Shown: piece by piece, positions 1-64,000 of the stretch
How positions within the stretch are numbered: position 1 is the stretch's first letter
Layout of the letters: each line of letters begins with the position of its first letter
Sequence record: SRR20825006_1005
Reading direction: 5' to 3' (one strand)
DNA length: 64,000 bases
Position numbers and translations under genes: made by a program
The notes under the pieces: model-generated
What the model saw: the letters and a program-made list of their open reading frames with translations, nothing else
Told to the model about the DNA's origin: nothing
Databases searched by the model: none

Positions 1-25
1 TGCGGCTCAATAAATCAACAGCCTG

Positions 26-388
26 CTAGCCCATTCCCTCGATCATCGCTTTTCGGTGTGCGACGGCTTCCTTTTTGGTCTTGAACGTCAAGAAACGTTG
101 GACCCCGTCTTCCTGCCAAGTCGCCACCCAGCGGCCGTAGAAGTTTCGGCTGACACCTGTAATGCCAGACGTGTTGTTGGTGGGTTTCTTGCGAGGCCCT
201 TTGCGCCATTGTCGCTCGCCGAGCTCTTTGATTTTGGCATCACGCCATTTCTGGGCCTTGGCCAGCGACTTTCGGATCCCACCATCGGAGAACCGAAAGT
301 ACTTAGAGTGCTGCTCGCCTTCGCGAACGATTCGAACGGTCCAGCCTTCGGGACCCCGAGAGATGTTTAGGTTTTTGTTCTTGCTCAT
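26..388 (-). CDS. Small basic protein with two AP2-like DNA-binding domains
   Basis: WTVRIVREGEQHSKYF...AQKWRD and NNTSGITGVS...RWVATW...FKTKKEAVAHR resemble AP2 domains; start trimmed to ATG 388. Confidence 0.65.
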   Translation of the reverse strand: MSKNKNLNISRGPEGWTVRIVREGEQHSKYFRFSDGGIRKSLAKAQKWRDAKIKELGERQWRKGPRKKPTNNTSGITGVSRNFYGRWVATWQEDGVQRFLTFKTKKEAVAHRKAMIEGMG

Positions 389-483
389 GCTTTCTACGAT
401 AACCTGCCCCAATCGGCCGATCAACACAGAGTTCACGCACGGTCCCCGGATCTTGCGGGATCAAACCGCCTGAAAGCAGCGAA

Positions 484-1749
484 TCAGGGCGATTCCCAGC
501 CAACAGGCTGGGTCCAAGCCTGCTGTTTTTGGTCCTTGAACGACGGGTCTCGGGGAGGTTGGTCGCTGGTCACGACCGCCCGAACATAAAGTTCTTTCCC
601 CGTCAGCGTGTATTGAGGCTGAAGGCTGCCGGACGTTCCCACGGTCACACCAATTCGGTGTTCATCGATCAAACCGTCTTCTTTGGCCAGCGTCGCGATG
701 AATTCGGTTTGGTACGTCGTGTCGGGTTCGGATTGGATTTTCAGCGACAGTGTCTTCGATTTCGCATCGTATTTCACATCGTCCAGGCTGACTCCACTGG
801 ATGCGTAGAAGTCGCCGCGTTTCATCGCTCGAATCAGGTGTTCAGGCGTCAGGTATTGGCTGCGGACCATCACCCAACCGCGGCCGGGACGCGATCCGGG
901 TTTGCCGTGGTATTCGTGGCTGTCGTCGGTCGCGATACCCATCATCGGCGGGACGTTCAGTGAAGTCTGACGCAGGGCGTTGATGATATCCCACATCCGT
1001 TCGATACTGGGGTGTTCGTCATCGCCAAGATGGTTGACGCCCGGGTGCCCGTTGTAAACCTCAAAGAAACGTTCGGAGACAACTGAGGCGAGGTCCTCGG
1101 CGGTGACGGCGTAGTGGAAGTTCGGGTGGTTCACGTGCGGCAGAACTTCTCGGCCGTGTGCCTTTTCGTGTTCCAGGATCGCTCGCAAGTTGTTCTCGAT
1201 CACTTGGCGAACCGTATCGCCTCCGGCGGGTTCGAGGGCTTCGGCCAGGTTCGTCGCGTTGATGTGAACCGGTTTGCCTTCACCGCGATCGCTGATTTCT
1301 TCGGCGGGAATCAGGATGAATTGGTGATGCTGTTCAACCAAATAACGGAACTCATCGAGCGGTTTGAGTCGCACTTGGTAGTCAGCTTCGCCTTCGGTGC
1401 CCCGAGTTTCCACCCAAGCATTGCCGAATCGGGCTCGGTAGCGATCCAGAATTCCATCGTCACTGCGTTGCAGAATTTTCGAGTAGTCCATCCATCGCGA
1501 GCCTTCGCTGAGCACGTTGTGGTCGGTCAGGGCCAGGAAGTTGTAGCCTTCGGATTGGTACCAGTCCGCAATCATCTCAGGAAATTGATCGCCATCGCTC
1601 CAGAGCGAATGCGTGTGGATGTTTCCCTTCCACCATTGAGGTGCCGGTTCATCGCCGTGACACAGCGACGTGAAACATGGAATGGTGAGGCAAAGTGCGA
1701 GGAAGGAAAGAGGCAGGAGGCAACGATGCAGGCACTGGGAGAGTTTCAT
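484..1749 (-). CDS. Secreted PHP-domain metallohydrolase (CehA/McbA-like)
   Basis: Signal peptide; GNIHTHS, LTDHN, NHP and TDDSH metal-binding motifs; start trimmed to ATG 1749. Confidence 0.75.
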   Translation of the reverse strand: MKLSQCLHRCLLPLSFLALCLTIPCFTSLCHGDEPAPQWWKGNIHTHSLWSDGDQFPEMIADWYQSEGYNFLALTDHNVLSEGSRWMDYSKILQRSDDGILDRYRARFGNAWVETRGTEGEADYQVRLKPLDEFRYLVEQHHQFILIPAEEISDRGEGKPVHINATNLAEALEPAGGDTVRQVIENNLRAILEHEKAHGREVLPHVNHPNFHYAVTAEDLASVVSERFFEVYNGHPGVNHLGDDEHPSIERMWDIINALRQTSLNVPPMMGIATDDSHEYHGKPGSRPGRGWVMVRSQYLTPEHLIRAMKRGDFYASSGVSLDDVKYDAKSKTLSLKIQSEPDTTYQTEFIATLAKEDGLIDEHRIGVTVGTSGSLQPQYTLTGKELYVRAVVTSDQPPRDPSFKDQKQQAWTQPVGWESP

Positions 1750-2317
1750 GGTGGGTTTCAGGCGAGAGAGTTGGCGGGAGGTCGAGTGCAAGTCACGAAG
1801 TAGAACCATTGTCTTCAACGGTTCAGGTGAAGGCTCATCGTATTTAAGAAGTGTGGAGCGATCGCGGCGGACGTTGTTGCGTCGAGTCAGTTGGCTTGGG
1901 GAGGAACGCCGTTCGACGGGCTGTCCCTGGACAGATGTTCTGCATGGAGGCAAGTTTCACGGAAGTGTTTCGTCACGAGCGTCCTTTGTACTGGACGCTT
2001 CAGTAGGAGACATTCTTTGCCCATCAAATCTTCATGGGGCGAGTTGGCTGAATCCTCGCGTATTTGGCTTGAAAACGAGCCTGAAAGTCGGCTGGCGAAA
2101 AACTTCACGATTTTTCGGATTGCCGTCAAAGTTTGCCCGATCGGAACCCGATACCTACTTTCGGATGAAGGTCTCGTTCCATTCGGTGGAACGATGATGG
2201 GCGAGACTTTTGTAGGGGGGCTTTCCACACTCGGCCCGACCGGGGACATGCCATGCCGCACTCGCGGCACTCGTGGGGCATGTTCTGCGGCGGCACCGCG
2301 CCAGGGAAGTCCAGGGC

Positions 2318-4783
2318 ATGAATCGCTCATTGATCCGTTTGACTGCACAACTGCAATTGGGAATTACCCTCCTGATCGCCTGTGGGTGCGCTCCAACTCA
2401 GCCGTTCTTCTTGAACGAGTCTCCGGACCTGAACTACTATCTCAACTCAGCCACCCAGATTGAATATCCGGATGTGGACGTGGAGAGTCTGCCCGAAACG
2501 ACGGAGTCGCTGCCGCCGCTGGCGATCGGCAACCACGACTACCAGTTCTGGGATTTGACGCTGGAAGAAGCGACCAACATCGCGCTGCAAAACGCGAAGT
2601 TCTTCGTCACCACCAGCGGCATCGCAGAAACACGTCAAAACGTGGCTGACCAGTTCATCAGCAGCACGTTCGAGCAAGTAGGCAGCATTTATGATGTTGC
2701 CATCCAGCAATCAACTACTCAGTCGGTCCCGTTGACCGTTGACAGCAATGGCAACCGCACGCTGCCTCGTGGTGTTCTGCGAGCCAACCAAGTTGGCGGT
2801 GTCGAAGATGCTTTGGCTGAGTTCGATGCTCAAGCCAGCGGGTTCATCAGTTACAGCAACACCGACCGTCCACGAAACTCGGGCAACAGTGCTGTTTCAA
2901 CCTCGTTGTTTCAATCCGACGATGTGACGGCACAAGCCGCGATCAGCAAACGGTTCGCTACCGGTGGTGTTGCCACACTTCGCCACCAACTGGTGTACGG
3001 ACACAACAACCTGCCAACCGCACCGCTGGCAGCCAACTCGGCATCGCGAGTTGTTTCGAGTGACTACACCGTTTCGATGGAAGCTCAAGTGCAACAGCCA
3101 TTGATGCGGAACCGAGGCACTATGGTCAACCGAATTCCGGTTGTCTTGGCCAGCCTCAACGAAGACGTGTCGATTGCCGAATACGAAGTCCAGGTTCGCA
3201 ACTTGGTCCGTGATGTCGAGAACGCCTACTGGGACCTGTATGTTGCTTACCGCAACGTGGCCACTTCGGTGGTCGGTCGTAACAGTGCGATCGCAACGGC
3301 ACAGTTTGCTCAACTCGCTTTGGAAAACGGTACCGGCACGCTGCAAGAGTTGTCGCAAGCCAAAGGTCAATACTTCCAGTTCAAGGCACAGCTTGAGACT
3401 GCACTCGCCGGATCGAACCTGCCTGGCCCCGACCGATTCGGTGTCTATGGCTCGGAAAACCGTCTGCGTGAGTTGATGGGATTGGCGGCAACCGATGGTC
3501 GATTGATTCGTCCCATCGACGAGCCAACACTCGCTCGTGTTGAATTTGACTGGAACGAGTCGGTTGCACAGATGTTGTACCTGTCGCCCGAATTGCGTCG
3601 AACGAAGACCCGCATCAAACAACAAGAGTTGGAGCTGATCTCAACAAAGAACCAAATCCTTCCCGAGGTGAACTTGTCATTGCTTTACCGCTGGGTGGGT
3701 GTCGGTGACACGCTTGGTCCTCCTGATGGTGGAACCGGCGAATTTCCTGAACCTGGAAGTTCAGCACTGGGCAGTTTTACCGGTGGTGATTTCCAAGAAG
3801 GGGCGGTTCGCCTCGAAGTGACTCCTCCCGCGATTGGTAGCCGCCGAGAGCTTGCTCGAATCCAAGGTTCGAAGTTCCGATTGGCTGCAGCCCGCAGTAA
3901 GTTGCAAGAAGACGAACGTCTGATGGTCAGCAAGTTGTCCGATGCGATCCGCAAGGCTCAGTCGCACTACCAACTGACGCAAACCAACGCACAGCAATGG
4001 CAAGCTTTCGAAACCGAAGTGGAAACTCGATTGGCTGAATTCGAAGCCGGTACACGTGACATCAACGTGGTCCTGCAAAGTCAGCAACGAAAGGCTCAAG
4101 CGGAAATCAACTACTACCGTGCCTTGGCTGAGTACAGCAAATCGTTGAGCTACGTTGATTACTTGAAGGGCACCTTGCTGGCCAACAGCGGCATCGTGTT
4201 GCGAGAAGGACCTTGGAACAAGAAAGCCTACTGGGATGCACTGGAACGTGCTCGCGAACGAAGTGCTGGCAAGAAGCTGCAGTACGGCGTGACTCGTCCA
4301 GGTGTGGTTCGCCAAGGACCGGTTCGTGATGCGAACTCCGCTTCGCAGATCATCGGCAGTGGTGCCAATACCCACGGACAAATTTTGCCACCGGGTGAGT
4401 TCGAGATGAACGCGGCGGATGGCCAAGTCATCTTCGGCGATGCCAACGGCGAAGCCTTGCCAATGGACATGGGAATCGTTCGCGATCCGATCCGAATCGA
4501 AGACCAACCACTGAGCGAGTACGGCAACAGTACTCACGAAATGTTGCAGGCTCCTCAGCCCATCGATCGACTGTCACCTCCCGTGACTGTCCCGACACCG
4601 GTTCCTTCGATTGAATCGGCTCAGCCACTTCGATCGCCCGCCGCATCGTCCAGCGATGGTGCGTCGTGGGGAACGGCTCGCCGAGTCCAGCCGGCAGCTT
4701 ACACGGCACCCGCGGTGACATCGGCTGCGGAACCCGCCGAGTACGCACCGCAACCTGTGCGACGGAAACCCATCCCTCGCTGA
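2318..4783 (+). CDS. TolC-family outer membrane channel, probable lipoprotein with Pro-rich tail
   Basis: LIACGC lipobox-like; LTLEEATNIALQN, VENAYWDL and LPEVNL outer membrane efflux protein repeats. Confidence 0.8.
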   Translation: MNRSLIRLTAQLQLGITLLIACGCAPTQPFFLNESPDLNYYLNSATQIEYPDVDVESLPETTESLPPLAIGNHDYQFWDLTLEEATNIALQNAKFFVTTSGIAETRQNVADQFISSTFEQVGSIYDVAIQQSTTQSVPLTVDSNGNRTLPRGVLRANQVGGVEDALAEFDAQASGFISYSNTDRPRNSGNSAVSTSLFQSDDVTAQAAISKRFATGGVATLRHQLVYGHNNLPTAPLAANSASRVVSSDYTVSMEAQVQQPLMRNRGTMVNRIPVVLASLNEDVSIAEYEVQVRNLVRDVENAYWDLYVAYRNVATSVVGRNSAIATAQFAQLALENGTGTLQELSQAKGQYFQFKAQLETALAGSNLPGPDRFGVYGSENRLRELMGLAATDGRLIRPIDEPTLARVEFDWNESVAQMLYLSPELRRTKTRIKQQELELISTKNQILPEVNLSLLYRWVGVGDTLGPPDGGTGEFPEPGSSALGSFTGGDFQEGAVRLEVTPPAIGSRRELARIQGSKFRLAAARSKLQEDERLMVSKLSDAIRKAQSHYQLTQTNAQQWQAFETEVETRLAEFEAGTRDINVVLQSQQRKAQAEINYYRALAEYSKSLSYVDYLKGTLLANSGIVLREGPWNKKAYWDALERARERSAGKKLQYGVTRPGVVRQGPVRDANSASQIIGSGANTHGQILPPGEFEMNAADGQVIFGDANGEALPMDMGIVRDPIRIEDQPLSEYGNSTHEMLQAPQPIDRLSPPVTVPTPVPSIESAQPLRSPAASSSDGASWGTARRVQPAAYTAPAVTSAAEPAEYAPQPVRRKPIPR

Positions 4784-4860
4784 AACACCTGAACACGAAC
4801 CAGATCTGAGTCACTGACCGGCTGATCGCTGGCAGACTCGGAACGGTTCTCATCACCTTC

Positions 4861-5136
4861 GTAGGGGCGGAGGCTTGGGTGGTTGTCGTCCGACACACGC
4901 GCGTTGGATCCACGACCCACCCCCACGACTAGCTCGACCGGTCTGCTTGCAGGCCCGTCGGGCTTTTCGTCGTTCTCAGACCAGTACGATGGTCTTCCAA
5001 GACCGTCGCGCACACTGGACTTATTTTCGTCGCACACCGACGGGCTAGGAAACGCATTGTGCAGAGTCGGTTTCGACGGGCTTGGAACCCCATCGTACGG
5101 AGTGAGTTTGCGACGGGCTGGGGAAGCCCATCGTAC
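4861..5136. repeat. REP-like cluster of ~25 bp palindromic units in inverted orientations
   Basis: GTACGATGGTCTTCCAAGACCGTCG (4984-5008) with inverted copies at 5074-5098 and 5111-5136; degenerate copies at 5038-5062 and ~4946-4960; separate GTAGGG...CGACCCACCCCCAC element at 4861-4926. Confidence 0.75.
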
Positions 5137-5288
5137 GGTGAGGGCGGCTGGCATGATTTTGGTTGGCGGGTTAGGAAAGTTTCGGCGGCCTGCTAGCATT
5201 GATGTTGCACGCCGGTCGAACCGAACCAATCCAAGCTCGAGCACCTCCGGTCGTTCCCACACCTTTTTATCCTCACTGTTTTCCGACC

Positions 5289-6836
5289 ATGATTCGCACG
5301 CGATTTGCCCCCAGCCCGACCGGATACTTGCACATCGGTGGCGTCCGCACCGCACTTTTCAATTGGCTGCTCGCGAAACAGGCTGGCGGGCAATTCATTC
5401 TTCGGATCGATGACACGGACGCCGGACGAAACGTCGATGCGGCCCTGAAACCGATCTTGGACGGTTTTCGTTGGCTCGGAATGGATTGGGATGAAGGCCC
5501 CGATGTCGGCGGACCCCACGGCCCTTACTTCCAATCGGAGCGAGGTGACCAGTACCGAGCCGCTGCCGAGAAGCTGCTCGCCGATGGCCACGCATATCGC
5601 GATTTTGCCAAACCGGAAGAATTGCAAACGCTTCGCGAAGAAGCTCAGAAAGCGGGCGAGGCGTTTGTCTACGATCGACGCTGGATGGCGGAAGACGAAG
5701 CGACCGCGGCCAAATTCGAAGCCGAAGGTCGACAAGGCGTCGTGCGTCTGAAGATGCCACGCGAAGGCCAGTGCGTGATTCAAGATTTGATCCGTGGCGA
5801 AGTCGTCGTGGAATGGGCTTCCGAACAAGACCACGTGATCGCGCGCGCAGACGGCAGCCCGCTGTATCACTTGGCCAGTGTGGTCGATGATCACGAACTG
5901 AAGATCACGCACGTCGTTCGCGCCGCGGAGCACTTGCCCAACACGGCTCGCCAAGTCTTCATCGCTCAGTCGCTTGGGTATGACCTGCCAATTTACGCTC
6001 ACCTGCCCTACGTGGCTGAACCTGGTGGATCGGCCAAGTTGAGCAAACGCAAACTCGACAAGTACAAAAAGAACCGCGACTTCGCCGTGTTGCTGGCTCA
6101 TGGCGAAAAGATCGCCGAGCGTTGCAACATGCAAATCGATGCGGACACGTTCAATCCTGTTCTGGTTGATTTCTACCGCGAGATCGGATTCTTGCCCGAT
6201 GCGTTGCTGAATTACTTGTTGTTGCTTGGGTGGTCGCTCGATGGCGAAACCGAGAAGTTCACGATCGCGGAAATGATCGAGAAGTTCACTCTGGATCGCG
6301 TCAACAAAGCTCCCGCCTCATTCGATCCGGCCAAACTGCAATCGTTCCAGGGCGACGCATTCGCGGAATTGTCCGATGAGAAGCGGACCGAGTTGGTGCG
6401 TCCGTTTGCGGTTGCCGCAGGCTTTGTTGCCGATGGCGATTCCAACGAAACGTTGAAAGCTGTTCTGGCTGCGGCGGGCGATCGTTTGAAAATGGCCGGC
6501 GACATCATCGATTTCGACTATTGCTTCGTGGACGACTATGCCGTCGACGAAAAAGCGTACGAGAAACGATTGGTCAAAGCCGATGGTGCGAAGGAGTTGC
6601 TGGCGAAGCTGAATGAGACTCTGAAAGCAGCGACTGAGTTCGACGCCGCCAGCGTGGAAACGACGGTGAAGTCATTCTGCGAATCCGAAGGCATCAAGAT
6701 CGGGCAAATCATTCACGCGTTGCGAGTGGCGACGACGGGAGCGGCCAGCGGTTTCGGCATGTTCGACACGCTCGCGGTCTTGGGAAAAGACAAGGTGACC
6801 GCACGAATCGAAAAGACGATCGCTGGCCTATCCTAG
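5289..6836 (+). CDS. gltX: Glutamate--tRNA ligase
   Basis: [23 protein letters not shown] and KLSKR class I motifs. Confidence 0.97.
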
Positions 6837-6907
6837 GCAAGCGGTGGTTCGCAACCTGTCGCTCGGTGGTCCCCCACCGAGATGAACCTTGGTCTGTCTC
6901 GGTAATC

Positions 6908-8308
6908 CTAGAACCACACTTCGCTCAACTGCCCCGATTCGAGTTCGTTGGCGTAGCTGAGGTAGTAATTGCGATTGGGCGCGTTGTACTCCCTCGCGGC
7001 GAGGGCCCGGAGAGCTGTGATCTTGACCTTGCGTGCGAGCTTGACGTCGGCATTGTCTAGCCATTTCACATGGTCGGAAAGTTCCAGCGCCCATTGGAAT
7101 TCTTCTTTTGCCAGGGCTGATTCCATCTGCTCGGTCAGCTCCTGTGTGCCGCCCGCCAGCTCAGCCATTTTCTTCGCCTTGAGTTTTGGCTGCAGCGGAT
7201 TCAACGTCGTTGGGCTGCCGTCGTACCAGCCTAACAGCCCGGCATAGATCGCTCGTACCGCGTGCGGCACCGAACCATAAAACTGAATCAGGTACGGCTT
7301 GTCTTTTAGGTGTTCAGGAAGCTTGACTTCGTGTGCCAGTTGATCAGGACCTTTGCCGGCGTTGATGCCGCGGACGGTTTGGTCGTAGACACTGCGGATC
7401 GCTTCGCTGTAATCGTTCAGTGCGGTGGTGGCGGCATCCTGACCTTGAATCGGCATGGTGTGGCCGGGGATCAGGACGTCTGGTTTGAACGTCGCCATCT
7501 TAGCAACGCTCTCGGACCAACTCAGCACGTCGCGATAGGCCGTTCCGCGAATCGCATACAGGTTGGGGAAGGAACTGTAGAAGTTGTCACCCGCAAGCAG
7601 CACCTTCTCCTTTGGCAGCCAGATGAACATGGCATCGCCGGTTTCGCCTGGTCCGTTATGAAATTCGATTTCGACGCCCGCGATTGTCGTTTTAAGTCCG
7701 TCGCTGGGAACGGTGATCGTCGGTGGAAGGAATCCTTTGCCACGGTCGCCGTCTTCGGTATTGGCTGGAGCGACACCGCGGTTGGTACTCTCTGAAGGCG
7801 GAAGATTGCGGCCAAACTGGCGTACGTTTCGTTTCGCTTTCACCGGATCAACCGCTTTGTTGACGCCTTCGGCTGAACCAAAGGTTTCGGTTGCGTAGAC
7901 ATCCGGTTTCTCATCGCCAACGAAGGCACTGGCTCCACCGGTGTGGTCGCCGTGGCTGTGGGTATAGATGATCGCTTTGACCGGTTTGTCACTGTATTGC
8001 CGAAAGGCTGCCGCAGCTTTGGACGCACTGGAGGGGCCGAAAAGGGTGTCGACGATGATGACCCCGTCGGTACCAACGATCATGGATGTGTTTGCGCCGT
8101 GAAAACCAACCGCAGTGAAGACATTGTCGGCGACTTTGACCACGCCCTTCTCGAACTGCTGTTGCTGAGCGTTCAGCATCCTCAGTGCGGTTTCGGGGGC
8201 GACCTGAGTTTGTCCATTGGCAACGCCCGCAGCTAACACAAAGAAGCCAAGTAAGATCGTCGTTCGCAAGCTTCTGCCAAAACGGATTCGAAAGTGGATT
8301 TTGTTCAT
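6908..8308 (-). CDS. Secreted alkyl/aryl sulfatase, metallo-beta-lactamase fold (SdsA1/BDS1-like)
   Basis: Signal peptide; THSHGDH, PGET, FPNLYAIRG and PGH motifs; dimerisation region GWYDG..LNPL. Confidence 0.88.
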   Translation of the reverse strand: MNKIHFRIRFGRSLRTTILLGFFVLAAGVANGQTQVAPETALRMLNAQQQQFEKGVVKVADNVFTAVGFHGANTSMIVGTDGVIIVDTLFGPSSASKAAAAFRQYSDKPVKAIIYTHSHGDHTGGASAFVGDEKPDVYATETFGSAEGVNKAVDPVKAKRNVRQFGRNLPPSESTNRGVAPANTEDGDRGKGFLPPTITVPSDGLKTTIAGVEIEFHNGPGETGDAMFIWLPKEKVLLAGDNFYSSFPNLYAIRGTAYRDVLSWSESVAKMATFKPDVLIPGHTMPIQGQDAATTALNDYSEAIRSVYDQTVRGINAGKGPDQLAHEVKLPEHLKDKPYLIQFYGSVPHAVRAIYAGLLGWYDGSPTTLNPLQPKLKAKKMAELAGGTQELTEQMESALAKEEFQWALELSDHVKWLDNADVKLARKVKITALRALAAREYNAPNRNYYLSYANELESGQLSEVWF

Positions 8309-8312
8309 GGGT

Positions 8313-8765
8313 TTAATCCTTTGTGAGATGGGTCTTGAGGTTTTTCTGCATGTGATGCAGAACGTTTTGTGCGGCATCCAGTTCCTTCTTTGAAATTCCT
8401 TTCAAAGCGATCTTCCGCAGGTCATCCAATAGCGGGAGGACCTTCTGCAATCGTTGCTCGCCTCGGCGGGTCAAGCCGATCATCACGATCCGAGCATCCT
8501 CGCTCGAGGCGTTTCGCTCTACGAACTGATGTTCGACAAGTCGATCCAACTGTCGTTTCACAGTCGTCGCATCACGGATCATTCGCGATGCCAGTTCGTT
8601 CATGCTCAGAGGCTGGCCGGCATCGGACAGCGTGATCAAGGTCTGTGTTTCCTCGGGTGAAAAAGGCCAGCAGGCTTTCTTCAGTTCCGCTCCCATTCCG
8701 GTGCGTATCAAGTAAGCGACTCGCCCAATGACAAATCCAGGCGAAGACTCTGAGTCAAAATGCAT
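8313..8765 (-). CDS. MarR family transcriptional regulator
   Basis: Winged HTH: MNELA..DATTVKRQLDRLV..VER..EDAR..LT. Confidence 0.92.
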   Translation of the reverse strand: MHFDSESSPGFVIGRVAYLIRTGMGAELKKACWPFSPEETQTLITLSDAGQPLSMNELASRMIRDATTVKRQLDRLVEHQFVERNASSEDARIVMIGLTRRGEQRLQKVLPLLDDLRKIALKGISKKELDAAQNVLHHMQKNLKTHLTKD

Positions 8766-9231
8766 GATCGCCTCCCGATGGCGTTGAAGTTGAAGTGCTC
8801 ATTGGTCCAGGCTGTTCCGTAGGGCTCGCCAAAATCGGCCGGTACCAATCGAAGTAGCAGTAGATCAACAATGCACAGGCTGCAAAATCAGGAAGCCCAA
8901 TCACGAGGTATTGATGGGCAAAGAATGTCACGTAAAGCAGAATGTTGACGACATACGGCAGCGACATCAGAACGGCCAGCGGCGCTGTCCGAGGTAAAAA
9001 CATCAGGCCGCCAGCAACGGTTTTGAAAAAGCCAACCCAGAAGATCAGATAACCAGTTTGCTCCAGTGCGATCATGAATCGTCCCACGTCATCGGGCGTG
9101 TCACCGACGGGATAGCCATTGATGGCAAAGCCCATCGTCATGATTCCCGTTCCAAACAGGAATGATGCGAAAAGGATCCGGGTGACCATGGCAACTCGCG
9201 GCAATCGGATGTTCCGTTTTTCTGCGGTCAT
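8755..9231 (-). CDS. DoxX-like membrane protein
   Basis: Four hydrophobic segments, FMIALEQTGYL, APLAVLMSLP.VVNI; overlaps the MarR start. Confidence 0.7.
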   Translation of the reverse strand: MTAEKRNIRLPRVAMVTRILFASFLFGTGIMTMGFAINGYPVGDTPDDVGRFMIALEQTGYLIFWVGFFKTVAGGLMFLPRTAPLAVLMSLPYVVNILLYVTFFAHQYLVIGLPDFAACALLIYCYFDWYRPILASPTEQPGPMSTSTSTPSGGDHAF

Positions 9232-9294
9232 GACATTTGTCGTGTGCGTGTTGCAAGGAAGCGGAGTGGAGCGTGGAATCATTTGCTTCGCCGG

Positions 9295-9329
9295 TATCTG
9301 TATAATGCAGGTAAGTGTCCGCGAGTCAA
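9295..9329 (-). promoter_or_regulatory. Sigma-70-like promoter with overlapping palindromic operator
   Basis: Minus strand TTGACT-N16-CATTAT; imperfect palindrome TATCTGTATAATGCAGGTA at 9295-9313 covers the -10. Confidence 0.55.
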
Positions 9330-9577
9330 CACTTTTTTGTGAAATTTTGCTCTTTGATGGGGCTGGTCGATTGGGAATGGCCAACTGGAGCAGGCATCCG
9401 ACTGGGAAAATTCGCCCGTTCAAGCCGTCATCGATTCGTCCGAGGTGGCCAATCCACCGGGACGGAAACTTCTGCGACATGCCGATTTTTCGACTCGCAC
9501 GGTGCTACGTCAGGCGAGACACAACTGCGGGCGATGTTGCCTGAGTGCCGCGAGCTGCGAATTTGGGCGGGCTAAGT

Positions 9578-10015
9578 TCAGGGCAGTTGGACTTCGATCG
9601 CCGTGCCGTTTTGTCGGATTGGAAAAACCGCTTGAAGAGGTTGGCGGCTGGTCGTTTGGGTTCCGGTTTCCAGTTCGTATTGCCATCCATGCCAGGGACA
9701 CGTCACGCAGCCGTCCGCGACATGACCTTCGGCGAGCGGTCCGCCTTGGTGGGTGCAGATTCCGTCCATCGCGTACCATTGGCCCGAATGAAAAATCACG
9801 GCGAGAATCCGATCACCTACCAAGGCTTCGCGTACAAATGATTCGGTCTCTGGGTTGGCAGCCAAGCGTTCGGCGAGTCCCGGTTCGGCCTCGTTCAAAT
9901 CAAACGCGACGTGCCACGGCAGGTCTTCTCGCGGTTGGCGGTTGTGATTTTGCTCGGCGAGTTCGTTGGGATACAAATTACGCTTCGGTTTTGGATCGGA
10001 ATTTGAATCGCTCAT
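9578..10015 (-). CDS. Rieske [2Fe-2S] ferredoxin
   Basis: CTHQGGPL...CPWHGW. Confidence 0.9.
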   Translation of the reverse strand: MSDSNSDPKPKRNLYPNELAEQNHNRQPREDLPWHVAFDLNEAEPGLAERLAANPETESFVREALVGDRILAVIFHSGQWYAMDGICTHQGGPLAEGHVADGCVTCPWHGWQYELETGTQTTSRQPLQAVFPIRQNGTAIEVQLP

Positions 10016-10257
10016 GGGGTCTGTCCGTGAAAAGCCTTTGGCAATGAGCGGGAAAGAAGGGCCGGTGCCCATTGCCAGAACGACCCAGCGGGGCTTTGCA
10101 CAAATGGTACCGGACGCTCGTTTCTCGACCGCTCCTGGAATGCATTCAGTGTGAAGTTTACTGGCGATCGCGGCGACCCCGGGGGGACACACTTGTCGAC
10201 TCGCCGTTACAATTCGGGCGTCCCTCAGCTCACACATCACTCCAACGAGACGATCGG

Positions 10258-13086
10258 ATGAATTTCGCAATGCTTTCACAACTGGATGTGGCGGCGGTTC
10301 GATGCCGCTGCGGACGCAGAACGTCCGCTTTCCTGCTGAGCAGTCTGGTCGCTGCTCTCTGTTTGATTCCAACCCTCTGTCCTGCCGATGACGCGGCAAA
10401 AAAGGATTCGTCCGTGCCATTGAAACTCCGCGAAGTCGAGGGGATCAGCGAATATGTACTGCCCAACGACGTGAAGGTTTTGCTCTTTCCCGATGAGAGC
10501 AAAGAAGTCGTGACGGTCAACATGACCGTGTTCGTTGGCTCGCGCCACGAAGGCTACGGGGAAGCCGGGATGGCGCACCTTCTCGAACACATGTTGTTCA
10601 AGGGCACGCCCACCCACCCGGAAGTTCCCAAGGTGTTGCAGGATCGCGGAGCTCGGTTCAACGGCACGACTTGGATGGACCGGACGAACTACTACGAAAC
10701 ACTTCCGGCCAGCGAAGACAATCTCGAGTTCGCATTGAACTTGGAAGCCGATCGTTTGCTCAACAGCAACATCAAAGGCGAAGACCTCGAAAGCGAAATG
10801 ACCGTTGTTCGCAACGAGTTTGAACGTGGCGAGAACTCACCGATGCGAGTCTTGATGCAGCGGATCGAGTCGGCCGCATTCGATTGGCACAACTACGGCA
10901 AATCGACGATTGGCAACCGCAGCGACATCGAGCGTGTGCCGGTCGTTAAGCTGCGCCAGTTTTATCGCAAGTATTACCGCCCGGACAATGTGATGGTCAT
11001 CATCGCGGGCAACTTTGAGGTGGATCACGCGCTGAAAGCTGTCAACGATGCGTTCGGCAGCCTGCCGGTTCCCAGCACTCCAATCGATGAAACTTACACG
11101 GTCGAGCCTCCCAAGGACGGAGAGCGAACGGTTGTGTTGCGTCGGGTCGGCGACGTGCAAGTCGTCGGTGCCGCCTACCACATTCCCGCGGGCAGTCACC
11201 CTGATTACGCCGCGGTCAAAGCCTTGACCAATGTTTTGGGCGATGAGCCGAGTGGTCGTCTCTACAAAGAAATGGTCGAAACTGAAATCGCCAGCAACGT
11301 TTTCGCGATGGCGTTCGGTTTTCGTGAACCAGGGTTGTTGATGACGATGGCAGAAGTGCCCAAGGAGCAATCCATTGAGCAGGCCCGTGCCAAGCTGATC
11401 GACTTGCTGGAAAACGATTGGGCGAAGAACCCGATCACCGAACAAGAGGTGGAACGAGCCAAGCAACAGATGCTGAAGGCTCGTGAATTGGAATCAGCCA
11501 ACACGGACAAAATCGCCGTTTCGCTCAGTGACTGGGCCGCGCAAGGTGATTGGCGTCTGTATTTCTTGTATCGCGACGCGGTCGAAGCTTTGACCGTCGA
11601 GCAAGTTCGCGACGTTGCCGATCGCTATCTGAAACGAAACAACCGAACCGTTGGTTTGTTCATGCCATCGGAGGAATCGGATCGAGTTAGCATCCCCGAG
11701 TCCCCGGATTTGGCAGCGTTGCTGAAAGATTACAAAGGCCGGGCAGCTGCCGCCGCCGGGGAGCGTTTCGATCCCAATCCAGAAGCGATTGAAGAACGCG
11801 TTCAACGTGGCAGCCTCGCCGGTGGAATCGAATACGCCGTGCTGCCCAAGAAAACTCGCGGCGATTCTGTCTCGGTGTTGATGACGCTCCGTTTCGGAAC
11901 GGCTGAATCACTCAAAGACAAACTCGGCGCGGTCGAGTTGTTGGGAATGATGATGGCTCGCGGGACCGAAGATCTTGACTACCAACAACTGCAGGACGAA
12001 TGGACTCGGTTGCGTGCCGAAGTCCAGATCTACACCTTGAAAGGCGTGTTGCAGGTTCAGGTTCAAACCAAAGAAGAGTTCTTGCCCGAAGTCATTGACT
12101 TGATTGGAAAGATTTTCCGCTCGCCTCGCTTTGAGCCATCGGAGCTCGAAGTCATGCGTCGCCAAGTCATTACCGGATTGGAAAAGAACAAGGCTGAACC
12201 GAATTCTCTCGCACCTCGCAAAGTGCAGCAGATGCTCTCGCCGTACGACAAGGATGACATCCGATACGTCATGACGATCGAAGAAGAGATCGCCATGTAC
12301 GAAGAGACGACCATCGAACAGATCCGCCAACTGCACGCGGAGTACTTGGGCAACCAAGCCGGTGAGTTGGCGATCGTTGGTAACTTTGATGTCGAGCCAA
12401 CGCTTGAGAAGTTCCGGTCGATCGTGGAAGGTTGGGAAGCCAAACAGCCGTTCGAACGATTTGTGACGCCGGCTCAGCCTGACATTCCCGGCGCCGTCGT
12501 GACGATCGAGACGCCTGACAAATCCAACGCGTTGTTGTACAGCGGTCAACAATACAAGTTAGCGGATTCGGATCCCGAGTACGCATCGTTGGTACTGGGA
12601 AACTTCATTTTGGGTGGCGGATCACTGAGCAGCCGATTGGCCAACCGAGTTCGTCAGCAAGAAGGTTTGTCCTACGGTGTTCGCAGCGGTTTAACCGCGG
12701 CGAACTTTGCCGAGGATGAGAAGGTCAGCTTCACGCTGTACGCGATCACGAACCCGGCCAACAAAGACAAGCTGCTTCGCGTGATTCGCGAAGAGGTTGT
12801 TCGGGTGCTCGAAGACGGCGTCACCGAGGAAGAGTTGGAGCAGGCCAAGGGCGCGTACTTGCAAGCCGAACGGATTGGCCGAACGGGTGATTCGAGGCTA
12901 GCTAGCATGCTGGTTAAATCGGTCTTCAACGATCGAACGATGGCCTTTGTGGCGAAGCATGAAGAGCAGATTCAGTCGGCAACGGTTGATTCGGTCAACG
13001 CGGCGCTGAAAAAATACGTGGATCTCGATGGCTTGGTGATGGCCATCGCAGGTGACTTTGCGGCGGTCGAGCAGCCAGCAGAGTGA
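10258..13086 (+). CDS. M16 (pitrilysin-like) zinc protease, secreted
   Basis: HLLEHMLFKG inverted zinc motif; second inactive M16 half with SRL..RVR..EGLSY; signal-like N-terminus, start uncertain. Confidence 0.92.
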   Translation: MNFAMLSQLDVAAVRCRCGRRTSAFLLSSLVAALCLIPTLCPADDAAKKDSSVPLKLREVEGISEYVLPNDVKVLLFPDESKEVVTVNMTVFVGSRHEGYGEAGMAHLLEHMLFKGTPTHPEVPKVLQDRGARFNGTTWMDRTNYYETLPASEDNLEFALNLEADRLLNSNIKGEDLESEMTVVRNEFERGENSPMRVLMQRIESAAFDWHNYGKSTIGNRSDIERVPVVKLRQFYRKYYRPDNVMVIIAGNFEVDHALKAVNDAFGSLPVPSTPIDETYTVEPPKDGERTVVLRRVGDVQVVGAAYHIPAGSHPDYAAVKALTNVLGDEPSGRLYKEMVETEIASNVFAMAFGFREPGLLMTMAEVPKEQSIEQARAKLIDLLENDWAKNPITEQEVERAKQQMLKARELESANTDKIAVSLSDWAAQGDWRLYFLYRDAVEALTVEQVRDVADRYLKRNNRTVGLFMPSEESDRVSIPESPDLAALLKDYKGRAAAAAGERFDPNPEAIEERVQRGSLAGGIEYAVLPKKTRGDSVSVLMTLRFGTAESLKDKLGAVELLGMMMARGTEDLDYQQLQDEWTRLRAEVQIYTLKGVLQVQVQTKEEFLPEVIDLIGKIFRSPRFEPSELEVMRRQVITGLEKNKAEPNSLAPRKVQQMLSPYDKDDIRYVMTIEEEIAMYEETTIEQIRQLHAEYLGNQAGELAIVGNFDVEPTLEKFRSIVEGWEAKQPFERFVTPAQPDIPGAVVTIETPDKSNALLYSGQQYKLADSDPEYASLVLGNFILGGGSLSSRLANRVRQQEGLSYGVRSGLTAANFAEDEKVSFTLYAITNPANKDKLLRVIREEVVRVLEDGVTEEELEQAKGAYLQAERIGRTGDSRLASMLVKSVFNDRTMAFVAKHEEQIQSATVDSVNAALKKYVDLDGLVMAIAGDFAAVEQPAE

Positions 13087-13129
13087 TCTGGTTGCAGTTC
13101 GGCTGCGATCGATTCATAAAAATGCAGCG

Positions 13130-13163
13130 AAGCCGGATCGGGCGGGTGCCAGGTCCGGCTTTT
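13130..13163 (+). terminator. Probable intrinsic terminator
   Basis: AAGCCGGA...TCCGGCTTTT hairpin followed by T-rich run after the protease gene. Confidence 0.6.
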
Positions 13164-13308
13164 GTTGTTTACACTCGGCACCAACATTGATCTTTTTCAT
13201 CCGAGTGTTTCGTCCTTGTCCAGGGTTCCCGTGGCTGGTGTTGTGCCGGTTGGTAGGGGATCCCAGCCGATGAGGTTCGTTTTTGCCTGCGTTGTCGAGC
13301 GTTTTTTT

Positions 13309-14475
13309 ATGACAACTTCATCCACCAACGATCCTGTGGGAAATCCAACTTCCCCGGCGGACTTTCTGCAAACACCGTTGGATGCTTGGCATCGCCAAGC
13401 CGGGGCCAAAATGGTTCCCTTCGCCGGTTACGAGATGCCGATTCAGTACGAAGGCATCGTCGCGGAACACCAAGCCTGTCGTACCAAGGCCGCTTTGTTT
13501 GACGTGTCGCACATGGGCCGATTGCGGTTCGATGGCGATCACGCGGCCGAATTCCTCGACCACGTTTTGACGCGTCGTGTGACCGACATGGTGCCCGGCC
13601 AAGTCCGCTATGGCATGGTCTGCAACGCGGAAGGCGGCGTGCTGGATGACGTGCTGGTTTCGTTTTTGCAAACGCCTTCGGAGCGACGCTTTCACCTGTT
13701 GGTGGTCAACGCATCCAACCGAGAAAAAATACTGAAGTGGTTCGAGCCTCACTTGGCCGACTTCCCCACCGTCACCATGTCGGATCGCACCGAGTTGACG
13801 GCGATGATTGCGATCCAAGGACCGATGGCGATCGAAGTCTGCAAGAAACTCTTCTCAATCGATCCATCGCGACTGAAAAACTACAACGCCTTCATCACGG
13901 ACCAGTTCAAGAAACCGGTCATCGTCAGCCGCACGGGATACACCGGCGAAGATGGACTGGAATTGATCGTTCGAGCCGAAGAAGCTCACCGGGTTTGGGA
14001 GAACGTTTTGCTCGCCGGTCGCGAAGCAGGATTTGTCCCCGCCGGTTTGGGCGCTCGCGACACGCTGCGAATGGAAGCCGGGATGCCGCTTTATGGGCAT
14101 GAACTGGACGAAACGATTGATCCAATCACCGCCGGATTGAAGTTCGGTTGCAACCTGAAGGACCGTCACTTTATAGGCGAAGAAGCCCTGCGGGCTGTTG
14201 CTGAACAAGGCCCAACACGACGTCGAATCGGATTGCTTCCCACGGGTAAACGTCCCGCTCGAGAAGGTTGCGACGTTTTGAGTGCGGACGGGGAAAAGAT
14301 CGGGCAAGTCACCAGTGGTGGTCCGTCACCCACGTTGGGTGTTCCTATCGCGATGGCGACCATCGATGCCAAGCACGCGAAAGATGCGAGCTTCCAAATT
14401 GATATTCGTGGCAAGACAACGGATGCTTTGCCGACGAAGCTGCCGTTCTACAAACGGCCACCTGCCGCGTCTTAG
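13309..14475 (+). CDS. gcvT: Glycine cleavage system aminomethyltransferase T
   Basis: LFDVSHMG, SRTGYTGEDG, GLGARDTLRMEAG. Confidence 0.97.
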   Translation: MTTSSTNDPVGNPTSPADFLQTPLDAWHRQAGAKMVPFAGYEMPIQYEGIVAEHQACRTKAALFDVSHMGRLRFDGDHAAEFLDHVLTRRVTDMVPGQVRYGMVCNAEGGVLDDVLVSFLQTPSERRFHLLVVNASNREKILKWFEPHLADFPTVTMSDRTELTAMIAIQGPMAIEVCKKLFSIDPSRLKNYNAFITDQFKKPVIVSRTGYTGEDGLELIVRAEEAHRVWENVLLAGREAGFVPAGLGARDTLRMEAGMPLYGHELDETIDPITAGLKFGCNLKDRHFIGEEALRAVAEQGPTRRRIGLLPTGKRPAREGCDVLSADGEKIGQVTSGGPSPTLGVPIAMATIDAKHAKDASFQIDIRGKTTDALPTKLPFYKRPPAAS

Positions 14476-14578
14476 TCGTGTGACGCGACATTCCGCGACC
14501 GCGATTCGCGAATGTTGTTCAACAAGTTTTGATTCATCCATTTCCCTTTATTTTTCATTGATTCGTTAGGAGCCTCCG

Positions 14579-14977
14579 ATGGCACGAGACCCTTCGACCC
14601 TGCGTTATGCCGAGACCCATGAGTGGGTGGACGTTCAAGAAGAAGGCGGCGACAAGTTCGCAACGATCGGTATCTCAGCCTTCGCCGTCGAACAGCTCAA
14701 CGACTTGGTCTACATGGACCTTCCCGAAGTCGGACGCACACTGGAAGTCGGCGAAGAATTCGGTGAAGTCGAATCCGTGAAAGCGGTTAGCCCCCTGTAC
14801 AGCCCCGTTGCTGGCGAAGTTGTCGCGGTTCATACCGACCTGCCTGACAACTTGGACAATTTGAACGATGACGCGTTCGATTTTGGATGGATTCTGAAAG
14901 TGAAATTGTCAGCGGATCTGCCTGATTCGTTGATGGACTATGCCGCTTATCAAAAACAGTGTTCCGAAGCAGGTTGA
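14579..14977 (+). CDS. gcvH: Glycine cleavage system H protein
   Basis: HEWV and lipoyl-lysine motif VESVKAVS. Confidence 0.97.
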   Translation: MARDPSTLRYAETHEWVDVQEEGGDKFATIGISAFAVEQLNDLVYMDLPEVGRTLEVGEEFGEVESVKAVSPLYSPVAGEVVAVHTDLPDNLDNLNDDAFDFGWILKVKLSADLPDSLMDYAAYQKQCSEAG

Positions 14978-14981
14978 TCGA

Positions 14982-16385
14982 ATGAGTTATCTCTTTCACA
15001 CCGACGAAGACCGCCGTGAGATGTTGAAATCAATCGGTGCAGACAGCATCGATGAGATCATCAACGATCAGGTGCCAGAAGCGGTCCGTATGAAACGCCC
15101 GTTGGATTTGCCACCGGCCTGCAATGAGTTGGCGTTGACCGCCGAGATGACTCGGTTGGCCGCTCGCAATGCATCGGCCGACTCGCATGTTTGTTTCTTG
15201 GGTGGCGGTGCGTACGATCACTTCATCCCTGCCGCCGTCGATGAGATCGCTTCGCGGGGTGAGTACTACACGTCGTACACGCCTTATCAAGCCGAAGTCA
15301 GCCAAGGCAATTTGCAGGTGATGTTCGAGTACGAAACCTTGGTCACGCAGTTGACCGGGTTGGGTGTGAGCAACGCCAGTTTGTACGACGGCGGATCCGC
15401 TGCAACCGAAGCTGTCTTGATGGCTTTGTCGATGCAACGCGGCCGCAACAAAGTCATCACGACCGATGTGGTTCACCCACAGTATCGCGACATCTTGGTG
15501 GCTTACCTCAAGAACATCGACGCTGAGTTGGTGGTGGTTCCTTCGGATGAAAATGGGCACTCCAAGCCCATGATCGATGCGATCGATGACAAGACCGCAT
15601 GCGTGCTGATCCAGCATCCAAACTTCGTCGGTCAACTCGAATCAGTTTCTGAAATCGCAGCCGCGGCCAAAGAAGCCGGGGCACTGACGATTCAAGTGTT
15701 CGATCCAGTCAGCCTCGGGCGTCTGAAGCGTCCCGGTGACATGGGCGTCGACATCGCGATCGCCGAAGGTCAAAGCTTGGGCAACCCACTGGCATACGGT
15801 GGGCCTTATCTTGGCATCATGGCGTGTCGTGAAGAGTTGGTTCGTCGACTGCCTGGCCGGATCGCGGGACAAACGACCGACCGTCGTGGAAAACGCTGTT
15901 GGGTGCTGACGTTGCAAACTCGCGAACAACACATCCGCCGCGAAAAAGCGACCAGCAACATTTGTAGCAACCAGACGCTGTTGGCTTTGCGGGCGACGGT
16001 GCACCTGTCGCTGCTCGGCCCCGAGGGATTGAAAGAGACCGCGGATCACTGCATCGCGAAAACGGCTTATGCCAAAGAAGTGATTGCGAAATCGGATCGG
16101 TTCGAAATCGTTGGCGAGGGCCCGTCGCTGAAGGAGTTCGTCGTGCGAGACCTTGGTGCGGACGTCGATGGTTTGCTCGCTTACGCTCGCGACAACGGGT
16201 TGCTCGCCGGGATCGACATGACGCCGATGTGCGTCGGTGGTTCCGAAGCCTCGGAAACCGCGGTCGCTTTGCCATCGCGATACGAGCAGTGTTTCCTCGT
16301 CGCGGTGACTGAAAAACGTTCGCGTGTGGAGATTGATCGTTGGGCTAAAGTGCTCTGCGAAGCTCCCGCGATGGCCACGGTTTGA
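14982..16385 (+). CDS. gcvPA: Glycine dehydrogenase subunit 1
   Basis: YTPYQAEVSQG, NASLYDG, TREQHIRREKATSNIC. Confidence 0.96.
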   Translation: MSYLFHTDEDRREMLKSIGADSIDEIINDQVPEAVRMKRPLDLPPACNELALTAEMTRLAARNASADSHVCFLGGGAYDHFIPAAVDEIASRGEYYTSYTPYQAEVSQGNLQVMFEYETLVTQLTGLGVSNASLYDGGSAATEAVLMALSMQRGRNKVITTDVVHPQYRDILVAYLKNIDAELVVVPSDENGHSKPMIDAIDDKTACVLIQHPNFVGQLESVSEIAAAAKEAGALTIQVFDPVSLGRLKRPGDMGVDIAIAEGQSLGNPLAYGGPYLGIMACREELVRRLPGRIAGQTTDRRGKRCWVLTLQTREQHIRREKATSNICSNQTLLALRATVHLSLLGPEGLKETADHCIAKTAYAKEVIAKSDRFEIVGEGPSLKEFVVRDLGADVDGLLAYARDNGLLAGIDMTPMCVGGSEASETAVALPSRYEQCFLVAVTEKRSRVEIDRWAKVLCEAPAMATV

Positions 16386-16418
16386 TTCAACGAAGTTCAC
16401 TCTTTTATTCACGCAATC

Positions 16419-17921
16419 ATGCGAAACCAACAATCGACTCAGCTTCTGTTTGAACTCAGCCGCGCTGGGCGACGTGCTCACCGACTCGGTGATTTGGACG
16501 TGCCCTCGGTGAACGTCGACGAACTATTCGCGGACGAGGCTCTCGCCGAAACACCGCCACCACTTCCCGAATTGGCCGAAGGCGATGTGGTACGACACTT
16601 CGTCGGTTTGTCGACGCTGAACATGAGCGTCGACACGCACTTCTACCCACTGGGTTCGTGCACGATGAAGTACAACCCAAAACGCAATGAACGCATCGCG
16701 TCGTTGCCAGGGTTCTTGAACGTGCACCCGTTGCAGCATGAGTCGGGACTGCAAGGTCTGCTCGAGTTGTTGTACGAATTACAGGGCATGTTTGCGGAAA
16801 TCAGTGGGCTGCCAGGTGTCTCGATGCAGCCTGCCGCTGGGGCGCACGGTGAATTGGCGGCGTTGTTGGTTGCGGCGGCTTACTTCCGCGAACAGGGCAG
16901 CGATCGGAACGTCGTTCTGACCGCCGACTCGGCTCACGGAACGAACCCTGCCAGTGCTCAGATGGCCGGTTTCAAAACCAAAACGGTCAAAAGCAATGCG
17001 AACGGTTTGGTTGATCTGGAAGATCTGAAAGCGAAGCTGGATGACAAGACCGCGGTGTTCATGTTGACCAACCCAAACACATTGGGATTGTTTGACCGTC
17101 AGATCGAAGAGATCAACAAACTGGTTCACGATGCCGGAGCGTTGATCTACTTGGACGGTGCGAACATGAACGCGATCTTGGGCATCACTCGTCCGGGTGA
17201 CTTCGGTGCGGACTTGATGCACTACAACCCGCACAAAACATTCTCGGGACCACACGGCGGTGGTGGCCCGGGTGCCGGCCCAATCTGTGTTCGCGATTTC
17301 TTGGCAAAGTATCTGCCCGGTCCAATTGTGACCCGGGGCGAGAACGAGAATGCGAGCGGAGAGGACGATCGTTACACCTACCATTTGACGTCGCCTTCGG
17401 ATGATTCCATCGGACGTGTCCGTAGCTTCTTTGGCAACACCGGCGTTTTGGTTCGAGCTTACATTTATCTGCGGACTTACGGCGGCGACGGTCTGCGTCA
17501 TGTCAGCGAAGACGCAGTGCTCGGGGCGAATTACTTGCTCAGCAAGGTCAAGCATTTCCTCGATGTGCCCCACGGCGATCGTTGCATGCACGAGTTTGTT
17601 GCATCGGCGACTCGTTTGAAAAAAGAGAAGAAGCTTTCCGCGATGGACATCGCCAAACGCATTTTGGATTACGGATTCCATGCACCGACGGTGTACTTCC
17701 CATTGGTTGTTGATGAAGCCGTGATGGTGGAGCCGACCGAAACGGAAAGTAAGCAAACGTTGGATGCTTTCGTGGAAGCTCTTTTCCGAATCACGGAAGA
17801 AGGCGAAGAACTGATTCACGATGCACCGCACTCAACGCGAATCAGTCGACCCGACGACGTGACCGCGGCTCGACGTCCGATTTTGAAATGGACGGATGCG
17901 GCGGGTGAATCCGCGACGTGA
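16419..17921 (+). CDS. gcvPB: Glycine dehydrogenase subunit 2
   Basis: PLGSCTMKYNP, PLP lysine in HYNPHKTF, EPTETESK. Confidence 0.96.
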   Translation: MRNQQSTQLLFELSRAGRRAHRLGDLDVPSVNVDELFADEALAETPPPLPELAEGDVVRHFVGLSTLNMSVDTHFYPLGSCTMKYNPKRNERIASLPGFLNVHPLQHESGLQGLLELLYELQGMFAEISGLPGVSMQPAAGAHGELAALLVAAAYFREQGSDRNVVLTADSAHGTNPASAQMAGFKTKTVKSNANGLVDLEDLKAKLDDKTAVFMLTNPNTLGLFDRQIEEINKLVHDAGALIYLDGANMNAILGITRPGDFGADLMHYNPHKTFSGPHGGGGPGAGPICVRDFLAKYLPGPIVTRGENENASGEDDRYTYHLTSPSDDSIGRVRSFFGNTGVLVRAYIYLRTYGGDGLRHVSEDAVLGANYLLSKVKHFLDVPHGDRCMHEFVASATRLKKEKKLSAMDIAKRILDYGFHAPTVYFPLVVDEAVMVEPTETESKQTLDAFVEALFRITEEGEELIHDAPHSTRISRPDDVTAARRPILKWTDAAGESAT

Positions 17922-18760
17922 GTGAGGTTTCAGCCGTCCGTGGCCGATTGATCGAATTGGCAAACCATGACGCTGCGGCGAACATGGCGATCGACGAAGC
18001 ATTGCTAAACAGTGTTGCCGCGGGTGCCCCTCCAACGCTGCGATTCTACGGCTGGAAACGACCGACGCTTTCGCTTGGTTACTTTCAACCGTTGAGTGAA
18101 GCGATCGCGTGGGCAGACCGAACGGGTGTCGCTTTAGGAAATACCGGCGATGTGGATCTGGTTCGCCGTTCCACTGGTGGCGGTGCCATTTTGCATCACG
18201 CTGAGCTGACGCTGTCGCTGACGTTGCCGATGAATGTTTCGGACACGGGGGCTCGCGAGGCAACTTACCGTAACGTTCACGAAGCGATTGCAAGCGAACT
18301 CAAGATGATGGGCGTCGATGCGAAATCGTTTCGAACGCTTGGCACGGCGGCAGTCACGCGAGTGCCGAGTGATGCAGTACCGAGTGATGCATCTGAGCGA
18401 TCAATTGTCGGCAAGCCTGACGAGCCCTTCCTTTGTTTCCAACGCCGCACCGACGAAGACTTGATCGTGAGCGGATACAAGGTGCTGGGCAGTGCACAGC
18501 GCAGAACCAAAGGTGCGTTGTTGCAACACGGTAGCTTGCTGTGGAGTGTCTCACCTCACGCGAAGGTATTGCCGGGAATGCAGCAGCTGGCCGGACGACG
18601 GTTAGGCATGGATCAACTCGTTCACGGATTGCAACGACGACTCAAAACGCTGTTTGAGATTGATTGGCAGATAGGTGCACTCGAGCCCAACGAGATGGAA
18701 GCCGCGAAACAAATTGTTACGCAGCGATACGGCAATTCTGATTGGACGTCGAAGCGATAG
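17918..18760 (+). CDS. Lipoate-protein ligase family protein (LipM-like octanoyltransferase)
   Basis: NMAIDEALL, LSLGYFQ, RRSTGGGAILH, KVLGSAQRR, LQHGS; GTGA overlap with gcvPB stop. Confidence 0.88.
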   Translation: MSEVSAVRGRLIELANHDAAANMAIDEALLNSVAAGAPPTLRFYGWKRPTLSLGYFQPLSEAIAWADRTGVALGNTGDVDLVRRSTGGGAILHHAELTLSLTLPMNVSDTGAREATYRNVHEAIASELKMMGVDAKSFRTLGTAAVTRVPSDAVPSDASERSIVGKPDEPFLCFQRRTDEDLIVSGYKVLGSAQRRTKGALLQHGSLLWSVSPHAKVLPGMQQLAGRRLGMDQLVHGLQRRLKTLFEIDWQIGALEPNEMEAAKQIVTQRYGNSDWTSKR

Positions 18761-18887
18761 CCGTCGCCACTTGCGTTAGTGGAGACGCGAAAATGGTGCG
18801 GTGGGTCAGTGCCGCCCCACGGAGATGGTGGAGACCGCTACACTGCAGGAATTCCACACCCAACATGCTCCTCGCCGAAGGCATCCC

Positions 18888-19841
18888 ATGGCGATCCAAT
18901 TCAATTGTTCTTCCTGTAACGCGGTTCTACGTGTTGGCGACGAATCGGCTGGTAAATCAGCTCGCTGTCCCACGTGCCAAAGTGTGCAACCCATTCCGGG
19001 CGGAACGCTTCCTGCCGCACCCGCTGCTGCCGAAGATCCGTTTGGTGCGTTCAAGTCAGAGTTCAACGAACCTTCGCCTGCCCCGGCATCCAATCCCTAT
19101 GCGTCTCCGGTGACTTCTCATACGTCCGCTCACGTATCGACAGGTGGTTACCAGCCGACGGCCGCTGATTTTGGAGAGATCTTCTCGCACGCTTGGCAGG
19201 CATTCAAACCGAACATTGGCATTTTGGTCGGGGCCACTGTGATCGTGTTCGGTATTTCGTTCGGTTTCAGTATCGTGACGTCGATTTTTGAACAGGTGGC
19301 GCAGGACAATGAGAGTGCAGCCTTTATTGTGTTGACGCTATTGCTGAATCTCGGGAGCAGTTTGGTCAACATGTTCATCGGGATTGGGATGGCTCGAATT
19401 TGCATCGGCGTCACTCGTTTTCAGCCGGTCAACATTGGCATGCTGTTCAACGGTGGTGACGTGTTTCTTGGCGTTCTCGGCGGAACCATCTTGTTTGGCA
19501 TTGGAGCGGTCTTCGGCTTCTTGTTGCTGATCATTCCCGGGTTGATCTTCCTGCTTTTGATGTGGCCTTACTACTACTTCATCGTCGATCGTCAGTGTGG
19601 TGTGTTTGAAGCATTCTCTCGAGCGTTTGAAGTTGGCAAAGCGAACTGGGCAACCTCATTTGTGCTCGGTGTCGCCTCGATGCTCATTTCGTTGGGCGGA
19701 CTGTTGGCTCTCTTCATTGGGCTGTTGTTCACCGGCCCATTCATCGGTGTCCTGTTCGCGACCGCATACGTCATGATGAAAGGCGAACGTCCAGGTCAGC
19801 CCGGGATTCCTCAACCGGGAATGCCACAGTCTGCTTTCTGA
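18888..19841 (+). CDS. Membrane protein with N-terminal zinc ribbon
   Basis: CSSC...CPTC, Pro-rich linker with NPYASP, multiple TM segments. Confidence 0.75.
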   Translation: MAIQFNCSSCNAVLRVGDESAGKSARCPTCQSVQPIPGGTLPAAPAAAEDPFGAFKSEFNEPSPAPASNPYASPVTSHTSAHVSTGGYQPTAADFGEIFSHAWQAFKPNIGILVGATVIVFGISFGFSIVTSIFEQVAQDNESAAFIVLTLLLNLGSSLVNMFIGIGMARICIGVTRFQPVNIGMLFNGGDVFLGVLGGTILFGIGAVFGFLLLIIPGLIFLLLMWPYYYFIVDRQCGVFEAFSRAFEVGKANWATSFVLGVASMLISLGGLLALFIGLLFTGPFIGVLFATAYVMMKGERPGQPGIPQPGMPQSAF

Positions 19842-19874
19842 GGCTGATGGATGCGGGCTTCTTCCACGTTTGAA

Positions 19875-20663
19875 TCAGAAGCGTTGGTCGAGAAGCCCGA
19901 GTGGTGAGATTCCCTTTCCAAGTTTTGGTGCGTTGCGAATCGCATCATGCACGAAGTTGCGAGCGGTTCGCACCGCTTCGATCAGATCTTGGCCTTTGGA
20001 GAGGCCAGCCGTGATGGCAGCGGACAACACGCAACCGCTGCCGTGGGTTCGATTGGATTCAATTCGTGGCGACCGAAGCAATTGAGCTCCATCCGCGTCA
20101 GCTAAGCAGTCAACTGACCGCTCACTCACGCAAGCCTTGATCAGAACCGCACGTGGTCCCATCGCGAGCAGCTTTTCGGCGACGCTTGCGAGATCATCCT
20201 CGTTGCGAATGGATTGGCCGACCAAACGTTCGGCTTCGAATGCGTTGGGCGTGACCAGGTCTGCCAGCGGGAACACGCGATTGATCAACACGTCGATTGC
20301 GTTGTCGTCAATGATTGGGTGGCCGTGTTTGCTGATCATGACCGGATCCACGACCAAAGGGCATGCCAAAGAGTGCAAACAATCAGCCACGGTCTCAATC
20401 AATTCCGCGTTGCCGAGAGCACCGGTCTTGATCGCAGCTAATGGCAGGTCACTGGAGACGCTGGTCCATTGGGCACGAACGAATTCGGCCGGAACCATTT
20501 GAATGCCCTGAACACCCATGGTGTTTTGTGCCGTCAGCAGCGTCATCACGCTGCAACCATACACGCCGAACGAGTGAAAGGTTTTCAGGTCCGCTTGCAT
20601 CCCGGCCCCGCCCGACGGATCCGAGCCAGCGATCGTGAGAGCAACTGGGGCGGCAGCAGGCAT
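19875..20663 (-). CDS. thiD: Hydroxymethylpyrimidine/phosphomethylpyrimidine kinase
   Basis: TIAGSDPSGGAGMQADLKT, VVDPVM, THGSGC. Confidence 0.95.
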   Translation of the reverse strand: MPAAAPVALTIAGSDPSGGAGMQADLKTFHSFGVYGCSVMTLLTAQNTMGVQGIQMVPAEFVRAQWTSVSSDLPLAAIKTGALGNAELIETVADCLHSLACPLVVDPVMISKHGHPIIDDNAIDVLINRVFPLADLVTPNAFEAERLVGQSIRNEDDLASVAEKLLAMGPRAVLIKACVSERSVDCLADADGAQLLRSPRIESNRTHGSGCVLSAAITAGLSKGQDLIEAVRTARNFVHDAIRNAPKLGKGISPLGLLDQRF

Positions 20664-20670
20664 GGGGATG

Positions 20671-22128
<1,458 letters not shown>

Positions 22129-22254
22129 GGTGCGATTCCGAAGCAGGGTGTTTCGTAAGGACTACTCCTTTTCCTAGGTCATGTTTGATGATGAGGCAAA
22201 AAAGAACACGTGTTGCTTTCGGGCTGCATGCGGGGCAATCGGCCCGGTTCGAGT

Positions 22255-22824
22255 TCAGGGAGCGGTGAAGTAATTGGCCAAAGGGCTGCGTTTCAGCGAT
22301 CCTGCGCCAGTTCGACGACTGACTTTTCCGCTGTACACACGTAGTTCGGGGCTGGCATCATTTTGTGAAACCGTATCGGTTGCATCAATCGCAGCGGTCA
22401 TGCGGTTGGTTGTGTTCCCCGTTGGCAACATGTGGCCGACTCGGTTCGGTGATGCATTGCTCGCGGCGGAAGCGATCGGAGTCGTTCGTTCGACGGCCGA
22501 AGGTTGAGGGCGTTTGGCAATCGAGGCAGGCGATTGGGTTGGTTTCTTCGCGGTGGTGGGCCGGTAGCTGGTTTCGATTTCTTCGGTGGTTTTCAAAAGT
22601 GTTTGCGTGGCTTCGTCGTCCAGTTCCAAGTCAACGACAAGTTGAGTGTCTTCCGATTCGGTGGTTTCGGCTTCTTTTGGTTCCAATTCACCTCGCAGAA
22701 CGCGGACGTCGCGGGGAGCGGAGATACCAATCCGAACTTGATTGTTGCGAACCTTGATGACGGTGATCTTGATGTTGTCGCCGATAACGATTTGTTCGTC
22801 GATTTTTCGAGTGAGAACCAACAT
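22255..22824 (-). CDS. csrA: Carbon storage regulator CsrA homologue with long C-terminal extension
   Basis: MLVLTRK..EQIVIGDNIKITVI....QVRIGISAPRDVRVLRGEL. Confidence 0.9.
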   Translation of the reverse strand: MLVLTRKIDEQIVIGDNIKITVIKVRNNQVRIGISAPRDVRVLRGELEPKEAETTESEDTQLVVDLELDDEATQTLLKTTEEIETSYRPTTAKKPTQSPASIAKRPQPSAVERTTPIASAASNASPNRVGHMLPTGNTTNRMTAAIDATDTVSQNDASPELRVYSGKVSRRTGAGSLKRSPLANYFTAP

Positions 22825-22902
22825 GGCAGTTTCCTTTGCCCCAGAAGAGAGTCGTTTAAGAGAAGTGGGCCGTTGTGACCCGCGGTTGTGATGGGGGACT
22901 AA

Positions 22903-22918
22903 TGCAACGGCAGTGCCA
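22903..22918 (-). promoter_or_regulatory. Sigma-54 (-24/-12) promoter
   Basis: Minus strand TGGCAC-TGCCG-TTGCA matches TGGCAC-N5-TTGCW, ~80 nt upstream of csrA. Confidence 0.85.
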
Positions 22919-23109
22919 AACGCTTGTGGAAACCAGGGGGTTTTGTCGTAAGTGGTTTGTCGGTAACGCTTTGCGTGTTTGGTTTGCGTTGGGTGCCTCC
23001 ACGGCGTGTAAAATCGGCTAGTAGCTGTTACAAGTCGATGTCAAGAATTACAAACCGGTCTGGACGCCCCCCGCAGCGGTCGACTATTCCTTCTCTAGGC
23101 ACGAATTCG

Positions 23110-24021
23110 ATGCCCAAATTGAATTGGATGGGTCCCGCGATGCTTTCTCTTTCCGCCCGTAATGCTCAACTGCCGATGCTCGATCGGCCAAGGTTGCCGC
23201 GTGCGCTGAATCTGGCAATTTCGGTCAACTGTTTCCCGGTGCTGCTGGTCGCGTTCTCGTTGGTGCTCAGCTGTGTTTCAGCTACCGCTCAAGAGTTTCG
23301 GCTGGCGAACCGTCTGGGTGACAAGACTACCAAAGCGAAAACGCCCGACTTCACGCTAACAACCAAAATCTATTTCGCGGGCGAGCGTAAGCCGAACACG
23401 GTTCACAAAAACATCTTTGCCGAAGGCGTGATTTACAGCGTGTCGGAATCGGATCCTCGGTTTCTGACCGTGTTTGATTTGAACCAGTCCATGATCGTGT
23501 TACTGGATCAGCAAACCAAAACACGATGCTCGGTATCCATGGATGAGTTGACTCGATTGACCGCTCGCGCGGACGCGTCGGTCACTGACCCAATGCGTCG
23601 TGAGCGACTTGGGATGAATGCACGCGTGAGAATGATTGGCCCTCAGCAATATGAAATGACTTACCCGGGCGTGCGCTACGAAGTAGAAGGCGTTGCTCCT
23701 CCGTCACCCGCGATGGCGATCGCCAATGCCCAGTTGGTCGATTGGGCATGTCGTCTCAACATTGCCCGACCTCGAGGGTTGCCACCGTTTGGACGCATGC
23801 GACTGAACGACGAGCTTTGGAAGCAATCTTTGATTGGCGTGAAAACAAAGTTGTCGATTGACCGGAACGGGGCTGACGGTGAACCGGTCATGAAGGCAAA
23901 TCTGAACATTGAATCGGACTGGTCCGAAGGCCTTGATGATGATGACGAGCGTCAAATCGATCAGGTTCGAGGCTACCGAGTCGTTTACAAACAAGTGAAC
24001 TGGAGCGAGTTCGCTGACTGA
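23110..24021 (+). CDS. Hypothetical secreted protein
   Basis: Long ORF with hydrophobic segment ending ATA|QE; start uncertain. Confidence 0.6.
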   Translation: MPKLNWMGPAMLSLSARNAQLPMLDRPRLPRALNLAISVNCFPVLLVAFSLVLSCVSATAQEFRLANRLGDKTTKAKTPDFTLTTKIYFAGERKPNTVHKNIFAEGVIYSVSESDPRFLTVFDLNQSMIVLLDQQTKTRCSVSMDELTRLTARADASVTDPMRRERLGMNARVRMIGPQQYEMTYPGVRYEVEGVAPPSPAMAIANAQLVDWACRLNIARPRGLPPFGRMRLNDELWKQSLIGVKTKLSIDRNGADGEPVMKANLNIESDWSEGLDDDDERQIDQVRGYRVVYKQVNWSEFAD

Positions 24022-24128
24022 GTTGCTAGCGTCGTGATCGCTGGCAACGTTCGCCACTGAAGAAAGTATCTTCGGCGGTGGCGTTCCCATTGGTTGTTTC
24101 GCGTCTTGTTGTTTTTCCTTCAACCTCG

Positions 24129-24992
24129 ATGAAAGTCCCAACCCTCGTGAACCCGGTGATCGGAGCAGGCATCGCTGTGACGTTCAAGTTGTTTCGACTC
24201 ACGTTTCGCATACGTGTTCGAAACGACCAACGTGAACGCTTGGTGCAGCGGACGGGCAAGCAGTACGCTTTGGCGATTCTGCATGCTCATCAATTGGCCG
24301 CATTGTCATTGTCAGCACCTCGCGTGGGGGCAATGGTTTCTCGGTCGCGAGACGGTGATCTTCTGATGCCACTGCTGCGTGGCAACGGTTGTGTGCCGAT
24401 TCGCGGCAGCAGCGGCGTGGGCGAAAAGGGTGGTGCCACCGCACTGACCAAAATGATTCGCCACGTGAAGGATGGCAATCCAAGTGTGATCGCGGTCGAT
24501 GGTCCCCGAGGACCTCGCGGCGTGGCGCAAAAAGGCATCGCTATGGTTGCGATGAAAGCTGATGTCCCAATCATCCCCGTGGTTCTGATTCCTCGGCGAC
24601 GTTGGATCATGTCAAAAGCTTGGGACCGGATGCAGATCCTGCTTCCATTCACGATGGTGGATGCGTTGTTTGGTGACCCGATCTATCCGACTCCTGGTGA
24701 GTCGATTGACGATTTGCGAGCGAAGGTGGCGGAATCTTTGCGAATCATGGAACACCGCATGGATCCGGAAGAAGCGGCCATTTGTGACCGGCAGTGCCGC
24801 AAAAAGTCGGGGAAGCGGCGAGACAAGCATGAGTCGTCTTCGGCTGACGCGAACTTGCAACCAGCTGAAAACGTGCAACCAGACAAAATTGGCAAATCAG
24901 CCGGGGGGCACGACTCGCTGGTTTCCGGCGTGGAGCCAATCGGTGTCGCCAACGCAGCCGATTCGGTTTTGCTTGATCGAGAAGCTGCGTAG
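24129..24992 (+). CDS. DUF374 / lysophospholipid acyltransferase family protein
   Basis: MVSRSRDGD, IRGSS, AVDGPRGP, AWDR. Confidence 0.85.
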   Translation: MKVPTLVNPVIGAGIAVTFKLFRLTFRIRVRNDQRERLVQRTGKQYALAILHAHQLAALSLSAPRVGAMVSRSRDGDLLMPLLRGNGCVPIRGSSGVGEKGGATALTKMIRHVKDGNPSVIAVDGPRGPRGVAQKGIAMVAMKADVPIIPVVLIPRRRWIMSKAWDRMQILLPFTMVDALFGDPIYPTPGESIDDLRAKVAESLRIMEHRMDPEEAAICDRQCRKKSGKRRDKHESSSADANLQPAENVQPDKIGKSAGGHDSLVSGVEPIGVANAADSVLLDREAA

Positions 24993-25248
24993 CGAACGAT
25001 TCTCTTCTCGGGAATCCGAACTCGTTTTCCCTGAAGTCGACTTCTACAGATTTTCACGCTGGAATCAGGACGAGTACCTCCGTGAAGGTGGTATTTGTCC
25101 ACTGTGTTGAGTTGAGCGGCTCTCGTTGCCTCAAATCGCCTCGCGGATTGGCAGGCGTCTTGGCGAAACGAGGTGGATGCTTAGAATCTGGGCTCTCAAT
25201 CGCAACGCGATTGTCTTCGGAAATTCCTCTTCACCAGGCAGTGTCATC

Positions 25249-26538
25249 GTGGCTGAGCTCGCTCATCACAATTTGGATATCAAACGCGTCGCGATTTTGT
25301 TCGCCGGCGGACCCGCTCCAGCCGCCAATGCGGTCATCAGTACCGCCGCGTTTTCGTTCCTGGAAGAGGGTGCTCAGGTCTTTGGCATCAAACACGGTTA
25401 CAGCCGTTTGGCGGAATACACCGCCGCCGGTCCGTTGCAAGAAGGCACCGACTACATCCGGTTCACGCACGATTCGCTGACCCACGCTCGCAGTAGCCGT
25501 GGCATCATGATCGGAACGGCTCGCACCAACCCCGGCAAACACGTTAGCAGCCCCGAACACTTGAAAGACCCCGAGTTGGTCGCTCCGCTCCGTCGCGTCT
25601 ACGAAGGATTGTGTTCACTGGAAGTCGACGCGTTGATCTCGATTGGCGGCGATGACACGTTGAAGACCGCGAACAAACTCAAGATGTTCCAGGACAACCT
25701 GCCCGGCGACGCTCGTCGTTTCCCGGTGGTTCATTTGCCGAAAACAATCGACAACGATTACTCAGGCATTGATTTCACGTTCGGATTCTTCACCGCGGTT
25801 GAAACATTGGCCGAAGAAATTCGCAACCTCAACTACGATGCCGCCGCTGGACGAGCTTACTTCCTGTGCGAAGCCATGGGACGCAGTGCCGGTTGGTTGG
25901 CCTACGGTGCGGCCATTGCCGGTGAAGCCAGCATGGTGCTCAGCGTGGAAGACATCACCGGTGCACTGGCGGACGAAGAAGTCGTCAATCAAGAGACCGG
26001 TGAGACCCGCAAAATCATGGCGATGGATCGGGTGATCGATCGGATGGTCGACATGATGTTGGCACGCGAACGCGAAGGACGCCAATACGGCACCATCGTG
26101 ATTGCAGAAGGGATGGCCGAGTATCTGCCAGCGAAGTATCTCGAAGGCGTCACACGCGATGATCACGGGCACATCAACATTTCGTTGGTGAACCTTTCCG
26201 CCGTCATGTCGCGTTTGCTGGCTGCTCGTTACAACGAACGAACCGGCCGGACTCGTAAGGTGAATGGATTGCAGATGGGCTATGAGTCTCGTTGTGCACC
26301 ACCGCACGCTTACGACGTCATGTTGGGATCTCAACTCGGCGTCGGTGCTTACCGAGCGTTGGTCGAAGAGAAACTGAACGGCGTCATGGTTTCAGTCTCG
26401 GGACAGTTTGATCTGCACTTCGTGCCATTCGAAGAATTGGTTGACCCGCAAACGTTGGTCACCAAAGTTCGCTTTATCGAGCAGAATTCGGACTTCCACC
26501 GTTTGGCTCGGTTCTTGGAAACCTGCGTCGATAACTGA
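25249..26538 (+). CDS. pfp: 6-phosphofructokinase, probably pyrophosphate-dependent
   Basis: GGPAPAAN, IGGDDT, LPKTIDND, MGR; GTG start provisional. Confidence 0.88.
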   Translation: MAELAHHNLDIKRVAILFAGGPAPAANAVISTAAFSFLEEGAQVFGIKHGYSRLAEYTAAGPLQEGTDYIRFTHDSLTHARSSRGIMIGTARTNPGKHVSSPEHLKDPELVAPLRRVYEGLCSLEVDALISIGGDDTLKTANKLKMFQDNLPGDARRFPVVHLPKTIDNDYSGIDFTFGFFTAVETLAEEIRNLNYDAAAGRAYFLCEAMGRSAGWLAYGAAIAGEASMVLSVEDITGALADEEVVNQETGETRKIMAMDRVIDRMVDMMLAREREGRQYGTIVIAEGMAEYLPAKYLEGVTRDDHGHINISLVNLSAVMSRLLAARYNERTGRTRKVNGLQMGYESRCAPPHAYDVMLGSQLGVGAYRALVEEKLNGVMVSVSGQFDLHFVPFEELVDPQTLVTKVRFIEQNSDFHRLARFLETCVDN

Positions 26539-26581
26539 TGTTCAACTGACGGGTCAATTGTCCAGCTGGCAATGTGTTTGA

Positions 26582-27484
26582 TCACGTTGCGGTTGGAGGC
26601 GAGATGCTGGGGTGCCGACCGCTTTTGCGTTGGCATCCCGGACAAAAGAACGTCGCCCGTTGAGCTTGCACGATCCGCCGGACCACCCCGTCCTCGCAAC
26701 GAGGACACGCCAAATGTTCGCGATCATAGACGCGATGCATGTTCTGGTAATTGCCGGGATCATTCAGTGCGTTGCGATACGTCCCATCGCTCAGCGTACT
26801 GCCTTCGTGGTTGATGGCGTCTTGCAGCACCAACGTGATGGCGGGATGAATGCGTTCCCATTGTGGTTTGGTCAGTCGGTCGCAACGTGTGCGTGGGTCG
26901 ACGCCCGCTAAAAACAGAATCTCGGCTGCGTACAGGTTGCCAATCCCGGCAACAGCAGATTGGTCCAACAACGCCACTTTGATAGGGCGTTTTGAGGCGG
27001 CCAAGTTTGCTCGCAGTTGTTCCGCGGTGATGCACATTGCATCGGGACCCAAACGCGAATCGACTTTTTCGAGGTAGTCTTGTTCGGTCATCCAGCGGAT
27101 CGTCCCCAGGCCGCGGCGATCCCAGACCAGCATTTCGGTTGGTATTTCGCGGGATCGCATCGTTGACCGATTGGGTGGTGAGCGAAACTGAATGCGTAAT
27201 CGCAAGTGGTCAGGATCGGGTGGGTCAGCCAACAGCACCAAACCGGTCATCCGGGGTTCGATGACGAGTCGCGATTGATCGTCGAAGCAAAGCATCACGC
27301 GTTTGCCACGCCGCTGTATGGATGTGACACGGCGGCCTCGAAGACGACGGTTGAGGGTCGCGACCGATGGTTCCATCGTGATCGGTCGACAATGACACGG
27401 TGGAAGGGCGACTCGCTCAATCTCGCATCCGACGATTGGAGAGATCCCGCGGCACATCGTTTCGACTTCCGGCAACTCCGGCAT
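26582..27484 (-). CDS. mutM: Formamidopyrimidine-DNA glycosylase
   Basis: MPELPEVE, RRGK, GIGNLYA, CPRC...CPGC zinc finger. Confidence 0.96.
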   Translation of the reverse strand: MPELPEVETMCRGISPIVGCEIERVALPPCHCRPITMEPSVATLNRRLRGRRVTSIQRRGKRVMLCFDDQSRLVIEPRMTGLVLLADPPDPDHLRLRIQFRSPPNRSTMRSREIPTEMLVWDRRGLGTIRWMTEQDYLEKVDSRLGPDAMCITAEQLRANLAASKRPIKVALLDQSAVAGIGNLYAAEILFLAGVDPRTRCDRLTKPQWERIHPAITLVLQDAINHEGSTLSDGTYRNALNDPGNYQNMHRVYDREHLACPRCEDGVVRRIVQAQRATFFCPGCQRKSGRHPSISPPTAT

Positions 27485-27652
27485 ATGGATTCCTTTGGAT
27501 GGTCAGCGATTGGTTTGTTTTTTGTACCGTTGCCGGTTCGTATGAGTTCGGTGACGATGAGGGGGAAGTTTGAGTTTCACGCCAAGTTGCACGGACATGT
27601 TTCGAGCTGACTCGTCTGGCGTTCACGAACGAGGATCCGGTATTGAAAGGAC

Positions 27653-28939
27653 ATGTGTGCGACTCATCTTCGTCTGAATCGAGCGGATTCCGCCGAATCG
27701 GCTCCCCAGAATACCAACCTGCTCGGCCTGGATGCCGTGCGGGCGTGGGCCGCCGTTGGCGTTGTTGTGCTGCACGCATGCGTGCCCTATTCCAATCCGG
27801 ATGTTCCCGGTTTGACCTGGGCGACAACCGATACGCCTCACTCTGCCCTGACATCGCTGATGTGGGCCATTGAGATTGTCATCATGCCAATCTTTTTGGT
27901 GATGGCTGGGATCTTAGCCGTTCGAAGCATGACTTCGCGAGGACCGCTGGCAACTCTCAAGTCTCGGACTCGCCGGTTGGGTTGGCCTTTGTTTCTGTCG
28001 GTCGTGTTTCTCATTCCCGTTGATCTTTACGCCTGGCTCTTAGGCTGGTTGGCCGACGGTGTGATCACGCCTCGTCAGATGCGAACGTTGAAGTTCGCCG
28101 AGGGACAAGATGAGCATCTTTGGGGTTTGTCGCATCTTTGGTTCCTACAGTACCTGATCCTTTACATCGCAGTTCTTGCGGGGGCCTGGAAGTGGTTGCA
28201 GCGGATTGAACCAAAGACTGTGTTTCGCATCGGATTGCCGCTGATTGTTTCAATTGCCGCCGTCGTGCTGTGCTTTCACCCCGAAGTCGTTTGGGGGTTT
28301 CAACATGCATTTTTGCCAGTACCTGCTAAGTGGTTGTACAGCGGGTGCGCTTTCGCAATGGGAGTTTTGATCGCACGTGCGGATGCGGATCTGAGTTGGC
28401 TGAGACGGGTTGCCGGGCGTGCGTTTTGTCCCAGTGCTTTGCTGTGCATTGCGGCGACGGTGCTCGGTATATGGGTGCTCAACCAAAGGCCATCTGATGA
28501 CGTTCAATACGCGTCGGCGTTTCCCGTTGTAGTCAGTCGGGTCACCTGGGTGTCGCTGGCTTTGTTGACCGTCGCAGGTGCCACCGGCGTTTCGTTGTCG
28601 CTGATTGGAATCGCATGTCGTCGGGTGAGCAAAATCGGTCCCGTTACTCAGCGTTTGGCAACGGCGTCCTTTGCAATTTATCTGCTACATCATCCGGTAC
28701 TGGTGCTGTTTCATGTCGCTGCAAAGCACGGCATGCCTTCGGCGTCTCCGCTATTAAAGATGTCGCTCGGGACGATCATCGCGGTTCTAGTCCCGGTGGG
28801 AATGCATTTCGTATTTCGAGGCATGATGGCACGGCGAGCTTCGACAGTCGTGTCGCAAGGCGACCAAGATGCACCATCGATTTTGACGATGCCAACAACA
28901 TCAGAAGAATCGGCGTCCGAACGACGATTGGCTGGATAG
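27653..28939 (+). CDS. Acyltransferase-3 family membrane protein (OpgC/MdoC-like)
   Basis: GLDAVR...LH, MPIF, HLWFL, SFAIYLLHHP; many TM segments. Confidence 0.85.
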   Translation: MCATHLRLNRADSAESAPQNTNLLGLDAVRAWAAVGVVVLHACVPYSNPDVPGLTWATTDTPHSALTSLMWAIEIVIMPIFLVMAGILAVRSMTSRGPLATLKSRTRRLGWPLFLSVVFLIPVDLYAWLLGWLADGVITPRQMRTLKFAEGQDEHLWGLSHLWFLQYLILYIAVLAGAWKWLQRIEPKTVFRIGLPLIVSIAAVVLCFHPEVVWGFQHAFLPVPAKWLYSGCAFAMGVLIARADADLSWLRRVAGRAFCPSALLCIAATVLGIWVLNQRPSDDVQYASAFPVVVSRVTWVSLALLTVAGATGVSLSLIGIACRRVSKIGPVTQRLATASFAIYLLHHPVLVLFHVAAKHGMPSASPLLKMSLGTIIAVLVPVGMHFVFRGMMARRASTVVSQGDQDAPSILTMPTTSEESASERRLAG

Positions 28940-28978
28940 TCTCACGTTCGGGAGACTCGCGAATTGATTCGACAAGTC

Positions 28979-30166
28979 TCACGAAAGTTTGGTGACTGCG
29001 TCGGCCAAACGTTCGTATTGATCCAGCGAGTTGTAGGTTTGTGCCGAGATTCGCAAACAGACGTTGGTTGCATTGAACCGAAACACGGGAAGCTCGAACC
29101 GATATTCGGTTCGCAAAGCGGTTCGGACAGCTTGTATCTGTGCTGAGGTGTGATTCGTCCACGCTGGAACGGGAATGGTGGCGAGGCTGCCCAACATCGA
29201 TTCTGGTGTGGGTTCGGCGAGTTTGAGTTTGTTGAGAATCACACGCCGACCTTCGACAGCCAGTTCATGGTTGTGTCGCAACAGTCCCGCCAATCGATTG
29301 GGACCATCGGCCGGATACAAGCCTGCCAGGAAATTAATCGCGGTTGGCAATGCTAGCAGGGGAGAAGGATCAAAGGTTCCCGGCCAGTTGAATTGGCTTT
29401 GGAACTTGCTTGGGCCATAGCCTTCCATGTTCGCACCGTGGCTGATGATTGATGGAAGGACTTCGTCTTGAGATTCTTCATCGACGTAAAGAAATCCGGA
29501 TACCTTGGGTCCGCACCACCATTTGTGATGATTCGCGGTGTAGTAGTCAGGCTTCAGTTCGTTGAGATTCAATGGCAGCATGCCGGGTGCGTGGGCACCA
29601 TCGACCATCACGCGAATGTTGTTGGAATGGGCCAGTTCAATCAACTGAGCAACCGGCAAGACAATTCCTGTGGGACTGGTCACATGGTCAATCAGCATCC
29701 ATGTGGTCTTCGGCGAAATCCGACGCTCGATCGCCCGCACGACTTCGTCGGGGCTTTGAATTGGAAAGGGAATGTTGGCGGTCGTTACCGTTGCACCAGC
29801 AATATTCGCGGCTTGGGAAACCGCATTGATGCAGGCGTTGTAACCATGGTTGGTGACGAGTATTTCGTCGCCGGCTCGCAGCGGTAGCGACCGCACCACC
29901 GCGTTGACACCTTCGGTGGCATTGCGAACAAAAACAACATCTCGCGACGACGCATTGATTTCTTTGGCAACCGTTTCGCGAACGAAGTCGAGTTTGGGTA
30001 GTAGCGACCTTTCAGGTGCGAGGAACTCGATTGGATCTTCTTCCAGAAGGTTTTGCCAATGGCGTTGGTTTTCGATCACACATCGAGGTGTGGCGCCGAA
30101 GGATCCGTGGTTGAGGAAATCGAGGTCGCTTCGAATCAACCATGGTTCGCGTTGTGTGTCGTTCAA
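28979..30166 (-). CDS. Class V PLP enzyme (CefD/EgtE/cysteine desulfhydrase-like)
   Basis: LNHGSFGATP, NATEG, VDGAHAPG, NHHKW. Confidence 0.88.
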   Translation of the reverse strand: MNDTQREPWLIRSDLDFLNHGSFGATPRCVIENQRHWQNLLEEDPIEFLAPERSLLPKLDFVRETVAKEINASSRDVVFVRNATEGVNAVVRSLPLRAGDEILVTNHGYNACINAVSQAANIAGATVTTANIPFPIQSPDEVVRAIERRISPKTTWMLIDHVTSPTGIVLPVAQLIELAHSNNIRVMVDGAHAPGMLPLNLNELKPDYYTANHHKWWCGPKVSGFLYVDEESQDEVLPSIISHGANMEGYGPSKFQSQFNWPGTFDPSPLLALPTAINFLAGLYPADGPNRLAGLLRHNHELAVEGRRVILNKLKLAEPTPESMLGSLATIPVPAWTNHTSAQIQAVRTALRTEYRFELPVFRFNATNVCLRISAQTYNSLDQYERLADAVTKLS

Positions 30167-30330
30167 CGGAAGACCTGTGGGTAGAAGATTGGCGTTTGGA
30201 AGAAATGTCTGGATGCTTCGCTGTCAGATGGCGTTGCCTCGCCAGCCGTCTTTCCGCAGAAGGTATGATGAGCCGTCCAGCGAAGCCGGCAATGAGCCCC
30301 GTCCACCTAAGTTGATTTGGGAACGCGAAG

Positions 30331-31224
30331 ATGAAACACCGTCATAGCCTTTGGTTGCTCATTGTCGTGTCTTTGCTGATATCGCAGAAGACCGGTTACT
30401 GCGAGGAATCGAGTGCGGTTGTGAAGCATCAAGGACTCGTCTACGCGGAGGTTTCAGGTGCCGGGAACGAAGCTCGATCGCTTCAGCTGGATTTGTTTTT
30501 GCCCACGACGTCCGAGCCGCCTCCTTTGGTGGTTTGGATTCACGGCGGCGGATGGCGAAATGGTTCGCGACGAAATCCAAAACTGATGGAGGTGACCGAA
30601 AACGGGTACGCACTGGCCAGCCTGAGTTACCGCTTCTCGAAAGAGGCGATTTTTCCCGCTCAGGTTCACGACTGCAAAGCGGCGATTCGTTGGTTGAGAG
30701 CGAATGCAAATCGCTATGGATACAACGCGGAATGGATCGCGGTCGCGGGAAGTTCCGCGGGCGGGCATCTAGCGTTGTTGCTTGGCACGTCGGGTGACGT
30801 GACTGAGTTGGAAGGAGAAGTTGGCGGCGACCTCAAGCAGTCTTCCAGCGTACAGGCCGTGATCGATTACTTCGGCCCATCTGACTTTGTTCTACGTGGG
30901 AAGACCCAACCCGAGCGAGCGTACACCAATCAATCCGGCAGCTACGCCTTGCTGGGCGGCAAAGACGGGAAGGTTCCCGAGCAGATGGAACGATTGGCGA
31001 GCCCGGCGACCTATGTGTCCACCGACGACCCGCCGCTATTGATCTTTCACGGGACCGCCGACAAGACGGTGTTGTTGGATCAAAGCGACCGGATGGTTGA
31101 GTTGTACGACGCCGTTGGTCTGGACGTCGAACTCATCACGCTGGAAGGAGCAGGCCACGGCGGCAAGCGATTCTTTGAGGGGGATTCATTTCAGAAAGCA
31201 ATTCATTTTTTGAACGCCCATTGA
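30331..31224 (+). CDS. Secreted alpha/beta hydrolase (esterase/lipase)
   Basis: HGGGW, GSSAGG, HGTAD, GAGHG. Confidence 0.9.
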
Positions 31225-31366
31225 CCGGATTGATTTAAGAATGAGAGTTTGCCAAAGCCTATGATGGGCGACTGATTTCGCTGTTTGCGTCGGCGGGATT
31301 TTGATGCGATTCCGATTGCGGGTTGGTTGGAAAGGCGGACGCGTTTGCTTCTTTGGAGAACAGAGA

Positions 31367-32896
31367 ATGTCGTTTAGATTGGGCGGGTTGTTGTGTGGCG
31401 TTGTGATGATCGTGTTTGTCACGGTGCTGGGCCGAGATCTCGTTGGCGATGAGGTGGATCGTCCCAATGTGATTTTGGTGATGGCGGATGATTTGGGGTA
31501 TGCGCAGACGGGATACTTTGACCATCCGTTGCTGAAGACACCGGAGCTCGATCGATTGGCCGCCGGCGGTTTGCGTCTGGATCGGTTCTACGCGGCTTCC
31601 GCAGTTTGCTCGCCGACCCGAGCTAGCGTGTTGACGGGGCGTTCGCCTGAGCGAACCGGTGTGCCTTCGCATGGTCACGCCCTGCGACATCAAGAGCGAT
31701 CCATCGCATCTGCGATCCGAAAAGCTGGCTATGTGACGGGTCACTTTGGTAAGTGGCATCTCAATGGCCTTCGCGGGCCGGGTGTTCCGATCCTGGGCGA
31801 GGATCGCTATCACCCCGGTCGGTTTGGGTTTGATGTGTGGTTGTCGGTGACCAACTTCTTTGATCGCAATCCGTTGATGAGTCGACGGGGAAAGTTTGAA
31901 GCGTTTGAAGGCGACTCGTCCGAAGTGATCGTGAAAGAGGCGTTGGACTTCGCGTCTCGATCAGCACGGTCTCAGCAACCGTTTTTCGCGGTGGTTTGGT
32001 ATGGCACCCCACACAGTCCGTTTGTTGCATCCGATGAAGACATGCAAACACTGGTCGACGCGGGCGAAGACGAAGATGAGAAGGCTAGGTTGCAGCGGAT
32101 CGTCGATGGCATGGATGAGGGTTCTCGCAATCACTATGGTGAATTGGTTGCCATGGACCGAAGTCTGGGGACTCTGCGAGAAGGGCTGGAGCGATTGCGG
32201 GTGCTGGACAACACGCTGATTTGGTTCTGCAGTGACAACGGTGGTTTGAAGGGCATCGAACCATCGACGACGGAACCGTTGCGCGGTCACAAGTCGCAGC
32301 TTTACGAGGGCGGGCTACGTGTGCCTTGTGTATTGCACTGGCCCGACCAGATTCAAGCAGGTCGCATCAGTCGGGTTCCAGCTTGTGCGACCGACATTGC
32401 GCCGACGCTGGTGGATTTGCTGGGATTGCCCGGTGACTCACTGACCACGCCTGTCGATGGGATCAGTTTGTTGCCAGTGATTCAGGGTCAGGATGAGGCG
32501 GTGGTGTCGCATCGCGAAAAACCGCTCGGGTTTCGTTTTCGCGGTAATTCGGCGGTGGTCGACAACCGGTGGAAGTTGATTCGCGAGACGCGAAAGCAGA
32601 AGGGGAAATCGGTGACGAGCGAACAGTTGTATCAACTGGACGAAGATGTCAGCGAAAGCAAAGACGTGACCGGTGACTACCCGGAAATTGCATCGCGTTT
32701 GAGCGAGTGGTTGGCCGAATGGAATGACTCCGTCGAGGACAGCGTGTCGGGTTTGGATTATTCCGAAGGCCGCGTGAATCCAGACCACGCTGAACCGAAG
32801 TATTGGACGAACGATTCGCGTTACGAAGTGTTCTTTGACGAGTGGCGTGATCGACCGGAGTATCAATCGTTCTTGAAGACTCGATTGGGAAAGTGA
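31367..32896 (+). CDS. Formylglycine-dependent sulfatase
   Basis: PNVILVMADDLG, CSPTRASVLTG, GKWHL, SDNGG. Confidence 0.95.
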   Translation: MSFRLGGLLCGVVMIVFVTVLGRDLVGDEVDRPNVILVMADDLGYAQTGYFDHPLLKTPELDRLAAGGLRLDRFYAASAVCSPTRASVLTGRSPERTGVPSHGHALRHQERSIASAIRKAGYVTGHFGKWHLNGLRGPGVPILGEDRYHPGRFGFDVWLSVTNFFDRNPLMSRRGKFEAFEGDSSEVIVKEALDFASRSARSQQPFFAVVWYGTPHSPFVASDEDMQTLVDAGEDEDEKARLQRIVDGMDEGSRNHYGELVAMDRSLGTLREGLERLRVLDNTLIWFCSDNGGLKGIEPSTTEPLRGHKSQLYEGGLRVPCVLHWPDQIQAGRISRVPACATDIAPTLVDLLGLPGDSLTTPVDGISLLPVIQGQDEAVVSHREKPLGFRFRGNSAVVDNRWKLIRETRKQKGKSVTSEQLYQLDEDVSESKDVTGDYPEIASRLSEWLAEWNDSVEDSVSGLDYSEGRVNPDHAEPKYWTNDSRYEVFFDEWRDRPEYQSFLKTRLGK

Positions 32897-32897
32897 A

Positions 32898-33320
32898 TCA
32901 GCGGCCTTCGCGACGCATCGTCAATTCTCGTTGCATCTCCTCACCCAAGAAGTATTGAGCAGGGACGTAGGTGTTGCGATCCAACGGGACAGTCACACGA
33001 ACGGTGACGTCTTGTGTTGCATCGGTGATGTTCGCCGGTTCGACTTCCAAAGTGAATTCATCGATTCCGATCGTACCAAGAATTCGAGTCGCTTCGGCTC
33101 GGATTTCGGCGTTGGTTCCACCGGGAATGATTCCGACGCGTGCGCCTTCGTAAACGGCGTTGTCGACCGTATGCCGAACCATCGCCACTCGCATGAATTC
33201 AAAGCCTGCGAAGAAGAACAGGAACAACAGCGGGACGACGATGGCAAATTCGACCGCGACGGCCCCTTTTCGGGATTCCGGTTTGGCGAAGTGTCGGCGA
33301 GCGTGAGACAGAGATTGCAT
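32898..33320 (-). CDS. TadE-family pseudopilin
   Basis: RKG|AVAVEFAIVVP prepilin motif; AVYEGAR. Confidence 0.88.
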   Translation of the reverse strand: MQSLSHARRHFAKPESRKGAVAVEFAIVVPLLFLFFFAGFEFMRVAMVRHTVDNAVYEGARVGIIPGGTNAEIRAEATRILGTIGIDEFTLEVEPANITDATQDVTVRVTVPLDRNTYVPAQYFLGEEMQRELTMRREGR

Positions 33321-33370
33321 GGGGTTGGATCGTGAGAAAATGAAGTGGAAGTGCGGCCGGTCAGGCGTAT

Positions 33371-34462
33371 TTATTCCGTCAGGACAGTTCCGAGTGTCAA
33401 CGCGATCTCACGATAGATGTCACGCAATTGATCGCCATTGGTGGCATGGAAGTGACGTCCCCCGCCAATTCGTGCGACGTCTTGCATGCGACCGAAATCG
33501 GCTCCAGCTCCGAAGGTGATTGTGTGGATGGTGACGCCGTCGGCCGCCAGGTCAGTTGCCACGACTCGTGGTTCGGGGCCGCGGTTGTGGCGACCATCCG
33601 TCATGACGATCATGGTTCGTTCGACAAATTCAGGTGGGCGACCACGCAGTGCAATTTCTTGCCCTGCTTGCATGCCGCGGGAGATGCTGGTGAAGCCGCC
33701 GGTTCGTAGGCGGTCCATCGCATTGTTGACCTCAGCGAAATTCTCGGTCAGTTGAACGTCTTCGCTGGCTCGGTCGTTGTACGAAGCCAACCCAATCTGT
33801 TCGTCGACGGGGGTCGTTGCGAGCAGGTCGGTAAAGATCCGAATAGCGGCTTGCAAATCGTTGAATCGGCTGCCGGCCATCGAGCCACTGCGGTCGACCA
33901 CCAAAGTGATGTCTCGTTCGACGTAAGTTGCCGTCGCGAAGGCTTCGGGTTCAAAGATGGATGTTCCGGTGACGTTTCCGAAGAACAATGGAACAGGACC
34001 CGAAAGTGAACCAGTCGTGCGTTGTCCGTTGACGCGAACACCGTTGAAAGGAGCTTCGCCGGCATTGAATGCGTACTTGCCATTGACCTGACGATCGGAT
34101 CTGCCGAACTGAAAGTCTCCATCAGCGAGAAGCAAAGGTTGGCCGTTGACCAAGTTGGCTTGTGCGATTTGCTGTCCACGTTGAATCGCGAGGTTTCGAT
34201 CGAGTGTATCTGCCAAGGTCGTCGCGGCAGCATTTGCGGCGGCGTCGGTGGATGAACGCAACTCGGTTCGAGCCAAGTGCATTTGGGCGATGTCGATCGA
34301 GAATGCAACAACGATCAGAAACAAGAACATCATGATCGCGATCAGGACCAGCATCGCCCCGTGCCGTTGCGGTGCGTTTCGAGCTTGCTTGGGATCCAAT
34401 GCGACGCAGCGATCTCGAAATTTGCGAGACAGTTTCGCTTTGCTAGTGAAGGAATTTCGCAT
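33371..34462 (-). CDS. TadG-like protein with vWA domain
   Basis: RHG|AMLVL TM segment, DAAANAA, MIDAS DRSGS...T...TDG. Confidence 0.88.
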   Translation of the reverse strand: MRNSFTSKAKLSRKFRDRCVALDPKQARNAPQRHGAMLVLIAIMMFLFLIVVAFSIDIAQMHLARTELRSSTDAAANAAATTLADTLDRNLAIQRGQQIAQANLVNGQPLLLADGDFQFGRSDRQVNGKYAFNAGEAPFNGVRVNGQRTTGSLSGPVPLFFGNVTGTSIFEPEAFATATYVERDITLVVDRSGSMAGSRFNDLQAAIRIFTDLLATTPVDEQIGLASYNDRASEDVQLTENFAEVNNAMDRLRTGGFTSISRGMQAGQEIALRGRPPEFVERTMIVMTDGRHNRGPEPRVVATDLAADGVTIHTITFGAGADFGRMQDVARIGGGRHFHATNGDQLRDIYREIALTLGTVLTE

Positions 34463-34538
34463 GGTGCAGTTCTGAACGAGGCGGAGAAAGATGGGGCGAG
34501 TCGGACGTGCGTTTGGGAATCAACGACGTGCTGATGTC

Positions 34539-34976
34539 TTACTGCTTCAGCATCACCGTGTTGACGGTGAGTTGGCGGTTGGTGAGAAACCGTCCCAGCA
34601 AGGGACTGTTCTCTGCACTCGAAGCCGTCACGGAGGTGATGACTTCTGCTGCACGATCCGCATCCAATGATTCGCCATTGGGGAAAGTGATTCGGTAGCC
34701 AACGATGCCACGCGAATCGAGGATCGCTTGGGCTCTCGCTGCGGCGTCGGCATTGCTTCGTCCATCGCGAATTGCTTCACGGGTGGATTCGTAGGCGGCG
34801 ACGTTGAGAGACTGTTTCAAGAAAATCATGCTGGAGGCTTCGATTGAACCGAAAACCAACAGGATCAGAATTGGCAAGCAAACGGCGAATTCAACCGTTG
34901 CCACACCGGATCGGCGACGACGATGGCGCCGCCCAGGAACTGACTTGTTCCGTCGTTTGGAGGTGGGTACAGGCAT
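34539..34976 (-). CDS. TadE-family pseudopilin
   Basis: RRSG|VATVEFAVCLP; AAYESTR. Confidence 0.85.
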   Translation of the reverse strand: MPVPTSKRRNKSVPGRRHRRRRSGVATVEFAVCLPILILLVFGSIEASSMIFLKQSLNVAAYESTREAIRDGRSNADAAARAQAILDSRGIVGYRITFPNGESLDADRAAEVITSVTASSAENSPLLGRFLTNRQLTVNTVMLKQ

Positions 34977-34986
34977 CGGAATGAAA

Positions 34987-35478
34987 TCAGGCGTTGGTGG
35001 ATGATGGGCTGGTTTCGTCGCCGGTTGGTTCGGCGTCGGCATCGGACAACAACCCGGTTCGCTGGGCCATGCTGTTGAACGAATCAGCGACGTCTTTCCA
35101 AAAGTCATTGTTTCGAAATGACAAACGGGTGACCGGGCGGCCTTCGGCCGCGTTGAGAATCTCGGTTCGCAATCGCATGATCGGTCCGGCGAAACGATTA
35201 GTTAGTTTGAGTGTGTCGAGCACAAAGGCGGGGATCAACGCGATCGAAATCAAAAAGAACGGTAAGAACCGGCGTACACAGTCTTCGAACGAGTGCTGCC
35301 AGCTCAGGTCAGGTTGTTCAAACAAACGCAACCAGAGCAGCAAGGCAACGGAGTTGCACACAAACAAAACGATCCAGTGAAAAGCAATCTTCTTCACGAC
35401 GCCGTATTGGACTGTGCGATCGACGACCGTCGTGGATCGGTCCTTCCGTGTTGGATGAGTGCTGGCTGCGATGGACAT
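34987..35478 (-). CDS. Two-TM protein with HAMP-like domain
   Basis: Two TM segments then FAGPIMRL...G......FR.ND...VADSFNSM. Confidence 0.65.
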   Translation of the reverse strand: MSIAASTHPTRKDRSTTVVDRTVQYGVVKKIAFHWIVLFVCNSVALLLWLRLFEQPDLSWQHSFEDCVRRFLPFFLISIALIPAFVLDTLKLTNRFAGPIMRLRTEILNAAEGRPVTRLSFRNNDFWKDVADSFNSMAQRTGLLSDADAEPTGDETSPSSTNA

Positions 35479-35744
35479 GATGCAAACCGTTCGAACGAAT
35501 TGGGTGCTGACAAAGAGGGAAATGTGTCGCAACCGCCATGATGGCAACGGTTGCATCCAACCCTAGTTCGCATGGATTGATCGGCGCTTCCAACCTGACG
35601 GGTGGCATCCCAGCAAAAGAGAAAGTCGATGGACTAATCCGGTTTTGACGGTCTTGCAGGCATGTCCCGGCAAGCTGGTTGGGTTGAATCGGCCGCGGGA
35701 CTGACTGACAATGAACAGATCCTCACACCTATTCACGAAGTCCA

Positions 35745-36608
35745 ATGCTCATGAACAACAACAGTTCCTCCTCGGACACTCAGTTCGCGATCATTCCTGA
35801 TCGGGAATCCATTGCGACGGTCCAGCGTGACATCCGCTTCTTTCCGACCATCAATGATTCTCCAAATCTGCTGAGCCAAGAGCAGGTGAAGGCTTGGAAC
35901 GAAGATGGCTATTTGGGGCCGCTGGATGTTCTCGACGCGAATGAAACCGCTTCGCTGCGTGAATACTTTGATGCCTTGTTGGCAGAAACCATGGCGGCCG
36001 GAAAAGACAGCTATTCGATCAGCAGTGCTCATCTGAAGCACGCTCGTGTTTGGGATTTGCTTCAGCATCCAAAGTTAGTTGGATACGTTTCCGATTTGCT
36101 GGGTGAAGATGTCATTGGCTGGGGATCGCATTTCTTCTGCAAGATGCCTGGCGATGGCAAGCGAGTTGATTGGCATCAAGATGCCAGCTACTGGCCTCTG
36201 ACACCAACCAAAGCCGTGACCGTTTGGCTGGCGATCGACGATGCCGATTTAGACAATGGTGGGATGGAAGTCTTCACCGGTTCTCATCAGCACGGATTGA
36301 TTGATTTTGACATGACCGATTCAGATTCGGGGAATGTTCTGGATCAAGTCGTCGCGGAACCTGAGAAGTATGGAACGCACCGGTTCACTCCCGTTCGTGC
36401 CGGACAGGTGTCCATCCATAGCGATTTGTTGGTTCACGGATCGGCGCCCAACCAGAGTGACCGACGGCGTTGCGGTTTGACGCTGCGGTATTGCCCCGCG
36501 GACGTGACAGCGTATTTGGGCTGGGAAAAGAAGGGTGTGGTCGTTGCCGGCACCGCTCCGGCAGGTAAATGGCCGGGGGCTCAGCGGCCTGAGTCGTTTG
36601 CCTCGTAA
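35745..36608 (+). CDS. PhyH-family Fe(II)/2-oxoglutarate dioxygenase
   Basis: WHQD, VWLAIDD, GSH, HGSAPN.S..RR. Confidence 0.9.
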   Translation: MLMNNNSSSSDTQFAIIPDRESIATVQRDIRFFPTINDSPNLLSQEQVKAWNEDGYLGPLDVLDANETASLREYFDALLAETMAAGKDSYSISSAHLKHARVWDLLQHPKLVGYVSDLLGEDVIGWGSHFFCKMPGDGKRVDWHQDASYWPLTPTKAVTVWLAIDDADLDNGGMEVFTGSHQHGLIDFDMTDSDSGNVLDQVVAEPEKYGTHRFTPVRAGQVSIHSDLLVHGSAPNQSDRRRCGLTLRYCPADVTAYLGWEKKGVVVAGTAPAGKWPGAQRPESFAS

Positions 36609-37014
36609 TCCGTCAATGCGAGAGGCAACGCCGAAACCGATTGTTTCAGCCACCGAAGTGTGCTGATCATCTGGATATCCACGCGGTTTTAATGGCGAAT
36701 TCGGTTTGGGAGCGACGGAAAAAACGGTAAAGTTCGGCGGCTTCGGTTCAATCGTGGTGGGAGTCTCGGTTCCGTAAAACGAGCGGGCGTTTATACTGGC
36801 GCGGTGCCCGGTTTCGTCGGCTGCCGCTGAGCCGGTGAAGTTGCCAGGCTATTCTTTCGCAGTGTTGAGAGCGTTTCTGCGATGGAAATGTGTGGTGGCT
36901 TGAACTTCCTAGACGTTCATCGAAGGGACCGAAGACAATTCTGTCGGTGCAGTTCACTCACCAAAAAATGAAACACTCTCGTTTCGCAGCTTTTTCTCCT
37001 TTGTGATTTGTTTG

Positions 37015-37887
37015 ATGACTCTGGCTTCTGTCTATCAGTCCACCGATTGTGCGATTTCATTTGAGCTGTTTCCGCCTAAGACCTCCGAAGGTGTGGAATT
37101 GCTCTGCAAAAACGTCGAACGGTTGATGCAGTTTGGCCCGAAGTATTTCACCTGCACTTACGGAGCGGGCGGTTCGAGCCAAGGAACAACACTCGAGGTC
37201 CTGCAGAAGGTGAAGCAAATCACCAAACTGCCCGTCGCATCTCACCTGACCTGTGTCGGGTCGACCGTGAAGGAACTGGAGGCCTACCTCACGGAAGCCG
37301 GTCGGATCGGCGTCGACTACATCGTTGCTTTGCGTGGTGACCCACCCAAGGGAACAACGCAATTCGAAGTCACCGAGGGCGGTCTGAAATACGCCAATGA
37401 GTTGGTGGAACTGATCCGTGGACGATTCGGTGATTTAGGAATTGCGGTTGCGGGCTATCCTGAGACACATCAAGAAGCGGTGGACTTCCAAACCGATTTG
37501 ACCAATCTGAAGCGAAAGGTCGACGCGGGAGCAGACATCGTCATCACGCAGTTGTTCTACGACAACGATGATTTTTACCGGTTCCGCGACGCCTGTGAGA
37601 AGGTTGGCATCGAGGTGCCGATCGTTCCAGGGATTTTGCCCGTGACCAATTTCAAGCAAGCGAAACGGATCGCATCGATGTGCAAGGCGGCGATCCCGCA
37701 ATCACTGGAATCCGCGATGACCGAAGCAGATGATGATCAGGATCAATTCCGCGTGGGCGTCGAGCACGCTCGTCAGCAAACGATTGATTTGGTGAACAAT
37801 GGCGTGCCCGGCATCCATTATTACGTTCTGAACAAAAGCGAAGCTGCCGCTGAACTGCTCGACGGGTTGTCGCTGACGAGTTGCTGA
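37015..37887 (+). CDS. metF: 5,10-methylenetetrahydrofolate reductase
   Basis: SFELFPPK, TYGAGG, HLTC, ALRGDPP, YPETH, ITQLFYD. Confidence 0.96.
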   Translation: MTLASVYQSTDCAISFELFPPKTSEGVELLCKNVERLMQFGPKYFTCTYGAGGSSQGTTLEVLQKVKQITKLPVASHLTCVGSTVKELEAYLTEAGRIGVDYIVALRGDPPKGTTQFEVTEGGLKYANELVELIRGRFGDLGIAVAGYPETHQEAVDFQTDLTNLKRKVDAGADIVITQLFYDNDDFYRFRDACEKVGIEVPIVPGILPVTNFKQAKRIASMCKAAIPQSLESAMTEADDDQDQFRVGVEHARQQTIDLVNNGVPGIHYYVLNKSEAAAELLDGLSLTSC

Positions 37888-38083
37888 GCGTCGGCGTGTC
37901 AGTGACCTTTTTAAGGTTGCGGAAAGTCGCTTTGTTGGCGGATTGTGTTTTCCTGGTGCGCGTTGTGTGTCATTCTGCCCGCACAATCCAACCAGATGGA
38001 CTTTGGGTCGTGACGAAATGTCGCTTTTGGTGAATCGCGACCTAAGCGAACGTCGAAAAGTTGGTTTAGAGAGCTAGGCTTTC

Positions 38084-38305
38084 GTGTCCACCGACCTTCT
38101 GAACGAGACGACACCCATGTTCGCTCCCATTTCGACGCCATTCATTCACACGCTTCATGGTTTGACCTATCGGGTCGCACCTGTCTCGCAGCGTAGTGAG
38201 AACGAAGATCCACAAACTTCACGACGTCGTGAAGAGCATGTTGTGGATCGGCCAACGCCTAAACGCCGCAACTCCGATGAACAGTCCTTGGATCAAGACG
38301 CGTAA
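38084..38305 (+). CDS. Possible small hypothetical protein
   Basis: 73 aa ORF in an otherwise empty 600 nt gap; no motif. Confidence 0.25.
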   Translation: MSTDLLNETTPMFAPISTPFIHTLHGLTYRVAPVSQRSENEDPQTSRRREEHVVDRPTPKRRNSDEQSLDQDA

Positions 38306-38512
38306 TTTCGCGATTGATTCCGAGGCCGACCCGTCAAGCTGATTTCGCTCGTTTCCAAACGAGTTTCGCCACCGGTCCAAACTGAACAAGGTGGCGAAAT
38401 GTTGATTCTAGCGATGGTCTTTGGCTCTGCCATCAGTTCGTTGTTTCAAGAACGCGTCGCTCACGGTCTAGCTGTGGCGACGCCGAATGATGGTCTCGGT
38501 CGCTGAAGGTGC

Positions 38513-40591
38513 TCAGCGAGGTTTACCGATTGCGAACAGCTTGTCCTTCGTGCTGATGAAGATCGTTTCATCGGCAGCGACGGGTGTGCTGTAAACGCTG
38601 GTTCCCATGTTGATCTCTTCGATGGGCTCATTGTTCTCCGCACCAAACTCGAACACGCAGACGTCACCGTCTTCATCACCGATGTAGACCTTGTCGTCGG
38701 CGATCAGCGGGCTGCCCCAGCTTTGGGCGAACATGTCGTAGGTGAAGTGAACAATCGGTGTGCCATCTTCATTCCCTTTCGCGTCCAAGCAGTGGACCAA
38801 TCCGGAGAAGTCAGCGATGTAAAGCACGTCATCTTTGATGGCAACCGTGCCGCAACTGCGGTGCATTTCTTCTTCGAAATCAATTTCACCGTCGTCGTTT
38901 TGGTCAGCCAATGAGTAGTGCCAAACGACAGCCGAATTCGGATTGTCGACAGCAGCCTCGCCCTTTTCCGGTTCAACCGCTTGAATGCGTTTGTGGTCGA
39001 TGGGTTCGCGGCTATCGCCTTCCAATTTCACGGCCAACTGAGGCGAAACATCGCCACGTTTGGTGGGGTCGATGCACCACAGGTGACCTTCCCCTTCGCC
39101 GTGCTCAGGGTCTTGTCCAACGGCGACATAAACCCAACCGTCGTAAGCAACCGGGGTCGCGATCAGGTTGTTGCGAGTGCCTTCGCCGCCGAGGATCCAT
39201 TTGGATTCCTTGGGATTGCAGTCGAACTTCCAAAGCAATTCGCCCGCACCATCTTTTCCGCCGTCAGCTTTGAAGCTGTACAACCATCCGTCGCCACCGC
39301 AGAACAAAACTTGCGGTACGCCACCGAGGACTTCGATGGAAGGTGACGACCATTGTCCGTGCAAAATGTTAGTGCCAGGAGATTGATCAGTCCACAACAC
39401 CTCACCGGTGTTCTTGTTCATGCAGATGAAGCTGGGAGCTTCGGGTGCGGGCAAGTTGATGTGTGATTCGTCGAGACCGTTGCTGGTGTTGACGAACAAC
39501 AAGTCTCCGTAGCTGGTGACGCTGCATGAGCACATGTTGTGTTGGCTGACCCCGAGTTCATCCATCATGTTGAAAACCCAAATCACGTCAGCGTCTTGTT
39601 TGTCCTCTACCGACAATGTCTTGAAGATCGAGATGCGTGGTCCGAGTTGTTTGATTGCCAGTGTACGATCGACGCCACCAAAATTGCCTTTGGCGGTCCA
39701 TGATTTGTTTTCCGCGAGTGTTTTGATTTCGATGTCGCCTTCGGGTTCACTTCCGGCGTCGGTCAAAACCTTCGTCAGTGCTTCGGTCAATTCACCTTGG
39801 TTCAGCGACGACAACGAATCTTCGTAGTCGCTTCCTTCGCCGCTGTTCATCAAGTCGCCGACACGAGCCACTTCGTTTTGGACTGGTCCGTCGTCTTCAC
39901 CATCATGGAAACCTTTGGTGTCCAGGCAGCGGACTTCACCGCGGCTGGTCACGAACCACAATCGTTCGCCTTCGACCAATGGTGCACAGCAGATGCCCTG
40001 CAATGGCCAATCGTGGACACGACCGGTGATCAGTTTTTCGCTGCTGTGTTGCCATAGGAAGCTGCCGTCTTTCTGGTCGAAAGCGAGCAAGCAACCGAGG
40101 TCCACGTTGCTGGGATAGCGTTTGAGGTAACCGTTGCCGTTGTTGGAACCGACGTAGACTTGGCCTCCTGAAACGACTGGGTTTCCGTAGGTTTGGCTTC
40201 CTAGGCTGGAGAACCAGCGGACGTTTTCAGCTTTGGATCCATCCCACTCGCCGGTGCGGCGATCAAATTTGCCGATGTTCCAGGACTCGGGCAGGTTCTT
40301 TGCATTGGGCACATTGTTGCGGACGCGGGTGCCGCCCCATTGTGGCCATTCCTTGCCGGATTCGATGACCTCAGCGGGAGGGATGAATTCGCTAACGTCG
40401 GCAGCAGATCCAGAATCGGATTTCGATTTGTCCACGTCGGCCACGACCGTTTCGTTCGCAGCAGCGGCGGCCAATGTGACAATGCTCAACGGAACAGGCG
40501 GTTGGCAACCGCTCAGCAGAACCGTTGTCAGTGTGCCCAGTATCGCTGAGCCAAGCATCAAGCACCAAGCAGAAAATTCAGAGCGAGCCAT
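38513..40591 (-). CDS. PQQ/BamB-like beta-propeller lipoprotein
   Basis: LLSGC lipobox; WPQWGG..RN; repeated W..D / SP propeller blades. Confidence 0.85.
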   Translation of the reverse strand: MARSEFSAWCLMLGSAILGTLTTVLLSGCQPPVPLSIVTLAAAAANETVVADVDKSKSDSGSAADVSEFIPPAEVIESGKEWPQWGGTRVRNNVPNAKNLPESWNIGKFDRRTGEWDGSKAENVRWFSSLGSQTYGNPVVSGGQVYVGSNNGNGYLKRYPSNVDLGCLLAFDQKDGSFLWQHSSEKLITGRVHDWPLQGICCAPLVEGERLWFVTSRGEVRCLDTKGFHDGEDDGPVQNEVARVGDLMNSGEGSDYEDSLSSLNQGELTEALTKVLTDAGSEPEGDIEIKTLAENKSWTAKGNFGGVDRTLAIKQLGPRISIFKTLSVEDKQDADVIWVFNMMDELGVSQHNMCSCSVTSYGDLLFVNTSNGLDESHINLPAPEAPSFICMNKNTGEVLWTDQSPGTNILHGQWSSPSIEVLGGVPQVLFCGGDGWLYSFKADGGKDGAGELLWKFDCNPKESKWILGGEGTRNNLIATPVAYDGWVYVAVGQDPEHGEGEGHLWCIDPTKRGDVSPQLAVKLEGDSREPIDHKRIQAVEPEKGEAAVDNPNSAVVWHYSLADQNDDGEIDFEEEMHRSCGTVAIKDDVLYIADFSGLVHCLDAKGNEDGTPIVHFTYDMFAQSWGSPLIADDKVYIGDEDGDVCVFEFGAENNEPIEEINMGTSVYSTPVAADETIFISTKDKLFAIGKPR

Positions 40592-40733
40592 GATTGTTTT
40601 TGGGAGGGAGGGTTCGTTGGATGTTCGAAGCGAATTGCGACGGTTGGAGGGTCGCGATCTCGCTGCAGATTGGGAGGGAGTTCAATCAGTCGGTGACGTT
40701 GGATGCGGCACAAAATCAACCGCATCATCGCGA

Positions 40734-43049
40734 TCACTCATTGGGTGTGACTTCCAGGTTGTCGATGTAGAGCTCAGCGACCTTCGCGTTGCCGTACAAA
40801 CCAGGACTGGCCGACAGAACAGGAATCTTGTCTTCCGCGGTCACGGTCCAGTCAGCGGGCTCTTCTTCACCGCGAGGCCAGACTTTGCCCTTCAACACGG
40901 CAATGGCGTTGTCGCCGCTGCCTTCGATTTGGGCTCGGAATTTCATCCGATACCACTGGTCTTCTTTCCAAGGGAAATCAACGGTTTGTGCCATTCGCAA
41001 TTGCGGTGACCAAGATCGGATTTGCAACTGTTGGCTGTTGCCCATCAAGTCCAAGACATAGCCGTGAGCGGTTAAACCGATGTCCGGGAGTTGGTCATTG
41101 GCACGGCTGCCACGAACGTCAGCGGCGATGGTGTAGTTCTTCAGTTCGCTGGATCCCATCCAAGCACGGCTTCGTGCTCCCTTTGGAATCGTGCTGATCT
41201 TTACCAGTGCGGGTGAACCATCGACGGGTCGGATCACGTGACGATAGCGAGCTCCCACCCAGGACAGTGGTGGATCGTTCAAGTCATCAAAGTCGAACGC
41301 CCATGGCAGTTCAGGAACGATGCGAACCCGAGTGCGTCCGGTGACGCTGCCAACTTTGGCGATGATGGTGGCCGCGGTGTGGGCGACGTCAGAATCGGCG
41401 GTGAAGACGTTGCCGTCGACCGAGCCAGGACCTTCGACACTGAAGGTGATGTCCGAATCGGCCGGATCAGCCAAACGTTGTCCCAATCGATTGAACAATC
41501 GAACAGATAGCTCCATGGTTTGGCCGGGATACAGCAAACCTTCCGCTGGCGTGACCAACAACTGAGCTGGTTCCGGGTTTTCTTCGATGGGCGTCTCGCC
41601 GAGCAATTGTTCTGCCAGGACGAGTGGCTTTTGCTTTGATTCAGGTGAGCCGACGCAATACAAGGCCGAAGCACCTTGGAAATAAAGCTTGCCGTTGGCC
41701 AAGATTGGCGAGGAATGGAATGCCTCGTTGCGAATTCGGCCCTTGCTGAGGAACTCAACGCCGTCCTCCGTCATTTCCAAGATTGCCCACCGACCGTTTT
41801 CGGTCAGGACGTACAGCTTTTCATCTGCGACTAAGAGCGAGGGCCATTGTTTGCGGTCACCGATTGCGATCCGCTCGGCGATCAAGTCACCGGTTTCGGT
41901 GTCAATGATCCAAAGCTTGCAGCGGTCATCGACCACATACAAACGGTTGTCGACGACGACGGGAGCACTGCGGCCGACGACCAGCCCTTCCATCTTCCAG
42001 ACTTCTTTGCCGTAGGTTTCGTCGCCGGTTCCGCCGACTTCGACGGAAGCGACCGCACCCATCGAGCTGCCGGACATGTTTTCTTCGCTGTGGCTAGCGT
42101 AAACCCGGTTGCCGTCGACCAAAGGCGTGGCGAACAATCCGCGACGAGATAGGTCGTGATGCCAAAGTGGCTTGCCGGTGCGAGGTTGAATGCCCCAGAC
42201 CGCTCCATCGCCCGTTCCCAGGATCAATTGCCGTTGGCCTTCGATCGTGGTCAGTGTGGGCGCTGAGTAGGTCGTGTCGTTGGGCAAATCCTTGGTGCCA
42301 CTGAACCAGACAACCTCGCCGGTCAGTTTGTCCATCGCGATCAAGCGGTGGTTGGGTTTGGCAGCTTCGCCCCAGTTAATGATGATACCGCTGATGATCA
42401 CGAGGTCTTCGTGAATCACAGGAAAGTTGGTCCGACCGCCGTAGGTCGACAACATCCCGAATTGTTCGTGAAGGGGTTTGCTCCAGACAGTTTGCCCGGT
42501 TTCTCCATTGATACAGAGAAACAAATCGCACACACCCAGGGCATAAACGTTGCCGCTCTCGGGATCCGCGACGACGCTGCTCCAACCCACCCGGGTGTCA
42601 GGAACGTCAGACAGATAGACGTTGAAAGCGTTTTCCCAGAGGGTTTCACCGGTTTCCGCGTCGAGGCAGACGACTTTTTCGCCTTCGGTGTCCGTGCCCG
42701 GATTCGAACGCATCATCGTGTAAAGCCGGCCGTTCATCGAAACTGGCGTGCTGCGAGTACCGATGTCTTCCCGTTTCCAGATGAGGTTGCTGCCCTCGCC
42801 GCCTTCGGAATCCCAGTCTTCGACCAGGTTTTCAGCTTCGGCGGTCCCGTTGAAATTAGGGCCTCGCCAGTAAGTCCAGTCCGCCGTTTGACCGTTTTCT
42901 TGGGCACGGGCGGTGTTGGATCCGAGGGTCGCACCTACAAAACCCATCAAACACAGCAACACGGTCACCGCACGAGCAGTGCTGGCCTGTTGTTGTGAGG
43001 TCCTTTGGGATTGTGGCGAAGTGACAGAGCGGCGCAACGTCGCGAACAT
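40734..43049 (-). CDS. Secreted PQQ/BamB-like beta-propeller protein with C-terminal beta-rich domains
   Basis: Signal ending ARA|QE; WTYWRGP..NG; STP, SAP and SSP blades. Confidence 0.85.
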   Translation of the reverse strand: MFATLRRSVTSPQSQRTSQQQASTARAVTVLLCLMGFVGATLGSNTARAQENGQTADWTYWRGPNFNGTAEAENLVEDWDSEGGEGSNLIWKREDIGTRSTPVSMNGRLYTMMRSNPGTDTEGEKVVCLDAETGETLWENAFNVYLSDVPDTRVGWSSVVADPESGNVYALGVCDLFLCINGETGQTVWSKPLHEQFGMLSTYGGRTNFPVIHEDLVIISGIIINWGEAAKPNHRLIAMDKLTGEVVWFSGTKDLPNDTTYSAPTLTTIEGQRQLILGTGDGAVWGIQPRTGKPLWHHDLSRRGLFATPLVDGNRVYASHSEENMSGSSMGAVASVEVGGTGDETYGKEVWKMEGLVVGRSAPVVVDNRLYVVDDRCKLWIIDTETGDLIAERIAIGDRKQWPSLLVADEKLYVLTENGRWAILEMTEDGVEFLSKGRIRNEAFHSSPILANGKLYFQGASALYCVGSPESKQKPLVLAEQLLGETPIEENPEPAQLLVTPAEGLLYPGQTMELSVRLFNRLGQRLADPADSDITFSVEGPGSVDGNVFTADSDVAHTAATIIAKVGSVTGRTRVRIVPELPWAFDFDDLNDPPLSWVGARYRHVIRPVDGSPALVKISTIPKGARSRAWMGSSELKNYTIAADVRGSRANDQLPDIGLTAHGYVLDLMGNSQQLQIRSWSPQLRMAQTVDFPWKEDQWYRMKFRAQIEGSGDNAIAVLKGKVWPRGEEEPADWTVTAEDKIPVLSASPGLYGNAKVAELYIDNLEVTPNE

Positions 43050-43243
43050 CAAGGATTCCGGTGGGAGGGATGAGGTGGGAAGGTGGGGCACGACAGGATA
43101 ATTCGAATCGTATTGGTTGAAATGATTTTAGCGTGCCGGGACCCGTCACGTGCAATCCCCTCGAATGCTCAAAACGGTAAAAGCTGACAAGTCTGCCCTT
43201 TCGGCGTGTTTTTGCGGTTTCGTGGGAGCAGGACGCTTTTGAA

Positions 43244-43314
43244 ACCGGATCTGAGAACAGACGGCACCGGATCAGAGATCAGAAGGCACAGCGCAGTAGA
43301 GATGCAGTAGAGAT
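43244..43314. repeat. Short tandem duplications (22 bp x2 imperfect; 11 bp x2 exact)
   Basis: ACCGGATCTGAGAACAGACGGC / ACCGGATCAGAGATCAGAAGGC; GCAGTAGAGAT x2. Confidence 0.6.
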
Positions 43315-43330
43315 ACAGAAAACGAGTCGT

Positions 43331-43702
43331 TCAGGCTGAAGAGACGGCCGGATCTCCAAAGTGCTCGTCCGCGGGATCGAACTCAGGTGTGCACACGATC
43401 AGTACCTCCATTTTTCCGACCGCTCGATGTTGGACCCCGGGTGGAATGAGAATGGACATCAGTGGCCGAACGGGATGAAGTTCGCCATCGAGTTCGATCG
43501 CGGCATCGGCGTCACAGGTCAGAATCACGTAGACCTCGGTGTGATCGCGGTGGTGATGCGGCTTCGCATCCAGGCTGATCTGTGTCAGGTGCAACGTGCC
43601 CGGGAACTCAGGTGACTCCGAGAAGGCTCGGCGAGCCTGCCCGCAGGGGCATTCAACCGGTTTGATCCGTGTCAAATCCACGATTTCGGGTTTGGCGACC
43701 AT
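43331..43702 (-). CDS. Cupin domain protein
   Basis: HHHRDHTEVY...IPPGVQH; N-terminal CPCG. Confidence 0.88.
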   Translation of the reverse strand: MVAKPEIVDLTRIKPVECPCGQARRAFSESPEFPGTLHLTQISLDAKPHHHRDHTEVYVILTCDADAAIELDGELHPVRPLMSILIPPGVQHRAVGKMEVLIVCTPEFDPADEHFGDPAVSSA

Positions 43703-44371
43703 CGGTTTTGACTTCTGTACTACGAATGGGGCGAAGGACGGCCTGGTTTCACGCTGGCAAGTTCCACGGCATCGACCGCTCGGATTGAGACTCCGCCCCG
43801 GCCATTAGAGGGTGTTTTTGTCAGTCTGGATCGATTGCACGCATCGTACCAGAGGATCGTTCGGGACGACCCATACCCGCCGGATAACCGGGCTGAACTT
43901 CCGTAAGCCGCAAACGTTAACAAGCTGCCGAAAAACACCCAAACCACTGCATTGAAGCCTAGGTGTCGCCGATACGTTTGTTGTCCGACCGCATGAGTCG
44001 GGTTTGAAACGCTCCCGGCGTCGAAGGCTCGAATTCACTCAGGCGACTCGGATGACCCAGAGATGCAGACAGCGGATGTCTGCATCTGGCAGATGTTTCT
44101 TCATCCAACGATTGGACCAGCTACACCGTCGCCAGAGACCCTGGCACGAATCGAAATGGATTTCAGGACTGAACGAAGTCAGCGGGCTGGGTGCTCGCAC
44201 CTGGTTCGGTTTGTGTTCTGAAGTCTTGACCTCGGGACTTGATCGTCGGCGACTTCGTCCGACGACCGTGTCCCCAAGGGCAACGATTCAACGGTGAGGT
44301 TGCAGAATCGCAAGTGACGGATCACTGCCGACAACTTCCCGCAACAATCTCGAGAGGGAGAATAATCTCCG

Positions 44372-45217
44372 ATGAAGCGGACAATTTTAACATTGACGAT
44401 GGTCGTGGCGAGTTCGGTCTGTACTCAAGGCTTTGGCTTTGACTTGCTTGATCGCATGCTCGGCATGAAAGGCTGCGGCAGCTCGACAGCTTGCTGCGAA
44501 GCTCCTGTTTGCGAACCTACTTGTGGTTTGGAAGCACCTTGCGGCGGTTGCGACAGCGACTGCGGATGTGCTCCTGCTTGCGAACCCGATTGCGGTTGCG
44601 AAGCTCCTTGTGGCGGTTGCGACTCCGGTTGTGGCTTGCTGAAGGGCAAACTGCTCGGCGGATGCAACAGCTGTGCAGAACCAACTTGCGGTTGCGAAAT
44701 CGCTGATTGTGGCTGTGCTCCTGCATGCGAAACCGCTTGCGAACCAGCTTGTGGTTGCGAAATCGCTTCTTGCGAACCTTCGTGCTGCGACAGCGGATGC
44801 AGCATCGGCAAGGGCGGCTTGCTCAGCAAGTTGTTCAACAAAGGCTGCAACAGCTGCTGCGAAGCTCCATGCGAAGTCGCTTGCGAACCAGCTTGCGGTT
44901 GCGAAATCGCTTCTTGCGAACCTACCTGCTGCGATAGCGGATGTGACAGCGGTTGCTGCAGCATCGGCAAAGGTGGCTTGTTGAAGAAACTCTTCGGCAA
45001 CCTCGGTTGCAAGAAGAGCAGCTGCTGTGACATGGGCTGCGATGCAGCTCCTTGTGACACCGGATGCGGATGTGGATCGACCTACGCGGCTCCTACCGCA
45101 GCACCCGTTGTTGCTCCTCAAGCAGCTCCAATGCCACCAGCACCGATCGTTGATCCAAGTGCAAGCATTTCCCGTAATCGTCGCGTCATTCAGGCCAGTG
45201 CCAGCTACGTTCGCTGA
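44372..45217 (+). CDS. Secreted cysteine-rich repeat protein
   Basis: GGAG RBS, signal peptide, about 50 Cys by hand count in CEPxCGCE / CDSGC repeats, own terminator. Confidence 0.85.
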   Translation: MKRTILTLTMVVASSVCTQGFGFDLLDRMLGMKGCGSSTACCEAPVCEPTCGLEAPCGGCDSDCGCAPACEPDCGCEAPCGGCDSGCGLLKGKLLGGCNSCAEPTCGCEIADCGCAPACETACEPACGCEIASCEPSCCDSGCSIGKGGLLSKLFNKGCNSCCEAPCEVACEPACGCEIASCEPTCCDSGCDSGCCSIGKGGLLKKLFGNLGCKKSSCCDMGCDAAPCDTGCGCGSTYAAPTAAPVVAPQAAPMPPAPIVDPSASISRNRRVIQASASYVR

Positions 45218-45271
45218 GTGAACTTGTTCACTTGATGAAAGTAGACCACTGCGTCAAACAGACGTGACTCC

Positions 45272-45314
45272 AAAACGCCTCGGCGAAGGGTAACCTTCTC
45301 CGGGGCGTTTTTTT
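45272..45314 (+). terminator. Intrinsic terminator
   Basis: AAAACGCCTCGG..GAAGG-GTAA-CCTTC..CCGGGGCG followed by T7. Confidence 0.85.
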
Positions 45315-45363
45315 ATGCGCTCGTCGTCGGGCGGAGACAAACCCGGTGGCTATCTGATCAATT

Positions 45364-45399
45364 CGTACGCTGAACAAAGCTCCGTACGCTGAACAAAGC
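45364..45399. repeat. Exact 17 bp direct repeat
   Basis: CGTACGCTGAACAAAGC at 45364-45380 and 45383-45399. Confidence 0.8.
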
Positions 45400-45449
45400 C
45401 TATTAGAACGATGCGGCCGTGCCGAGCTTGACCATCGCGGCGATTGCAA

Positions 45450-47474
45450 TCATGCCCCGCGAATGACCGCGTAGATGCTGATCTGCATCCGCGAAAGTTT
45501 GTCGATGAAGTCTTCGACCAAATCAATGGGATCGATGTCCTTCATGTCGGTCGTCTCAATCGCCAAGCAATCAGGTTTGGTTTCGGTTCCTTCAACCGGG
45601 TCCAAACAAATCCACTGATCGTCCACTTTGGCCACAACCCACGCGTGATAAACAAAGCGGTTCCCATCGGGCAAACGTGCTCGTGTTTGAAACGGCAACG
45701 CCAGATCTCGTGTGGGCGAAATGTGGTCGGCAGTTTGGTGACGAATGCCCATTACCATCCGAGACGGGATGCCAGCGGATCGCAATAAAGCCATCAGCAG
45801 AATGGACTGCTCCGTGCTGTCAGCTGTCGACGAGTCCGCAATCTGGCTGGCCGGCCGCATCCCTTGTGAAAGTGGTTGAAAGGACAACAGCGAGTGAACC
45901 GTTCGGTTCATCTCCATCGCACGCTCAGCAGTTGTGAAGTCAGGACTGTTGGCCGTCGCCTTGGCAATCCGCCGAACGGTAGCGGATCGATAGTCGACCA
46001 AGGATGTCGCCGCCAAATCAGCCGGTGAATCTTCTCCTCCGAATTGATCAAAGCGATCGCGAAGCTTTGATTGAGGAACAGGAACGCGGGAAACGATCAG
46101 TTTTTGTTCGACGCCGTCACCGCCGCGTTGTAGATATTGTCGTGGTGCCAACGCAATCCGGTTGTCGTCGTCATCAGCGGGTGCGTCAGACTCTGGCTCG
46201 GTGGTCTGCTCGTCTTCGCTTGGCGTGACCGATTCAGGTGCGGGCGGTTTGGCCCACATGATTTTGTATCCCACTTGTCGCAGATCGCCCGCTAGCAAGC
46301 TGGACTCCGTTTCCAAAGGTTTGCCCTGTACCTGCAAGGCAATCGGATAATCTTGGTTGAGGAACTCTTTTCCCAGCAGTTTGTACTGAGACTCTTTGCA
46401 GCCGTACGAAAATCGTTGTTCGTTCGAGACGTGATAGAGCTGGACCTGGCCCTGATCATCAAACCAATAAACGCTTTCCCGTTGACGTTTGGGATCGAGC
46501 GACAGCAAACAAGATGCTTCCTGGAGAACGACCTCTTGGAACCCTTGCGGAGTCAACACCGAAGGCGAAGCGAGTGAGTTGTGTTGCAGACGAAGCGTTG
46601 CAACTTCGCCCATGATCGGAAGCAACACGTTGGCTTCGCGAACCTCGCCTTCCTTCAGCGGTTTTCGTCGCAATGTTTGGTAAACGTGCAGCGGTCCACC
46701 GAGTGGCGAATTGATTCGCAGTGTCTTCTTCTGCGATGAGACCAAACGGTCATCTACGAACTGCACTTCGCTCGCGGTGATTTCAATGGTCCGGTGCGAT
46801 TCAATTGGGCCTCGCCGGAACGTGCAGTCGACTTTCTTTAGATCGCCGTTGGCATCGTGCCAAAACGTTTGCTGGTTGGATTCGAGGATCTGCAGCATGC
46901 CTCGGTAAGTCAAACCTTGTTCTTCCAGTTCAACTTTGATTTGGTTGTCCACTGTTCGAGTGGATTTGGCATGAATGCCGCCCAAGATGGTTGAACGCAG
47001 GCTGTGGATTTGCCACGTCTCCCACTCGTCGGCGAGTCGATTCGCGATGTCGCCCGGGGAAGTCTGTGAGGCAGGTTTGCCGGAGACCGTTCCCATGGTC
47101 GCCGAAGGTGATTGACCAGGGGTGAGGATTTCTGGCATTCCGGATTGCCGCATTGCGTCGGCGGCAGAATTCGGGCGTGCCGTGTTGCTGGCCTGAGACG
47201 CAAAAGAGGACGAAGCGTCAGAATGCCAAGGGGCCGGTTTTTCAAACGATTCAATGTCGTACCGATCAGGCAGATCGCAACCCAGCGGGCTTGCGATCGC
47301 GGGAACTGCAATCGCGATCAGACAGAGTGTTCTCAGCGACTTTCGAGCCCGGTGCTTCGTGATATCCGATTTCGCGGCATTGGACTCACAGCCGAGGCCC
47401 GATGAATGGCCTTGGTTCGAGAAAATGCGTCGTAGACGGGGCAAAGTCCGTCGGAATGCTGTTCGATCCATCAT
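45450..47474 (-). CDS. Transglutaminase-like domain lipoprotein
   Basis: PLGC lipobox; ADSTEQSILLMALLRSAGIPSR, YHAWV, WICLDP core. Confidence 0.8.
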   Translation of the reverse strand: MMDRTAFRRTLPRLRRIFSNQGHSSGLGCESNAAKSDITKHRARKSLRTLCLIAIAVPAIASPLGCDLPDRYDIESFEKPAPWHSDASSSFASQASNTARPNSAADAMRQSGMPEILTPGQSPSATMGTVSGKPASQTSPGDIANRLADEWETWQIHSLRSTILGGIHAKSTRTVDNQIKVELEEQGLTYRGMLQILESNQQTFWHDANGDLKKVDCTFRRGPIESHRTIEITASEVQFVDDRLVSSQKKTLRINSPLGGPLHVYQTLRRKPLKEGEVREANVLLPIMGEVATLRLQHNSLASPSVLTPQGFQEVVLQEASCLLSLDPKRQRESVYWFDDQGQVQLYHVSNEQRFSYGCKESQYKLLGKEFLNQDYPIALQVQGKPLETESSLLAGDLRQVGYKIMWAKPPAPESVTPSEDEQTTEPESDAPADDDDNRIALAPRQYLQRGGDGVEQKLIVSRVPVPQSKLRDRFDQFGGEDSPADLAATSLVDYRSATVRRIAKATANSPDFTTAERAMEMNRTVHSLLSFQPLSQGMRPASQIADSSTADSTEQSILLMALLRSAGIPSRMVMGIRHQTADHISPTRDLALPFQTRARLPDGNRFVYHAWVVAKVDDQWICLDPVEGTETKPDCLAIETTDMKDIDPIDLVEDFIDKLSRMQISIYAVIRGA

Positions 47475-47837
47475 GACCAGCCGCTTGAATGCGTTTCAAA
47501 GAAGCGTTTTTCTGAAATTTGCGGCGATTGAGCACCGCTGACACCCCAATGTCGACTCCCTGGCTTTTGTGTCAACCGCTTTCGGTGGGTTCTGTTCGTG
47601 TGTTGGGCATTTGGTGGCAGGTTGAGCGGAACGTTTGTGCCGGTTGTAGCGGTGAAAATTTTTGGGAGGCCAGCATAAAACCCATTCAGCGAGTTTTGAG
47701 CGGTTCTGGATGAGTTGTGGAGTCTTCGTCGAGGTGTGACCTAGCTTTGTGTGTTCACCAGTCGCAGCGGTGAACCGGCTCAGGCAATCTTTTCACCCTG
47801 ACGTCGACACTACGAACGCGTCGAAAATTACCAACCA

Positions 47838-48548
47838 ATGGGCTTTCTCAAACGCATCCTTCGTCCGACGACACAGGACGACGCGATTCCGACATCCGCG
47901 CCAGGCAGCTTTGAACGTCTTTCCGACGATGAGTTGCAAGTTCACATGGGGATCAAAACCTATGGGATGTTTGAATTGACTGACGCCATCCGACCTTCCT
48001 ACGACGTGCAGATTTCGCCACGTCAAGGATTTCGATACGACAAATACGTCGACGAATCCAATGGATCCACCACTCCGGTGATCATGGCCGCCGCATCCAA
48101 GCCGATTTTGATGGATGTGTTCTTGGACCTGATTGATCAATTGGGCAGTGTTGTCGATGTTGTCTTGGAAACGAGCCATCACAGTTCTTCACAACACGAA
48201 GATTTGTATCGGGAACACATTGACGTCCCGGTGCTCAAAAGCATCCTGATGGAATTCGAAGACGTGCTGCTCAATGACGGCTGCACCGGCATCGCCATCA
48301 TCAACACGGCCAAGCAACAGGAAGTCCAATTGGACGAACACAAACTGTTGATTGCTTATGGCACGCCGCTGGATGGATTCCGTCAAACGTTGATCAATTC
48401 CGACGTCTACCCGGACGACTCGATCAAGTTTGTTACCGAAGCTGAGCATGTGCACAGCAGCAGCGAACGCTTGTACGACAAGTTCCAACAGTTTAAAACC
48501 CGTTTGGGTGTTGAAGACGAACACGAGCCCGAATGCGGTGCTTGGTGA
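47838..48548 (+). CDS. Hypothetical acidic protein
   Basis: 236 aa ORF with genome-like codon usage; no family recognised. Confidence 0.7.
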   Translation: MGFLKRILRPTTQDDAIPTSAPGSFERLSDDELQVHMGIKTYGMFELTDAIRPSYDVQISPRQGFRYDKYVDESNGSTTPVIMAAASKPILMDVFLDLIDQLGSVVDVVLETSHHSSSQHEDLYREHIDVPVLKSILMEFEDVLLNDGCTGIAIINTAKQQEVQLDEHKLLIAYGTPLDGFRQTLINSDVYPDDSIKFVTEAEHVHSSSERLYDKFQQFKTRLGVEDEHEPECGAW

Positions 48549-48568
48549 TTGACCGGACTCACTGTTTG

Positions 48569-49534
48569 TCAGTGAGTTGTCATCGATCCCACTGCGATCA
48601 CCAGCGTCCCGGCGACTGACTCAGGAATTGCACGGTAATCCGTTTCAATTCCGGATTCGGCCAGCTTTTCGCGAATGCTTTGTGTGAACGCAGGCTGATG
48701 AATCAGTACGCTGCCGGTGCCTGCTAACGAGACCGGTTGGGTAAGCATGCCCAGTCGATTGATCAGCGTCTTGAGCATCTCCGCCAGATCCGTCGATGCC
48801 TGAACAATGATCTGCATCGCAACCGGGTCGCCCGAACCGGCCACATCAAAGACGAGTGGCGCGAGCGAGGCGATCATGATTCGATTGTTTGGATCGGCAT
48901 GCAGAATTGGAATCAATTCATCGGCCGATGGAATGGCGAAGTGCTCAAGCAGTCGACCATGCAATTGAGTGGCTGGCCCACGCCCGTCATCGACGCGAAC
49001 GGCAGCTCGTGTTGCTGCGAGAGCAATCTGATAGCCGCTGCCCTCATCGCCGAGCAAGCTTCCCCAGCCGCCACATCGCGCCATGTTGCCACTTGCGTTC
49101 TGGCCCAGTGCCAGCGAACCAGTTCCCGCGATCAACGCGATTCCGACCCCGTCTGGTGAGGCGGCATACAGCACTGGCAATGCGTCATCGACGACCGTCA
49201 ACTTGCTTGCCAGTTGACATTGTTCGGCCCAAGACCGGATGCGTTGCTGTTCGACATCTCGACCGGCACCCGCGAGAGCCAAACAGGCAGACTCGACGGT
49301 GACTCGAGACCGCTCCGCATCAGTGAAGGCTCGCTCGACCGCCAGATTCAAATTGTCAAACGCAGTCTCGAAGCCAACGCCGCGAACGTTCGACGATCCC
49401 GAATGTCCACGACCAATTGTTTCAATGGCGTTGAAGGGATCGCCGTCGTTCTTGAAGTCGCACCTCGCCAACCAAGCGACGGTTTTGGTGCCGCCCCCGT
49501 CGATCCCCAGGATGAGTCCGTCTGAAGTATTCAT
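48569..49534 (-). CDS. BadF/BadG/BcrA/BcrD-type N-acetylamino-sugar kinase (MurK-like)
   Basis: GIDGGGTKT, LIAGTGS, GGWGSLLGDEGSG; 4 nt overlap with murQ stop. Confidence 0.88.
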   Translation of the reverse strand: MNTSDGLILGIDGGGTKTVAWLARCDFKNDGDPFNAIETIGRGHSGSSNVRGVGFETAFDNLNLAVERAFTDAERSRVTVESACLALAGAGRDVEQQRIRSWAEQCQLASKLTVVDDALPVLYAASPDGVGIALIAGTGSLALGQNASGNMARCGGWGSLLGDEGSGYQIALAATRAAVRVDDGRGPATQLHGRLLEHFAIPSADELIPILHADPNNRIMIASLAPLVFDVAGSGDPVAMQIIVQASTDLAEMLKTLINRLGMLTQPVSLAGTGSVLIHQPAFTQSIREKLAESGIETDYRAIPESVAGTLVIAVGSMTTH

Positions 49535-50439
49535 TCGGACGGCGTCGCGAGCAGGCGACTGAGGTGTCCGTCGACGTCGACCAACATTTGACGGGCGGTC
49601 TGCGGCGAGACTTCTTTTTTATGAACGACGATCGCGGTCTTCACTTCGCCTTCGCATTGCTGCAGCAGTTGTTCAGCTTGATCGCTGGAGATATCGACGA
49701 TCTCCGACAGCATCTGTCGCGATCGGGCGACCAGCTTCTCGTTGGTTGCTCGGACGTCGACCATGCGATTGCCATAGGTCTTTCCAATTCGGATCATGGC
49801 ACCAGTTGTCAACATGTTCAGGACCATCTTGGTCGCTGTTCCAGCTTTCATTCGAGTCGATCCGCTGACGATCTCTGGACCGACAATTGGCGCGATCATG
49901 ATTTGGGACAATGGTCGCAACTGGCAATTTGGGTTGCAGCTCAGGCCGATTGTGAATGCACCGATGGATCGGGCGTATTTCAACCCGCCGATGACGTAGG
50001 GGGTTCTTCCGCTGGTGGCGATCCCGACCAACACATCGTTGCTGGATAAATTGATCTCCGCCAAGTCACGCTCGGCAAATTCAGGGTGATCCTCGGCACC
50101 TTCAATCGCGCGGGTCAGCGCCTCGGGACCGCCGGCGATAACACCCACGACCATTTCGGGTGGTGTGCGAAAGGTGGGTGGGCATTCGCTTGCATCGAGC
50201 ACCCCTAGGCGACCGGACGTGCCGGCTCCCAAGTAGATCAGCCGTCCGTTGGATCGAAATCTGTCCGCGATCACGTCCACCGCCTCAGCGATCATTTCGG
50301 CCTGCGTGTTCACCGCGGCAGCGACCAAAGCGTCCTGTTGATTGATCAGCTGAACGATCTGCAACGCTGACAAAGAATCGATTTGGGCAGAAGCTGGGTT
50401 GCTAGCTTCCGTGGTCAATTGATTCAACTGATTCAGCAT
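49531..50439 (-). CDS. murQ: N-acetylmuramic acid 6-phosphate etherase
   Basis: LTTE..NP, GAGTSGRLGVLDASECPPTF, EGAED, GSTRMKAGTA. Confidence 0.96.
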   Translation of the reverse strand: MLNQLNQLTTEASNPASAQIDSLSALQIVQLINQQDALVAAAVNTQAEMIAEAVDVIADRFRSNGRLIYLGAGTSGRLGVLDASECPPTFRTPPEMVVGVIAGGPEALTRAIEGAEDHPEFAERDLAEINLSSNDVLVGIATSGRTPYVIGGLKYARSIGAFTIGLSCNPNCQLRPLSQIMIAPIVGPEIVSGSTRMKAGTATKMVLNMLTTGAMIRIGKTYGNRMVDVRATNEKLVARSRQMLSEIVDISSDQAEQLLQQCEGEVKTAIVVHKKEVSPQTARQMLVDVDGHLSRLLATPSE

Positions 50440-50574
50440 GGTGAATGGTTTCGTAGGAGTGATTTCCCGGACCGCAACAAACCCGACCCCAACAAAATAC
50501 AGTAAGGTAGCCACGCAGGTGAGACGGGGCGAGTTCACGCCGCCAAATGGACTTCCGCATACGAGATTCAACAC

Positions 50575-52098
50575 TTGGCTATCAGCTTCTTTGACCTTGC
50601 CGTTCTGGTCATCTACATGCTTGCGATGGTTGCCTTTGGCATCTGGGTCGGGCGAGATCAAAAGGACTTGGCAGGTTACTTGCTGGGCGGACGCTCGATG
50701 CCGTGGTGGTCAATCCTGGGGTCGATCGTCGCAACAGAAACTAGCACCGCGACATTCTTGAGCGTGCCCGGAATCGCGTTCGCCGTCGATGGCGACATGC
50801 GTTTTTTGCAATTGGGAATGGGGTTGGTCATCGGCCGTTTGATCGTGGCGATCGTGTTGGTGCCGCTGTTTCGACGTGGCGAGATCTATTCGGCCTATGA
50901 GATTCTGGCGACGCGGTTTGGCGGATCCAGCAAGCGTTTCGCATCGTTGCTGTTTCTGGTCACCCGAAACTTGGGCGATGGATTGCGTCTGTTCCTGGCG
51001 GGCATCGCGCTAGAAAAGGTGCTCAGCGTTGATCTGGTTAGCTGCATCGTGATCTTGGGTGTCTTCACGATTGTCTACACGTTCTTTGGCGGGATCAAAG
51101 CTGTCATCTGGAGCGACTGCATCCAGTTGGTTGTTTACATGGTCGGTGGCGTGTTGTCGTTGATGATTCTCGTCAGATACTTCCCGGGCGGTTGGCAACA
51201 ACTGGTCGAATTTGGTCAGGAGACCGGGCGTTTCCATGTCTTTGATTTCCGCGTTCGAACAACTGAAACGTTCAGTGTGCTGACCGAACCGTTCACGTTC
51301 TGGTCGGGAGTCATCGGCGGAGCGGTGTTGACGCTGGGAACGCACGGGACCGATCAAATGATTGTTCAACGTTACTTGGCCGCTCGCAGCACGATGGATG
51401 CGCAGCGAGCCGTGGTTGCCAGTGGCGTGGTCGTCCTGATCCAGTTCGCTTTGTTCCTGGTGTTGGGTGTTGCGTTGGCATGTTTCTATTCGCAAATCCA
51501 TCCGCGAGCGTTTGAACACAACGACGAAGTTTTCGCGGCGTTCATTGTCGATTACCTGCCCGTTGGTTTGGTTGGCCTCACGCTGGCGGCGGTGTTTGCG
51601 GCAGCCATGTCAACGTTGTCCAGTTCGTTGAATTCGTCGGCCTCGGCAGCCGTCTCGGATTTCTACCAACCTTGGCTGCTCGCTCGCCACAACCGATCGT
51701 CAGACAAAGAAACTGACGAGCAGAGCTTTGATCGCGAAACGTCTGGCAACCTTCTCGGAGTCAGTCGCAAGCTGACCATCGCCTTTGGTTTGATTCAGAT
51801 CGGGATTGGGATCGGTGCGAGCTATCTGTCCAGCAGTGTCATCAGTGATGCACTGGCGATTGCGGGCTTCACGGCGGGGATTTTGTTGGGCGTGTTCCTA
51901 CTTGGGATCTTGACCACTTCTGCTCACCAGCGTGGGGCTCTGATCGGAATGGTCTCGGGCATGGTCGTGCTCACTGCCATCAAGTTTGGAACGGCTGTCG
52001 CGTGGCCATGGTTCGCGATCATCGGGTCGGTCACCACGTTCACGGCAGGCTACATCGCCAGTCGCTTAATCCCTGCCGGGCAGCGAGCCGAGAATTGA
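50575..52098 (+). CDS. Sodium:solute symporter (SSS family)
   Basis: YLLGGRSMPWW, SIVATETS, GGIKAVIWSD, DQMIVQRYLA, AAAMSTLSSSLNS; TTG start. Confidence 0.93.
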   Translation: MAISFFDLAVLVIYMLAMVAFGIWVGRDQKDLAGYLLGGRSMPWWSILGSIVATETSTATFLSVPGIAFAVDGDMRFLQLGMGLVIGRLIVAIVLVPLFRRGEIYSAYEILATRFGGSSKRFASLLFLVTRNLGDGLRLFLAGIALEKVLSVDLVSCIVILGVFTIVYTFFGGIKAVIWSDCIQLVVYMVGGVLSLMILVRYFPGGWQQLVEFGQETGRFHVFDFRVRTTETFSVLTEPFTFWSGVIGGAVLTLGTHGTDQMIVQRYLAARSTMDAQRAVVASGVVVLIQFALFLVLGVALACFYSQIHPRAFEHNDEVFAAFIVDYLPVGLVGLTLAAVFAAAMSTLSSSLNSSASAAVSDFYQPWLLARHNRSSDKETDEQSFDRETSGNLLGVSRKLTIAFGLIQIGIGIGASYLSSSVISDALAIAGFTAGILLGVFLLGILTTSAHQRGALIGMVSGMVVLTAIKFGTAVAWPWFAIIGSVTTFTAGYIASRLIPAGQRAEN

Positions 52099-52139
52099 TA
52101 CCACTTTTTCGAAAAATGACTCTTTGATACCGACACCAC

Positions 52140-53366
52140 ATGTTCTCTCTGAAATCAATCATGCATCATCCGTGTGCTGCAGCTTGTCTGCTTGCGATCA
52201 TGTTTTCCGTCTCCCAATCCAGTGAAGCCAGTGCGCAAGTTCTGGCCGGGATCGATGTTTTGCAGCGAGATGATTTCGCAAGCCTTGCTGGTCAAAAGGT
52301 CGGGCTGATCACGAACCACACGGGCACGAACCTGACCGGGGCCTCGACGGTTCAGTTGCTGCACGATTCAAAGGAGGTGGACCTGGTCGCCTTGTTCAGT
52401 CCCGAACATGGGTTTGTGGGCCAACTGGATCAAGCCAATATCGACGACCAACAGGATGCGTTGACCGGATTGAAGGTTCACAGTCTGTACGGCAAAACGC
52501 GAGTTCCGACAGCGGAGATGCTAGAAGGCATCGACACGCTGGTCTTTGATATTCAGGACATTGGCGTTCGTTTCTACACCTACATCTCGACGATGGGTGG
52601 CGCGATGAAGGCGGCGGCAGAGAATGATGTTCGGTTTGTAGTTTTGGATCGGCCCAATCCAATCAACGGGACGGAGGTGCAAGGTCCCGTCACCGATGAG
52701 GGAAGCGAGTCGTTCATCGCTTACCACCGCATTCCCGTCCGGCATGGGATGACGATTGGTGAGCTGGCGAAAATGTTCCAAGCGGAATGGCAACTCGATC
52801 TGGATTTGCAAGTCATTCCGATGAAGGGTTGGGAAGGCCGTCCGGGGTTCGATCAAACCGGACGGATGTGGATCAATCCATCACCCAATATGCGCACTCT
52901 CAACGCGGCCTACCTTTATCCGGCGATTGGATTGTGGGAGACAACCAATTTGTCCGTTGGCCGGGGAACGGACACACCGTTTGAACACTTCGGTGCTCCC
53001 TGGATCGACGCATTGGAACTGGCAAGTGAACTGAACGCACAAGGATTGAGCGGGGTGCGATTTGTCCCGATCGAGTTCACTCCGAACGCCAGCAAATTTG
53101 CCAATGAAAAGTGTGGCGGAGTGAACGTGATCCTGACTCAGCGGGCTGAGTTCGATCCGTTGCAAACCTCGCTAACCATTGCGGTGACGTTGAGGAAACT
53201 TGCTCCCGATGATTGGAATACGAAGTCACTGAACCGTTTGTTGGTCAGCCAGAAAACAGCGGAAGGAATCCTGGGCGGTCACTCGGTGGAGCAGTTGCAG
53301 GCGGCCTACCAAGAAGAGTTGGAAGAGTTTCAAAATCGCCGACTGAAGTACCTGATGTATCGCTGA
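52140..53366 (+). CDS. namZ: Exo-beta-N-acetylmuramidase (NamZ/DUF1343 family), secreted
   Basis: GLITNHTG, LFSPEHG, FDIQDIGVRFYTY, LDRPNP, RHGMTIGELA, PSPNM, SVGRGT. Confidence 0.92.
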   Translation: MFSLKSIMHHPCAAACLLAIMFSVSQSSEASAQVLAGIDVLQRDDFASLAGQKVGLITNHTGTNLTGASTVQLLHDSKEVDLVALFSPEHGFVGQLDQANIDDQQDALTGLKVHSLYGKTRVPTAEMLEGIDTLVFDIQDIGVRFYTYISTMGGAMKAAAENDVRFVVLDRPNPINGTEVQGPVTDEGSESFIAYHRIPVRHGMTIGELAKMFQAEWQLDLDLQVIPMKGWEGRPGFDQTGRMWINPSPNMRTLNAAYLYPAIGLWETTNLSVGRGTDTPFEHFGAPWIDALELASELNAQGLSGVRFVPIEFTPNASKFANEKCGGVNVILTQRAEFDPLQTSLTIAVTLRKLAPDDWNTKSLNRLLVSQKTAEGILGGHSVEQLQAAYQEELEEFQNRRLKYLMYR

Positions 53367-54889
53367 TGCCTTCCGAATCGGTCCAGACACATATGACCTC
53401 ATCAGATGATTCGAAGCTGCCGTCGAGTTTGCTAGCGAGATTGTTGGCCCCGCGAAACTTGGCGGTGTTTGTCTTTCTCGTCTTGCCGCTATCACTGATT
53501 TTTCTGGTGCTAATTTGGTGGTTCGCTCGCCAGAACATCGCGGCTCAGGAACTGGCCGACCGCAAAAATGATTTGCTGGCCAGCGGTTTGCCAATCGATG
53601 CGGAGTCGTTGCTGGACTACCGCAGGGAACGGATTGATTCATCGCGTAGCCGGGAATGGCAACTCATCCTCGATGAGATCGAATCGGACGCGTTCCAGGA
53701 GTCCGGGGAAGACGTTCCGATCATTGGCCTGGCTTGCGAAGTAGAACCGGAGGAATACGTCTACGGGCAACCCTATTCGAACCATCTGGTCGCAAGGAAC
53801 TACCTGAGTGAATGGTCGGGGCTGCTGCAGCGAATTCATTTGATCACTGAACGCAGTCGTGGCGTGTGGACGCCGATGACAACCTATGATCTTTTTCCCC
53901 GTATTGGACCGACGAGAGATGTCTCTCGATTGCTGCGTTTGGAGTTTGATGACGCACTTCGGCGTGATGACTTCGATCATGCGAACCACTGTGTGTTGGC
54001 CCTGATCGGAAATTCACGGGCGTTGGAAGAGGAGCCGATGGCGGTTTCGCAGTTGGTCAGTGTGGCAATACTCGAGTTCGCTCTTGATGCCATCAAAACC
54101 GCATTGCAAATCGATTGCTTTGACGATGAACAGTGGCGAGCGGTGTTGGAGCAACTCGAGGGACTTGAAGAGATTGAACCTCGCTACCGACGATTTCTGA
54201 TTGGCGAACGAGCTTGGGTGCTACCGTTGTTTCAGGATCCGACCTCAATGGAAGAACTGGGGGGAGAAGCCATTGAATATCAATTACCGGGCGGGCACTC
54301 CATCGATGCCTTGGAGACACTGGCTATGTACGACCGGTTGGAGCTTGTTCCCACCGATGATTTGACCACCTTTTTCGAGGAGATCGAAAGTCTGGAAACT
54401 TCGGTGCAAGCTTCTTTTCAATCCAGGAATTGGTTGCGGAAACTGGACACTCAAGTCACCGAGATGGCAATGCCGAGTTTGGTTTCGATGAATCAAGCCT
54501 TTGTCCGATCCGCCATGCATGTGCGTTTGGCCAAAACAGCCATCTTGGCTCGATTGTTTCAGCACCGAGAAGGGCGTTGGCCGAGCACCATCCAAGAGAT
54601 CCACGACGCTGCCCCAGGTTTGCTGAACTCCGGCGATGAGAACGGAAATCTCACGATCGGAAGTCTCGCACCCATGGGAGATCGACCCTTCGGTCTGAAG
54701 GTCGATCAAGACGAATTGGTGCTCTGGGGATTCGAACCCGACTCGGTAACTGCGGCGACTCCTGTCGATCCTCCCACCGAACAAGACTTCATCGATGCAG
54801 ACGCGGAGTATGCGCCGATGCTGGCAGACTCCTACCTGCAGCGTTGGCTTTGGAATCTTCCAACAGACGGTCTCGCGAAATCAGATTGA
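53366..54889 (+). CDS. Hypothetical single-TM anchored helical protein
   Basis: TGATG coupling with namZ stop; one N-terminal TM; acidic helical body. Confidence 0.7.
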   Translation: MPSESVQTHMTSSDDSKLPSSLLARLLAPRNLAVFVFLVLPLSLIFLVLIWWFARQNIAAQELADRKNDLLASGLPIDAESLLDYRRERIDSSRSREWQLILDEIESDAFQESGEDVPIIGLACEVEPEEYVYGQPYSNHLVARNYLSEWSGLLQRIHLITERSRGVWTPMTTYDLFPRIGPTRDVSRLLRLEFDDALRRDDFDHANHCVLALIGNSRALEEEPMAVSQLVSVAILEFALDAIKTALQIDCFDDEQWRAVLEQLEGLEEIEPRYRRFLIGERAWVLPLFQDPTSMEELGGEAIEYQLPGGHSIDALETLAMYDRLELVPTDDLTTFFEEIESLETSVQASFQSRNWLRKLDTQVTEMAMPSLVSMNQAFVRSAMHVRLAKTAILARLFQHREGRWPSTIQEIHDAAPGLLNSGDENGNLTIGSLAPMGDRPFGLKVDQDELVLWGFEPDSVTAATPVDPPTEQDFIDADAEYAPMLADSYLQRWLWNLPTDGLAKSD

Positions 54890-54951
54890 TCTGAGTTCCG
54901 TCTTGTTGTGAGTTTTGACAACCGACCCTCAACGGAAATGGTGGAGTGGAT

Positions 54952-56445
54952 TCACTCATCCGTTGCAGATGCTTCCATGGCCATCTCCGCTTCGGTTTCG
55001 TTGTTTGGGCGAATCGCTTCGAAGTACTTGCGGACGGTTTCTCGGTGTCCCATTGGAAGCGGTTCGGAGTTCAGTACCGCCTCGGCTTCCCGTTTGAACT
55101 TGTTGTACTTGGCCTGGTACTGCCGGATGGCTTGTTGTTCGCCCTCGGGGGCTTGCAAGATCTCCGTTTCGCTTGGGCCCTCAGACTGTTGGCCGGTTAG
55201 CATTTCCTCGTTTCGAACGCTGTCAATTTTAGTGGCTTGATCGCCCAGCGGTTGACCACTGACACCTCGGCCCGCATTTTGGCTCGGCGAGTCGGACTTT
55301 GCGACACTGTCGGATTGGCACTGACCGCGACACTCGCTTTTGCATTGTGAGAGTCGGTTGAGTTGGCACGACATGCAGTTGCCAATCTTCTTGCGTTGTC
55401 CTTGCTGTTTGCATTCCGACGCGAGTTTCGAAAGGCACTTCTTGCATTGACTCATGTTTTTTGAGTCCAAGCCTTCGGCAAGCTCGCTGATTGAATTACT
55501 GAGTTGTCCCTGCTGTGCGGGTTTGAGTTTTGACAACATCTTTTTCAGGTTGTCTGCGACGGCGCGGCGTTGCTTGTCGCCCATTTGAAATGGATCCACC
55601 GCTTCAAGCTGTTCGCTTGCTTCGTCGTATTGTTCGGCTTCAAGTGCCTTGGCGGCTTGGTTCATCGCGTCCGATGGTTTCATGGCCGCGGCGAGCGCCT
55701 TCAACATCGTGTCAGTCATTTCCAATTTCAGCGACTCGCGGGCTTCTGCCAGCGATTGCTCCATTTCGGAAAGTGTCGCTAGCAAGTCCGCTTCATCCAA
55801 GGCATCGGATTCCATCTCATCCAGTTTCTCACTGAGTTCTTCGATGAGAGCTTCGAGTTCAGGATCCTCTTGTTCCTCCGCCATCTCTTCCAAATCCTCG
55901 AGCATCGTTTCACGAAGGTCGACGGATTGCTGCTGAGCCAATGGCAAGATTGGTTTGGCTTCCAAAGTGGGAACATTGCGATTGCCGATGATCAACAGCA
56001 ACGTCGTTGCGATCACCAAGCCTGTGATCCATCGTGCGTGTCGCGGTGCGGTGATTGGGACGCACTCGACTGGATTGACTCGATGTAGTTGTTGGTCCGC
56101 CTCGGCCAATTGCAACTCTCGCACGGGATCCGAATGAAGATTCCGTTCGCGGTCGAACTGCAACGAAGTGATCGAACGATCTTTCAGTCCGTAGTGTTGG
56201 TCGATCAGTCGCGCGGCCGATTGTTCATTGAATCGTCCCAGCATTCCGATCATCCACCCGACCACGCCGCCGGCGATAACGATCGATAGTGGCCATCCCC
56301 AATGCATCGTGGGGAAAAATGCGGTGCGAGCGATTGCGACCCAGAGTGCAAGAATCGCTCCGATCAACAGACCGGTTGAGACGCCGCGAATCATCGAAGC
56401 AAGCCACAGACGTCGTTGAACTGGTCGAAGAATTTCGTGCAGCAT
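54952..56445 (-). CDS. Membrane-anchored coiled-coil protein of the MoxR/vWA operon
   Basis: Three TM segments, AARLID...LKDR.ITSL, E/Q-rich coil, C-terminal PMGHRETVRKYF. Confidence 0.72.
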   Translation of the reverse strand: MLHEILRPVQRRLWLASMIRGVSTGLLIGAILALWVAIARTAFFPTMHWGWPLSIVIAGGVVGWMIGMLGRFNEQSAARLIDQHYGLKDRSITSLQFDRERNLHSDPVRELQLAEADQQLHRVNPVECVPITAPRHARWITGLVIATTLLLIIGNRNVPTLEAKPILPLAQQQSVDLRETMLEDLEEMAEEQEDPELEALIEELSEKLDEMESDALDEADLLATLSEMEQSLAEARESLKLEMTDTMLKALAAAMKPSDAMNQAAKALEAEQYDEASEQLEAVDPFQMGDKQRRAVADNLKKMLSKLKPAQQGQLSNSISELAEGLDSKNMSQCKKCLSKLASECKQQGQRKKIGNCMSCQLNRLSQCKSECRGQCQSDSVAKSDSPSQNAGRGVSGQPLGDQATKIDSVRNEEMLTGQQSEGPSETEILQAPEGEQQAIRQYQAKYNKFKREAEAVLNSEPLPMGHRETVRKYFEAIRPNNETEAEMAMEASATDE

Positions 56446-56658
56446 CGTTGGTCTCACTAGCAGAAGTGGCTGAAAGTGGAATGACTCGGGCGCAAAGCGA
56501 ATCGATGCCTTCGGCAATTCTTTCGCTCACCCGTCGCTATCGACCAGTCTAGGGGGTGGAGATGCCTACCACCAAGATAGAAAGCTGTATCAATTATAAG
56601 AAAATCTGGGCGGGTTCCGGCTGGTGATCTCGGATTCGGGATTGCTATCGAGCTGCTT

Positions 56659-59331
56659 TTAAAGCATTTCGACTCGGCGAAACGCCACGTCCGCGATGAA
56701 CAGAACCAAGCCAGCCATGAGTAGCCATGGCCAGATCGGGACAGGGTCACGTGCTGTGCGATCATCGTCTTCCGTGATGGAACTTGCCAGGGCGTCATAG
56801 CGTCCACCGCTTACGGACGCGATTTGACGAAGCAATTCGTCGCCACGTGGCAGCAAACGCAATTCGTCGGGGTAGCCAACCGCGATTCCTCGAGAGCTTC
56901 GTTGGCTGGTTCCGTCCATCCGGTTGGTGGCGATGTCAAAGTGGTATGCACCGCGACGAAGCGTTTCCACCGAGGCCTCGTAGCGACCCGGCGCGGTTTG
57001 CCGCATGGCAATTTTTTCATTCTTCAATCGAGGATCGATTACCGTCAATCGAGTTTCGGCCTCGTCGATGAATCGACCGTTGTCGTCGACCGCGTCCATG
57101 ACCACACGAGTTTGATTGCCGTTTCGTTCGACTTCCACAAACACGCCTCGATTGTCGTCCTTGCGCATCGCATGGCGGATGATTTGGGCCCAAAAGGTTC
57201 CAAAGTCTGGCCAGGTCATCCATTCGCCCGCCCAGCGATTTTTTGCGTCGCTGGTAAAAGCAACCGACATCCCCAAACCATATCGCCACCATACCAACAG
57301 CGGGTCGCCCGACTCGCTGGCCAGAATGAACTCGGCCGTGGGTTTGGGACGCGTCACGACGTAGCCGAGCAGCAGTGGCGACAGGTCCAGTTCGATCCCA
57401 TCGAGCACCGATGTGGGACGCACCAACTGTGGGACAAAAGGCAGTTCGTTGATCGCGGATTTGCTGGCTTCGACGGTTTCCTTCGCGAAGACTTGGGGAA
57501 CCGATTGAGGATCATCGCAAAAGTAGTAGCGACCTCCACCAATCTGAGCGAGTTCCTCCAGCAGGTCTTCGCTCGAACCCTGACCGAGTGCAACGGTAGA
57601 GAGCGTGATTCGCGATGCGGACATGTCGCCGGCAACACCTTGGAAGTCGCCCGGTGAAGAAACACCGTCCGTCATCAGGATCACGTGTTTCAGTTTGGCT
57701 GTTGCGCCAAGCAACGCTTCGTAGGCGTCGGCCATTGCGGGGTACATGTTTGTTCCACCGGACGCTTCGATTGTTGAAATGGCATCCGAGATCGCACCGC
57801 GATCGGAAGTCGAACGAAGCTCGGACACGGTGTAGGAGTCTCCATCAAAGGCGATCACTCCAATGGCGTCTTTGGGGCCAAGCAGTTCGACGGCGGCTTG
57901 GGCAGCATCTTTGGCAAGTTCAATTTTTTGGCCGCCCATCGAGCCGCTCTTGTCGATCACCAGCATCATTGCCAACGAAGGCTTTTCGCGTTCTTTTTCA
58001 AAGTTGCTGCGAACGGGCAAGATTTCTTCAATCTGAGTTCGGTAATAACCGCCCAGGCCAAAGGCTTGGTCGCCACCGAGCATGATCAGCCCGCCGCCTA
58101 AGTCTTGGACGTAGATCCCGATCAGATCCATCTGCCGCATCGACATCGAAGTTGCCGGAACGTTGGAAAGAATCAAGCATTCATAACTTTGCATTTCAGA
58201 CAAGTCGCTGGGGATGCCCTCCGGAGGACGAACGTCAACGTCGATGGATTGTTCATCCAATGCCCAACGCAAGGAGTCCGTTTCGTCGGGGTCGCTGTCG
58301 ATCAGCAGCACGCGAGGTTTGCCGCTGGCGTACACGATCGCCTGGGCTTCGTTGTTATCAAGCAGTGTGTCATCGCAATCTCGCAATCGCGCGGCAAAGG
58401 TTTCTTGTCGTTGCCCCAGCAAAGTCTGCTGAAACCGGAAGCGGTTTTCTCCCTTTTTGATCTTCACCGCCGGTGCGCCGACGTCGCCAATTTGAATGTC
58501 CCCGCGATACAGATCGACATGTCCTTCAGTGTCACGATTGCTGCTGACAACAACTTCGACGAAGAATGGTTCGCCCTGACGCACCTGCGTGGGAGCCTCC
58601 AACGCGGCCATCTGCACTTCCGGTTCGCTTCGTGTCGGAAGTGGCACTGTCCACACGGGAACACCAGCGTCTGTCGCAGCGGCAATTCCATCGCCATTTG
58701 TTTGATTGCCGTCGCTCATCAATACGATTCGTGGCACGCGCGACGGAGGAATCGAAGCCACGGCGGTTTGAATGGCGGCGGCCAAGTCCGTGCCCATTCG
58801 TTTCGCTTCATCGGCATCCAAGTCGGTCGGTGATGGGGTTGGCGCCGGCACTTCGTCTTCCCCGGGGTCAACTCCATCGAACGCAGAAACGTCCGCCGGT
58901 GTTTCTTCCGCAACTTCGACTGATGCTGGTTCGCTGTCTGTTTCCGCAGGAGGCTCTTGAAACGCCGTCCAGTTGGATTGCAGTTGCCGTGGAGTGCTAT
59001 CAAACGGCAAAAAACGCACCTCGGCATCGTCTTCTTTCGCCTGCTCGATGGCATCCTTTAAGTATTCGTCCGCGGTTTCGCGTGCGGCGTCGTCGATGCT
59101 CTCGCTTTGGTCGATTGCGAACACAATCATTTTTTGCGAGGTCGAACGAAGCACCACCGGTCCACAAACCACCATGATCAGCAGCGTTAGCACAATGCCT
59201 CGAACCAGCAGCGATACGAGTCGTTGACGCGGTGGGAAGTCGCTCAGCGTTCGAAGGTGAAACACCACCAGCCATAAGACGGCTGGGACCCAAAGCCAGG
59301 CCCATTGCGGTTGAGTCCATTGCAACATCAT
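56659..59331 (-). CDS. vWA-domain membrane protein with GATase-like middle domain
   Basis: MIDAS motifs DQSES..SDG and DKSGS..TDG; VQDLGGGLIMLGG; N- and C-terminal TM. Confidence 0.85.
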   Translation of the reverse strand: MMLQWTQPQWAWLWVPAVLWLVVFHLRTLSDFPPRQRLVSLLVRGIVLTLLIMVVCGPVVLRSTSQKMIVFAIDQSESIDDAARETADEYLKDAIEQAKEDDAEVRFLPFDSTPRQLQSNWTAFQEPPAETDSEPASVEVAEETPADVSAFDGVDPGEDEVPAPTPSPTDLDADEAKRMGTDLAAAIQTAVASIPPSRVPRIVLMSDGNQTNGDGIAAATDAGVPVWTVPLPTRSEPEVQMAALEAPTQVRQGEPFFVEVVVSSNRDTEGHVDLYRGDIQIGDVGAPAVKIKKGENRFRFQQTLLGQRQETFAARLRDCDDTLLDNNEAQAIVYASGKPRVLLIDSDPDETDSLRWALDEQSIDVDVRPPEGIPSDLSEMQSYECLILSNVPATSMSMRQMDLIGIYVQDLGGGLIMLGGDQAFGLGGYYRTQIEEILPVRSNFEKEREKPSLAMMLVIDKSGSMGGQKIELAKDAAQAAVELLGPKDAIGVIAFDGDSYTVSELRSTSDRGAISDAISTIEASGGTNMYPAMADAYEALLGATAKLKHVILMTDGVSSPGDFQGVAGDMSASRITLSTVALGQGSSEDLLEELAQIGGGRYYFCDDPQSVPQVFAKETVEASKSAINELPFVPQLVRPTSVLDGIELDLSPLLLGYVVTRPKPTAEFILASESGDPLLVWWRYGLGMSVAFTSDAKNRWAGEWMTWPDFGTFWAQIIRHAMRKDDNRGVFVEVERNGNQTRVVMDAVDDNGRFIDEAETRLTVIDPRLKNEKIAMRQTAPGRYEASVETLRRGAYHFDIATNRMDGTSQRSSRGIAVGYPDELRLLPRGDELLRQIASVSGGRYDALASSITEDDDRTARDPVPIWPWLLMAGLVLFIADVAFRRVEML

Positions 59332-61250
59332 GCCACCACCCTTCGATGGAACAATGCCCACTCACCGACCACCAATGCAATTGCCAACATGACCAAGTAG
59401 AACCACGCCGGAGCTCCGCCTCGCGAGACCAAGCTGGTTGGCTCCTTTGGCTGCTGGGCAACTCGTAGGTCACTTTCCTCGGCACTGCACAGATTGACCG
59501 CCAGCAACTCACCAGGAACATCTTCCGCTAACTTCCATTCTTCGGGAGTCTTGACGGGTTGCTGTTCGGGCTGTGGTGCTGAGTCGGTTTGGGGCAACGA
59601 CTCAGGTGAGAACAGGCCGTACACGCCGGCTTTCCCGATTGGGCTGATGGTGGCGTGATCACGCGTAACGGAAATGTTTCGGACATTTCCATCCGGCGAC
59701 ATCAACACAGCCGAGGCAACGTCGAAATCCCATGGCACCGTAGTCGCCAATCCCGTGTTCAAGGCGGGGTTCATGTCGCCTGTTTGCCGGAAGAACCAAT
59801 TCATGGCATTGGTCATCATGACAGGGAATGCGATCCGAAGCGGTAGATCGCTGTCATCCAGGTTGGCTGACAAAATCAAAATTCTGCCGGATTCACGTTC
59901 GACGGAAACCAAAACCCGCGAGGTGTCAGCTGTTTCAAGCAATGTGGTCGCCTGTCCCAGCGATTCGTCGACTTCGATATCACGCCCGCCGGCGAGCATC
60001 ACGTTTTGCAATTGAACGTGCCGCAACAAAGATGACTCCTTGTCCTGTTTTGCCACGATGGGGGTATCAATTTCGCTGCCAAGTTTCCAGGTTCCCGGTG
60101 GACCGTCATCCTGGGCGATGAACAGAGCGGGGCCGGAAGGAAGTTCCGTGGGAACCGCTCCGCTGTAGATCGTCAAACCATGCTCTGCGGTTTGCTCGGC
60201 GTCGTTGCCCACCGTCAACTTGATCAACGGGATCGATTCTAAAACGGTGCGAAGATAAAACGACACGTCATCTGCCCCAGTCACCAATGTCACTGGAACG
60301 AGCGGGCGTGCCGGAACGACTGCTCGGGCCACGTTGTCGACAGAGAGCCCATCGGTCGCGTCCAACGAAGCGGTCAAAACCCCGCCCTCGCGAGACGTTC
60401 CATCAATCGTTGTTTGCCAAACGCCATCGGCGTCCAGCTTGATTGGAACAACGTCGACCAATTCATCGCCAAGCGTAAGCTTTAGCCGTGTACTGGCTGG
60501 TTCGTCGGAGAAGTTGCGGACTTCGACCAACAATGCGTAACCAACGGGATCAACGCTCGAACGTCGAACTTGGAACGTGGTGATTGCCAGGTTGGTTTGA
60601 GAAGTGCCAACGGTCTCCCATGAAAGATCTTCGGCTGATTCGATGTCGTTTTGAACGCCAAGCGTTGTGTCGGTGATGACGACAATACGACGCCGGTCAT
60701 TTTTGTCTGCTAACCGTCTGGCCGCTTCGATGGCAGCGCCGATCTGCGTTGGTCCATCGGTTGGCTGGATCGAATGAATGGCTTCCTCGATCGCCGGTGC
60801 GAAATCAGACATGCCAACAACGACGCGTACCGTGGTGCCCGCGGTGACCAATGCCATTTGGTCGCCTTGGCGAAGACCGCGAGCGAGCGAAGCGGCGCGG
60901 TCAACGGCTAGTTGCAATCTTGTTTGGCCTGTTTCCGGTTCAACCGCTTGCATACTGGCCGAGTTGTCCACGACTAAAATCACTTCTTGACCAGAATCCG
61001 CCTGCCAACGCCAAAGTGGATCTGCCAGTGCGAACACCAATAGCGAAACAAATACAAGCTGCAGCAGAAGTGACAGCCAGCGACGGAGATTCTGCCAGAG
61101 GGATCGCTGGCGTTTCTCTTCGAAGATCTGTTCCCAAAACAGGAGCGTTGCGACAGGTCGGCGTCGCAAACGCGTTTTCAGGATGTAGAGAACGATGATT
61201 GGAAGTGCAATCCAAAGCCACACCAATCGTTCGGGAGACGCCAGCGACAT
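59328..61250 (-). CDS. BatA-like N-terminal double-TM vWA protein
   Basis: LPIIVLYILK.R, LADP, VDNSASM, ITD; C-terminal TM ending EW..F.RR. Confidence 0.85.
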   Translation of the reverse strand: MSLASPERLVWLWIALPIIVLYILKTRLRRRPVATLLFWEQIFEEKRQRSLWQNLRRWLSLLLQLVFVSLLVFALADPLWRWQADSGQEVILVVDNSASMQAVEPETGQTRLQLAVDRAASLARGLRQGDQMALVTAGTTVRVVVGMSDFAPAIEEAIHSIQPTDGPTQIGAAIEAARRLADKNDRRRIVVITDTTLGVQNDIESAEDLSWETVGTSQTNLAITTFQVRRSSVDPVGYALLVEVRNFSDEPASTRLKLTLGDELVDVVPIKLDADGVWQTTIDGTSREGGVLTASLDATDGLSVDNVARAVVPARPLVPVTLVTGADDVSFYLRTVLESIPLIKLTVGNDAEQTAEHGLTIYSGAVPTELPSGPALFIAQDDGPPGTWKLGSEIDTPIVAKQDKESSLLRHVQLQNVMLAGGRDIEVDESLGQATTLLETADTSRVLVSVERESGRILILSANLDDSDLPLRIAFPVMMTNAMNWFFRQTGDMNPALNTGLATTVPWDFDVASAVLMSPDGNVRNISVTRDHATISPIGKAGVYGLFSPESLPQTDSAPQPEQQPVKTPEEWKLAEDVPGELLAVNLCSAEESDLRVAQQPKEPTSLVSRGGAPAWFYLVMLAIALVVGEWALFHRRVVA

Positions 61251-61253
61251 GTG

Positions 61254-62156
61254 TTATCCCACCGCCGCAGTACGCATCATACGAAGCAATACAGCGTCGA
61301 AGGGAACCTCCGTCGTCGCTCGTGTATGACTCAGGCCATGGTTGCGACAATAGGTTTCGACGTCATTCAAAAATGCTTGGAAAAGCTTTTTGTACTGCCG
61401 TAGCTTGCGTTCGGTTACCGTCACCTTTTTTTGCAGACCGCTCTCACAGTCCACCAATTCCATGTCTCCCAGAAAACTGGGTGACGCTTCACTGGGCGTG
61501 TGGATCTGAATCACATGCGGTTCAAAGCGGGCGTAACGGAGTCGATCAATGCCGTCGCGGAAACCCTTTTGGTCATACAGGTCGCTGACAACAATCGCCA
61601 GTCCCGTTCGTGGTGCTCGGTCCACAAAATCACCAACAACCGTTTGCAAGTCCGTGCGTTCGCCGCCGCACTCAAGTTGCTCAAGAAAACGCAGCAAACT
61701 GAGGACTTGGTTTTTGCCTCGGATCAATGGCATGGTCGCACGTACACGGTCGTCGTAAGCCAAGATCGAAACGCGATCGAGATCTGCCAGAGCGATATAG
61801 GACAACGCCGCGACGATCTGCTGGGCCAGTAGGAATTTTGTTCCTGTGGCCTCACCATGACGGTTATCTGAATCAGCCACGTTCATGCTGGCGGATGTAT
61901 CGAGCAGCATATACACGTGAAGGTCTTCCTCTTCCTGGAATCGTTTTAGCAGCAAATCGCCGTGCCTCGCGTAAACGTTCCAGTCCAAGTAACGCAGGTC
62001 ATCTCCGCTGATGTATTCGCGGTGGTCGGCAAATTCGATTCCGCCGCCGGTTTGCATCGTTCGTCGCTGGGCCAATAGTTGCCCCTTGAACATCCGCTTT
62101 GATAAGAGCGAAAGGTATTCCAGTCGCTTCAGAAAGTCCGAGTCAAAGACGGTCAT
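61254..62156 (-). CDS. DUF58 family protein
   Basis: GIEFADHREY.SGDDLRYLDW, LDTSASM, VVSD. Confidence 0.93.
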   Translation of the reverse strand: MTVFDSDFLKRLEYLSLLSKRMFKGQLLAQRRTMQTGGGIEFADHREYISGDDLRYLDWNVYARHGDLLLKRFQEEEDLHVYMLLDTSASMNVADSDNRHGEATGTKFLLAQQIVAALSYIALADLDRVSILAYDDRVRATMPLIRGKNQVLSLLRFLEQLECGGERTDLQTVVGDFVDRAPRTGLAIVVSDLYDQKGFRDGIDRLRYARFEPHVIQIHTPSEASPSFLGDMELVDCESGLQKKVTVTERKLRQYKKLFQAFLNDVETYCRNHGLSHTRATTEVPFDAVLLRMMRTAAVG

Positions 62157-63166
62157 GCCACAACCACTTCGCTGTGAACGTTTTCGATCAGGTCGTCAAC
62201 GATCGCATCGATGGTGATTCCATCCGCTTGGCCCTCAAAGTTCAGCATGACCCGGTGCCGAAGCGTTGCATGGGCCATTTCGCGAATGTCTTCTTTGGCA
62301 ACATGAAAGCGACCGTCCAAAACGGCCCGGATTTTTGCACACAAAATCAATGCTTGTGCTCCCCTTGGACTGCTGCCATACCGGACAAATTTTTGCACCA
62401 TCGGGGTCGCCGCTTCGTGAGATGGATGGGTGCCCATGATCATCAAAATCGCATAACGCCGAACTTCATCGGCAATCGGGATTTGCCTCGACAGGCGGCG
62501 AAGCTCGATCACGCGATCGGAAGACATGATTTTTTGAGGTGGCGGAATCTCTCCTGCTGTGGTGCGGTCCATGATCGTTTCCATTTCCTCGGTCGTCGGA
62601 AATGGTACGACCAATTTCATGAGGAAACGATCCAGTTGGGCTTCGGGCAGAGGGTAGGTTCCTTCCATTTCCAGCGGGTTTTGCGTGGCCAACACAAAAA
62701 ATAGCCCGTCAAGTTGATGTGAAGTTCCTGCAACCGTGACACTGTGTTCCTGCATTGCTTCTAGCAAGGCGGATTGTGTCTTTGGCGTCGCGCGGTTGAT
62801 TTCATCAGCCAGCACCACATTGGCAAAGACCGGGCCGCGTTGAAATTGAAATTCTTTATGGCCGTTTTGTGTTTCGACCAAAATGTTGGTGCCAATTAGG
62901 TCGGCCGGCATGAGGTCGGGAGTGAACTGGATACGACCAAAAGAGGCATCTAAAACGTCTGAAAGCGTTCGGACCAAGAGGGTTTTTCCTAAGCCGGGCA
63001 CACCTTCGAGCAAGACATGGCCGCCGGCAATCAAAGATGTCAGCACCCCGTCAACGATTGGTTGTTGACCGACGATGCGTTTGGATACTTCTTCGCGAAG
63101 TCGACCAAAATCCCCACGGAATTGTTCGAGTCGGTCACGCAACTCATTGTCAATCGATTCACTCAT
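62153..63166 (-). CDS. moxR: MoxR family AAA+ ATPase
   Basis: GVPGLGKT, RIQFTPDLMPAD, ADEINRA, ATQNP.E.EGTYPLPEAQLDRF. Confidence 0.96.
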   Translation of the reverse strand: MSESIDNELRDRLEQFRGDFGRLREEVSKRIVGQQPIVDGVLTSLIAGGHVLLEGVPGLGKTLLVRTLSDVLDASFGRIQFTPDLMPADLIGTNILVETQNGHKEFQFQRGPVFANVVLADEINRATPKTQSALLEAMQEHSVTVAGTSHQLDGLFFVLATQNPLEMEGTYPLPEAQLDRFLMKLVVPFPTTEEMETIMDRTTAGEIPPPQKIMSSDRVIELRRLSRQIPIADEVRRYAILMIMGTHPSHEAATPMVQKFVRYGSSPRGAQALILCAKIRAVLDGRFHVAKEDIREMAHATLRHRVMLNFEGQADGITIDAIVDDLIENVHSEVVVA

Positions 63167-63334
63167 GTTGTTCCTAATGGTTCGCCATCGCAGCAATCGT
63201 TTGGAAGGTCAGAAGCAGAATACCAGAAAATGTGAGGTGGGGGGTGTCAAGAATTGCATCGCGCGGCGCTGAGCTCTACAGTGAGGATTCATTTGATTGC
63301 TTGGTTCGACTTCCGCTTTGACGTCGAGGTTGCC

Positions 63335-64000
63335 GTGATTCACTGCCGTCCAGTTCGGATCTTTGTCTTTGGTGCATTATTAGTCTTCTTACTTGGAGGC
63401 GGTTTGTTGTGTTTGCCGTCTTCTGCTCAAGAGGCCAGTAACACTGATAGGGAACGCGTGACCGCGGACCGGTTCTTCCAAGTCCTGTTGCGCCGGCCTC
63501 GTCCTGGCACCGCACTGGATCGAGTTTATGGGTATCATGTTCAAAACGGTTCTCTTGATCAGCTGATCGAATCGTTGGATGTAGAAGACGATGCGTCGTC
63601 AGCTGGTGAGAAGGCAATGATCTTAGGGCTGATCCAAGCCCAACGCGGTAAGTCAGCCCTCGCTGTGGAGGCATTCTCGAAGGCAGAAGATCGTTTGCCC
63701 AACGAGGCTGCTTGCAGCTTTTATCTCGGCAAATCGCTGCTTGCTGTTGGCGAAAATGAACGTGCCGCGGCGGCAATTCAACGTTCAATCGACCGGGGGC
63801 CCGCACGCAACGAGGCGGTGCCAATTTTTACTGAGTTAGGTCGGATTTATGGGCGGGCAGGTCAGAACGAAAAGGCATTCGCCGTTTGGAAGCAACTCGA
63901 AGCGATGTTCCCGCGAGATGCCCGCGTCGGGGGCCAAATTGCTCGAGCACTCGCCGAAGAAGGAAACCTGGAAGAAGCACTCGCGCGGTTTGTTGCACTG
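63335..64000 (+). CDS. Secreted TPR-repeat protein, 3' truncated by window edge (absent from ORF track)
   Basis: Hand translation is open from GTG 63335 (GAGG upstream) to the end: signal ending SSA|QE, then TPR-like units LGLIQAQRGK, YLGKSLLAVGENERAA, LGRIYGRAGQNEKA. Confidence 0.8.
   Translation, partial: MIHCRPVRIFVFGALLVFLLGGGLLCLPSSAQEASNTDRERVTADRFFQVLLRRPRPGTALDRVYGYHVQNGSLDQLIESLDVEDDASSAGEKAMILGLIQAQRGKSALAVEAFSKAEDRLPNEAACSFYLGKSLLAVGENERAAAAIQRSIDRGPARNEAVPIFTELGRIYGRAGQNEKAFAVWKQLEAMFPRDARVGGQIARALAEEGNLEEALARFVAL

Follow-up and report, generated by a model that had tools for sequence, protein, structure and literature searches.

A candidate non-PTS N-acetylmuramic acid salvage module with an SSS-family symporter in Rhodopirellula

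The PTS is absent from many environmental phyla, and uptake of N-acetylmuramic acid (MurNAc) has, to our knowledge, been shown only for PTS MurP, AmpG (for disaccharides and muropeptides) and Tannerella MurT. We asked whether a Rhodopirellula locus, with four genes at the positions named by an earlier note (kinase, murQ, SSS symporter and namZ), encodes another route for salvage of this sugar. The locus lies in a 64,000-nucleotide stretch of sequence record SRR20825006_1005, the whole of which is referred to here as the window. Judging from sequence comparison, we consider it likely that the locus is a non-PTS salvage module for MurNAc, in which the SSS protein imports MurNAc together with Na+. 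Its features are as follows:

48569–49534, minus strand: BadF/BcrAD-family (ASKHA) sugar kinase, MurK-like (321 aa; PF01869, E 9.5e-41)
49531–50439, minus strand: murQ, MurNAc-6-phosphate etherase (302 aa, ATG at 50439; TIGR00274, PRK12570)
50440–50574, no strand: divergent spacer (135 nt), with a tandem 15-nt direct repeat at 50467–50496
50575–52098, plus strand: SSS-family symporter, candidate Na+:MurNAc importer (507 aa, TTG start; PF00474, TIGR00813)
52140–53366, plus strand: namZ, GH171 exo-beta-N-acetylmuramidase (408 aa; PF07075 and PF20732)
53366–54889, plus strand: orf507, membrane-anchored protein (507 aa; stop/start overlap of 1 nt with namZ)

The coordinates match the earlier description of a murQ-kinase pair divergent from SSS-namZ across 135 nt, the spacer being exactly that long. 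The kinase start and murQ stop overlap by 4 nt (49531–49534), and 41 nt separate the SSS stop from the namZ start. The locus is syntenic in the nearest genome compared (G001), with 97% nucleotide identity overall and 95–98% identity between the four proteins and their counterparts; whole-genome statements below are taken from this proxy (99% complete, 97% identical) rather than from the source genome itself. Divergent murQ and SSS genes with a spacer of 65–270 nt were found at 13 Planctomycetota loci, and this recurrence, together with the synteny in G001, argues that the arrangement did not arise by chance.

The etherase is assigned at family level, passing the equivalog cut-off of TIGR00274 (393.2 bits vs 302, full-length score) and scoring 431.4 bits against PRK12570 (cut-off 255). 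The mechanically called open reading frame spans 49531–50661; the family match begins only at residue 76–82 and an ATG lies at 50439, so we placed the gene at 49531–50439. The PDB etherases 4s12, 4lzj and 1nri match MurQ at E 1e-86 to 1e-89, the best being 4s12 ('N-acetylmuramic acid 6-phosphate etherase', E 8.9e-89), and G001 holds a single copy over cut-off, at this locus.

The kinase carries the PF01869 family domain (140.5 bits vs a cut-off of 31.5) and is the only match over that cut-off in G001, where it lies at this locus. Its best solved relative is 8zo3 (E 1.6e-31), deposited under the molecule name MurNAc/GlcNAc kinase, which we take to be Clostridium acetobutylicum MurK; the ASKHA phosphate and adenosine motifs (DGGGT, GTGS and GDEGSG) align with those of 8zo3, as well as 2e2n and 2ch5. 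The protein fails the equivalog for the GlcNAc kinase NagK_SO3507 (NF046058, 95.5 bits vs a cut-off of 370), and is predicted to be a MurNAc 6-kinase, perhaps acting on GlcNAc too. In the Tannerella forsythia kinase TfMurK, room for the lactyl ether is made by S133-P134-L135 and T94. The window kinase has G-G-W in place of S133-P134-L135, the same as human NagK and the dual-specificity 8zo3; this fits a kinase with or without MurNAc activity, and for 8zo3-type kinases no determinant is known that separates MurNAc from GlcNAc specificity. A G-S-L-L stretch of the window kinase was considered as the counterpart of the TfMurK S-P-L motif and rejected, given that the published mapping equates NagK G145 with MurK P134 and so puts the motif at G-G-W.

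Both domains of the exo-muramidase family were detected in NamZ (PF07075, 282 bits, E 2.2e-84; PF20732, 163 bits, E 8.1e-48), and an apparent export signal was identified by eye at its N-terminus. The family's conserved Glu, which tips strand 2, is E89 of the PEHG motif here; it lines up with the PEHG glutamate of 4k05, and we infer that it corresponds to Glu92 of BsNamZ. G001 has one NamZ match, at this locus.

Based on these assignments, NamZ would be exported and, from its family membership, would remove the MurNAc residue at the non-reducing terminus of peptidoglycan strands that lack peptides. The freed sugar acid would be brought in by the SSS protein on the Na+ gradient, as gene neighbourhoods, fusions and site conservation suggest. 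The MurK-like kinase, whose translation is coupled to that of murQ, would then form MurNAc-6-phosphate, a substrate predicted for a kinase whose family is established, and MurQ, with its equivalog-level score, would remove D-lactate to yield GlcNAc-6-phosphate. This product could feed NagA-dependent catabolism or wall resynthesis, NagA being present in G001 away from the locus. Exposing MurNAc would fall to two helpers, an amidase resembling AmiE and a hexosaminidase that removes GlcNAc; their genes lie apart from the locus in Rhodopirellula but are linked to it, or fused, in relatives. In G001, a PF00144 orthologue (52% identity, E 3.7e-112) lies at 0.83 Mb and no GH3 (NagZ) was found, which leaves the single, unlinked GH20 ORF as the candidate for removing GlcNAc. 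The pathway had been called complete: NamZ, the SSS protein, the kinase and MurQ are indeed all here, but the stem-peptide amidase, NagA and the GlcNAc-removing enzyme are elsewhere in G001. No PTS_EIIC was found in G001. MurNAc is present in Rhodopirellula baltica and the planctomycete wall was accepted only in 2015 (PMC4432640). Imported MurNAc may serve recycling of the cell's own wall or scavenging, and both fit these data.

Within this chain, the SSS protein as importer is the least certain link. It scores 152 bits against PF00474 (E 2.5e-44) and 226 bits against TIGR00813 (cut-off 184), whereas the substrate-specific NCBIfam equivalogs all fall far below their cut-offs (PutP 92/515, PanF 66/328, ActP 23/750 and MctC 45/670 bits), and a protein atlas search returned generic SSS clusters only. 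The closest solved structure, aligned from end to end, is 5nv9, the Proteus mirabilis Na+:sialic acid symporter SiaT (E 2.9e-48), which likewise transports an N-acetylated sugar acid. By reference to the published SiaT sites (PMC5931594), the Na2 site is conserved (A56/L59/A339/S342/S343 in SiaT; A53/T56/A343/S346/T347 here), as are the Na3 site (D182/S345/S346; D181/S349/S350) and the two carboxylate-binding TM1 residues (S60/T63; S57/T60). Coupling to two Na+, as in SiaT, is probable. The symporter is nevertheless no orthologue of SiaT, and there are no sialic-acid genes nearby. The SiaT substrate site is retained only in part: Arg135 is replaced by Gly134, Gln82 by Met82 and Thr58 by Glu, with Arg residues 3–4 positions either side of the Gly aligned to Arg135. 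The invariant Glu in the TM1 substrate region (E55) does not seem obviously suited to an anionic sugar.

We assessed how consistently genes for MurNAc metabolism accompany this transporter, a neighbourhood survey having been suggested in the earlier note. Among Planctomycetota, 15 of the 17 loci with the most similar SSS proteins (41%–98% identity) had a murQ, kinase or namZ gene within ±1.5 kb, compared with 0 of 13 loci of SSS paralogues at ≤39% identity. In all eight 18-kb Planctomycetota loci, murQ lay ≤2.5 kb from the SSS gene; namZ was present in seven, and the kinase, a PF00144 gene and a second tandem namZ were each present in five. For other phyla, 80 loci were picked on SSS similarity alone, and 57 had at least one of murQ, kinase and namZ near the SSS gene. 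The kinase was the most frequent of these partners (52 loci, in 38 of which it was less than 600 nt from the SSS gene), followed by namZ (36) and murQ (just 13); a PF00144-like gene was found in 40. The 23 loci with no partner genes in their flanks included all Bacteroidota, Balneolota and most Ignavibacteriota rows. In a tree of 110 SSS rows (the searched loci together with the window) and an outgroup, a 99-row clade (SH-like support 99) contained all 72 linked rows, and the 11 non-outgroup rows outside it were all unlinked.

The SSS domain was joined to NamZ and/or PF00144 in six of the nine long representatives scanned; the forms that occur naturally include SSS-NamZ and SSS-PF00144(amidase-fold)-NamZ. 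In one genome (G034), the gene order was kinase, a GH3+PF00144 fusion, SSS+NamZ in a single frame and an Amidase_3 protein. Such fusions suggest coupling between hydrolase and transporter and may merit structural study. Taken with the Na+ sites and the conservation of neighbourhoods across phyla, they lend good comparative support to the earlier proposal that the SSS protein would drive MurNAc import with Na+.

The alternative that survives best, although we regard it as unlikely, is that the SSS protein imports a MurNAc disaccharide (GlcNAc-MurNAc or MurNAc-GlcNAc) or anhydro-MurNAc, with NamZ acting as an exo-disaccharidase like TfNamZ1 and splitting taking place in the cytoplasm. TfNamZ1 yields GlcNAc-MurNAc, and whether a NamZ releases MurNAc or this disaccharide cannot, according to the authors who described these enzymes, be predicted from primary structure. 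The window NamZ is far nearer to 4k05 (E 9.5e-81), which is Bacteroides fragilis BfNamZ1 and groups with TfNamZ1, than to 4jja (BfNamZ2, E 4.1e-50); however, BsNamZ releases the monosaccharide despite being nearer to TfNamZ1 (46.8% identity) than to TfNamZ2. The lack of a GH3 NagZ in G001, which leaves external exposure of terminal MurNAc hanging on the one GH20 ORF, and the two divergent tandem namZ genes in five of eight relatives, a pattern to be expected where enzymes releasing monosaccharides and disaccharides occur together, also favor a disaccharide. Against it, the cluster has no linked gene for a cytoplasmic glycosidase, AmpG-type MFS permeases are the known route for disaccharides and muropeptides, and a MurK-type kinase had no activity on disaccharides (PMC4432640). 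For anhydro-MurNAc, the absence of AnmK from G001 argues against the proposal.

Slightly less likely still is that the SSS protein carries another solute, such as GlcNAc, the stem peptide or its amino acids, or the D-lactate released by MurQ, and is merely co-regulated with MurNAc genes. SSS members do transport monocarboxylates, amino acids and vitamins (the solved relative 7sl9, E 3.3e-35, is a monocarboxylate transporter), but the models for PutP, PanF, ActP and MctC are the ones that fell far below cut-off. The pairing of SSS and kinase genes, commoner than that of SSS and murQ in the 80 loci, would equally fit a GlcNAc permease with a GlcNAc kinase, and the closest characterized relative of the kinase phosphorylates GlcNAc too. 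However, the in-frame fusions join the SSS domain to NamZ and an AmiE-like domain, both of which represent MurNAc-freeing enzymes, and the presence of namZ in nearly half of the 80 loci and of murQ in every wide Planctomycetota locus likewise points to MurNAc. D-lactate is formed intracellularly and would have no need of an importer coupled to Na+. That the cluster is a decaying Rhodopirellula remnant of little function, having lost the AmiE-like gene and second namZ of its relatives and gained the Rhodopirellula-only orf507 in their place, is very improbable, as the four genes are intact with full-length scores, their proteins and the spacer are closely or fully conserved in G001, and the PF00144 orthologue is kept elsewhere in that genome.

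MurNAc import by the SSS protein thus remains our preferred reading, and the closest published parallel is the MurNAc scavenging operon namZ1-murT-murK-murQ of Tannerella forsythia (Tanf_08370-08385). Like the window, it combines a NamZ exo-muramidase and a MurQ etherase with an inner-membrane transporter outside the PTS and a MurNAc kinase that uses ATP; the transporter and kinase are required together, in an organism without PTS transporters. The contrast with MurT drawn in the earlier note is weaker than implied, given that the operon includes namZ1, murK and murQ and that MurT has been described as a sodium symporter superfamily member, although the same paper also terms it an MFS protein (PMC5790795). 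The theme of MurNAc salvage is accordingly less new than that note suggested. MurT's published description suggests a possible likeness to the window SSS, and the two systems differ in several respects. The Tannerella genes form a single operon, whereas those in the window are divergent, lack ampG and belong to a host that builds its own wall. In type, the window kinase goes with 8zo3, and its sole Bacteroidota PDB match at E ≤0.001 is 1zxo (E 6e-4), the closest structural homologue of TfMurK.

The operon of Bacillus subtilis (murQ-murR-murP-amiE-nagZ-namZ), in which NagZ, AmiE and NamZ act exo-lytically in that order before uptake and MurQ, also shares MurQ and NamZ with the window, and relatives of the window cluster carry PF00144 (AmiE-fold) and GH3 genes as well. 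However, the PTS transporter MurP both imports and phosphorylates MurNAc in B. subtilis, as opposed to the SSS protein and separate kinase proposed here, and the AmiE-like and hexosaminidase genes, part of that operon, are unlinked in Rhodopirellula.

In Bacteroidota, no window-type SSS gene was found within ±1.5 kb of 30 NamZ loci, and no namZ, SSS or kinase gene within ±7 kb of 20 murQ loci; housekeeping genes surrounded four murQ loci in Bacteroidota/Balneolaceae MAGs. PF00474 proteins encoded beside namZ in Bacteroidota shared only 22% (G338) and 24% (Flavobacterium) of their residues with the window SSS, and the Flavobacterium-type SSS gene was near murQ in only three of the 43 genomes having it. 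No Tannerella locus occurred among the 80 SSS-similar contig loci, and named protein matches were all from Planctomycetota or Flavobacterium.

A broader reading, which we advance tentatively and place a little short of probable, is that the window SSS belongs to an unrecognized Na+:MurNAc importer clade spanning several phyla (Planctomycetota, Acidobacteriota, Gemmatimonadota and others), with an origin separate from that of the MurT-type and PUL-type symporters of Bacteroidota. The clade would be a general MurNAc route of PTS-lacking bacteria, fused in some lineages to exo-muramidase or amidase so as to couple hydrolysis and uptake at the membrane, and the invariant TM1 Glu (A-T-E) would mark the MurNAc site. 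The same A-T-E motif was also seen in one NamZ-adjacent SSS of Bacteroidota. A 2021 review of prokaryotic SSS transporters contains no mention of MurNAc, muramic, MurT or Tannerella, and among the papers listed by a literature search on MurNAc and solute symporters none has a title on this topic. A search on MurT as a Tannerella symporter led to a Brachyspira genome paper and to a paper matching only through an author's name among its references, and one on planctomycetes and MurQ gave, for one paper, a match confined to its reference list. If the clade does carry MurNAc, the missing importer would be named for much of the microbiota of soil and sea, MurNAc would be a substrate class new relative to that review, and planctomycetes would gain a concrete route for wall turnover or scavenging.

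The 135-nt spacer, identical in sequence in G001, presumably holds both promoters and is probably a control region common to the two divergent operons. It contains no inverted repeat, and no motif common to other genera was seen in the divergent spacers of the Planctomycetota murQ–SSS loci compared. A sigma-70 consensus scan gave no site in the spacer, and the sigma-70/terminator scan was at chance level overall (3 promoter-like sites vs 3.6 expected). No MurR/RpiR regulator adjoins the window genes.

Downstream, the start of orf507 and the stop of namZ have one base in common (53366), and orf507 possibly belongs to the operon. Its product has no Pfam or PDB match at E ≤1 and a single hydrophobic helix at about residues 33–51. 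The gene occupies the place of the second namZ or PF00144 gene in relatives, and among its seven homologues, all of those with a source name are from Rhodopirellula.

All four genes that the earlier note had placed at 48569-53366 as two divergent pairs were present and intact, and the spacer between the pairs measured exactly 135 nt, as it had stated:

48569-49534, minus strand: kinase, 321 aa, BadF/BcrAD family (PF01869, E 9.5e-41)
49531-50439, minus strand: murQ, with its ATG at 50439 (TIGR00274, 393 bits, cut-off 302)
50467-50496, middle of the 135-nt spacer: tandem direct repeats (2 x 15 nt, 87% alike)
50575-52098, plus strand: solute:sodium symporter (SSS) gene, 507 aa (PF00474 and TIGR00813 both over cut-off)
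52140-53366, plus strand: namZ, 408 aa, both GH171 domains

The murQ product passed the equivalog threshold set for a MurNAc-6-phosphate etherase and matched solved etherases at E values of 1e-86 to 1e-89; its stop codon and the kinase start share a 4-nt overlap, and namZ begins 41 nt past the SSS stop. In NamZ the PEHG-motif Glu is conserved, and the N-terminus, judged by eye, resembles a signal peptide. Scores of the window SSS against substrate-specific NCBIfam models all fell far under their cut-offs. The spacer repeats, which could form a putative operator, are identical in G001 (the nearest genome compared), and none were seen in the spacers of other genera.

We consider it fairly probable that the window SSS imports MurNAc, and rather more probable that its substrate is at least some peptidoglycan sugar containing MurNAc, an interpretation supported by strong comparative evidence. 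Among 301 Planctomycetota genomes, 122 had an SSS match at E<=1e-40, and the best 30 loci were extracted. In these, murQ, kinase or namZ lay within +-1.5 kb in 15 of the 17 closest loci, and in none of the 13 more distant SSS paralogues. When eight Planctomycetota loci were re-extracted at 18 kb, murQ was found in all eight, namZ in seven and the kinase in five, along with a PF00144 gene (beta-lactamase-fold, AmiE-like; 5/8), a second tandem namZ (5/8) and GH3 (2/8). Members of the tandem namZ pairs (L182, L184, L186, L187 and L189) were ~55% and ~38% identical to window NamZ, recalling the functional split between NamZ1 and NamZ2 of Tannerella; only one namZ is kept in Rhodopirellula (G001).

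The pattern extended across phyla. One genome per species was scanned with an 11-sequence alignment of diverse SSS relatives. The 80 best loci, ranked on similarity to the SSS and nothing else, belonged mainly to Acidobacteriota and Gemmatimonadota; Ignavibacteriota, Bacteroidota, Balneolota and others contributed some. In 57 of these loci, flanks of <=7 kb held one or more of the genes for kinase, MurQ and NamZ, and in the other 23 none of the three was present. The kinase was the most frequent partner (52/80, 38 of them <=600 nt from the SSS), followed by a PF00144-like gene (40/80), namZ (36/80) and murQ (13/80); kinase, murQ and namZ occurred together in 7/80. A FastTree phylogeny was built from 112 rows: the window, an outgroup of two Flavobacterium ORFs, and 109 of 113 loci, those retained by a 330-residue HSP filter. 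Linkage was assessed within +-1.5 kb for part of the rows and within +-7 kb for the rest. One 99-row clade (SH-like support 99) took in all 72 rows counted as linked among the searched loci and the window, and the 11 Planctomycetota paralogues outside it were all unlinked. The linkage label requires 15 changes along this tree; shuffled labels averaged 31.7, with 0 of 500 shuffles as low, a measure that relatedness alone inflates.

The closest solved structure to the window SSS was 5nv9 (E 2.9e-48, aligned over residues 4-501), the sialic-acid symporter SiaT of Proteus mirabilis, for which residue roles follow PMC5931594.

Site residues of SiaT and their window SSS counterparts, paired by counting along the printed alignment
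Na2 ligands: SiaT A56, L59, A339, S342, S343; window A53, T56, A343, S346, T347
Na3 ligands: SiaT D182, S345, S346; window D181, S349, S350
Carboxylate-binding TM1: SiaT S60, T63; window S57, T60
Other substrate residues: SiaT R135, Q82, T58; window G134, M82, E55

Judged from these sites, Na+ coupling of the window SSS is well founded, with probably two Na+ ions, and a sugar-acid substrate is plausible. E55, S57 and T60 are invariant across the 11 aligned sequences, and the position equivalent to R135 is flanked by two conserved arginines. Identification of the window SSS as a SiaT was rejected on the replacements in the last row.

The partner enzymes were compared with characterised proteins. 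In Tannerella MurK, according to PMC10465942, S133-P134-L135 make space for the lactyl group, and the authors equate P134 with G145 of NagK. The window kinase has G-G-W at this position, as do human NagK and 8zo3, a dual-specificity MurNAc/GlcNAc kinase that is its best solved relative. The nearest solved relative of window NamZ was 4k05 (BfNamZ1). A preprint (bioRxiv 2021.12.02.470905) gives GlcNAc-MurNAc as the product of TfNamZ1 and MurNAc as that of TfNamZ2 and BsNamZ, and its authors state that mono- and disaccharide release are not distinguishable from NamZ sequence.

All whole-genome statements derive from G001 (7.1 Mb, one contig, 99% complete), which matched window 47500-54000 at 97% identity with gene order kept and an identical spacer; the window SSS is also 94% identical to an NCBI protein common to Rhodopirellula species. 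MurQ, NamZ and the PF01869 kinase each occurred once over cut-off in G001, solely at the cluster locus. Searches of G001 found no PTS EIIC, and therefore no MurP-type route, and neither AnmK nor GH3 was found. Outside the cluster were NagA, one GH20 ORF and, at 0.83 Mb, a PF00144 orthologue (52% identity, E 3.7e-112) of a cluster-linked amidase-fold gene from a same-family relative. From this inventory, the Rhodopirellula module is slimmed and partly dispersed. Anhydro-MurNAc is the usual own-wall turnover product of lytic transglycosylases; the absence of AnmK argues that it is not the main input, and is compatible with both recycling and scavenging.

Fusion proteins also joined the SSS to peptidoglycan enzymes. 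Long proteins, of 840 aa or more, numbered at least 11 among the 150 best SSS representatives, and nine of these were domain-scanned (P0253 and P0263 were left out). In six of the nine the SSS was joined to NamZ and/or PF00144, in the orders SSS-NamZ, NamZ-SSS, SSS-PF00144 and SSS-PF00144-NamZ, and one further representative was an SSS with an N-terminal extension of no assigned domain. Because a hydrophobic, signal-peptide-like segment separates the SSS from the enzyme part in these fusions, the enzyme part would be predicted to lie outside the membrane. In the planctomycete genome G034 (L180, C1:70000-86000), a BadF kinase, a GH3+PF00144 fusion, an SSS+NamZ single frame and an Amidase_3/Golvesin_C/Germane protein follow in order, an arrangement that brings together, by fusion or adjacency, almost all of the exo-lytic peptidoglycan enzymes. 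In B. subtilis, the enzymes that break down peptidoglycan starting at its non-reducing ends are exactly the trio NagZ, AmiE and NamZ (PMC8054146). The scan also returned P0240 and P0178, one fusing an SSS to a Kelch domain like that of NanM, of the N-acetylneuraminate epimerase family, and the other an SSS with an HlyD-type domain.

In Tannerella forsythia, the cluster Tanf_08345-08385 holds ampG, namZ1, murT, murK and murQ, and MurT and MurK together rescued an E. coli murP mutant; a secondary transporter with kinase and MurQ beside NamZ is therefore an already published concept. MurT itself was compared by description only, and NamZ-adjacent PF00474 proteins of Bacteroidota served as its proxies. 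Among 201 Bacteroidota genomes, NamZ was present in 195 and MurQ in 146. Two Flavobacterium genomes (G452 and G356; L156 and L157) carry a cluster of namZ, murQ, an SSS and an ORF of 999 aa that is PF00144-like in part, with two large ORFs (1098 and 577 aa) upstream of namZ, which looks like a peptidoglycan-utilisation locus; its SSS belongs to a different clade and is 24% identical to that of the window. In another Bacteroidota genome (G338; L181, C7 6941-9796), a PF00474 SSS directly 3' of namZ is 22% identical to the window SSS and shares with it a TM1 A-T-E motif that SiaT and the Flavobacterium SSS lack. Window-clade SSS proteins occur in some Bacteroidota MAGs, never adjoining MurNAc genes in the loci examined. 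The window cluster probably represents one version of the non-PTS route already known for MurNAc, using a distinct multi-phylum SSS clade and a Clostridium-type kinase, in a phylum for which no such route was previously described. The founding NamZ paper makes no mention of planctomycetes, a 2015 paper on the planctomycete wall mentions neither recycling nor MurQ, and a 2021 SSS review mentions neither MurNAc nor MurT.

Three further genes adjoin the module:

45450-47474, minus strand: protein of 674 aa, transglutaminase-like core at its C-terminal end, just past the kinase
47838-48548, plus strand: 236-aa ORF without family, just past the kinase
53366-54889, plus strand: orf507, 1-base overlap with the namZ stop

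The orf507 product has a single, N-terminal hydrophobic helix and no relative in Pfam or PDB searches; seven homologues were found, the source-named ones all from Rhodopirellula, and this genus-specific gene occupies the site of the PF00144 gene or second namZ in relatives. The transglutaminase-like gene and the 236-aa ORF are conserved in G001, with no tie to MurNAc genes seen. The flanking genes look unrelated to the MurNAc module, including a Bat-type cluster (56659-63196, minus strand) that encodes a MoxR AAA+ ATPase and DUF58, BatA/VWA and 900-aa VWA/GATase1-like proteins. PQQ-propeller proteins also flank the cluster.
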